Below are positions 1-55,784 of a stretch of 55,784 nt of DNA, piece after piece; position 1 is the first letter of the stretch; each line of letters begins with the position of its first letter. The DNA is from Prorocentrum cordatum. Its lineage: Eukaryota. The stretch is from contig CAUYUJ010000132.1 of NCBI GenBank assembly GCA_963575745.1, positions 62,001 through 117,784 on the forward strand, read 5' to 3'. Under the pieces are notes generated by a model. The model searched no databases. It saw only the letters and a program-made list of their open reading frames with translations, and was not told the DNA's origin. Position numbers and translations under genes: made by a program.

Positions 1-76
1 GAGGAGGAGGGAGGAGGAGGAGGGGGAGGGGGAGGGAGGAGGGGGCTTGTTATCGAAGAAGAGAAAAACGCCACAG

Positions 77-211
77 ACATAAACTTTCGGCGGCGCTCCG
101 CGCGGAGTTCTTGGATCTGCGCTGGGACCCCCCGGCGGCGCCTCGGCGCCGCCCCCGGCGGGGGTCTGGCACAGATCCAAAAAGTCCACGCGGAGCGCCA
201 AAAGTTTATGT
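77..211. mobile_element. Foldback MITE-like palindrome
   Basis: ACATAAACTTT..GGCGCTCCGCG..TTGGATCTG at the left mirrors CAGATCCAA..CGCGGAGCGCCAAAAGTTTATGT at the right. Confidence 0.7.
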
Positions 212-342
212 TCATGGCGCTTGTCCTTCTCCTGGGCCTGGAGGGCCCTTGGACCAGGGCTGGCGCCACACGGAGCTTTGGCGATGTCGTGGGCCGTTTC
301 GGTTTTCCGCAGCAACAAGGCAGAAGGACGAACGCACAACCA

Positions 343-494
343 GGGGGCCACGTGCGAACCCTACCCCTACCCACCGCGACTTCTGAGTGGGGCGGGTGGG
401 GTTCACTTCGTTCGGGAGCTCCCGAGCGAAGGGAACCCCACCCTCCCCCTCAGAGATCGCGGTGGGTAGGGGTAGGGCTCGCACGTGGCCCCCC
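343..494. mobile_element. ~150-bp near-perfect palindrome (foldback MITE-like)
   Basis: GGGGGCCACGTGCGAACCCTACCCCTACCCACCGCGA...TCGCGGTGGGTAGGGGTAGGGCTCGCACGTGGCCCCC, centred on GGGAGCTCCC (414-423). Confidence 0.85.
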
Positions 495-660
495 AATAAC
501 GGAGACAGAGCGAGGGAGAAAGAAAACAAAGCGAAAGCGAACAGCAGTGTTTGGCTCGAGCCCTGTCCTGGACCTCCTCGCGCCGTGGCAGAGACCACGA
601 CGGCAGGCTTCTGGCCGATCCCGGCGGGGAGCACGGCGCGAGGAGGAGGTTTGTCAGGAG

Positions 661-811
661 GGGAAAAAACACAGGCACAATGAATCGTCGATTCCCCAGA
701 AAATATGGGAAAATATGGGCAGTGGGGGGGAAGACAGAAACCCCGAAAAAAAGGGGGAAATATGGGGAATCCTGTTATTTGTGTATTTTTGTTGTGTGTC
801 CCAGGGCCTTC
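661..811 (+). repeat. ~155-bp dispersed repeat, copy 1 (others at 1895-2054 and, interrupted, 13443-13499 plus 14502-14603)
   Basis: Shared ACACAG(A/G)CACAA..CGTCG..CCCAG..TGGGAA..TGGGGAATCC..TTGTGTGTCCCAGG..CTTCA. Confidence 0.85.
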
Positions 812-1115
812 AGTTTGGAGGAGTCCCGGACCCTCTCGCGTCGTGGCAGAACTCGCGGCGGAAGGCTTCTGGCCGATCTCGGCGAGGAGGACGGGGCGAG
901 GAGGGGGTCGACGAGGAAGCGCGGCGTGAGCAGAACCTCTCCGGGGTCGCGCGGATCTCTTGGACCTGCGCGGGAGCCCCCTCCTCGGCGCGCGGAGCGC
1001 GCCAGGGGCGGCGCCCCTGGCGCCGCCCAGGGGTGGGCCGATCTGAGAAATCCTCGCGGATCTTCGCGCGGTGCCCGAGGAATCCGCGCGGACCTCCGAG
1101 TTTTTATGTCTACGT

Positions 1116-1288
1116 TCAAGTCGGGCCCGTCCCTCTGCGGGGAGGAGTGTGCCAACATGGTGCAGAAAAAATATGGCCCGGGGGCGGTTCTGCGGAGCGC
1201 TTCTTGGACCGTCTTGGGGGGGGTATGCTTGGACCGTGCTGACGCTCCTCGCCCAGGCTCCCCCTGTCGGAGGACAGGCCCGACTTCA
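1116..1288. mobile_element. Older 173-bp MITE of the same TIR family as 31373-32190
   Basis: Left end TCAAGTCGGGCCCGTCCCTCTGCGGGG, right end CCCCTGTCGGAGGACAGGCCCGACTTCA. Decayed 8-bp TSD gtctacgt / gtctgcgc (6 of 8 match). Confidence 0.7.
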
Positions 1289-2994
1289 GTCTGCGCCCCT
1301 CCTCCTCCTCCTCCTCCTCCTCCTCCTCTTCCTCCTCCTCCTCCTCCTCCTCCTCCGTTCCCCTGGACGTGGCCCCGCCCCCCGTGGATGGCACGGGGGG
1401 CGGCGCCGGAGGCGCCGGCGCCGCCCGGGGGCGGGGGGCCCGTCGCCGACCACCTGGGGCGCGGGCTGTCCGGCGGTGCGCGCTCGTGCCGCCATCGTGC
1501 TCGGGTGTTGCCAGAGAGGTGCCCCAGATTTCGTAAGAAAGGGAGGGGGGGTCTCGTTTCGGGGGGGGGGGTCTCTTCCAGGCCATCTTGGAGGGCCTGG
1601 GGGGTCTGGGGGCGATGTTTTGGAGGGTTCTCCCACGGGGGGGGGGTCTGAAATGGCTTGTCTTGGAGGGTCCAGACCCCCTCCCTTTTCCTACGAACTC
1701 TGGAGTACCCCTGGCCCTGGGTCCCCCCCAGGACTCTCGGGGTGGCCCAGGGGCGGCCTCCGGGGCCCCCCTCGCGAGGCCCAGGGGGGGCCCCCTAGGG
1801 GCTCCAGAGTGGAGCGAGAAGCTGCGGGCGCCTGGTGCCAGGAGCACTTCTGGCAGCACCCGATCGTGGAGGGCCGTTCCCGTGCAGCAGGAGGGGGGGG
1901 CAAAAGCACACAGACACAACGCGTCGTCGGCTCCCAGGGAGATGTGGGAAGATATGGGGAATGGGGGGGAGGACGAAGACCCAGAACAGATGGGACAGCT
2001 GTGGGGAATCCCGTTAGCTGTGTCCAGTTATTTGTGTGTCCCAGGTCCCCTTCAGTGCAGGCGGACCGAGAGGAGGAGCAACAGGAGGACGAGAGAGAGA
2101 GAGAGAGGGGAGGAGCAGGAGGACGAAAGGGAGGGGAAGGAGTCAGGGGGAGATGCAGACGTGACGGAGGATGGTGGGGAAGTGGAGGGAGAGGGTCGCC
2201 AACACAGCCGACGTGCCCCAAGGGAGCCCTGGAGGGGGGGTTCTCTCGGGGGCCTCGGAGGCATCGGTGGCCTCCTGGTCACGGTCGCTCGTGCTCGCGC
2301 TGCTCCGTTGGCAGTCCCCCGTCCGCCTGCTCGTACAGTCGGATCGCGGTCTGAGGTTGAGGTCGGTTCGGGGAGGCTACCCTCGTGTTCTTCGTGCTCA
2401 TTGGATGTTCTTGTGCATCCTTGGGAGGGAACCCGCAGATGTTCTGTCCGTTTTGGCCGGTGGAGGGTATCATGTTCTTGGGGGATGCTATTCCGGCCTG
2501 GGTCTGGCTGCAGTTGCGTGCTTTCCGACCCCGACGCAAGCCTCCGGCTCGGTTTTGGAGGTCGCCGAGGCAATCGCGGCGGCCCGAAATCGGGGCAGAG
2601 GTTCCGTAAAGGAGTGGCATGCCCCTTCCCAGCCCCCCCCCCCTCTTTGCGATGTAGACGCGGCTTATAATTAACAGTATAGCGACAGACCCCTGTCATT
2701 TCATGTCCAACATGGGCAGTCATGTTTTTCCCTGACTTGCACTTAGGATACCTTGCTTCTGGTCTAAGGAACTGGGCCTGGGTGTCGGTCTGGAGGCTCC
2801 ATGATCTTCGTCGCCACTCCGTCGCCGCCTCGTCGCCGTCCGTCGTCTGGGCCTGGGTGGCGGTCTGCCGGCTCCGTACTCGCCGTCGCCGCCCCGCCGC
2901 CACCTCGTCGCCGCCCGTCGTTTGGGCCCGGGTGGCGGTCTGGCGGCTCCGAACTCGCCGTCGCCGCCCCGTCGCCGCCCCGTCGCCGCCTAGA

Positions 2995-3985
2995 TTGTAC
3001 AACATAGATTGCACCACATAGATTTCACAACATAGATTGCACCACTCACAGGTTGCGCCACATAGATTGCACTACGTCGACTGCACCACATCGATTGAAC
3101 CACATTGATTTCACAGCATGTATTGCACCACACAGGTTGCGCCACGTCGGCTGCACCACATAGGTTCACAACATAGATTGCACCACACATATTGCACCAC
3201 ATGTATTGCACTACAAAGATGGCTCCAGAAATATTCCACAACATCATATGTTAGCCAGCGCGGATCCCAAGCCTTTCGTTTGTACCAACATATGTTGTGC
3301 GACCTATGTGGAGCAATGTAGGTGGCGCAACATAGGTGGCGCAATCTAGGTGGTACAATGTATGCGGTTCAATGTATGTGATACTATTAGATTATCAGCC
3401 AGGGTTGACTCCAAATAGAGTAGAGCACTCAAATCAAGGAATCAGAGGAATCCAACATGCGTGGAATCCGCAACTCAGCAAGCAAGCAAGCGTGCAAGCA
3501 AGCGCGCAAGCAAGCAAACAAGCACGCAAGCAGGCAAGCAGGCGTGCATGGGCGCAAGCAAGCAAGCAAGCAAGCAGGTATAGGCATAGGCGTAGGCATA
3601 GGATTTAGGGGGGAGGCATAGGCAGAGGCATAGCAATAGCCATAGGAATCAGGCGGGGCGCATAGGAATTTGGGGTGGGGAGGGGCAACGGACCAATTAG
3701 TAGGGTTTGAGCTAGGTCTCCTTTAGGGCAAGCTTATTTGTAGAACATTGTGCGACCTATGTTGTCCAATACAGATTGTGCAATGCATGCTGTGCGATAT
3801 TCGTTGTGCAATATGTGCGATGCACTCTACGTGTTGTGTGCAATATTGCTCGTGCGATCTGTGCTGTGCAATCTGTGCGGTGTACGCCGGGTGGTGCAAT
3901 CTAGGCTGTGCCATCCAGGTGAGGCAGTCTACGTGGTGCGATCTGTGTGGTGTACTTCATGTTGTGCAATCCATGTGGTACAGTG
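2995..3985. repeat. CATAGATTGCACCACA-type short-period repeat family in both orientations, with an intervening (GCAA)n-containing segment; also at 4535-4620 and 48740-48860
   Basis: Many degenerate copies of CATAGATTGCACCA and its reverse complement, adjoining CGCCGTCGCCGCCC-rich ~55-bp repeats. Confidence 0.8.
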
Positions 3986-5546
3986 ATGCGAGGCCGCGAC
4001 GAGGCGGCGACAGCGCGGCGACTGTGGCTACAGATCCTCCAGACCGACCTCCAGGTCCAGACGACGGGCGGCGGCAGAGGCGGCGGCAGAGCGGCGCCGG
4101 CGGCTACACTTTTTTTTTTTTTTTGTTTTTTTTTTTTTTTTACAAGCGCAAGCGGGCCCCGTGGCGAAACGCAAGCGGCGCCGGCGGCTACACAGCCGCT
4201 AGGACCGATCTTCGGGCCCGGACGACGAGCGGCGACGAGTCGCCGGCGGGGCGGCTACGGCGGCTACAGAGCCTAAAACGACGCGAAGATCGGGACAAAA
4301 TCGGATCGGGATAACTCGAAATCTCTGAGAATCGGCGGGTTTGGAGGATGTATTGGGCGCCGCGGCCGCTCCAGAGCGTTCCGGAACGCTCTGAGAGCGC
4401 TCCGGAACGCTCTGGAGCGATTTATCCCGATCCTAGCCCTGTTTTAGAGCCGTTTTACCGACTTTCGGGCCTAGTTCCAGAAGTATGACCTACTAAGTGC
4501 AAGCACTGTTCTGGGAATTCTGAGCAGCACGTATTGCGCAACCCAGGTCGCACAGCATCTATTGCACCACGTACGTTGCACCACTTGTGAACTGCCCTCC
4601 ACCTAGATTGCGCCACACACATCAGTAGAAACACACCTCTTTGGGGTCCATGCTGGTGCACCTCTTTGATTCGATGTCAACTACCACGCAACCTGCACAA
4701 GAGAGCGCGCGTACGCTCGTGGGCGGCATCCCTCTTCAAGGGCAGGGTCGAAGCCTTCGAGCCCTTCTGAGAAGGCAGTCCAGAGCACCTCCACGGGGGC
4801 CCCTCCGTGCCTCGCGGGAGGGAGGAGGAGGAGGAGGAGGACTCAATGCGCAGGAGGGTCGGGAGAAACACGAGGAGGAGGAGGAAGAGGAGGAGGAGGA
4901 TGAATGGGAGGAAGGAGGAGGAGGAGGAGGAGGAGGAGGAGGAGGAGGAGGAGGAGGAGGAGGAGGAGGAGGAGGAGGAGGAGGAGGAGGAGGAGGAGGA
5001 GGAGGAGGAGGAAGAGGAGGAGGGGGAGGAGGAGGGGGATGAGGAGGAGGAGGAGAAAGAGGAGGAGGAGGCGGAGGAGAACGAGTCGGAAGAGGAGGAG
5101 GAAGAGGAGGAGGATGAGTAATTTGAATAATGATAACAATAAGAATGCGACGAATGGGAATAGTTAAAAGACTGAGAATGCTCATACTCATAATCATAAT
5201 AACAACCATAGTAATATCAACAATAATCATACTAAACCTAAGAATGCTAATGCAAATAACATTTGCAATGAACAGTATATTGCACATACTACTAAAGCTA
5301 ATACGCATAATAATCACACTCATACTAATGAGAGAACGACTGCTACTAGTTCTAAGAAGACGAGTGCTGAGGCACAACATGCACATACTAAGACTACTAA
5401 TAAGAACATTCATAATCAAACGAATAATAAAAGTGGTAGCAAGTATGAGACTACTACGGATGATTCGAATGAGAATAATTATGTGAATAATATTAGTCAA
5501 CAGTAATACTTCGAAAAGTAATGGTAATGCGAATGCTACAATTTTT

Positions 5547-6674
5547 CCCTACCTAGGCTCTGCCTAGAAGGGTTCTTACTCGCTTGGCTTAAAGGGGCCG
5601 GCCAATGCAAACCGCCCAGGGCGGTTCCCCCAGTCCCCTGGGAGCCAAGCAAAAGCAACAGCAAAGGTAAAAGCAAACGCGCGTTTCCCCCAGTTGCGCT
5701 CCCTGGGTGCCAAGCAAAAGCAAAAGCAAAGGCAAAAGTGAAGGCAAAAGCGAAGGCAAAGCAAAAGCATAGCATAGCATAGCATAGCATAGCGCAGCAT
5801 AACATAGCGCAGCATAGCAAAGCATAGCATAGCATAGCATAACCTAGCCTAGCCTAGCCTAGCCTAGCCTAGCCCAGCATAGCATTGCACAGCATAGCAT
5901 AGCATAGCAAAGCATAGTATAGCATAGCATAGCGCAGCACAGCATCCACTACTGCTGCTGCTATATATATATGTTGCTACACCCTTGCTCAACCTTGCTA
6001 CAACTCTGCTCGTAGGAACGTTCGGTGTAGCAAGTGTTGCACAACCTTGCTCAATGCCAAGTCGTGCGGTGTAGGCCGGATCCGGAGCATTCTCAAGCAC
6101 ACCCGGTGAGCGAATGCAAGAACATGCGTGCGTGTGTGTCTGTGCGCAGGCAAAGCAAAAGCAACACCAAACAAAAACAACAACAGCAAAACAAAAACAA
6201 CAGCAAAGCAACAGCAAAAGCAAAAGCAAAGGCAAAGGCAAAAGCAAGGGCAAGAGCAAAAGCAAAGGCAATGTACAACAAAAGCAAAACCAATGCGAAA
6301 GTGTAGATGTAGATGTAGATGTAGGTGTAGGTGTAGATGTGGATTTAGGTGTAGGTGTAGATGTAGATGTAGATGTAGGTGTAGATGTACATGTAGATGT
6401 GAGTCTCGCTGTTGATGTAGATGAATATGTAGACGCATGTGTAGATCTAGATGTAGCTGTAGGTGTAGATGTAGATGTAGGTCTAGATGTAGATGTAGGT
6501 GTAGATGCAGGTGTAGATATAGATGTAGATGTAAAGAACTCCCCAGTGCCCCGCCCTCATCTCCGTGCCTGCTTGCTTTTGCTGCTGTCTCGGCGACTTG
6601 CTGCCTGCTTCTGTTGCTGCTTCGCTTACGGCGTGGCGTCGGCGGTTCTGGCGCTACTACTACTACTACTACTA

Positions 6675-6715
<41 letters not shown>

Positions 6716-6716
6716 G

Positions 6717-6761
<45 letters not shown>

Positions 6762-6846
6762 TTATTACTACTGCTACTATTTTTATTATTGCTACTACTA
6801 CTACTACTGCTACTGCTACTACTGCTACTGCTACTACTACTACTAT

Positions 6847-6925
<79 letters not shown>

Positions 6926-7081
6926 GCTACTGTTACTATTACTATTACTAGTACTACTACTAGTACTACTACTGCTACTGCTACAACTACGACGATGAGG
7001 AAAAGGAGGAGGACGGCGGTTACCGCTCCTATTAATTTTGCTTTCCTAGAGGCTCCAACTCCGAGGTAGGGTCGCAGTGGG
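5547..7081. mobile_element. Microsatellite-laden non-autonomous element, copy A (CCCTACC...GAGGTAGGGTCGCAGTGGG)
   Basis: Both ends and the first ~420 bp are homologous to 31538-32141. It carries (GCAAAA)n, (AGCAT)n, (AGCCT)n, (GTAGAT)n and (TAC)n, and sits inside an AT-rich (ATA)-type tract that continues on both sides. Confidence 0.85.
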
Positions 7082-7506
7082 ATAATTAATATTGTTTTCC
7101 TAAACAGTAAGTATGATACTAATAAGAAGTTTTATAATAATCATAAGAATAATCATCATATTAATAAGGATAATGCGATTAAGAATAATAACAAGAATAA
7201 TAATAATCATCATACTAGTAATAATATTAATAATAATACTAGTAATAATAATAAGAAATATAATAATACGAATAATCATAATAAGAAAAGAAGAATCATA
7301 TCAATACTAATCAGAAGAATAATAAGAAGAGGAGGAGGAGGAGGAGGAGGAGGAGGAGGAGGAGGAGGAGGGAGGAAGAGGAGGAGGAGGAGGAGGAGGA
7401 GGAGGAGGGGGAGGAGGAGGGGGAGCGGCCGTGCTCGGCGTGGGTGTGGCGCTGGCGTCCCCCGACCCGGGGCCGCCGGTTCCCCCCCCCTTCTCGGCCT
7501 GCCCAG

Positions 7507-7602
7507 GGCGCAGACGGCCAGGGGCCGTGCGGCGTGGACCGCGCCGCCGACTGCTCCGAGCACGTCGTGTTCTACGACTTCTCGGTGGCCGACTACGGCA
7601 AG
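7507..7602 (+). CDS. Internal exon (GADGQGPCGVDRAADCSEHVVFYDFSVADYGK), probably the C-terminal end of a GH7-like glycoside hydrolase domain
   Basis: 96 nt, phase 0, acceptor cccag|G and donor AAG|gc. Nearly all codons end in G/C and the peptide is complex, in contrast to the low-complexity flanks. It resembles from memory the 'G.DG.GPC..D....C...V.FY.FSV' tail of dinoflagellate GH7-like proteins. The family call is an inference and was not searched. Confidence 0.75.
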
Positions 7603-8585
7603 GCCCGCCGCGCCGCCCGAGCAGGGCCCGTCTCGGTGCCTCCGGTCGGATTCGATGCGGCTTGGATGGCGTTCGGTTCCGGTTCGATTCGATGTAAGGT
7701 TTGGGTCTTGGCTCGTGATGTCCGCCCTTGCTCGCCCGTGCTGTTGCGCAAACCACGAGGCGTGACCAGCGCTAGCCCCCAGCGGCTTTTTTGGCAGAAT
7801 GTCCGTGGGTAGACAGGTGCATCGTAGGAACGCTTTCCATCTTGTTTCGATTCGGTGTGGGCCGCACTTTCAAGATTTGGGTTCCGATTCCTTCACGGAT
7901 GCCTAGTAGCCTGCCGATGTCCACCGATTCGGCTTCTCTCGACTTTGTTGCCGAGTTCCACCGATCCGATTCATGACGATCGCCGATCCGACTGATCGAT
8001 TCGATTCTGGACTCTCCTGCCCGCGCCGGGGTCCACCGCCAGGGCACATGGTCGGCGTTGCAAGTATAGCGTGCGATGTTGCGCCGCCAGCCCGCTGAAT
8101 ACACGTCATCCCCCACCTTGGGGATCACGTGCACTGACGAGGCTCTGGCACAGGGACAGCGTGCACCGACGAGGCCCTCGCAGCCTCGCAGGGGGATCGC
8201 GTGCGCAGAAGGAGCCCTCGCAACGAGATCGCCTCACAGGGATACCGTGCTTTTCGGAGATCGATGTTGTACGCTATCTTTGCCACGCCAGCCGTTAGGC
8301 GCGCCACGAGGGGCCCTCCTGGCAGGCCCTGGAGGCCGCTGCATTTGTGCGACGAGGAGGTGCGAAAAAGCCCGGGGCCCGAGGCTGCCCCCCGGCGGCC
8401 AGACACACGGCAACACACCCGAGGCTCGACCTTGTCGACCCTCGGGAGTTTTGGCTCCTGCGCCCGCGCGCCCGCGCAGCTCGGTAGGAGTCGCGTTCGC
8501 TGGCGGAGGAGGAGGAGGAGGAGGAGGAGGAGGAGGAGGAGGAGGAGGAGGAGGAGGAGGAGGAGGAGGAGGAGGAGGAGGAGGA

Positions 8586-9209
8586 CAAGCTAGGTGCGCT
8601 CGCGTCATATCTGACGTCCTACCCCTCCCTCCCATCCCTTACCATGGCGCTGATTTTCTCTATCCGCGGACGCGTGTCGTAGCGGACCTGTGGCTCCGCG
8701 CGCGCGTGCGTAGTGGGTGGTGGTGCGTGCGTGCGTGCGTGCGTGCGTGCGTGTGTGGTTGTGGTGGTGGTGGTGGTGGTGGTGGTGGTGGTGGTGGTGG
8801 TGGTGGTGGTGGTGATGGTGGTGCTGGTGGTGGTGGTGGTGGTGGTGGTGGTGGTGGTGGTGGTGGTGGTGGTGGTGGTGGTGGTGGTGGTGGTGGTGCG
8901 GCGCGGTGGTGGCGGGCGGATGGGCGCGCGAGAAAGAGGCCCGCGCTGGGGCGAGAACGCCATCCTGAACGACGGAGGCCAAACACCGATCCGAAAATGA
9001 GGCCCACGCTGCAGCGGGAGCACGATTCGGAACGATTCGGGAGCAGAAATGAGGCCGGCGCCTCAGCGAGAGCAGCATTTTGAAAAAAACGCAAGCGAAA
9101 ACCCGTTTCCCGGGAATCCTGTGTGTAAAAAACAATACGCGGGGGGGTGTCGGATATCTTCGGGACGCCATCAGGGGAAGTGGGAGAGTATTTTCATATT
9201 GTGTAATTG
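8586..9209 (+). mobile_element. Dispersed element (CAAGCTAGGTGCGC...CATATTGTGTAATTG) inserted in a (GGA)n tract
   Basis: Both ends are homologous to the inverted copy at 52285-52949, and (GGA)n resumes on both sides. Confidence 0.75.
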
Positions 9210-9210
9210 T

Positions 9211-9531
9211 GGAGGAGGAGGAGGAGGAGGAGGAGGAGGAGGAGGAGGAGGAGGAGGAGGAGGAGGAGGAGGAGGAGGAGGAGGAGGAGGAGGAGGAGGA
9301 GGAGGAGGAGGAGGAGGAGGAGGAGGAGGAGGAGGAGGAGGAGGAGGAGGAGGAGGAGGAGGAGGAGGAGGAGGAGGAGGAGGAGGAGGAGGAGGAGGAG
9401 GAGGAGGAGGAGGAGGAGGAGGAGGAGGAGGAGGAGGAGGAGGAGAGGAGGAGGAGGAGGAGGAGGAGAGGAGGAGGAGGAGGAGGAGGAGGAGGAGGAG
9501 GAGGAGGAGGAGGAGGAGGAGGAGGAGGAGG
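9211..9531. repeat. (GGA)n microsatellite, the longest of many GGA/CCT tracts (e.g. 4875-5115, 8504-8585, 10834-10930, 33510-33680, 55040-55575)
   Basis: Direct inspection. These tracts produce the poly-E/G/R/P/L/S pseudo-ORFs. Confidence 0.98.
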
Positions 9532-9648
9532 AAGGCGTTCGAGCGGGGGCCTCCATCCGACAACACGCACCCATAGTCCCCTCCATCCCCGCCCATGGGT
9601 ACGGGTATGGGCGTGTGCGTGCGTATGTGTGTGTGGTGTGTGTGTGTA

Positions 9649-9688
<40 letters not shown>

Positions 9689-12001
9689 AGAGAGTGTGCG
9701 CATGAGTTGTTCGTTCGCCAGCTTTGCCATCTCGTGTAAGGTCGGTCTCATCTCCGCCGCCCGCCTGCGCTCCGCCCCCCGCCCCGCGCCACCCCGCGCC
9801 GCCCCCGAGCGCGCAGAGGACCCTCCGGCGGCGACCCCGGCGACGCCCTCGACGCCATCCGCGGGCACGGCGGGCTCCCCGCGGCGCCATGCGTTTTTTT
9901 GTCGGGGTGGAGGGCAGCGGTTGACGAACGGGCAACACACACACAGATACACACCCATACCTACAGTGTAGGTCGGAGGGAGGAGGGGCTTGCCATGGGC
10001 ATGGGTGCACACACAGATACACACCCATACCTACAGGGTAGGTCGGAGGGCGGATGGGCTGGCCATGGGCATGGGTGCGGGCTGTCGGACCCCGAGGTAT
10101 GCTCCCGTTCGAGCGGGGACCCCCATCCGACAACACGCACCCATAGCCCCCTCCTTTCCCTCCCCCCTCCCTGTGTGTTGTTCGTTCGTCAGTAATAGCA
10201 GAAACATCACCGCATAGCTACTGCAGAGCAGCTGCCTTCGGCATAGCGCAGATGTCTTGCGCTGCGCCAGGAGCAGCGGTTCAGTACGAATTCCGTCAGC
10301 TCCTTTTGGATCTCCAGGCGTGTGAGATGTTGCCTCTCCCCACCCCCCCAGGGGGAAGGGAGAGTGGGAGGCGGAGGAGGAGGAGGAGGAGGAGGAGGAG
10401 GAGGAGGAGGAGGAGCTGTGGAGCTGTGCATGAGCGACAACGAACGTCGCATCCCCGAAGGGAGCACTTAGGCGAATAAGTGCGACGGAACGGGACAAGG
10501 GCAAGTCGCCTGGCCCACTCGCGGCCGCCTTCCTTGAGGCGGTGTGCCGCTCCGGTGGTGCTGCGAGGAGGCGACTTTTTGAGCTTCCGGATGCTCCAAT
10601 CCTCGCCTCTGGAGCGACACAGGTCCTGATACCGCGGACCCCGCTGCGCCGACCCTGATCCTGCGGGCTGGCTACGCAGACCCAGGAGGGCAAACAAGTG
10701 CCACACCTGACATGAAAAAGAACGTGATGAGAGGGAGTCGAACCCTTCACCACGGAAAGAAACGGCCGCCTTCTTGTCTCCGCCGACTTGGGCCAGAACC
10801 CTGACAGTGTGCCCTCCGCTTAAGGTAGCGCCGGGAGGAGGAGGAGGAGGAGGAGGAGGAGGAGGAGGAGGAGGAGGAGGAGGAGGAGGAGGAGGAGGAG
10901 GAGGAGGAGGAGGAGGAGGAGGAGGAGGAGGGAGTGGGAGTGGGACGCTCGTTCGGGCGATCGCCCCAGCCTTCCAAGGGCGGAGCGGGGGAGGCCCCCC
11001 CGAGGTCGGAGCAAGTAGGGTGGGGGGGGAGAGTGGGGGTTGCGACGCTGTGGTCCTTCGGGGGCTCTCCAGAGGCCCTTCGGGGGCCTTCGGGGGGGCC
11101 CTTCTAGGAGGCCTTCTGGGGTCCTCCAGAGGCCTTCTGAACCTCTCGGGCGCTCTCCGGAGGCTCTCGGAGGCTCTCAGGGGCTTTCGGGGCCCCCTTC
11201 TGGGGCCCTTCTGGGGCCTACAGGCTGCCTCTGGGGGGCTTCCTCATGTCTTTGGAGCCTTCGGAGACGTCTGGGGGACTTCGGAAGCTTTCGGAGGCTC
11301 GCCGAGGCCTTCGGGAGTCTTCGGGGGTCTTCGGATGCTTTCGGAACTCTCGACCTCACTTTTCGGTGGCGCGTTTCGGCCAGGTCGATGTGTGAAGGCC
11401 GCAGGGGCCGAGTTAGCGCCCGAAAGGTCCGTCGGTCCGACGGATCATCGCCGCCGTTGTCGTCGTCGCCCTCGCCGTTGCCGCCGTCGCTCTCGCCACC
11501 TGCGGCGGCGGCGACGACGGCGACGACAATGGCAAGGACGGCTGCGGCGGTGGCGAGGGCAGCAGCGGCGACGACGGTGCTCTGGAGGCCTCAGGCGATT
11601 TCTGGAAGCCCACACTACAGGGGTCCAAACGCCCCCCCCACACACGCGACCCTCAACCCCCGCTGGTCGCGGGTCGCCGCCGTCGCCGTCGCCGTCGCCG
11701 CCTCGGGCGACCCTGGGCGCCGCCGTCGCCGTCGGAGCAAGCTCCGCTCAGCACGGCCTCCCCCCCAGAACCCCTCCCGTGGTCTATCCTGGCCAGCCTT
11801 CGGAGCCGCGTCCAGCCGTGGCGACGGGAACCTCTGGAGACGCCGCAAAGCTTCGAAACGGCGACGTCGTCTCCGCCCGTCGCCGTCGCCCGCGCCGCGG
11901 GCGTCGCCGTCGCCACCGACATGGGCGACGTCGCCGTGGGTGTGGGCGTGGGCGTGGGCATAGGCGTGGGCGTGGGTGTAAGCGTGTACGTGTGTCGTCG
12001 T

Positions 12002-12068
<67 letters not shown>

Positions 12069-12114
12069 TTCTTGGGAGTGGGCGTCGTCGTCGAGGAGCG
12101 CCCGCGGGCGGGAG

Positions 12115-12165
12115 GTGGCCAGCGACCCCTTCGACTGCGAGGCCGGGTACTCCAACTGGGAGGCG
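12115..12165 (+). CDS. Internal exon (VASDPFDCEAGYSNWE[A]), first half of a Cys/Trp-rich repeat
   Basis: Acceptor ggag|G; GC donor after GAG (12162) or GCG (12165). All codons end in G/C. FDCEAGYSNWE matches the 'F/YDCxAGxxNWxxGWSxxKKxWCC' repeat common in dinoflagellate secreted or membrane proteins, and is in phase with the 7507 exon. Confidence 0.8.
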
Positions 12166-13499
12166 GCCACGCTGCGCTCGGCCGGCTGACGGCGTTGGGC
12201 GGCGGTGCCGGCGACGGCGGCGAGCACGGCGGCGATGGCGGCTTATCTCGATCTCGATCGCTGAACGTCCACCCGAAACGGGTCGGCCCGGTTGATTGCC
12301 AGTCTTTTAAGCCATAGCGGAGGCAAGCTCCGCTCGGCTTATGATGCTCCAACCTACTTTAGCCTCGTTCGCCAGGAAGAATTTCGAGCGCCCCAAAAAA
12401 GTACCGAAACTCCAGGGTTTTCACGCGTCGGGCCCTGGGAGACACTCGCCTGACACTGTTTCGACGCTGTCTCGACACTCTTTTGACACTTTTCCGGGTG
12501 CTGGAAATTGTTTCTGGGATGCGGTCCTTAAATAGGATGGGAACAACATAACGCTCGACGACATGTACATACGTCACAATCCCTCTTTTGAGGCAACTGG
12601 AGCACGTGGGCTCTCATGGTTGGGAGGTGTCGAGCCCCAGGCCGACTTTGCTTTCCCACGCAGTCTAGCAAGGGTGACACGGCCCTTTTTCTGAGTGTGT
12701 TCGCAAGGCAAATCAGCAGGGGATAACGAAAAAAGCTCAACGCAAGCTTCGGGGCGTTGGGTTTGCGCTTCAGGTATTGCGAAGGCCTTGCGGCTGGTGC
12801 CGTCGATCCTACAGGGGGACGACGACGGCGACGGCGAAACATAATCCCAAACCGAAGGCAAATCATTGAATTTGCCCGATTGGGCTTCTCTCGGTAGTGT
12901 TCTTGGGGCTCCCTTGGGCAACTTGGAGGCCTCTCGGCGGCTTCTTGGGCGCCTCTTGGGACCTCTTGGGGCGCAAGGGCCGAAATGCCGGTTGGGGGCA
13001 CCCCTCTCGGGAACCTCTTGGCTCTTGGGGCTTTTTCTGGGCCGTCGTGGGGCCGTCATGGGGCCGTCATGGGGCGTCATGGGGCCGTCTTGGGGCTGGG
13101 GCTCTCTCGGCAGCCTCCTGGGCCCCCGGTGCTCCCTGCCCGCTTGTCGGCAGTCCGCCTACCACTCCTCTGCTTGTCCGGCTGTCTGGGTTTGGGGGAG
13201 GGAGGAGGGAGGAGGGAGGAGGGAGGAGGGAGGAGGGAGGAGTGAGGAGGGAGGAGGGAGGAGGGAGGAGGCGCGCGGGCCACTTGCTGCAGACACTGGT
13301 GCGGCATCGGGGGAAGAAGCGCGGTGACCACGACCAAGATGTCGCGGGATCTTGTCCGCGCCGATCCTGGTCCTGGCCCATGTCGGCCGTCGCCGATCGT
13401 TCCCCCTCGCCCCCGCAGACCTGCCGCTGGTACGACAATCAGGAGGAGAAAACACACAGACACAATTCATCGTCGATTCCCCAGAAGGTATGGGAAAAT

Positions 13500-14501
13500 C
13501 CGTAAGGGCTTCGCCCCCTGCCGCCGGCCCCCTCTCTCGGAGAATGGGCCATGGATGAGCTAAGTCATGAGGCCTTGGCGCTGTCGTGAAGCAGTATCGA
13601 AACTTCATGCGAAGCCGATTCGCAATCAGCAAAACCAACTGATCACAAGAGGGGTTACCACACCTGGCGATTGGTAAGACGTGTATGGTTTACGGGCTTG
13701 GTTACCACACCTTGCGATTAAAGGGCCGAGGGAGTTCTCGCAGTTTGGGTTACCACGCCTTGCGATGGATGTGCGTGAAGGGTGGCACCGAATTTCAGAA
13801 ATGTGCAAATCCCAGTGTTTTTGGACCCTGACCCGCGGATCTGCGTAAGGGGTGGCGCCGAATTTCAGAAATGTGGCAAATCCCTGTGTTTTTGGACCCT
13901 GACCCCGCGGATCTGCGTGAGGGGTGGCACCGAATTTCAGAAATGTGGCAAATCCCCTGTGTTTTTGGACCCTGACCCCGCGGATCTGCGTGAGGGGTGG
14001 CACCGAATTTCAGAAATGTGGCAAATCCCCTGTGTTTTTGGACCCTGACCCCGCGGATCTGCGTGAGGGGTGGCACCGAATTTCAGAAATGTGGCAAATC
14101 CCCTGTGTTTTTGGACCCTGACCCCGCGGATCTGCGTGAGGGGTGGCACCGAATTTCAGAAATGTGGCAAATCCCTGTGTTTTTGGACCCTGACCCCGCG
14201 GATCTGCGTGAGGGGTGGCACCGAATTTCAGAAATGTGGCAAATCCCTGTGTTTTTGGACCCTGACCCCGCGGATCTGCGTGAGGGGTGTCGATTTCGAG
14301 CCCCCCCAGCAATTCAGACAACGCGCCCAGGAGACGCGAAAAATCTTGTTTGGGCCTCTCCTCCCCTCGCGCGGTCAATCAACTAGTTACAGTAACCAGC
14401 AAGAAGCAGAACTGTAACACTGGAAACTACAACCTACGACTGGTACAGGAAACTGCGAATCACGGTCCTACAGCCTGGTGGCCCCACAAGGGGGCCGGCG
14501 G
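13500..14501. mobile_element. 1002-bp non-autonomous insertion with CCG...CGG ends, AT target duplication, offset inverted repeat and 3' hairpin
   Basis: It splits a ~155-bp repeat whose intact copies at 661-811 and 1895-2054 define the empty site. Flanked AT|CCG and CGG|AT. CCGCCGGCCCC at 13521-13531 is the reverse complement of the terminal GGGGCCGGCGG (14491-14501). Hairpin GGCCCC-acaag-GGGGCC at 14480-14496. Confidence 0.85.
13767..14289. repeat. Tandem array of about 7.3 copies of a 70-73-bp unit
   Basis: Unit GGATCTGCGTGAGGGGTGGCACCGAATTTCAGAAATGTGGCAAATCCC(C)TGTGTTTTTGGACCCTGACCCCGC. AATTTC recurs at 13791, 13861, 13933, 14006, 14079, 14152 and 14224. Confidence 0.97.
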
Positions 14502-14603
14502 ATTTGGGAAGTGGGGGGGAAGACAAGAGCCCAGAAAATATGAGGACATTTGGGGAATCCTGTTATTTGTGTCTATTTATTTGTGTGTCCCAGGGCCCCT
14601 TCA

Positions 14604-17600
14604 AGGACGGAAGGTGCCTGGACACGGGTTCACCTCTGGCAAGTGCAGGGTCGTGGAACCATGCGAATTACCACCAGATGGCGGTGCACCTCCGCCAACA
14701 GCACAGCCGGCACCAGCACCTCCGTATCAGAGTGCCGGCAGCGGTGGAATGTCACCGCGAGCGGCATCGGGCCAACACGAACAGCCAATCACGAGCACCA
14801 CGCCCGGCCGCACAGTCGGATTCAAGCGACACTGCGAGACGCACGCGTGGCGACTCGCCAGACTCTGAACGAGACGAACAAGCCATGGGCCGACGCGGTA
14901 GAGGTCAGGGCGTCACGCCATCACCTGAGGATCCAAGGTGTCGGGGCACCTGCTGGGCCACCACGACTCCGAGACTGGATTGGATTCGATGTCGAATTCA
15001 GCCTACGTAGCCTTAAAGGTCATGACCCAGCAATTGTCGGATGTGAGCTGCGGGAACTACACCTCGGATGGAATCGCGCCAAAGAGCTTAAGATGCGGCT
15101 AATTCTCCCGAAGCTGGGCCTCGATTCTGTCCCTCTGGGCATGATCAAGGAGGCCAGCGACACCTGTAGGGAATGCCGTGCCCACTTCAACGAGGATGTG
15201 GAGTGTGATCCGATTTTCTACAGTATATGTATCGTCTTTCATATTTGTGACCGCTGCATAAGACGGAGTTGGGGACAGGAAATTCCTGACCGTACTATGC
15301 ACGCCATTCTAGATGCCTATCACTATTGCTGGGGTATCTACGAGAATTGCAAAATCCTATGCTCCGTTGGAGGGGGCGCCTTGCAGTCAACCCGCGTAGT
15401 AAGGCTGAACAACTTTCCAAGGATACCCTTGCATCCTTGCCCCGTCGGCTCGTCCTCAGCGACTTTCGCTGGCCAGCCCCATCCGGAAAACATCAACATG
15501 GTTTTCCAAGGCCCTTGCATGCTTACCGCACATCCTTACAATTGCGTTGACTGTAAACAACGACGCGGCGAAAACTATTTGAAAGGACGCAGGCGCCGAA
15601 CGTCGGATACGAGGTCCAAGTTAACGTGCGACCACCATCGAGGCTATGACTGACATCTCACGCGGCGCGACGCACATTATGGACAACTATTGGAAGAACA
15701 CGGGTCGACCGATAGAATTCAAGGTGGCTTTTTGCTGAGGCCTTATTCGTGCGCAGTGCTTTTACATGCCGCGACGGGGTATCAGCCTACGACGCATTAC
15801 TTGCGCGTCGACTGGCATGCCAGCCTGACCTGAACCTACCAGATCACGAGTCGCCGACGGAAGCGTCCGACCATAACAGGGAAACAACAGGTACGTCAGG
15901 TAAGCATTGAAGCCATAACGCAGGCAAATGCAGCGGCGAAAGCCAATCGGGCCCTGAAGACAACCACCAAGCAGGCTGGACAGCTCTGCTATCAACTAGG
16001 ATTCTTAGTTGACAACCGGCGACCTACAGCGAACAAGGACGATAGGGGAGGATGGAACGTACCATTTCCAGTAGTGCGCAACGTACCTGGTCGTGGACAT
16101 GTTATCTTGCAGTCGGGTTCTAGGTGCACCATTCTCCAATATACAGTCGTCAGCCACGCGCTTTATATCGAAGCTTGAATGCTACGTGAAGTTGGATCTG
16201 GCAGCGCTGCCATGCGTACAGTGGTTACCTTCATGACCTCGCTGCAGGGCGTCCTGGTATCACGTTCGGGTATACCCCTGACTCGCGAGAAAACTTGCGC
16301 ATGACGATTGGCAGCATTATGCACCTTAATCTGCATCTAGCAGCACAGTATATCATTCGCTGTGGTATCGCACTTGAGGACAGGGCACCTCGCCAAGAGC
16401 GAACGCAAGATGCCGCGCTTCTCGCGTGCAGACAGCGCGCTCATACACTACAATCGTGATGTGAACCCTAGATGCCATTTTTGCGAAGCAAGCGGGACCG
16501 CCATGAGCGTCAGGGACATCACGGGTGGTGCTCGATCCATGATAATCCAGCGCCTCAAATTCTCCCAGCTTCTGGCTGGATTCGATGAGGACCTCCCCGC
16601 TGTCAGGAACTCGCAGGTGGCTGTTCGGGCAGCAACCAAGGAAGGCGACCGCAAGAACATGTTGCCGAAAAGCCACCGGTTGGACCTGATAGGGGCCGGC
16701 TCTCAACGATCCAGGACGAAACGGAAGAGGGCGCGGGTGTGCGCATTATGGAGGAGTGGTTTGCTGAGGTCAAGGAGGAGAAGGAGCTACAACATGAAAC
16801 CTTCTTGTAGTCCTATATGGCCCTGGTCTTTATGCCGTGCCGATGCAGATGGTGCCAAACGAACGCGTGCTAGTCTCTGCGATGTGCGACGGGCAGGGGA
16901 ACTTCCCTGCTGGGCCTGGAAAGAGGCCAGACTACGATGTAGACTCATACGCTATGCCACTACATCTGTGTGAGTACGACCATAGGTATGCGCTAAATGC
17001 AGATTGTCGTGGGAAATGCGTTGAACTAATCATTGCAGCAGACGTGGCAGAAGTCGGTTGGGCCACGCGGTTGCGGCCCCATGCGTGCGTGCGTCGCCGC
17101 GGCGTCCAAACGCGCATTGGTCGTGCAGGGGGGTGGGCTTTTGACGGGGCGAGATTCAAGAACATTCTCTGAATATGTCGAACGCCCTACATGCCGAGCA
17201 ACGTATCTGGTGCGACGGCGTCTGCTTCCACTTGCGTTTGCTAGCTGAATCTTTAAGCGTCATGATATTTTGCGGTGGGCGAGATGGGGTGGGCGATTCG
17301 CCCCGGACTGCTGCTGAGGGGCTTCGTGGGCGTCGACGCTTTCGACGTCGAGACCTTCTTTGGGGCGGCAGCGTTTACTTTGCGCGGCAGCGTGCGGAAT
17401 GGCATGGGCACTTGCGTCTCCAGACAGGGATAAAGCCTGTCTGGGGGGCCTTGCCCGTCGAGAGCCCGCGGCGGCCGCGGGCGAGATTGATGTGTCAGGG
17501 TGTTTCGCGCCCCTTCCTGGATCGGCTGCTTCGCTCCGAGCGCTCTTCGCAAACTTCGACGAAGCGAAGCGCTGTCCCCAGTGCTTGAAGCCTGGCACGG

Positions 17601-18120
17601 GCGCCAAGGGTGCCGCGTGGGCATTCTCGCTCGCGCCCCGGGCGATCGCGCGTGGACTCGGGTTTCGAGGCGTCAAATGGGGCGACGAATTCGAAGTGGA
17701 CCCGAACCTGGTCGCAGCCGGACACGTTGATGATATCGACGTGGCTGGAGAAGAGAATCGCGTCGGCATGTGCGCGCAGCGCACGAGAAATTCATGTTTG
17801 GAAAATATATGAGTTATCCAAGCGCACGCGCGCTAACTGTGTTGCGCGTTGCCCCCAACTTGAGCGTCGACGCAACAGTGGGCTGGGGCGAGTGCGTCGG
17901 GCAACTGCGACCAATCCAACGCCTCGAGCTACCTGGAGCTGCGCCCGAGGAAAAGGCCTGATAGACGGTGACCGATGCTTTACTAGGTTGCGGGGGGCAT
18001 TGGCTGATCGCACAGGTTAGGCTCGTGGTCCATGTCGTCTCGCTCCAACGGGTCAAGGCCGGCGAAACGTCCAAGTTCGGGGGCTGAACGCGGTGGCCAG
18101 GAAACTGTTATTCCCCAGGC
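14604..18120 (+). mobile_element. Degenerate Ty1/Copia LTR-retrotransposon pol fragment (integrase then reverse transcriptase), frameshifted, no LTRs or RNase H seen
   Basis: Integrase Zn-finger remnant LH...CREC (15057-15176) and core 'FNEDVECD.IFY...FHICDRCIR'. Integrase C-terminal 'VRQVSIEAITQA...KDDRGGWN' (about 15.9-16.1 kb). RT motifs LLLRGF (17307, cf. RLVARGF), 'ASPDRDKACLGG' (cf. DVKTAFLNG), 'LKPGTGAKGAAWAF' (cf. LYGLKQAPRAW) and HVDD at 17723-17734. IN before RT is the Copia order. Confidence 0.85.
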
Positions 18121-18149
18121 AGAGCTTGCCTCTGTAGGGGTCCTAGCGG

Positions 18150-18686
18150 ATTCATATGGTTAGGTTAGGTTCGCCGCCGATTTTCGCGGCACGCCCGGGT
18201 GCCCGGGGGGCCGGGGGTGCCCGGGTGCCCGGGGGTGCCCGGGGGTGCCCGGGTGCCCGGGTGCCCGCGGGTGCCCGGGCGTGCCTGGGGGTGCCCTGGT
18301 GCCCGGGTGCCCTGGTGCCCGGGTGCCCGGGCGTGCTCGGGGGTGCCTGGGGGTGCCCGGGGGTGCCCTATAGCCCTATAGCCCAATAGCCCTATAGCCG
18401 TACAACTCTATAGATCTATAGCTCTATAGCCCTATAGCTCAATATTCATAAGGTTAGGTTAGGTTTGCCGCCGATTTTCGCGGCGCGCCCGGGTGCCCGG
18501 GTGCCCGGGGGTGCCCGCGGGTGCCCGGGTGCCCGGGTGCCCGGGTGCCCGGGCGTGCCCGGGGGTGCTGGGGGTGCCGGGGGGTGCCCTACAGCCCTAT
18601 GGCCCAATAGCCCTGTAGCTCTACAACTCTATAGCCCTATAGCTCAATAGCCCTATAGCCCGATAGCCCCCTAGCCCTATAGCCCT
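18150..18686. repeat. Two tandem units (first 294 bp): ATTCATA(T/A)GGTTAGGTTAGGTT head, then (GGGTGCCC)n, then (TATAGCCC)n
   Basis: Heads at 18150 and 18444 are followed by the same ordered blocks of 8-10-bp repeats. Confidence 0.9.
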
Positions 18687-20547
18687 GATTGGGTTTTTCT
18701 CTGGTATCATTGCGTCCTAAGAAAAAAGTATACCCAGCCATTGCGCCGAAGGGCGAGGTAGATATTCGCCGCGACTCCGGGTGCCGATGGTTGACCGGCG
18801 GCGCCGACGACGAGGGGAAGGGAGGCGCGGCGTCCGCCGGGCAAGCCTGCTTCGGCGCGGCAGCGCGCCGAACGGTGCAGTCCCTGTCCACCTCGTGGAA
18901 GCGCGCTGTAAGTCACGTCGGCTTCGGGTGTGTTCGAGATATTCAGGGAAGCGCTGGCTGCGGCGCATCATCGCGAGCACTGCTACACGACGAGTGTCAC
19001 GCGGCGCTAACTCAACATAGGGGCCGCCATATCCCCAGAAGGATTCAGAAACGTATTAGGAAGAAGGGTTCTCTGCGTGAAGATGTCTCTCGCCATTTGT
19101 GCCGAGTCTGTCCTCGTGTCCTTGTCGAGCAATGGCCCGGCGAAGCCCGTGGAGCGTCGCGCGGAGTGTTCAGTGGCGCGCTGCGCGCGACATCTTTGGT
19201 GACGAACGCGCATCTGGTAGTGTTGATCGCGGTTTGTTGTTGCAAGCCATGTCGGGCCTTCAGTGATGTCGGGCGATGTGAAGAAGTGCGCGCCACATCG
19301 CAGCGCGGAGCGCGCGCGATTGTGGGGCTTGCCCCGCGCGGGGTTGCGCGAGGCCTCACGACTGGCGCGTGGCGGCCACGCGGCGTGGCCGCGGGCCCCG
19401 ACCGCCCGTTCTTTTGAGGCCTGGCGACAGGCGCCCGGCAGCGGGCTCCAGACATCATTTTTTTTTTGCGTTGTTTGGCTTATATGCGCTTGGCAACAAG
19501 CTGTTTGTCCGCCGTAGCGAGCAAGATTGCTAGGTGTGGGAGGGGCGGGTGCTGGCCTACCAGCGGTTGCCTTCGGCGGGGAGTGTTCCTCGCTCGTTTC
19601 TCGCGTCCATAAATGGGTACACTAATGCGCGCTTTTCTGGTGTCGTGCCTGCGTGCAGGAAAGGGGCGCGATGTGCTTCGTTCTCTTCCCCTCCCAGCTT
19701 TAAGGAGCTGCTTAGCTGGATGGCCGCGCGGAGGAGGAACAGCCAACGCGTCCGTGGCCATTTATTGTTCAGGTGCCGGCGTCAGGATTTGAATCACCAC
19801 TGTGATACTGAGTGTGGGATTATATATCTATAGGTATAAGTTTGTATATATTTATAGGCACATCTATGCACATACATGTTTAGTTACACATACCCACAAC
19901 GTCAGGCATTCTGCCGATTTTTGTAATGGGCAACATTGATGAACCCCTCCCCGAAAAAGGGGAAGAGGGGCGACGGGAGAGGAAATGCCTTAAACCACCT
20001 TTGGCCCAGAGGGCTGGTGGGATTCTGGAACTCTTGGAAGATATTTTGAGCCGGTTGTGACATGGTATCATGCTCGTCGTTATCAAGGGATGTGAAGCCG
20101 ATGCGGCACCCGAAACGGTCAACGGGGGCCCAGTGCATCGAGACGGGACTGGTGGGGGTGGGGCAGGATGGCGGCTGTGGCAAAAGCGCTCTTGGCTTGC
20201 CCCTCTCTTTTTTTTGCTCATCTCTCCAGGTTCCCCCCCCCCCCCGGCAGGATGCGAGCCAGATGTGGCAGTTGGGGTGCCAACTGCCATCGTGCCTTCT
20301 TCCGCTTCGCGACCGATTATCCGCTTTCTTCTGTTATCGTCTCTCCTCTCCCCCCTTGTCCCTTCTCGACAACCAAAGCGCTGAAAGAAGGACCGCTTTG
20401 GGCTCGGAAGGGGCTCGATGTTCCTCGGGTCCTTCCTTGGGTGTTCCTCCAGCCCCCCTCCTGCGCCCAGGCGCCTTTGGGGACTAAGGGGCATCGTTCC
20501 TCATTTAGCGTTCCTTGCGTTCCTTTCTTCAGCGACAGCCTGACTGT

Positions 20548-20647
20548 NNNNNNNNNNNNNNNNNNNNNNNNNNNNNNNNNNNNNNNNNNNNNNNNNNNNN
20601 NNNNNNNNNNNNNNNNNNNNNNNNNNNNNNNNNNNNNNNNNNNNNNN
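20548..20647. other. Assembly gap (100 N)
   Basis: Run of n. Confidence 1.
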
Positions 20648-21919
20648 AAGGCTGTGTACTAACTCATGAATGCGAAGACCAGCGAACATAGGTGCAAGCG
20701 ATTGCCGCTAACAATCCGAGGGGACCGTGGGAAGGGTGCGCGTCGGGACCTCGAAAGAAGACTCCCGGTCACCGCGGCAAGCACGACCCGAGCCCCTCCG
20801 CAGAGTCGGTGGAGGATGACGCCATACGCAATACAGTCAAACGGTTCGGGGGTGGACCGACCTCCTACCCTGACACATCGATTAGCGAATTGGCCGTTTC
20901 CGGTTTGCGAGAGGGCGTCGCGGCCGTCATTTTTGCGGGTCCAGGTCCGTCGGTTTCGGTCCCAGGCCGTTTTCCTTAAAGGGAGGTTTACTAAAGGGAG
21001 GTTCGTCCGTTGCCGATAAGTACACAACGTGTCCAGGGGTGTGCTTTCGTCCTTTCAGAAGCCAGGCGAAGGCTGGCAAACCCGTGGCTGCTAAGACGGA
21101 GCTCCGAGAAATTGATTGCTTCTTCCGGGAAGCAGCCCGTTTACTAAGTAGTTTGCTGAGTTTTTCTTCGGAGTGTGTTTTGTTCTTCCGGGAAGATCCT
21201 TCTAGCAGCCACGGATTTGCCAGCCCTCGCCCAGTTTCCGATCCTTGCCTCTTCGGCCGTTAATGCGTAAACGTAGGGAAAAACAGTTCGGGGGGACAGT
21301 TAAAAAATAGTTATTCCCACAGCCGTAGCGCGCATATGTGAAACAAGGGGCGGTGGGAGAAGGTGGGAGGCTGTGAGAGCATGTGGGAGGAGGCAGGGGG
21401 AGGTGGGAAGAGCTGGGGGGAGGTGGGAGGAGGTTAGAGGATTCGGGAGGACGTGGGGGGAAGCCGGAGGATGCGAAGGTACGTGGGAGGAGGTTGGGGC
21501 CAGGGGGGGGGAATGGCGGGAGGCGGGAGGAGAAGGGGAGGAAGTGGAGGAGGGACGGGAGGATGTAAGAGGAGGTTTGGGGTTGGAGCAGGTAAGGGGA
21601 GGTGGGATGGGACGGGGTCGGAGGGAGTAGAGGTGGCATTGGGAAGGGCTTGCAGAGGAGGCTTAAAGGGGACACGAGGAAGTGGAGGAGGAGGGGAACA
21701 ACGTCGACGACGACGATTACGACGACGACAAAGACGAGGAGAAGGAGGGAGAGGGAAGAGGAGGAGAAGGAGGGGGATGAAAAGGAGGAGGAGGAGCAGG
21801 AGGAGGAGGAGGAGGAGGAGGAGGAGGGGGGAACGAGACGGAGGAGGAGGAAAAGGAGGAGGAGCGCAGGAGGAGGAGCAGGCGAAGGAGGAGGAGGAGG
21901 AGGAGGAGGAAGATGGGAA

Positions 21920-24130
21920 ACAATGCCGCGATGCTAAATCGAAAAACGAATTGTGAAAACCCAATGTAAGACTTCATTCTCTGGTTGCAAGAGGCGACCA
22001 TATGAACGATGAATACTTGAAAACACACGCACACGCCACTGTGCGTACACACAATGGTGTCCCACCCACTTGGGTGACCCACCCACTCGGGTGACCCGCC
22101 CATCTGGTTGACCCACCCACTCTGGGTGACCCACCCACCTGGGTGACCCACACACCTGGGTGACATTCGCAGCTTTGTGCACGTTTTCGTATACAACGCC
22201 GCAATGCGAAATCGAAAAACGAATTTTGAAAACCAAATGTAAAACTTCATTCCCTGGATGCGAGAGGCGACCATATGAACGATGGATACTCGAAAACACA
22301 CGCACACGCCACTGTGCGCGCGCACAATGGTGTCCCACCCACCTGGTTGACCCACCCACTCGGGTGACCCACCCACCTGGGTGACCCACACACCTGGGCG
22401 ACCTTCGCAGCTTTGTACACGTTTTCGTATACAACGCCGCAATGCGAAATCGAAAAACGAATTTTGAAAACCAAATGTAAAACTCCATTCTCTGGATGCA
22501 AGGGGCGACCATACGAACGATGAATACTTGAAAACACACGCACACGCCACTGTGCGCGCGCACAATCGTGTCCCACCCACCTGGCTGACCCACCCATTCG
22601 GGTGACCCACCCACTGGGGTGACCCACCCACTCGGGTGACCCACCCACCTGGGTGACCCGCCCACTCTGGGTGACACACCCACCTGGGTGACCTTCGCAG
22701 CTTTGTGCACGTTTTCGTACACAACGCCGCGATGCCAAATCGAAAGACGAAGTGTGAAAACCCAATGTAAAACTGGATCCTCTGGACGCAGGAGGCGGCC
22801 ATATGAACGATGAATGCTTGAAAACACATGGAAACGACGCCGTGCGGTCGCACAATGGTGTCTCACCCACTTGGGTGACCCAACGGTTGACCCCCCCTCC
22901 TGGGTGACCCACCCGACTGGGTGACCTTCGCAGCGTCGTGCACGTTTTCGCATACAACGCCGCGAAGCTACATCGAAACACGAATGGTGAAAACCCAATG
23001 TACGACTTCATTCCCTGGACGCAAGAGGCGGCCACATGAACGATGAATACTTGAAAACACATGGAAACGCCATTGTGCGGGCGCACAATGTTGTCCCGCC
23101 CACCTGGGTGACCCACCCACTCGGGTGACCCACCCACCTGGGTGAACCGTCCACTCGGGTGGCCCACCCACCTGGGTGACCTTCGCAGCGTCGTGCACGC
23201 CTTCGCATACAACGTCGCAGTGCTAATTCGAAAGACGGCGTGTAAAAACCCAACGTAAAACTTCATTCTCTGGTTTCAAAAGGCGGCCATGTGAACGAGG
23301 AGCGCGTCAAAACACGCACACAAGACACACACACACACACACACACACGACACTGCGCGGGGACACAATGGTGTCCCACCCACTCGGGTGACCCACCCTC
23401 CTGGGTGACCCACCCACGTGGGTAACCAACCCACTCGGGTGACCCACCCACTCGGGTGACCCACCCAACCGGGTGACCCACCCACGACCTTCGCAGCGTT
23501 GTGCACGTTGTTGCACAACGCCGCGATGCTAAATCGAAAAGCGACATGTGAAAGCCCGATTTTAAAGTTTCATCCTCTGGATGCAAGAGGCGACCATATG
23601 AACGAGGAACACTTGAAACACACGCACACACACAAACAAACTACATTGTGCGGGCGCATGGTGTCCAACCGACATGGGTGACCCACCGACCTTGATGACC
23701 CACCCACCTGGGTGACCTTCGCAGCGTTGTATACGTCTTGGTATACAATCCCGCAATGCAAAATCGAAAAACGAGTTGTGAAAACCCAGTGTACATGTTC
23801 ATTCTTTGGGCGCAAGAGGCGACCATATGAACGAGGAGTGCTGAAAATACACGCGCACAAGCGCCACTGTGCGGGCGCGCAACGGTGTCCCACCCACCTG
23901 GGTGACCCACCCACTCGGGTGACCCATCCTCCTGGGTGACCCACCCACTCGGGTGATCCACCCACCTGGGTGACCCACCCACCTGGGTGACCCACCCGCT
24001 TGGGTGACCTTCGCAGCCTGGTGTACGTGTTTGTGTACAACCCTACGATGCTAGATTGAAAAAACAAGGTGTGAAAACCCATATGTAAAACCTCACCTTT
24101 TGGATGCAAGAGGCAACCATATGAACGACT
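21920..24130. repeat. Nested satellite: eight full units of 230-306 bp plus a partial ninth, each a conserved ~175-bp block plus a variable run of 16-17-bp GGGTGACCCACCCAC(C/T) subrepeats
   Basis: Anchor (A/T)TCGAAA or variant at about 21938, 22211, 22449, 22739, 22972, 23227, 23533, 23763 and 24055. Confidence 0.95.
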
Positions 24131-26935
24131 ACGTTTCTGTATCGGTCGCCCGCGTTTCTCCACGTCCTTACTCCTGGCCCGCTTCTTCTGCACCAGTGAG
24201 AACTAAAACATATGCTACGGAGGACGAGGTGGAGGAGGAAGGTAGGAGGACAAGGAAAATGAGGATGGGGAGGATGCGGATGGGAAAGGGGAGGATGAGG
24301 AGGAGAAGGAGGGGGAGTGAGAGGAGGAGAGGGGGAGGAGGGGCCTGAGAAGGAGGTGGTGGAGGAGGACGGAGGAGGGAGGAGGACCAGGGGAGAAAGG
24401 AATACCAAAAGAAGGAGAATGAGGGTGGGGTCGAAGGGAAGGCCGAGGACGAGGGAGAGGAGAAGGGAGAGCAGGGCAAGGGCGAGGACGATGAGGAGGA
24501 AGAGAAGGAGGAGGAGGAGGAAGAGGAGGAGGAGGAGGAGGAGGAGGCAGGAGGAGGAGGAGGAGGAGGAGGAGGCGAAGGAGGAGGAGGAAACACAAAG
24601 CGATGGGGAGACGGAGAGGATGAGGACGATGAGGAGGACGAGCAGGAAGAACATGGGAGGGACCTGTAGAATAACAGGAGGAGAGTGGAGAGGGTAAAAA
24701 TGAGGTGGATGGGTAAAGATGGGCGGGAGGAGGAGGCCCCAAGGACCGCCAAGTCCTGTCCTCCTCCTCCTTCTCCTTCTCCTCCTCCTCCTCCAAGTCC
24801 TCCTCCACCGCCTCCTCATCCTCCACCCCCACCCGTCTTCAGCCCCGACGGCATCCACAGCCGTTTGCAGCGTAGTTGATTCGCCACTTCAGTGACGATT
24901 TTTTGGTGAGGCCACGAAACGCGTCAGGGGTGCCCCGAAAACCTTCGTGGTTCAACGAAACGCGTGAGGGGTGCACCGAAATGGGCTCGACGTCTTCGGC
25001 GGAAACCCGTTTGCGGAAATCAGGGAACTTGCCCCGGACCCCCCAAGCTTTCCGACCAACGCCCCAAAACCCGTGCGGGGTTTACGGGGTGCTGGCGTTC
25101 GAGAACTCGCCCCATCAAGCCCCAATCCCGCAACCCCTGGCGGCAACTGTCGGCAGTCAGGAGCATCGGTTTGGGGTTGTGCCTCAAGACAAGGCATCTC
25201 GGAGATTTGGGTTCTGAGGCTGTCTCGGGCAAAATTGGGCCTGAGCGCCTCGCGAATCGCATCTTCGAAACCAGATGTGTTACTGTAGGATGTATCTGGC
25301 GGACTGCGCCACAACCGAAAGCACATCAAGACACGTCAGATCCTGATGTGCTGGGGCTGTCTCAGGCGAAACAGGTCCGAACACCTCATGAACTCTATCA
25401 TGGAACCCAGAGGTGTCAGGATGCCTCTGGCGAACGGGTCAGAACACCTCGAGCCAAGGGGTCCCGAACATTTGTAGGTCAGGGCCTCTGCGGGCCATGA
25501 GGCTCTCTTGAAAACAACCCCTCCCCTGCACCTCCCTGGCAACGCCATCGGGGTTGTTGGGCTGCCCACGGCGACCCAAGCAACTATGGTTCAGACGCAA
25601 TGCGTCCCACGCAAGTTTCTGCAAGCAATCACAAGAGGGGATCGAAAACAATTTCAAAAGCCAACAGAAGTGGCCAGCAAAGGCGATGCGGCTCTGAAAC
25701 ACATCATAAAACAAACGTGCCGTTCGTTAGACGCCCTTGGTTGTCAAAACACCTGTCCGCATCACAAGGCGCGATCCAACCCTGGCGACGACGAACGCAC
25801 CGAAAGCGTCGATAACGTCAGTACCTGTGCCACTTCCTTCTTCCAGAACGGTCGGCCAGGACATGGCATCAAGACCTGCTTGGCGCGAGACTGCGGTAGG
25901 CCACGCAATCTGCGTGGACGCCTCATCAGATCCAGTAGTAGTACTCGCCAGCCAGGTAATGAAACTATTTTTCTCGGACCGGACAGCGTGATTCCAGCAG
26001 AAGCAATGCACAATTTCGACTCGCGAATTGCGGGCCGAGCCACAAGCAGCCTGCCCACCCCAGAGACATCTGGCGGACATATCCGACGATCACCCGACTC
26101 GATGAGGCAAGACAAACACGACCGTTGCGACGTCAAAAGTCGTTCAGCGTCGTAAGAACGCACATGGCCGGGCGTCACACTTATTTCTCATCGCCCTTAT
26201 CTTCCTTATCATGATCATCATCCTCCTCGTCCTCCTGCTTACCCTCCATCGGTTGCGCCATAGGTTGCGCGGCCGCCGAGAATAAATGGGAGGGGGGACG
26301 GTTAAAAAAATAGTTTCCTTGGGCGGGAATGTTCGGGATTGGGATCTGGGGGAGGGGGAGGGGGGGGGAGGGGCGAATTTTTAACCGCTTTTGGACATTA
26401 CCTGGTCTCTTTGGTTCCTCTGGCGCCGCCCAAAATGTTCAACTGAACCGTCGGAGGCCCTTGCGTTCTTACCGCGCGCCCCTCCGATCCGGCTTGGCTG
26501 TGCACGCGTTGTGATGCCTGGACGGCCAACATCGAGTCGCGAAGTCGGACCGGGTCAGAACGAGCATCGAATCGGGTTGCAGGGGTTGGGGGGTCGAAGG
26601 CGGGTCAAATCGGCTGCGCACGGATACGCAACTACGCTATGTGAGCATCGGGCCGCAACGGATCGCCTGGAAGGCGAAACCGATTCGGACCGAGCTTGGT
26701 GAATTCGGGATCGAGCCGTATCGATCGAAACGGAATGGGCCGTGTGATGCGGAGGCTGGGGAAGCATTGGATTCGTGCCATCGCGTGTGCGATGTCAGGG
26801 TGGACGGCCAGACCTCCGCACGTTGTCGTTTTGGTCCTTCCCCCGGGACCGCTTTTCTCGCCTACAGCATGTCGATGATTGATTGTCCTAGCGGCCTTTG
26901 CCGCCAAAATGATGGAAAGGCATTCGTCCGAGGCT

Positions 26936-27098
26936 GGGATTTATCCATATTCACCGCCTGGGGGATCGATCCCCGCGGACCTCCGCAGGCGGTGAGTATG
27001 GATAGATTCGGGCCCTCGGGGCCAAACTCTATCCATATCCACCGCTCGCTGGGGCACCAGGACGTCGGTTCCCAGGCGGTGGACATGGATAAATTCCC
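26936..27098. mobile_element. Double-hairpin MITE-like element
   Basis: Four copies of TATCCAT(A/G)T(T/C)CACCGC-like sequence in alternating orientation. The outer pair forms ~27-bp TIRs. Confidence 0.75.
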
Positions 27099-28326
27099 GC
27101 CTCGCACATTCAGGATAAAAAACTGAAACAGCCCGCCAGCTCCATCCTGCCTCCCTCTGTCTCCCTCGGTTCCCCTCTCCCTTCCCCTTCCCCCCATGCC
27201 CTCACTCCCAGCTCTCTCCTGCTTTCCCTCCTTCCCCCTCCCTCCTCGTCCCTCCCGTCCTCCCTCCCGGCTTCCCGAGCCGTCCCCCCCCGCGGCAGGG
27301 AGGATGGCGGGTGGAGAGGAAGGCTGGAGGAGAGCGGGAAGTGGGAGGGAAGGAGCACATCCTTCCCTTCTCGCCTCGCCCTTCCCGCCTCGAATCCCGC
27401 CATTCTGAAGGTGGTGCAACAGGGTAGGAGTGCGTACACCCAAGACGCTGAAATAAGCAAGAGTCTGGGTTCGGAAGGGGATCGATGTGTTTTAGATCCT
27501 TCCATTGCTGGTTCTCTAGCGCTCCTCGTCCACGCGGGCTTTTTGGATCCCAAAAAAGGGTAGGAGTTCGTATCGCTGCAGTTCGAACTCTCGACGCGTC
27601 GCGCATCCCCATCAGCCCATCCAAGAACAATCCCGAGGCGAGCTGCATTGATCGGGGAAGTGTGCCGGGGAATAAACAATGACAACAGAAACTCAGAGGT
27701 CCACGCATTTCTCGGATCGGCGCTGGACCCCCTCCCTGGCGCGCGGAGCTTTATCCATACATGGTTCCGCGGGCCTTTCGTTATTGGGGGTGGGTCAGCA
27801 GTCTCCCTTGGGACCCTCTTGGGGCTGAGTTGGCAGCCTCTTGGGCGCTCCTGGGGCGATCTTGGAGGACATCGGTCAGAGAAGGGGGGGGTTCTCAATT
27901 TAGCCACCCTCCATCGGAGGCCCAACAAATACGCTCTTGAGGTGTTCTTGTGTCGCTCGTGGGCGCTCTTGGGCGTTATTCGGGGCCTTCTTGGAGCACT
28001 GTACGTAGTGTCCCTCTTGGAGCTCTCTTGTGCGATCGTGGAGTCATTTTGAGGCTTCAAAATACAATCGGAAGTGAAAAGGCCAGAAGGCCAAAAAACA
28101 TTGAGTTTCTCGATTGGTTTGGGAAGAATGTGGGCCTCTCGAGGGCGTCCCTGGGAGGCTCCGTGGCCACTGGGTGCCGTCTTGACGATATCATGGGTCT
28201 TCATGGAGCCATGTTGGAAGCTACATCGAATCATTGTCAGAGTGAGGGGGGCGAACGGTCATTCATTGTCCTTGGGTGCGTGGCTGAAGTGGGGATCCGT
28301 TCTGAGGATTATGCTTGTTGCGTTGG

Positions 28327-28381
<55 letters not shown>

Positions 28382-28467
28382 GATGGCGGTGGTGTTGTTG
28401 TAATTGTGGTGGTGGTGGTGGTTGTTGTTGGTGTTATTGGTGGTGGCCTTGTGTTTGTTGTTGTGTT

Positions 28468-28511
<44 letters not shown>

Positions 28512-28557
28512 TTGATGTTGTTGTTGTTGTGGTGGTGGTTGTTGTTTGTTGTCGTCG

Positions 28558-29102
28558 TCCCACCCGCGACCCACCCGCGACCCACCCTGCGACCCGCCCC
28601 GCGACCAACCCCGCGAGCCACCCCGCGACCCACCCCGCGACCCACCCGCGACCCAACCCGCGACCCACCCGCGACCCACCCCGCGACCCACCCGCGACCC
28701 ACCCGCGACCCACTCCGCAACCCACCCGTGACCCACCCCGCGACCCATCCGCGACCCACCCCCCGCGAGCCACCCCGACCCACCCCCGCGCGACCCAACC
28801 CCGACCGCCTCGCGACCCACCCGCGACCCACCCGCGACCCATTTCGACCCACCCGCGACCCACCGCGACCCACCCGCGACACACTGCCGCGACCCACCCG
28901 CGACCAACCCCGCGACCCCATCCGCGACCCACCCGCGACCCACCCGCGACCCGTTTGCGACCAACCCGCGACCCGCCTCGCGACCCACCCGCGACCCACC
29001 CGCGACCCACCCGCGACCCAACAGCGACCCACCCGCGACCCGCCCGCGACCCACCCGCGACCCATTTGCGACCCACCCGCGGCCCACCCGCGACGGACCC
29101 AC
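28558..29102. repeat. Minisatellite (ACCCACCCGCG)n, 11-12-bp unit
   Basis: Direct inspection. It is preceded by (GTT)n/(GCTGTT)n at 28323-28550. Confidence 0.95.
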
Positions 29103-30257
29103 ATTGGTTTAACGAAAAAATCGGCGCCTGCGGCGGGCTCGCTGTGTAATTGGTGAAACTTCGGCGCCTGCGGCGGGCTTCTCCAGAGTCTCGCAAACTG
29201 CCGACGTCCCCACCGCCCCCTCACTCTTATCCGCATCTGCGGGTTGCTACGTAGGCTATATTGAGCGATCTTGGCTGCCATCTTAGGCTATCTGGGGCCG
29301 TCCTGAACCCATATTGGAGCCATCTTGGACGCTCGTACCACCCGCGACCACCCCCTTCCAGATCCTGGAGGGGTGACTGGGGGAGGAGTCAAATTACCCC
29401 AAAGGGCGGCCGCAAACCATCTCGGTCACTCCCACCCGCCATCCGACCAACATAAGTAGCACCCGAGTCGCAGTGCCAGGCGCGCCAGCACACTTGACCG
29501 CACACATCGGGAAACACGTCGGCACCCCACCATCCTCGTGTAACCCCTCCCTGAAGATGATGAAGAAGAAGAAACAGAAAGGTGAGACGAAGAAGAAGAA
29601 GAAAAAGACGAGGGGATGGAAGAACGACGTCGTGGACCCACCCACGTCCAGAGGGCTGGTGGGATGATTACGGCCGGGAACTTCTACTCAGCATGTCGCG
29701 CCGCCGGTTTGGGCCCAACGCGCTTCGGCGAGACATGCTGACAATGTCCCCGTCCCCGGGCGCCCACGTCCCGAGCACTTCCCAGCCTTTTGATTGTCCT
29801 GGCCAGAAGTGCGGCCGGTCCATGAGGGCACCGTATCGCGCCCTGGAGCGAGCAAAACGGTCGATCCCCGCTTCACGGGCTATGTGTTTCTTGTTTCCGT
29901 CTTCGGCCACGCGCAGAAGGGGTGGGGGGAGGGGGGAGGACTTCTTCGGGCGGGATTCGGAAGAGGATCAACCCGTTCCAGAGCGTTCCGGAACGCTCGC
30001 AGATCTTTCCGGAATGCTCTGAGAAGGCCGCGGCGCTCGAGAGACGTCCTCCAGAGTTGCCGGATCCTAAAGATTCTCGACTTATCCTCACCCGATGCTA
30101 TCTTCACCCTGGCTTCGTCTTATTTCTTGGAAGCACCCCCGCTTCTAAGAAGGCGCGGGCCCTATCTATAGATGTAGGGCCCGCGCCTTCTCAAAAATCA
30201 GCCTCCTCCTAAGAAGCCTTCCTCCCTCTCCCTACCCCCTTGTGCGCACCGCTAACG

Positions 30258-30372
<115 letters not shown>

Positions 30373-30716
30373 AGTCGTCGTCGTCGTCGTTGTCGTCGTC
30401 GTCCTCTTCCTGTTCCAGTTTCACACTTTTCAGTTTCGCGCGGCAAGCGACGAGCTCAGAGAATTCCAACTGCAATTCTCTGGGAGAAATTAAATATCTC
30501 CGCTGGTATATCCGCGGCCGAAAACTGGAAAAGCTTCGTTTCTTCTGGCAAACCGTTGGGTGCAATAACAAACAAATACCGGCATCTTCCTTGCGAAGAC
30601 CTCCCAGGAGTTGCTTCTGAAGCGAACGTGAGTTTGCTTCAATGGGGCTGGCCCGCTAACCAAGTCGACGCGGTTAGCAGACGAGGGCGCTTCGGAGGAT
30701 CGGGCGGGGCCGGGAG

Positions 30717-30749
30717 GACTGCCAGCACTGGCTGGACATCTGGCAGGAG
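30717..30749 (+). CDS. 33-nt micro-exon (DCQHWLDIWQE), first half of a further Cys/Trp-rich repeat
   Basis: ggag|GAC...GAG|gc, phase 0. Joined to 32717 it gives DC-x6-W-x2-GW-x3-KK-x-WCC, the same C-to-W spacing as the repeat at 12133. Confidence 0.75.
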
Positions 30750-31372
30750 GCGCCGCTGCCCCTGCGCCGGCCCCCCCCCCAAAGCCAGCCGGCGCACGGC
30801 CACGCCAACGTTGCTTGGCCCGCCGCTCCCTCCTCCCTCCCTGCCTCCCCTGCCTCCGGAGGAGGGAAGGAGGTGGAGGTGGAGGTGGAGGAGGAGGAGG
30901 AGGAGGAGGAGGAGGAGGAGGAGGAGTAGGAGGAGGACGAGGAAGAGGAGGAGGAGGAGGAGGAGGAGGAAGGAGGACGAGGAGGAGGAGGGAGGACGAG
31001 GAGGAAGAGGAGGAGGAGGAGGAGGAGGAGGAGGGAGGAGGAGGAGGAGGACGAAGGAGAAGGAGGAGAAGGAGGAGGAGGAAGGAAGAGGAGGAAGGAT
31101 GGAGGAGGAGGAGGAGGAAAGATGAGGGAGACCCCGGGGCCCGGAGGCTGCGCCCAGGCTCCGCACACGACCAACACCTCTCCCGCCTTGCTGTGCTCAA
31201 GACGCCGAAGGCGCCGCCGCCCTCCGCCAGCGCGGCGTGGCGTGCCCGCAGAGGCGCGCCCGGCCCCAGCGGCACGGCGTGGAGAGCGGGCGTGCCGTCG
31301 TGGGGGCCGCAGGGAAGGGGCCCGGCAGGCGCCCAGCCAAGACCAGACCCCCTCGCGTCGTGAGCACAAGCA

Positions 31373-32190
31373 TTAAGTCGGGCCTGTCCCCCTACAGGGG
31401 GATTTTCGACGAAACAAAATATGTTTTAAAAAACAACAACAAAAAATGCTACAAAAATGCCCCCAAAAGGTCTAACATATTCAAAAATAGATCCCATATT
31501 GTTTTTGGATTATGTTTTGATTCTGTCTGGTGTATTTCCCTACCTTGGCTTTGCCTAGAAGGGTTCTTACTCTGTTGGCTTAAAGGGGCCGGGCAGTGGA
31601 AATCGCCCCGGGCGGTTCCCTCCGTCCCCTGGGAGCCAAGCAAAAGCAACAGCGAAGGTAAAAACAAACGCGCGGTTCCCCCAGTTGCGCTCCTTGGGTG
31701 CCAAGCAAAAGCAAAAGCAAAGGCAAAAGTGAAGGCAAAAGCGAAGGCAAAGCAAAAGCATAGCATAGCATAGCATAGCATAGCGCAGCATAGCATAGCG
31801 CAGCATAGTATAGCATAGCATAGCCTAGCCTAGCCTAGCCCAGCATAGCATTGCGCATCATAACATTGCATAGCATAGCATCGCATAGCATAGCATAACA
31901 TATCATAGCATAGCATAGCACAGCATAGCATAGCGTAGCACAGCATCCACGATTGCTGCTGTTACATATATATATATATATGTGTGTATGTACTTATATG
32001 TGTGTGTGCGCACGTATGTTCCATGCATGTTGTCCGTCTGTGGGCCATCTCCATGTTACGCATGCAAGCAGGACAGCGTTTACCGCTCCTACTAACGTTG
32101 TTTTCCTAGAGGCTCCAACTCCGAGGTAGGGTCGCACTGGGATATTTTTGTTGTCGAAAATCCCCCTGTAGGGGGACAGGCCCGACTTAA
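31373..32190. mobile_element. 818-bp non-autonomous DNA transposon (MITE) with perfect 38-bp TIRs and 8-bp TSD
   Basis: TIR TTAAGTCGGGCCTGTCCCCCTACAGGGGGATTTTCGAC at 31373-31410 and its exact reverse complement at 32153-32190. TSD CACAAGCA at 31365-31372 and 32191-32198. Confidence 0.92.
31538..32141. mobile_element. Same element, copy B, nested inside the 818-bp MITE
   Basis: CCCTACCTTGG at the left terminus, inverted CCGAGGTAGGG at 32121-32131, then TCGCACTGGG. Internal sequence shared with 5547-7081. Confidence 0.85.
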
Positions 32191-32716
32191 CACAAGCACG
32201 ACGGACCGCTTCTGCTACTTTCGGGGGGCGTCGGGGGCCCTCGCCGGGCCTCAGAGCCCTCACGAAACGGTTCGGGAGGAAAGGAGCCAGTCCTGGGGAG
32301 GGGGTCCAGACCCCTGGGGGGGTCCACGCCGCGACGAGGTAGCATGAAGTCGGGGGGGGGGGCCCGCAGGTGCACGAAAAAGGTGCACCTTTTCTGCACT
32401 CCTCCGTGGATTGTCCCCCACTAGCAATGTCCGAGAGGCCAAGATGCTGGGAAAAAGCTAGGACCCAACTTTGACCGTCGATCCTCCATATACCCATCGG
32501 GCAGCCTAAGACAAAGCATCCATGCTCATTGGCTCCAGGTCTCGCTTAAGAATGTCAAGATTCTGGACTGGACCCTGGGCGTTTTTTTAGCGTCTTGATT
32601 CGTTGAACTTTATTATCTATCTGGACCTGGGCTACCGTCTAAGACAACGCTTGGATTGACGTCCACTCTCTTGGTGAATCACTTTCTAAACTCTAAGCAG
32701 GGGCGTCGCCCGCCAG

Positions 32717-32803
32717 GGCTGGACCAAGGAGAAGAAGGAGTGGTGCTGCAAGAACGAGCAGCTCGGCTGCCCCGACTCCGACGCCGACGGCACCATCCGC
32801 ATG
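32717..32803 (+). CDS. Internal exon (GWTKEKKEWCCKNEQLGCPDSDADGTIRM), second half of the Cys/Trp-rich repeat
   Basis: Acceptor gccag|G; GW..KK.WCC....GC motif; all codons end in G/C. The donor ATG|gc at 32803 is tentative. Confidence 0.8.
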
Positions 32804-34079
32804 GCCTCGGAAGAGCAGCGCATGGCACAGCAGGGCAGCTCGATGGAGAGGTTGTTCCACGAGGACTCGCTCCGTCGCGCCTCACTCCAGACATCCAGCG
32901 CCTTGAACAAATCAGGGCTCGGGGAAACGCAAGACTCGAGTGCGCTGGAACACGGATTTGCCCACGCTTTTTGACGGGCCCGTTCTCGGTGTTGACAATA
33001 TGGTTTTCGTGGGACGTTTGCAGCGGGGGTTCTCGTCAAGTCTCAGATTGCGTCTCGCCATTGTCAGGATGGCCCCGTCAGGCCAGCCCGAGTCCCCCGA
33101 ACCCGAGTCTTACGTCTCCCCGATGCAGACATCCAAGATCTTGAAAAAACCCAAGACGGAGGTTCATCACCGCTTTCCGCCTCTCAGGGGTCCCTTGCGG
33201 TGCCCAGGGGCCGTGGGAAGAAGCGGCTCAGGACGAAGAGCCAGCCCCGGGGGAAAGAATAGGGGGCTTCCAGAGCAAGAAGCCGTGCATCCATGAAGGA
33301 CGCGTGGGCAGAAATAGCAACTACAAAGTTGCCGCGGCCGCAGCGGGCGCTGATTTGAGTGTATCAAGACGTTGGTTCCCTGGGCCCTCCTCACCGTTCG
33401 GGGCGCACGTCACAGGGGTTCAGCGCTGCAGAGGTCCGAAATCCCCTCCGGGGCTGCCAGGGTTTGGGGGGGCCAGATCTGGGCTGAGCGCTATTGTGCG
33501 GAGAAAGGGGGAGGAGGAGGAGGAGGAGGAGGAGGAGGAGGAGGAGGAGGAGGAGGAGGAGGAGGAGGAGGAGGAGGAGGAGGAGGAGGGGGGAGGAGGG
33601 AGGAGAAGGCGGAGGGGGAGGAGGAGGAGGAGGAGGAGGAGGAGGAGGAGGAGGAGGAGGAGGAGGAGGAGGAGGAGGAGGGGCCATCTTCTGATCTGGG
33701 TTGAGCTATTCTGCCGCCGCCCAGGGTTCGCGGCACGGCCTCAGTTGACCCAGGCTGGCGTGGCTTGCCCTAGGTTGGCACGCCCCCGAATGATCTTCCT
33801 TCTCCACCCTCCGCGGCGTAGATGCGTTCGCTTCGGCCCCCTGCTTCAGGGCTGAGGCTGCGTGAGGCGTTTCCCACGCAAGAGGTCTCGATTGGAGCAT
33901 CGTTTCTTCAGCCGGTCGAAGTGTCATTGATTGAGAGTCCAGGGCGCCATCGCCATCGTAGCTCGTATTCGCTGCCCGTCTCCAGTATTCCAGTGGTCAG
34001 GAATATTAGGGTACATGCTCTCCCCAGCCTTGGCTCTCGTGCTCCTCATCTGCCTGAGTCCAGCGGAGGAAGACGAGCG

Positions 34080-34138
<59 letters not shown>

Positions 34139-34239
34139 AACGACAATATTTTACGATTGCGACGACGACGATGACGACGACGACGGCGACGGCGACGGAG
34201 ACTGCGAATGCGGCGGCGACGGCGACGGCGGCTGCGACA

Positions 34240-34291
<52 letters not shown>

Positions 34292-35552
34292 TGGCGATGG
34301 CGGCGACAATATCAGCTGCGGTGACGGCTACGGTGACGGCAGCGACAACGGCGGATATGCATAGGACTTTCGATGTCTCTGGAGGCTCCCGGGAGACCGC
34401 AGAGGGGAAGAACAAAGCACACACACACACGACCACCAAAAAAAACGACGGCGCTTCCCCGGTCTCAACTTGTACAGGCCGAGGTCCCTGATGAAGGCGT
34501 CCACGATTTGAAAGAAGTACGGCCTTCTTGGAAGACCGCGCCTCTTTGGCCCACAACAGCCCCTCTCCTTAGGATGCAACTTCTGGGAGGCTTGATTCCT
34601 CGCCGGCGAATCTTCGTGCTTGAAAACCAGTTCATCTTACCTAAATTGTTTGAATATGTCGTCATCCTGGGTTTGGTATAGGCGAAACTGGCTCGATGAC
34701 GCCCTCATCAGGCATAGTGGCCTTCAATCGCTCCCGCGAAGACCTCCCACGAGTCGCCTCCCAACCTCCCTTCTTCGCATCCCCCTCCGCCGCGTCCTTC
34801 TCGTCCCTCCGAGCTCTTAGCTCGCCTCGCCCTCGCCCGCCTCTGCCCCCCCCCTCTCCCCCCAGAGAAGTCGCGGGAGAACCACAAAAAAACAGGGTGG
34901 CGGATTCTCAAGGCGTTGGGCCTTTGGAGGCCTGCTTCGGGCCTCTGGGCCGTCAGGAGGAGGAGGAGGAGGAGGAGGAGGAGGAGGAGGAGGAGGAGGA
35001 GGAGGAGGAGGAGGAGGGAGGAGGAGGAGAGGAGGAGGAGGAGGAGGAGAGAGGAGAGGAGGAGAGGAGGAGGAGGAGGGAGAGGAGGGGGCAAGGCAGG
35101 AGGGGGGGAGGTGAAAGGAGAGGAGGAGGAGGAGGAGGAGGAGGAGGAGGAGGAGAAGGAGAAGCAGGAGGGAGGAGGGAGGATTTCAAATTCAGGCTTG
35201 CGCATGCGCAGAGCTGCAGACCACAGAGGAGCTTGGAGGGCGGTCTACAGACGCCCACCTGCCGGAGGACGTGCTCGCGCAGGGACGGGACGGAGACGGC
35301 AGGGGAGACGGACAGTCGGGCAACCAGCGCAAATCTCACCCGAAAGGAGGGGCGAGGGAGGAGGGAGAGGGGCTGCCTCCCTGAGATCCGACGTCACGAA
35401 ACGACTGCAGCATCGTCAAAAACATCGACCAGAGCCCTGGACCCCATCTTTCTGCCGCGTTTCTCGAGCTGGGTCCATCCGTGAGGGCCCGGGGCCCGAA
35501 ACGAGGGACAATTTCGCCCTTTGCGACACGAAGTGCGACATGCGGATCTTAG

Positions 35553-35633
35553 GGTTTCGCCCCCCGTCGCGGCCAGTACCCCGTCGTCATATCCTTCGGG
35601 GCCGGCCTGTTTGGCGTCTTCACGCTCTTCGCG
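35553..35633 (+). CDS. Candidate exon (GFAPRRGQYPVVISFGAGLFGVFTLFA) encoding a transmembrane helix
   Basis: cttag|G acceptor, GCG|gc donor, high GC3 and a hydrophobic stretch of about 17 residues. It is on the same strand and in plausible order after the repeats. Absent from the ORF track because the frame has no start codon. Confidence 0.45.
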
Positions 35634-38600
35634 GCGCGCCTTCACGGGGGGGGGTGCGGCGCCGTTGGACCGCCGAGGGGGCCGCCACCCAAAGAGCGCC
35701 TGGAAGCCCGGCGCAGAGCTTGCCCTGCAAACACAGCGCGTTTCTTCCTCCTCCTCCTCCCCCCTCCTCCTCCTCCTCCTCCTCCTCCTCCTCCTTCCTC
35801 CTCCTCCTCCTCCTCCTCCTGCACCTTCTCCTCCTCCTTCTCCTCCTCCTCCTCCTCCTCCTCCTCCTCCTCCTCCTCGATCCGCGTCCCGCTCCAGGAG
35901 GAGGAGGAGGAGGAGGAGGAGGAATGGATGAAGGAATTTCGCTGGCTCGTGCTCTCGAGGCCCTCCCCAGGCCCTGGGGCCGTTGAAGAATGCCTCGAGA
36001 TTGAGAATTGGTCCCGGGGGGGCCCTAGGGTTTCTGGGACCGTTTTCCTCCAGGCCCGTCTCCTGCATGTGGAGATCCATCGGGAGGTACCGAATGTTGC
36101 TGAATCTCGTCTTCTTCTTCCACGTCGTATACCGTCCTCGACTATTGCAGCTCCTGCGCCGGTATCATGTTTCCAATATACCAAGGGCCTTTTCTGATCT
36201 TCGCAGCCTCCCTTGGGTGCCCACCTGTTGTCCCCCTCGTCTCCCTCCTCAACATCATTGATTTTCTCTTCATCCTCCTCCCCCTCTTCATCCTTCTCGC
36301 CATCCCCTCATCTTCCTCATCCTCCTAGCACATCGCTGGGGAAGTGGGTATACCGGGTAGGCGGTGTTCGGCTGCAGCCGCATGATGGGGGCGCTGCACG
36401 TATACAGCGGCTTGGAGGGGCCCCGGGCAAGGGAGGTCGGGGTCAACGTTGTTGCCGCCGCTGCAGTCCCACTACTTTCTTGGCCGGCAGTGCGGCGAAG
36501 CGACACGTTATGCGTGTTTGGCCTGTTGACAGAGGAATAGTAGGAGGATGACGATGATGTTGTTGTTGATGCTGGGCAGCAGAAGGAGCAGCACGAGCAG
36601 CTCCTCCAAGCGTGGTCGATGTTGCCCTCCTTAGTCGCTGGCAGAGCCAGCTATCCAGCACGCTGAGAGCCTCACACACGCATTTACCACGATCATCATG
36701 GTAGGTTTGGCGCCTTCAAGAAGCGAGCCTGCCTGGAGAGAACCAGAAATCACTTGGCTGCACGTCGAGCAGGACGTTTCTCTTTCGCCTCCATCGGTTC
36801 GTGGGGGCTCTTGCCAAGTGTGCCTGGAGAGCTAGCAGCGGTCAGTACTGACCCGTTGAAGACGCCTGCGATTGCAGGCAGGCGCATCTTCGCCCAGTGT
36901 CGAAAGAAAACGAGGGCTGTTATTGCTCGGCTCTTCTGGTGGATCAGCCACTGCCGCACACCACCATTGCACTCATCGTCGTCGCCATGTTCCTCTTGCT
37001 CCCGGAGCTGCGTCTCCTCTTCTTTGCTCCTTGCGCGAGAGTGTTTCTTGTGTGTAGCTTCCCCTCCGCTCTCATTTCCGCTCCCTCAGAGGCCCGTGTG
37101 GGCGCCACAGGAAAAAAGAGCGGTTGCTCATCATTCAGACTTGTACACACGTGCATCATTAAGGCGGGGCGTCTGCGGCTGAGGTCCTGGCTTGAATGCA
37201 TTTTGTGTTTTGGTTTGTATGTCCTGCTTCGGGGGCGGGGGCGGGGGCAAAGCAGCAACGAATGTAAGAAGGAACGCATTAATGAAGTTGCGTCGAATAT
37301 CGGATGCATCCTGCGTGCGCAGCATGTTGAAAAGGCTTGCAACTTGTATCAGCATTTCAGGGTCATATTTCGTGACAGTGATCCCTGGGCACGTTGAGAG
37401 GGGCTACACTGCAGATGGCAGAGGCGTGGGACATCGTATAATACTATGATACGCGCGCCTATTAGACACCTGAGCCCGAAGCTCGCACCCGTTTCCGCCA
37501 TTCCGCCCTGGACAGCGGCTGCTTCTGCACAGTCGAAGCGCGGAAGCAAGGACCACTCTGGGCTCAGAGGGGGCTTTTTGATGGTCGGGGCGCTCCCTGC
37601 ATCCAGGTCGGGGGGAGAAGTACCCGCGGCCGAGGCCCGCCGTGGCCAGAGACGCCCTTTCGTTCCGTGTTCAGCGCTCCTTCTGGCAGCGCCATGGCTG
37701 CATGCTGCCGTTGTGTGCCCATCGGGCGCGGCTTGCCGCTGGCATGGCGCAGTGCCGTGTGCCGTGGCCGGGGCCCATCGACTGCCGCCGGGGCCTGGGC
37801 CTCGCACGCTTCGGACACTTCCTTCGCTGGCGGAGCAGCCACCCTTGGCGGCCAGCCGGTCTCTCGGATGCCTTCGCACAGTTGTTACTTGTTGGCTTTT
37901 CTGGGGGCGGCCTACAGCAGAGTTCGCGATGACTGTGGCAAATCCCGAAGGAAACCAAGCCAACGAGGAAGCTGAAGATGAAGATTAGCTTCAGTGTTTG
38001 CCGAAATGTGGCGGGATGAAGGCAGCCGCGGCGCAGAGGCCGCTTCGGCAGGGCGGTCCGCGTGGCAATCCCCACGATTGCCTCGAGGATTCTCCAGCGC
38101 GAGCTCGCTCCCTCGGTTCCAAAGCAGGTGTGTCAGACCGGTGTCCCACTGGCGGCCGGGCGAGCAGATTACACCCCTGCGGTCTGTTGATCATGTCACG
38201 AGTCGCTTGTGGTAGCTCCTGGTTGGGGCGTGCTCCCCGAAGAGAGTTGCCAAAGACTATTCCCAGAATCGTCTCTTGCTGGGAAGTGTGCTGTGAAGAT
38301 CGAAGTCAGTGCAGAGCAAGCCTTACAAAGGTAACATCAAAGAATTATGCTTCAGAGACAGCAAGAAGCGGCACGCATACATGATCTGGGAATGCGTCAG
38401 AAGCCTGGTGAATTGATGTCTGCACGAAGGGTATGGGGCCACGAGTAGCTCGGCTGACGTTCAGCCAGCAATGTCATCATGTCTGACGCAGAGTTGAATG
38501 GCACAAGATATCATCGTGCCCCTAATGATTGTATTGGTCTTCCTCCTCCTAATTTCCCTTCTCTTTCTGCTCATTATCACCGCCCTCATCATCATGCTCT

Positions 38601-38799
38601 TCCGCTTCTCCTTCTGCGCTTTACCTCCTCTGGCGGCCGTCGTACTGATGAGATGCCCGCTGGGCGACTGCCTCAGCGCCATTCTTGCTCGCGGCCCATC
38701 CGCACCGTCGTCGTGACCATCACATTGACCGCCATCGTCACCGTTATTGCTACAGTAGAGACATATGATAAGAAATCTTGCAATAAGAAATACTGTGGA

Positions 38800-39130
38800 C
38801 ACATGATTCGGCGAGATTGCAATGCCCTAAGGTGCCCCCGAGCTTCTTCGAGTCCCTGGGGCCATCTGGCAGATTAAGACATTGTCGTGGGGCACCCGCT
38901 GGCAGGTATATTTTTGAATTTGATGGGCCTGCTGCACTTCCAGCATCCTCGCTGGCCCCCCGGGCGCGATCGGAAACAGAGCGCGCGGCGGGGAGGACGA
39001 CGCGCTCGAGTGATTCAAGTATTGAGGCCTGGGGTAGGCGCCTGCTCATGCTTGGCCGCGCGTGTGCGACAAGGCGGCTGCTAATATTCTGCTTCGACAC
39101 GATCTGGTCCAAATGCGTGTGTCCAGGCAC
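38800..39130 (-). pseudogene. Possible highly decayed non-LTR (LINE/CRE-like) reverse transcriptase fragment
   Basis: 'LPQASILESLERVVL...EDAGSAAGPSNSKIYLP...SKKLGGTLG' follows the order of the RT motifs (A)YLDD, GL.LN..K and K.LG, but the catalytic DD is not preserved. Confidence 0.3.
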
Positions 39131-39695
39131 CTAGGCAAGGCAACCTCTGCAGCGGCCTTTGCAGGGGCAGGGGGGGAGGCAGGCAGGAGGGGAACGCATG
39201 CCAATCACCACGTGCGGGGCTCGGGCTCGATGCCGGGTACTTTTGGCCGCTTGTCTGCGAGGCGCCATTTTGTGATAGGAGCGCCGCTGCGTAGGCAGCC
39301 CTCCGCCCAGGCCGCTTGGCTTGAACGGCCAGGCATGTCTACAGGCCCTCCGCCCGGACGCAGGCAGACTGAGGTGGCCTCCGCCCAGGGCGCTTGCGTT
39401 CACCGCTGGGTGGTTCAGGCCGCCTAGCTGCGAGACCGCCTGTCCCCTCGTTTCGCCGTTCAGGCTTTCCGCGAGGCGCCGGGGTGGCGGCCTAGTCTCA
39501 GATGTCGGAGGAGGGTCAGTCGAGACAACGGCGGCTCTCCCGCCCACCTCTTCGCAGGGAAGCAGCCGCCTTCTCCCCAGGGGCCCTGCTCTTCTCCGCG
39601 CTGGGCATATCATGCACGCACGAGTCATGTATGACCCCCTCCCGAATGTGATGGGCCCCAGGGTTCACCAGCCCCCAACGTATCGGATGGGGGGC

Positions 39696-39788
<93 letters not shown>

Positions 39789-39870
39789 CCAGCGGCGGCG
39801 ACGACGCCGGCGGCGGCAGCGACGGCGACGGCGACGACGACGACGGCGGCAGAGCGGCGGCGGCGGCGGC

Positions 39871-39987
<117 letters not shown>

Positions 39988-41569
39988 ATCGACATCGACA
40001 TCCGCGAAAACCGCCGCACTTTGCTTTTTTTGAGGGGAGCGGGGTGTCCCTTTCCCGACTTTCGGAAGGGAGGGAGTGGAGGTTGGGGTTGAGGGTGGGT
40101 CCTCGCCAGGGAGGGGGAGAGAGGGGTCTCCGAGAGGAGGAGGGAGATTTTCAAAGGGGGGGTAGGCCGTTCCAGAGCAAGGGAGGTTTAGATTCTGCAC
40201 AAGTAAAGCACACACAGGACGGCGGAAGGCTGGCTGAAGTAAAGCTCGTTCCCAAAGAGTCGCAAACGTTGTTTGGGGTCAGGGTTTCCGGAACGGGCCA
40301 TATCTCGTCCTGCAGTGGCGTGCCGTCACATCCTGTATCGCGTCCTCGCCCTCCCCCACTCCCAATCCAGCCAGAGAGTCGAAAGCCCATGACACAGAGG
40401 CGTTCACATCCACTTTGGATGCGTGCGACTTCCAGTTTGGATGCGCTGGTCCTCCGCAAGTGGCCTGGCCAGTCGCTGGCATTGCCTCATCGTATCCCCC
40501 AACTCTTCGTTTCTTGCGACCCTCTTTTCGAGATACTTCCAAGGAGTGTGTTCGTCAGCTCCTCCATATATCATTGATGGCTCGCTTGCTGCACTCATGT
40601 TGGAGCGCTTTCTAGACATCTGAATAGACACACCCGCAGGCCACGCTAATGCGTGCGCGTGCGGTGTGATTTAAGCCTTGAAGCAGAGAAAGAAGTAATC
40701 TGCAGAAGGAATGCGCAATGCACGTGATGATTTGCGCGGATACTTCCAAACACATCTAAGGTTTACAATTCTAGCAAAGGTCGCTAGATGCAACCTGGTT
40801 GCGTTGCCGCCGCGTCCGCAATTGGGAAATGGCGCAGCGTCATTGTAGCGGTGCCTGGTTGTAGCGTTGCATGGTTGTGGCTTTGCCCTGTCGAGGTCTC
40901 TCGAAAGTATATTTAAGGTCTCGTGATGCTTTCTTGGGAGGCTCTCGGGAGCCTGTTGGGCATCTTGGCGCCGTCACGGGGTTATTGGGGCCATCTAAGA
41001 AAGGTCCTGGGACGGTCTTAATGGATTTGAGGGCCACCAGTGGGGTCTCGCGACTGACTCGGGCTCGTGTTAGGCCGTCATGGGGCCGAATTAGAGTTGG
41101 TCGCTAGCCGTATGGAGGCAACTTGGATCACCTCGAGCCTCGAAACCGACGTGGACCCCCATCTCAGAGGAGGCACCTTAGACCGCTGTGACCCCGTCTG
41201 GAGGGCAGCCCAAAGGCCAGCGTAAGGTCATCAGGACGCCTCGATGGGCGCGCGAAAGCGGCAGACCTCCGAGAGTGCGAGTGCTCAGTCCCCACCGTTT
41301 TTCTTCGATGCCGCTTTCTGGGGCCCGTGATCGGGCATCCGGGCCATCAGAAACGGATCAGGGGCGCCGGACTGCGCCCGGGGAAGGAGCCGGGGCCTCT
41401 GGGGCCGCGCAGGGAAGAGATCGGATCGTCGGGGCAGACTTTCCCAGGGGTGCCCCTTGCATGCCTGCACTCCTCCATCCTCTCCTCCCTGCGCCGTATC
41501 TCTCTCTTTCTCTCTCGTCGTCCGTCCCTCCTCCCTCGTTCTCCTCCGCTCCCTTCCAGGGTCCGTCTC

Positions 41570-42152
41570 GATCCGTCCGCTCCGGTTCGATGTCGATGTC
41601 GGGCGGCCCGATCCGATAGGATTCCTCTCACCCGGGCGATCCGAATCGGCCCATGTCTGCATGGCGCCGACGTGCATCCTGGCACGGCCGATCCGATGCG
41701 ATTCCCACCCCGCGCCAGTGCGCCCCGACTCTATATACACCTCCAGTTCGGTTTGCGACTTTCCAGTTCGGTGTTGATTGACTCTGCCTGCACTCCCTTC
41801 GCTCCATCGCCGCGCGTCACCCCGTGAATGCTTCGCGCGGCGCGGAGCACTTTTTGGCCCGGCGCACTGCGGATCCGCATTGCTTCCCCAGGGTCCGTTG
41901 TCTCGTTGTCTTCCCCATGCCCCGTCCGCTGTGTCCTCGTCACTTTGGCCCACCCTTCAGGGCCTATGTCGATCCGATCGGCCCGATGTCGATATCGCCC
42001 AGATCGGTCGGACATGATCTCGATGTTCGTGCGGTCCGATGTGGCCCGATATGGGCATGGCGTTGTCGTGCATCTTGCCGTTCCCGACTCGGTCTGCGTG
42101 CCGATGCGTCCCGATTCGACGCAACGCCCGACCCGATCCGACTTCTCGATCC
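41570..42152. repeat. CGATCCGAT-rich dispersed repeat family (related tracts at about 7645-7695, 7920-8010, 26525-26790 and 51655-51770)
   Basis: Recurrent CCGATCCGAT / CGATGTCGAT / TCGATTCGAT words. Confidence 0.6.
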
Positions 42153-42829
42153 GAGGACGCCTGTCCTTGCCCTCAGCCAGTCCTTAGCTCAGAAAGTGTT
42201 CAAGACTCCTTCCTTATCGCGCGTCTTCCCCACGCTCGGTGGCCATCAGGAAGGACCCCGTTGGGCCCTGTCTGGCTGCCCCCCCCCTCCCCCCCCAGGA
42301 AGGCCGCGGCTCACCCCAGGCCCCACGCGCCCGCACACCGTGGGGGGAATGGAGGCATGGGGCCGGGAAGCTCCTCCTCCTGCTTCCATCCCTCCGTCCT
42401 GCTCATTTCCTCTCCTCTGCCGTCTCCTCCCTCTGCTCCTCCCAGCCGTCTCTCCTGCTCCTCCTTCTCCTACTCCTGCTCCTGCTCCGCTCCTCCTCCC
42501 CCTCATCCTCCTCTTCCTCCTACTGCTCCTCCTCCTCCTCCTCCTCCTCCTCCTCCTCCTCCTCCTCCTCCTCCTCCTCCTCCTCCTCCTCCTCCTCCTC
42601 CTCCTCCTCTTCCTGTTCCTCATCCTCCCTTCCTCCTCCTCGCCTAGGTACGTGGACGCCGTCCTCACCCTCGGAGAAAGCTCTTGGAGGTCTTCGGACG
42701 CAAAGCTTAAAACAGAAAGCGCCGTCAAGCATAGAGTCCGATACCCCTTCTCCTCCTCCTCCGCCTCCTCCTCATCATCTTCATCATCATCATCAGTATC
42801 ATCACTATCATCATCATCATCAGCATCAT

Positions 42830-42861
<32 letters not shown>

Positions 42862-44643
42862 TCATCATCCGTTACCTCCTCCTCGTCTGAGTACGGGTGT
42901 TGGGCCGAAATGCACACAGACGCTTGCGAAAATGATTCGGTTGTGGCGCGAATGTTTGTCTCAGGTGCCTGTGAGGTGCTTACCCATTCCTTGCTTACCT
43001 GAACGACGGATTGGGGTGTCGGAAGAATTAAAAGAATGGGAAAACGCACGAGAGCAATGTGGCGTGGCTGACCAGGACAAGGGAGAGGAGGAGAAACGGG
43101 ACGGGTGAGAAGGCATTTGAGATTCTTCCGCAACAGCATGTGACATCGGTCAACACGATCGGTCCAGATGAACTTGTTTGACAGCGGAGGCCCAGAAGGA
43201 CCATCGAGCATGATCCATCTGTTACGCTACATGGCTGGTGTGCGATGCCTGCCCGATGTTAAACTCTACGGCGCGCCGGCTCCAACTTGCAAGTTCAGAC
43301 AAGGAGATACCCCTCGGGATCACGTCTCGCTCTATCACCGAAAGACCCCCAGGAGTACACATAAGTATCCCAGACACGGTGGAACATGTTTCTCTGACGG
43401 CCGCAATCAAGACGGGTAAACAGCTTATGGATGTGCTGGAAAAGGTGGATCAAGGAGGGGGAAGAGGACAGGATTCGTGCTCATGACCGGGATGCGCCAG
43501 ATCACACGTTCGAGTTTCTAGAAGATTGCTTGGCGAGGTCGGCGCGGAGTTTAAATTGGCGCCCCGACGGACATGCCCGTCGACTATTCACTGGTCCAGG
43601 TCACGCAGTGAACTACCCCAGAAAAGAGTCGACCTTCGGGCTTTTCGCCAGCATCCGAGTTGTCTACTGCCTACTGGCTGCAGAGGCCGAGCGCAAGGTA
43701 ATGTCTCCATGCTTGCGGTTTCCTCGTCGAAAGCATATACGAGCAGAGCGCGCTTCCTTCGTCCAAGCATCGAGCACGGTCGGCAAGACAACTGTTAGAA
43801 GATATAGAGTGGGCGAGGAAGGCTATTCGGTTACATCTTTCGCATGCGAAGCGACATGGTGGAAGATCCGGCGCCACTCCCATTTCGAAGCAGGAACAGT
43901 TTGATGTGTGGCAGCTTCCTAGAGGGGAGAGAGGGGTGAAGGTGCCGCCAATCGATATCGAGCAATACAGGAGCCAACGTGACGACCTGGATACGATTGA
44001 TATGATCGATATCGTTAGATATGACCCCCGTCGCGAAGAATTGTCTCGAACGACATCGAATGGTTTCGAGAATACGTCAGCCGAGGTACAGAACGCAGAG
44101 ACGTCTTTGGCGCGACAGCGCCTCAGGAGCTGCGGCGGCAAGCTTCACGCCCAGAGGCAGGCGCGCAGCATCAGTTCCTGGGCCATGGCGCTCTGCAATC
44201 GCCCGTCGAGCCAATTGTATATGCTTACTGGAGATCTTCTGGATGCACTGACGAAGGTGCGCATCGCGAACATGGCAATATCGTATTGGAGCGTTAGTCG
44301 AGGCTGCGCTCTTCGCAAGTCGGTCCGACTTGGGCCCAGGGAGAAACGCGTCACCGACGTTCTACCCGTCGCTGGAAATACATCTTCGCCGACGCCCCCT
44401 CCCGACGAGCCCCCCTCCGAGAGCAATGGGTTCCGCGCGCGTCGCCGTCGGGGGGGGCCATCCTGGCCTCTCAAGCTCAAGCGCCGGGGTGGAAGTTGCG
44501 AAAATCTGGGTGGAGTTTCGGGGCAGCTTGGGGACATAAGCAGGCCCCGCGGCAGCGCGCACTGGACTGCGAGGGCTTCGTGGCGGCAGCGTCCCCATGC
44601 GCGCTCCAACGCCCAGCGCTGCAGCGGGCGGAGTCTCTGCGAG

Positions 44644-44676
<33 letters not shown>

Positions 44677-46704
44677 TGTCACTTCCAAAGCCACGGGTGG
44701 GCAGGGCAGGAGATTTATCTTAGCCCGCGTCGGTTTGCCGGCGATCTTTCCAGCGACCTCCCCCACGCATTGCCCACAGTGAACTCACGTGCATTTTCTT
44801 CGAAATGCTGCGCCGGTCTATTTGCGCGCTCGACTTCCACTTCATAGAATACCGCAACCAACAGAACAGAGATCAGCAGGAGCTTGCTGTCTGGCTGGAG
44901 GGGGAGGGGGCCGCGGGCTGTCGGGGGCGGCCCTGCGAGCCTCGAATGGCCATCCTATCGGGGATTCTCAGAGAGGAGGTGAGGCACTTAGGATTCAACG
45001 TGCCCATGTAGAGGGAGCCCGGTCAGGAGGCGCCTCGACGACGCCAGGCAGCGCGCTCGGCGCCCCCCTTGGGCAGCATCTGGCCCTCGTCTCTTCCGCG
45101 GAAGGTCGCTCGCTCGACGTTCTTGTCGCCGGCGCAGAGTTCAGCCCCGCGCGGTCTGAAAGCCTTCTCGGTCGCGACGCAGCAGGGCGAACGAGTGGAA
45201 CCTCGCTACTCACCCCGCGCGTCTCGCCACGCGGGGGCGCGCCAGCTCGGCGACGGAGCCGGGCAAGACGCGCGCGCCGAAGCCCAGGCCGGCGCTGGAA
45301 CGCTGGCGCAGACGCGAGGCCTCAGTGGAGCTAGGCGCGCGTCGTCTGAATTGGTATAAATCTGCGCTGCATGCCCCTCGACCCGCGCGCATCTATTTGC
45401 GGCCCTCGTCGGGGAAATACGGTTCGAATCGGGGCGCCAACGCTGGGTGGGCACTTGCGCCCCGGGGCTGCCCCGCGGGCGGAAGGAGCGGTTGAGGGTC
45501 CCCGCCGGGCGCAATGTTCACGCGTGTCCACGAGGGCCCAGCGGGGGAACTAGCTGGCCAACCCGGGCCCCCATGGGGCTCGGAGGGCCGGCCTGAGTTT
45601 CCGAGAGACGGTTCCGTTGCCATTCGAAGCTGTTTTTCATTGGATTGCGCATTGCACCCGCTGGCTTCGCGGAGGTGAAGACTGAGATCGCTCGCGACGC
45701 ACCGTCCGAGGTAGAACGTTCGTCGCCCCCGCAACTGGTGGAAGGACGCAGCGAGGCCTGCGTCGCACGGGAAGGGGGGCGTGGACTGCGCGCGTTCCCG
45801 TCGCGGCGCGCGTTCGCTAAGTCGCGCATTGACCCCGCGCAACGCAAACATCTGCGACGTGGAAATACGGTTGGGCGGCTCGCGCTGCTTGACGTCTAGC
45901 GCCCGTGGCGCAACGCGGCTTTGCCGATCCAGCGGAGGGGGGGCCACCTCTGCGACATCTCGAACCTCCATGGTCGCCAGCGCACGATCAGCGCGATTTC
46001 GAGGCGCCCGAATTTCGGGGGGGGACGCGCAGACACAAGTCTGGCGGCCACGCGCCTGGCCCGGCCCCGCCTCGGCAGTGGCGCGGCCAGGCAGGGCCGC
46101 GTGCTGGCGGCGGATCTGCACCCTGAGGCCCAGACGCAGGCTCAGTCGGAGACTTCACGCGGAGCCGGCGGGGGCCTCGCGTCGGAGCCGGCCGCCAGGG
46201 CCGCGAACGAGGGGGCTCGAGGGGGGCAGGCGAGGCGAGGGCGAGAGGAACTCCGAGAAGGCGCAGCGGCTGATCCCCTGGGAGCCGCGCGCAACCTCGC
46301 CAACCTCGCGCGCGCGACGCCGCGATCGCTGGAGCCGTGGCGGCGGGCGACGGCGTGGCCGACTTCGCGATCGGGCCAGGCGCCAAGCGCGACGAAGTAT
46401 CAAGTAGCGCGAAAGAAGGTAGAGGGCAGGAGAGACGGTCGACTCCGGAGCAAGAAGGCCCCCGCGCGCGCAGCCGCGGGCCGCGGCGGCGCACCGCCTC
46501 ACGCAGCGCGCTGCTGCATTCGTCGATGGAGAGCCAGACTGCGTCAACACGGATGTCCAGAAGTCTGGAGATCACTTCCAGTATAACAATGCTCCGTAGG
46601 CCGCCGCGGCAGCGGGCAAGCATGCGCTCGACTTCCGCCGCCGCGAGGTCAAGGGGTTGAAGGGGCAGGGCCGAGGCGGAGGAAGCGCGTCGACAAGCGG
46701 CCAG

Positions 46705-46810
46705 GGTCAAGTCCAGGAAGGAGCGCCTCACCAACGCCTTCAGCCACGACGCGGCGGGCGCGCAGGCGCGCGAGATCACCCTGCGGCACGTCAACTGCTC
46801 GAGCTCCCAG
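46705..46810 (+). CDS. Candidate exon (VKSRKERLTNAFSHDAAGAQAREITLRHVNCSSSQ), possible cytoplasmic tail
   Basis: gccag|G acceptor followed by 35 consecutive codons ending in G/C. The frame is open from 46661 to 47182, with candidate GC donors at 46810, 46826 and 46858. The basic KSRKER would suit a position just after a TM helix. The phase join to 35633 is unresolved. Confidence 0.4.
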
Positions 46811-47807
46811 GCGACCCAGCTGACAGGCACGGCCCCCAAGGGCCCCCTCGGGCGCGAGGCGGCGACGCCGCTGAGTCTGACCGGGGAGATGCGAGGCAGA
46901 CCAGAGCGCGGACAGAAACTCCCATCACCGAACGAAGGGGAAGGAGTAGGTCAGATCGAGGGCAGGGTTTCGATCGAGGCGCAACCTATGCACGGGGGCC
47001 CCAGCGGTCGCGAGCGTTCGGCGAGTTCGGCGGCCCGAGGAATCCCCCCCGACCCCTGCGGAGCCGCCGGTTTCGATGCGCCCGCTATCCGAACCACCCC
47101 ACCGCCCCTCTCGCGGCGACCCCCGGGAGGGCCCCGCGCGGGGAGGGGGGGCCGAGGATCCAGCCATGAGTCGGCCCCCTAGGCGGCCCGCTCTAGCGCG
47201 CCTGCGCGGTGCCACGGGGGCTCGCTGGCGCTCGGAGGCAGCGCTGGCCCCACCAGCTGGGGCCCCCTCATCTTTTGAACGGTTAACCCGCCCACCCAGG
47301 AAGTCGGGTTGCGCAGAGTTCTTCGCTTGATTAATGGTTGAGAGGTCGAGCAATTGATTTGGGCCCCCCGCGCGTTGCTCATGGCGCATTGCTCATCTTC
47401 CTTTTCTTTACTTCTACCCCCCCGCGCCTCCACGCAGGCCCCCCCATAATCCCGCGATGCTCCAAGAGCTCAACAACGCAGATATCATGTTGATTGATGC
47501 CGCTATCTGCCGCTCTTGTCAAACGCCCAGCCTCCCAAGCGCGCCCTGGTTTTCAAGCCGGGCTCATTCCTGGCCGACAAGGGTGGATCAGATCCTTGAT
47601 CCGGGCTCTAACATTACGAGTGCTAGTGACGTCGAGGAGAACGTCAACGCTGGCCCCTGCCTGCGCCATGCCTAAGTTGCTTTTCCGACTCCACGACCAC
47701 GGCGTAGTGGTCCGTTCAGTAGCCTTCCTTTCGCGGTCTGCATGGGCCCCATGAGCCGCGTGCTCTTTACTCGCGATGGCCCTAGTTGTGACCCGCGGTG
47801 TTTTTTG

Positions 47808-49070
<1,263 letters not shown>

Positions 49071-52000
49071 CGAGTTATCTAAGATGGCCTCCAGGTGAGG
49101 CTCTGTCAAGTTCCCTCCAGCGGCGAATCAATACTTCAGGGTGGCGGCTGGCATCCAGGCGCCCGCCCTCTCCCAACAGGGGCCCTGTGGCCGCGTTTAA
49201 ACCCTTCTGCGCGCGCCTCAACCAGCTCGCATTCCCGCCCAGCCAGAACATTATGCGATATGTGTTGTGTTGCTGTCCAGCGGTCGGACATGCCTGTCAG
49301 GCGCGTCATCCAGTCAAGGACGTTCTGAGGGTGGAGTTCCAATGTTTGCGCGGGGCTGGCCAGGGGCTCGCACAATGCCTTCACATGCCATGTGCTGCAA
49401 CAGCTTGCGAATGTGTGGTTCGAGGTGGAGCCTAGGCGCCTGGCTTTGCATTACGAGGCCGCGGCACATCTAGTTTGCCTTCGCCGCGAAGCGTTCAGGA
49501 GGGCGGGCCGTTCGATCGACACGGTATTGGAGGACCCAAAAGGGGGCTACGTTGTGGCGCATCCACGCCAGCAGTTGCAACACGTTTCGAATTGATGTAT
49601 TTAATTGGCATCTGGTCCGAGCTCATTGCCAGTTCTGGGACCCCCGAAGGAGGCCGCGGCCAATCTCAAGGAGGAACCGTACAAGGCCGTCGTGGCACGC
49701 TTTCCTGGTCCGTCAGTTCGGGGGGGTTCCTGTTTCCCCATCTTCGGAAATGGTGCGGCAAGTCTGATGGTAGGGTCGCCGACCTCACGATCATTCGAGT
49801 CAGCATATTTGCTACATGGGCCCCCATCCCACTTCATTGTATATTGTGAAGTGCCGTCTTAGACGACGCCGAGAAATAGGTACTCCTTGCGACATTACGG
49901 CTGTCTTCGCGTTCAGCAAGTTTTGTAAGGCCTCGTGCATATCAGAATCGTTGTTATTAGAGATGTGTTGCGTCGTCGTTGCCGCAGATACTACAGCTGA
50001 TATGCTTCAACCATGATGGATGTTATATGCCAGGTGTAAGCACCTTTCGATCGCGACACTCGTCCGTGGCTGCGCGCATGCCCTCGCCGCCGCATCGCCC
50101 GCTCCTCGGCGAGCGTTGGGGGCGACGATGCCTGGGGGGGGCGGGGGAGGGGAAGGGGATGGATGAGCTTGAGGGGGACGGGGCCTCTCGATCCCCATGT
50201 TATCTTTTTGTGCGTTGGCGTCTGCGTTCGTCCCTTCCTCCTTCTGAGTGTTGCTTGCCTCCTCCTCCTCCTCCTCCTCTTCATCCTCTTCTTCTTCCTC
50301 CTCCTCATACTGCTCTCTATCACCCCCATCGTCCCTTTCCTCACCCACTTCCACCTCCCCTTTCCCCATGGAGTGGGCAGGCGACAGGTTGGGAGGTCGA
50401 GGCGGAAAAACAGCAGGTGAGGGGCTTGTTCCTACAGAAAAATAGGTGGCCAGCATCATCAGCCCAGCCTTCAGCAGTCCGCAACACCCTGTCATTGTAA
50501 TGAACTTCAATGCCCTCATCCTCCTCCTCTTCATCATCACCTCCCCCTTCTGATTGCAATTGAGTGATGCATTGTCCGCGATTGGGCACAGAATGTGAGG
50601 AGTCCGCGGAAAGATCATCACTGCCGTGCTCCTAGGTGGCGGCTGGATGTGACGAAGCAGGAGCGCGGGAGACCAAGGCTCGTTAACGAAAAAGCGCGCC
50701 CGAAAGGGATGATTGTTGCGGCTGCCGTAGCTCGTCGTCGTCGTCCGCCAGGGCGCAATTGCCCCTGAGATCTTGGCCCTTCATTTTTGAGCAGCGGGCG
50801 AGTTTGCCTTTTTTCGGCCGTTGGAATCCTCACGGATCGATCCGGCTATTAACTGCCGCAGTCATATTGGGTCCAGGGCTCCAGTCGCGGTTCTTGAGTC
50901 CGTGCAATTTTGTCACAACGTCGGATCTCAGGGGCTGGTTCCCTCACGTCCGACGTCACGACTTCTGTCGTGGTGTGGTCCCCCCGAGCCTCGAGAGTTG
51001 CACGCCATCCCAGGGACCGGCTTTTCAATCCTGGATTGCTGTTCGACGGCTCCAAGGCCCCAAGCGAAAATCCGGATGCAAAAAGGCGCCATCTCTAGTT
51101 TCCAGCTCGATGTTGGGGTCTGAGGGATCGTTCAGGGGAGGAGGCCCAGCCGACATGGCTGGACGGGGGATCCGACAGGATTCGACATACTACACGACAC
51201 GTGGTGAGGCGTGCACTGCAGCTGAGGACGTTTGCCCCAGCTGTTCTTCAACCTGCTGGCGTGCGCTGGCCCCGCTCTGCGGCTGAAAAGGTGGGCCACC
51301 ACTCCCATGACACTTCGGGGGCGGGGGAGGGCGTCCAAATGCAGGAGGGACGCGTCGGCGGGGGGGCCGGGCCGCGATGGGGGAGGGGGAGCGCGATGCG
51401 AGCGGGGCAGTTTGGGAAGAGGGGGAAAGGGACGGGGAGAGGGAGGACCTCCAGGCCTCCCGAATGGGTGGGGCTGGAGCGAATTCAGGAGCGAAAGAAG
51501 GACGTACACGTACATGAATCCACGTTGGTTTCGAGAGTACGCACCGTGCAAACGTTCGTAGCACACGGCCGGTCTCGCGGACTGGTGGGGCCGTGTTGAT
51601 GACGTGGTTCGGCGCGTACGTCTTTTCTGTGGGCTCCCCATAAATTGCGTTGGGGGATCGCGCCGCATCGCCGATACATCGGCGTTGCGGCTCGATGCGG
51701 AGCCCGATTTTCTCCACGCCGACGACGCCGGTGCATCGGCGATGCGGTGCAATCCGTCGATCCCATCTACTCGTCTGAGAGGCCTCCAGAGGAGGAGCAA
51801 CAGGAGGAGGCGGGGGAGTTGGCGGCAGAAGATCGAGGCTTTCGGATGTTCTGGCTTGTTGGGAGACTCCAGACCTGGGGGATAGGGGAGGGGGGGACCA
51901 GGGGTCGTGGGGGAGAGGGCAAGGCGGCCTCAGGGCTGGGGATGAGGAAGACATCGTGGGGGGCGGCGACAGCATCCAAAGGGCATGCCAGTCTTCAGCA

Positions 52001-52284
52001 GCCGAGAATCACCCGAGCTCACGGACACACGCTAATAAACAGACAAGCAAACAAACGCCTCCGAGACGACATGGACAACCCTCCCGGGGAAGATCTGCTC
52101 CTGATCTGCAATTGAGCAACCCTGAGGCGTCAGGGGCAACAGCGAAGCGCGGGGTCAAATGCCAGGGTTTGAGATCCATGTTCCATTCGTCCTGCAGGAG
52201 GCCTCCTTCTCCTGCGTGCCGCCATCCTTCCATTCATCGTTATTGTTGTCACAATTGCCCTTGTATTCTTCATTCTACATTCTA

Positions 52285-52949
52285 CACTTACGCAATATGA
52301 ATACTACTCTCCTCTCTCCCCTGACTGTCTCCAGAAATGTTCGGCCCCCTCCGCGCACTGTTCTTTCACACACTGGATTCTGGCGAGTTGGTTTTTCATA
52401 TGTGTTTTGGCACACCCGTTCTTGTCCAGTCCTTCAAAATGTTGCTCCCGCTACAGCGCTGTCCTCAGTTTCGGGTTTCCACTCGTTCAGAATCGTGCTC
52501 CCGCTGCAGCGCTGACCTCATTTCCGCGCTTCCGCTCGTTCCGAATCGTGCTCCCGCTGCAGCGCTGGCCTTATTTCCGCGCTGCTGCTCGTTCTGAATC
52601 GTGCTCCCGCTGGAGCGCTGGCCTTATTTCCGCGCTGCTGCTCGTTCCGAATCGTGCTCCCGCTGCAGCGCTGGCCTTATTTCCAGTGCCATGCCATGGC
52701 ATGCAATGCAATGCTATGCTGTGTTCCGCTGTGCGATGCCATACCTTCAGCTGCAATGCTATGATATGCAGTGTTTGACTACGCTGTGCCACGCCATGCT
52801 ATGCGTTGATATTTAACGCCATGTTATGCCATGTGATGCTATGCCATGCTACGACATCCGACTGCGCGAATAGGGAGAATATCTACGCCATGGTAAGGGA
52901 TGGGTGGGAGGGGTAGGACGTCTGATAAGACGCTTGCGCACCTAGCTTG
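52285..52949 (-). mobile_element. Second, inverted copy of the 8586-9209 element with an internal 53-bp tandem array
   Basis: Shared termini CAAGCTAGGTGCGC and CATATTGCGTAAGTG on the - strand. GAATCGTGCTCCCGCTG recurs at 52490, 52543, 52596 and 52649. Confidence 0.75.
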
Positions 52950-53394
52950 CCTCCTCCTCCCCCTTCCCCCTTCCCCCTCCTCCTCCTCCTCCTCCTCCAC
53001 CTCCTCCTCCTCTACCTCCTCCTCCTCGTCCTCCTCCACCTCCTCCTCCTCCTCCTCCTCCTCCTCCTCCTCCCCCTCTTTCGTTTGGAAAAACGCCCGA
53101 GACTTGTTGTCTGGCCGAGAGGGCCAGGAAAGCCTAGAGGGGAGGATGTCTTGCCAATGGGCCTTGCGGGAGGTCCCCCTGGAGGACACAAATCTAAAAC
53201 ATGATTTTAGTTCCCTTGTTCTTAATGAAAGTGGGTAGGTAAGATTCGAGTGCCGGGCCTATCTCCTCTGCCTCTTCTGTGTTCGGACTTCGTGTTGAGT
53301 CTTTTACTCTTACTATTCCTCCTCCTGTTATTATTCCTCCCCCTCCCCCTCCTTCCAAAGCCTCCTTAGCATCTCTCTTCTCACCCTCGTATTC

Positions 53395-54107
53395 AATCAT
53401 CAAAATGGACACAAGCATCATCATGAGCATCATCAGCATCATCATCCTCAGCATCGTAAGCATCAACATCAACATCAACATCAACATCGTCGCCATAATC
53501 GTCATCGTCATCATCCGCAGCATAATCATCAGCATCATGATTATAGCCCATATCATCGCCATACTCAACAGCTTGTGATGGTTGAACCTCGGAGCTAATG
53601 ATGTGAGAAGAAGAAGATCGTCATCATACGTAAAATCATTATCATCATGTTCGTCAGCATCATCATTATTGCTGTCATCGTCATCGTTATCAGTATCATA
53701 ATCACCACCACCATCATCATCATTATCATCATCCTCATCATCATCATCATCATCATTATCATCATCTCAACGATGATGCCCACGAGCTGAACATCATCAT
53801 AATCTACGTGCGCTGTTCGAACACCGACCCATGGCGGCCGAGCGCATGTGCGCCTAAAGCGGGCCGTAGCGCAGGTGTGTTCGCCTATCACCTTCCTCTT
53901 CTCCTCGTCCTCATCCTCCTCCTGCTCCTTCCGCCGCTATATATATATAGATATATATATATATATATATATACATAGCATCGTGACTATCATCCTCATC
54001 ACCATCATCATCACCATCAGCAGCACCGTCAGTCTTAGCACCACTGTGTTCGCCCTTCCCATCATAGTTGTCATCGTAGCCATGATCATCGTCATCATCA
54101 CCATCAC

Positions 54108-54162
<55 letters not shown>

Positions 54163-54308
54163 TCTACCATCACCATCATCATCACCATCACTAGCATCAC
54201 CATCATCATCACCATCATCATCATCATCACCATCATCATCGGATGCATCATCATCACAATTATCATCATCGCTGGCATCATGAGCATCGCCATCCTCATC
54301 ATCATCGT
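53395..54308. repeat. Degenerate (ATC)n low-complexity region
   Basis: Direct inspection; gives poly-I and poly-M pseudo-ORFs. Confidence 0.92.
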
Positions 54309-55784
54309 CTCCAGAGCGCTCGTGGAGCCCTGCGCTTGCCGGGCCCGCCGCTTGCCGACCCCGTGCTTGCCTGGCCCGCGCGTGCCTGGCCCGTGCTTGC
54401 CTGAACCCGACATGGCGCGTGCCTGGCCGGACCCGGCGCTTGCTTGGCCTGGCGCTTCCTAGGCAGATTCCAGGAAGACATTCCTCCTCCTCCTCCTCCT
54501 CCTCCTCCCTGTCGATCCTCCACGTCCTCCCTCGTCCTCCTCCTCCTCCTCCTCCTCCTCTTCATATCGCGTCCTCCTCCTCATCATCCGATCCCTCCTA
54601 TTCATCATCCTCTTCCTATCCATCCTCTTCCTCGTCCTTTTCCTGCCGCCCCTTCTCGCATCAGCCTCTTCCTTCTCCCTGCAGTCCTTGCCATCTTTCC
54701 CCATCCATCCATTCCTCATCCTCTTCCCCATCGTCATCCTCGTCCTCCTCATCCGCACCCTCGTTTTGCTGTATTTAACCGCGCTCCTCATCCTGCTCAT
54801 GCTCCTGCTCTATCACTCTTCCTGCTGCACGTCCATCTCCTTAATCCCCATGATGTCCCTCTTTCACATCAGCATCATGATCAGCATCGCAATCGTCTGC
54901 TTCATATTCATCGTGATTGTCCTCAGTTCCTTCCTCTCCCATCTCGTTCCCGCCATCCTCATTGCCCTCCATGCTCCCATCATCCTGCTCAAGGAATCTC
55001 CCTTCTCCTGCGAGCCCTCCCTCCATCCTCCCCGCTCCTCCTCCAAGTACCCCTCCTCCTCCTCCTCCCTCCTCCTCCTCCTCCTCCTCCTCCCTCGTCC
55101 GTCCTCCTCCTCCTCCTCCTCCTCCTCTCCTCCTCCCATCCCTCCCTCCCCCTCCTCCCTCCTCCCTCCTCCCTCCTCCCTCCTCCCTCATCCCTCCTCC
55201 TCCTCCTCCCTCCTCCCTCGTCCCTCTCCTCCTCCTCCTCCTCCCCCCTCCTCCCTCCTCCTCCTCCCCTCCTCCCTCCTCCCTCCTCCCTCCTCCCTCC
55301 TCCCTCCTCCCTCCTCCCGCCCTCCCTCCCTCCTCCCTCCTCCCTCCTCCCTCCTCCCTCCCTCCCTCCCCCTCCTCCCTCCTCCCCGTCCTCCTCCTCC
55401 CTCCTCCCTCCTCCCTCCTCCCTCCTCCCTCCTCCCTCCTCCCTCCGCCTCCTCCTCCTCCCTCCTCTCCTCCTCCTCCTCCTCCTCCTCCTCCTCCTCC
55501 TCCTCCTCCTCCTCCTCCTCCTCCTCCTCCTCCTCCTCCTCCTCCCTCCTCTTCCTGCCTCCTCCCTCCTCCCTCCTGATCTCAGCGGCCGGCTCACGGA
55601 CAGGCCGTGGCTGGCGGCCGGCGGCGGGCCGCACGGGCGGGGGAGCCAGGCTGACCAAGATGGGAGGGCGTTTCGGGCGCTTTGGCAGGAGGAGGAGGGA
55701 GAGGATCAGGGTCAGGACGAAGAGGAGGAGGAAGAGGAGGAGGAGGAGGAGGAGGAGGAGGAGGAGGAGGAGAGGGGAGGGAGG

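What the first reader, a model, noticed from the sequence alone, without database searches (positions are those of the whole stretch)
13500..14501. Precisely bounded 1-kb insertion with asymmetric terminal inverted repeats, AT duplication and 3' hairpin
The empty site can be rebuilt from two intact host-repeat copies in this window (gggaaaAT-atgggcagt versus gggaaaAT[insert]AT-ttgggaagt), which implies a 2-bp AT duplication. The right terminus GGGGCCGGCGG is mirrored not at the left terminus but 21 nt inside it, and it overlaps a GC hairpin. Offset IRs, a hairpin and internal tandem repeats recall Helentron/Helitron2 non-autonomous elements (HINE, DINE-1), but those insert in T-runs without a TSD. 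CCG..CGG ends with an AT TSD fit no superfamily I can name, so this may be an undescribed transposon type.
Basis: partly seen in the sequence, partly recalled or inferred. Interest (0 to 1): 0.7.

Follow-up and report, generated by a model that had tools for sequence, protein, structure and literature searches.

The report
Non-autonomous Helitron-like element in host repeat
The 1-kb insertion is a non-coding, high-copy rolling-circle (Helitron2/Helentron-type) transposon lying on the minus strand inside a short host repeat, so it is an ordinary member of a known kind and not a new transposon type.

Summary
The insertion is real. Two empty copies of the host repeat in the window show a net gain of 1004 nt. 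A perfect 13-nt inverted repeat links the ends (0 of 5000 shuffles reach 13). A 73-bp x 7.2 tandem array fills the centre.

The "AT duplication" is only one of several equivalent ways to place a 2-nt surplus. The one other complete copy I could fetch (metagenome contig L002) has AT on one side and TT on the other.

Read on the minus strand, the element matches the published Helitron2/HLE2 end architecture:
- The 5' inverted-repeat arm sits 0-2 nt from the end, inside a 5' hairpin.
- The 3' arm sits 21-23 nt from the end, followed by a small hairpin.
- The ends are conserved, the 3' end more than the 5' end.
- The central tandem repeats differ between copies.
- One copy keeps only the 3' end, and a second family shares only the last 38 nt.

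No ORF in the element has a Pfam domain. The family and the host repeat are both very high-copy in all 4 sequencing runs I laid.

Verdict: a non-autonomous Helitron-like (HLE2, HINE-like) element, a new member of a known kind. Three things remain open because no genome was available: the RepHel partner, the exact target rule (A|T fits 5 of 5 junctions, T|T fits 2 of 5) and the organism.

The parts
13498..14503 (-). Whole non-autonomous element. Net gain is 1004 nt; each boundary is uncertain by 2 nt (registers 13498-14501, 13499-14502 or 13500-14503).
   Evidence: Empty host copies and gap-free alignment after removal; copies in L001 and L002.
14489..14501 (-). 5' asymmetric terminal inverted repeat (ATIR), CCGCCGGCCCCCT on the minus strand, 0-2 nt from the 5' end.
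   Evidence: 13 nt, 100% complementary; 0 of 5000 shuffles; 12 of 13 nt kept in L002.
14480..14496 (-). 5' hairpin GGCCCC / 5-nt loop / GGGGCC. It includes part of the 5' ATIR.
   Evidence: identical in L002. Energy is not better than shuffles (z -0.63 on the minus strand, -1.11 on the plus strand).
14358..14501 (-). Conserved 5' terminal block (left terminal sequence, LTS).
   Evidence: 79.7% identity over 143 nt to L002:758-899.
13767..14289 (.). Central tandem array, 73 bp x 7.2 (52% of the element).
   Evidence: L002 carries an unrelated 42-bp x 4.6 array in the same position.
13653..13766 (.). Three direct copies of a 19-nt motif (GGTTACCACRCCTKGCGAT), about 47 nt apart.
   Evidence: 3 matches; 0 of 100 shuffles reach 3.
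13521..13533 (-). 3' ATIR (AGGGGGCCGGCGG on the minus strand), 21-23 nt from the 3' end.
   Evidence: identical in L002, with one extra C in L001.
13506..13516 (-). 3' hairpin GGGC-GAA-GCCC on the minus strand, 4 nt downstream of the 3' ATIR.
   Evidence: identical in 3 of 3 copies. Energy is not better than shuffles (z +0.41).
13498..13619 (-). Conserved 3' terminal block (right terminal sequence, RTS).
   Evidence: 89.3% to L002 and 86.9% to L001 over 122 nt; L001 to L002 is 92.1% over 126 nt.
13445..13497 (.). Left half of the interrupted host repeat (about 155 bp, foldback/MITE-like, very high copy).
   Evidence: loose ends and depth.
14504..14603 (.). Right half of the interrupted host repeat.
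654..808 (.). Empty copy of the host repeat.
   Evidence: 88.5% and 83.5% to the two flanks.
1903..2054 (.). Empty copy of the host repeat.
   Evidence: 76.5% and 82.9% to the two flanks.

Best explanation
The insert is a non-autonomous Helitron-like element of the HLE2 group (Helitron2/Helentron type, comparable to HINE/DINE-1). It lies on the minus strand and interrupts a short high-copy host repeat.

Inferred mechanism, not shown here:
- A RepHel protein (HUH nuclease plus Pif1-like helicase), encoded by an autonomous relative elsewhere in the genome, nicks the transferred strand at the 5' end and unwinds it.
- It stops at the 3' signal, which consists of the 3' inverted-repeat arm and the hairpin after it. 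Pairing of the 5' and 3' arms helps define that end point.
- The single-stranded or circular intermediate is pasted into an A/T-rich site without a regular target-site duplication.

The central tandem array is passenger DNA that differs between family members.

Shown here: the insertion, the end architecture, conserved ends in independent copies at different sites, the lack of any Pfam match in its ORFs, and high copy number.
For: (1) Helitron2 geometry on the minus strand. The 13-nt arm is 0-2 nt from the 5' end and sits inside a 5' hairpin. The 3' arm is 21-23 nt from the 3' end and a hairpin follows 4 nt later. This matches the published ranges: arms of 8-15 bp, 5' arm 0-2 bp from the end, 3' arm 20-30 bp from the end and upstream of the hairpin (PMC3627910). 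It also matches the HLE2 description of 12-16 nt repeats with a stem-loop after the right repeat (PMC11417382).

(2) The inverted repeat is not chance: 0 of 5000 shuffles reach 13 nt.

(3) Independent copies exist at other sites. L002 holds a complete 757-nt relative with both ends and a different central array. L001 holds only the 3' 122 nt.

(4) The 3' block is more conserved (87-92%) than the 5' block (80%), as reported for HLEs.

(5) A 3'-end-only copy (L001) fits the 5' truncation described for Helitron2 elements. In run X2, 14 contigs share only the last 38 nt and then diverge (loose end at 13537).

(6) Tandem repeats make up about half of the element, as in HINEs.

(7) No Pfam domain was found in the 7 ORFs in or overlapping the element.

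(8) Copy number is very high. Records laid were 41,356, 5,337, 493 and 1,091 in 4 of 4 runs, with summed word depth of 1e2-1e5 across the element.

(9) No reproducible TSD.
Against: - No autonomous RepHel-encoding copy was found, and none could be looked for: no genome is held and the collection scans gave only 2 related contigs.
- The usual HLE2 T|T target fits only the window copy, 2 of 5 junctions. An A|T reading fits 5 of 5.
- AT does flank both sides in the window copy.
- L001 and L002 share 4 more bases (TGTT on the plus strand) outside the AT. The true 3' boundary or the target preference is therefore not settled.
- Hairpin energies are no better than shuffles, and there are no compensatory changes to test because the stems are identical in all copies.
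- Only 3 left and 2 right junctions were available.
Confidence: 0.75

Rival explanations
1. It is a canonical Helitron (HLE1) non-autonomous element read on the plus strand. It would start with 5' TC, insert between A and T, and carry a 3' hairpin a few bases from the end.
For: On the plus strand 3 of 3 copies read A|TCCGTAAGG. Both right junctions can be read as ...|T. The hairpin GGCCCC/GGGGCC lies 5-6 nt from the right end. A|T fits 5 of 5 junctions.
Against: The 3' end is GCGGA or GGCG, not CTRR. HLE1 elements lack terminal inverted repeats and a 5' hairpin, and this element has both. On this strand the left end would be better conserved than the right, the reverse of what is reported for HLEs. 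The truncated copy would then be 3'-truncated.
Confidence: 0.1
2. It is an undescribed cut-and-paste transposon that duplicates a 2-bp AT target.
For: AT flanks both sides in the window copy, and removing CCG..CGG plus one AT restores a host-repeat-like site. A 13-nt inverted repeat is present.
Against: The repeat arms are offset by 21 nt, so they are not at both termini. L002 has AT on the left and TT on the right. The left AT is conserved together with the element in 3 of 3 copies, as expected if it is part of the element or a fixed target. I know of no superfamily with an AT TSD; that point is recalled, not tested.
Confidence: 0.08
3. It is mobilised by another single-strand or site-specific enzyme, such as an IS200/IS605-like Y1 HUH transposase or a tyrosine recombinase. 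Such an enzyme would recognise subterminal hairpins and insert next to a short fixed target (..AT).
For: There are hairpins near both ends and no reproducible TSD. AT precedes the plus-strand left end in 3 of 3 copies, and TTAT does so in 2 of 3.
Against: The inverted-repeat geometry is specifically that of Helitron2. Published Helitron2-like elements also show fixed short targets, for example TNAT|A in Fusarium (PMC5148889). I recall no high-copy eukaryotic family of this kind mobilised by a Y1 enzyme; this was not searched.
Confidence: 0.05
4. It is not a mobile element but a local insertion or expansion of satellite DNA.
For: Half of the insert is a tandem array.
Against: The same ends bound a different interior at another site (L002). 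One end occurs at a third site (L001). Thousands of contigs in 4 of 4 runs match the non-array parts.
Confidence: 0.02

Closest known systems
Helitron2 non-autonomous elements (e.g. [quoted passage not shown]
   Same: Short asymmetric terminal inverted repeats. The 5' arm is at the end and inside a 5' hairpin. The 3' arm is 20-30 bp from the end and upstream of a 3' hairpin. Size is about 0.65-1 kb, with no coding capacity, no regular TSD, an A/T-run target and 5'-truncated copies.
   Different: The Chlamydomonas families insert after TTTT. Here the flanks are AAA(T)|..|(A)TTT in the window and A-run|..|AACA in L002 (minus strand). No sequence similarity was tested or claimed. No RepHel partner is known here.
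HINE / DINE-1 (non-autonomous Helentrons; Thomas et al. 2014, PMC4067079, passages read)
   Same: Inverted repeats of 12-15 bp near the ends, a small palindrome near the 3' end, central tandem repeats that can fill about 50% of the element, and higher copy number than any partner.
   Different: In the mite HINEs the 3' repeat lies 38-60 bp from the end; here it is 21-23. Those elements prefer TT and carry variable T runs at their ends, which fits only the window copy here. Helentron status needs a partner with an endonuclease domain, which could not be tested.
FoHeli1/2 of Fusarium oxysporum (Helitron2-like; PMC5148889, passages read)
   Same: Asymmetric inverted repeats and hairpins at both termini. 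The target is not TT (between TNAT and A), showing that HLE2 targets vary. There is an ambiguous terminal T.
   Different: Those are autonomous fungal elements with a known RepHel. Here the element is non-coding and TTAT precedes the plus-strand left end in only 2 of 3 copies.
Canonical Helitron (HLE1)
   Same: An A|T reading fits all 5 junctions. There is a 5' TC on the plus strand and a hairpin close to one end.
   Different: No CTRR end. It has terminal inverted repeats and a second hairpin, which HLE1 lacks.

Membership tests
Helitron2 / HLE2 | Short inverted repeats (8-15 or 12-16 bp) with the 5' arm 0-2 bp from the 5' end | tested here: met
   13 nt, perfect, 0-2 nt from the minus-strand 5' end depending on register; 12 of 13 nt kept in L002.
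Helitron2 / HLE2 | 3' arm about 20-30 bp from the 3' end, just upstream of a 3' hairpin | tested here: met
   The arm at 13521-13533 is 21-23 nt from the end. The hairpin at 13506-13516 follows after 4 nt. Identical in 3 of 3 copies.
Helitron2 / HLE2 | 5' hairpin that includes part or all of the 5' arm | tested here: met
   GGCCCC/GGGGCC at 14480-14496 overlaps the arm at 14489-14501. Its energy is not better than shuffles (z -0.63).
Helitron2 / HLE2 | No target-site duplication | tested here: inconclusive
   The window copy has AT on both sides; L002 has AT and TT. Only 2 complete copies were available.
Helitron2 / HLE2 | Insertion between T and T | tested here: inconclusive
   Fits 2 of 5 junctions (window only); A|T fits 5 of 5. 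Published HLE2 targets vary.
Helitron2 / HLE2 | Autonomous partner encoding RepHel with the same ends | not testable with these tools
   No genome is held. Collection scans gave 2 short related contigs without RepHel.
Helitron2 / HLE2 | 3' end (RTS) more conserved than 5' end (LTS), with a variable interior | tested here: met
   RTS 87-92% against LTS 80%; different central arrays.
Helentron / HINE | Partner carries an AP-endonuclease domain | not testable with these tools
   No partner found.
Canonical Helitron (HLE1) | 3' end CTRR | tested here: not met
   The plus-strand right end is GCGGA (window) or GGCG (L002).
Canonical Helitron (HLE1) | No terminal inverted repeats; a single 3' hairpin | tested here: not met
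   A 13-nt inverted repeat and hairpins near both ends.
Cut-and-paste TIR transposon with 2-bp TSD (e.g. Tc1/mariner, TA) | Inverted repeats at both extreme termini and a constant 2-bp duplication | tested here: not met
   One arm is 21 nt inside the end. There is no TA. AT is not duplicated in L002.
IS200/IS605-like | Subterminal hairpins, no inverted repeats, insertion 3' of a fixed 4-5 nt target, Y1 TnpA partner | tested here: inconclusive
   Hairpins are present. An inverted repeat is also present, which argues against membership. TTAT precedes the left end in 2 of 3 copies and AAAT in 1 of 3. The partner is not testable.

The most novel reading that the evidence does not exclude
The family combines HLE2 end architecture with an HLE1-like A|T integration rule, or a strict ..AT target that sometimes gives an apparent 2-bp duplication. 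It may be driven by a RepHel lineage, or another HUH enzyme, not yet described in this unidentified GC-rich aquatic eukaryote. Its near-identical pieces in runs labelled with three different organisms and in 15 studies could reflect spread between hosts, not one common organism.
Probability: 0.12. Interest if true: 0.5.

Novelty: new member of a known kind. Interest (0 to 1): 0.25.

Why it matters
The finding mainly clears up an apparent oddity. Read on the other strand, the odd ends are the standard ends of a Helitron2-type element.

It has modest value for annotation. The family, and the even more abundant 155-bp host repeat, are major repeats of a GC-rich aquatic eukaryote whose repeats show up in many marine, estuarine and freshwater metagenome runs. 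The ends defined here (3' block 13498-13619, 5' block 14358-14501, minus strand) could be used to find the autonomous partner and to mask or trace this organism in metagenomes.

If the A|T rule held in a large sample, it would add to the evidence that HLE2 target choice varies.

Tried and rejected
**Genome and collection searches**
- Whole-genome search: no genome is held.
- Viral-contig scans with both ends: 0 and 0 matches.
- Metagenome-contig scan with the 24-nt end: only 2 contigs.
- Genome-contig scan with the 21-nt hairpin end: 1 match, in an actinobacterial MAG. The upstream sequence does not match the element, so I treat it as a chance GC-rich hairpin.
- Other copies or shared arms inside the window: none. 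The 30- and 28-nt ends with up to 3 mismatches gave only self hits. blastn gave only self hits. The arm motif gave only the two arms. The one 2-mismatch hit of the hairpin motif, at 35552, is within chance.

**Naming the organism**
- Two protein searches returned only unnamed ENA proteins.
- The atlas search gave no taxa.
- No tRNA genes and no Rfam family.
- Pfam on 79 of 79 window ORFs of at least 90 aa with a top-three-residue fraction below 0.36, plus one extra ORF, gave 0 hits above threshold and 2 below the curated cut-off (Nse4_C, A2L_zn_ribbon).

**Other checks**
- Earlier notes of this scan: nothing.
- Full-text search for four terminal strings: only chance hits of one 11-mer in unrelated papers. 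The family's ends are therefore not printed in the searched library.
- None of the 4 laid runs covers the unique flanks: 14657-14800 has zero depth, and 13280-13432 has low depth with many differences. I could therefore not test whether this locus is polymorphic.
- The Tc1/mariner (TA) reading was rejected because no TA lies at either junction.

Full report
**What is in the sequence**

The window is about 60% G+C and full of simple repeats. It has one 100-N gap. No whole genome is held for it.

At 13500-14501 a block interrupts a short dispersed repeat. Two uninterrupted copies of that repeat lie at 654-808 and 1903-2054. Contigs from four public runs give the same empty-site consensus..GGGAAAAT-A-TGGGAAGT.. 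(loose ends at 13499 and 14505, and the joint 13499>14505 with A between).

Relative to the empty copies, the filled copy GGGAAAAT[CCG...GCGG]ATTTGGG has gained 1004 nt. That is the 1002-nt block plus 2 more bases. When 13498-14501 is removed, the three host copies align without a gap and differ by one substitution at the junction. One contig in run X1 joins 13496 to 14501, which reads GGGAAGATTTGGG (table 5). Host copies with ATTTGGG therefore exist.

The block has three notable features:
- A perfect 13-nt inverted repeat, 13521-13533 against 14489-14501. None of 5000 shuffles of the two 45-nt ends reaches that length.
- A 73-bp x 7.2 tandem array at 13767-14289.
- Three copies of a 19-nt motif at 13653-13766.

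**Is AT a target-site duplication?**

The 2-nt surplus can be read in two ways. It can be an AT duplication around CCG..GCGG. It can also be part of a 1004-nt element with no duplication, in one of three registers. The window alone cannot decide between them.

One scan of JGI metagenome contigs with the 24-nt left end gave two contigs.
- L002 holds a complete 757-nt relative. Its left junction reads ..CTTGTT-AT-CCGTAAGG and its right junction reads ..GGGGGCCGGCG-TTTTTTTTG. AT is therefore not repeated on the right.
- L001 holds only the left 122 nt, again preceded by TGTT-AT.

All three alignments start at the AT. In run X6, 4 contigs also begin their match at 13498 with unlike sequence before it. 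AT thus behaves as part of the element or as a fixed target, not as a duplication. With 3 left and 2 right junctions this is suggestive, not proven.

**What the element is**

Bao & Jurka (PMC3627910, passages read) define Helitron2 by these features:
- Asymmetric terminal inverted repeats of 8-15 bp.
- A 5' arm 0-2 bp from the 5' end that forms a 5' hairpin with downstream bases.
- A 3' arm about 20-30 bp from the 3' end, just upstream of the 3' hairpin.
- No regular TSD.

The HELIANO paper (PMC11417382, passages read) describes canonical HLE2 as having 12-16 nt terminal inverted repeats with a stem-loop after the right repeat.

On the minus strand the insert reads as follows:
- 5' (T)CCGCCGGCCCCCTTGTGGGGCC... 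The 13-nt arm starts 0-2 nt from the end and lies inside the hairpin GGCCCC/GGGGCC.
- ...AGGGGGCCGGCGG-CAGG-GGGCGAAGCCC-TTACGG(AT) 3'. The 3' arm is 21-23 nt from the end and a 4-bp hairpin with a GAA loop follows.

From memory, not from a call: GCGAAGC is known as an unusually stable DNA mini-hairpin. That would favour the minus strand as the strand that folds.

Four further observations point to the same orientation and class:
- The 3' block is better conserved (86.9-92.1% over 122-126 nt) than the 5' block (79.7% over 143 nt). HLE left ends are reported to be more diverse than right ends.
- L001 keeps only the 3' block, like the 5'-truncated Helitron2 copies described.
- In run X2, 14 contigs share only the last 38 nt (arm, hairpin and tail) and then diverge. 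This is expected if that segment is the signal shared between families.
- The interior is interchangeable. The window copy has a 73-bp array and L002 has a 42-bp x 4.6 array. HINEs behave the same way, with tandem repeats filling up to about 50% of the element (PMC4067079). An oyster study is listed as reporting satellite-like arrays carried by Helentron non-autonomous elements (PMC7492417); I saw only the search listing and the start of the abstract.

The 7 ORFs in or overlapping the element have no Pfam match.

**Abundance**

In 4 of 4 runs laid at 80% likeness or better, 41,356, 5,337, 493 and 1,091 contig records matched the stretch. In X18 they split 10,981 / 17,500 / 11,572 / 1,303 by likeness class. 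Summed word depth across the non-array parts of the element was of the order of 1e2-1e5. The host repeat halves were deeper still.

The run index listed 24 runs. Twenty hold part of the stretch, they come from 15 studies, and most are marine, estuarine, seawater or freshwater metagenomes. None of the four laid runs covers the unique flanks. What these runs hold is therefore the repeats, not this locus.

My inference is that the organism is present at low coverage in those samples, so only its high-copy repeats assemble. I cannot exclude that related species share the family.

**What argues against, or stays open**

- No RepHel partner could be sought.
- The usual HLE2 T|T rule fits the window copy (minus strand CCCAAAT|CCGCC...ACGGAT|TTTCCC) but fits neither L002 nor L001, so 2 of 5 junctions.
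- An A|T reading, with the element as TCCG...GCGGA on the plus strand, fits 5 of 5.
- HLE2 targets do vary in print: TTTT|T/C in Chlamydomonas, TT with variable T runs in Helentrons, and TNAT|A in Fusarium.
- L001 and L002 share TGTT before the AT. This could be a slightly longer 3' end in their subfamily or a target preference.
- Hairpin energies are within the range of shuffles, z from -1.11 to +0.41. All stems are identical between copies, so covariation cannot be tested.
- On the plus strand the same features resemble the "HLE2-reverse"/proto-Helentron layout, with the stem-loop upstream of the left repeat. Without the RepHel gene, orientation is defined only by structure.

**Rivals**

- A canonical Helitron on the plus strand has points in its favour: TC start, A|T insertion, and a hairpin near the end. 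It fails on CTRR and on the presence of inverted repeats.
- A new AT-duplicating cut-and-paste element fails on the offset arms and on L002.
- An IS200/IS605-like or recombinase-driven element cannot be excluded without the partner. It explains the inverted-repeat geometry less well.
- A non-mobile satellite insertion is contradicted by the independent copies.

**Verdict**

The element is a non-autonomous Helitron-like element of the HLE2 (Helitron2/Helentron) kind. It is a new family in an unidentified GC-rich aquatic eukaryote and an ordinary member of a known class. Confidence is 0.75 and interest is low to moderate.

Noticed in passing
window 13445-13497 + 14504-14603; 654-808; 1903-2054: The interrupted host repeat is itself a foldback element of about 155 bp (arms ACACACAGACACAA/TTGTGTC..TGTGTGT and GATTCCCCA/TGGGGAATC). 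It is even more abundant than the insert in the laid runs (summed word depth up to about 1e5). Its right end is a pyrimidine run followed by CCCAG|G, which looks like a 3' splice site, so it may be a MITE or an introner-like element.
   Followed up: partly
window 14928-15650 (+): A non-repetitive ORF just right of the host repeat has two unnamed relatives (51-54% identity, E about 4e-25), one of them in a 12-member cluster, and no Pfam domain. It may be a lineage-specific or repeat-borne gene.
   Followed up: partly
window 12901-12974; L002:2-55; L001 about 190-260: A 21-22-bp tandem motif (GGGCGCCTCTTGGGCCGTCT-like) recurs near the element in the window and in both metagenome contigs. L002:955-1025 also matches four places in the window at 84-88%. 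The contigs therefore come from the same or a closely related organism.
   Followed up: no
L001:130-1143 (-): A gene for a Laminin_G_3 (concanavalin-like) domain protein lies beside the truncated copy. Its only database relative is the identical protein.
   Followed up: partly
whole window: No Pfam domain above threshold in 79 of 79 ORFs of at least 90 aa with a top-three-residue fraction below 0.36 (plus one extra ORF). No tRNA and no Rfam family in 55.8 kb. There are very many trinucleotide and 9-12-nt period arrays and a 100-N gap at 20548-20647.
   Followed up: partly
L003:2501-2521: The 21-nt hairpin end matches exactly in an actinobacterial MAG, downstream of what looks like the end of a gene. 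It looks like a chance terminator-like hairpin unrelated to the element.
   Followed up: yes
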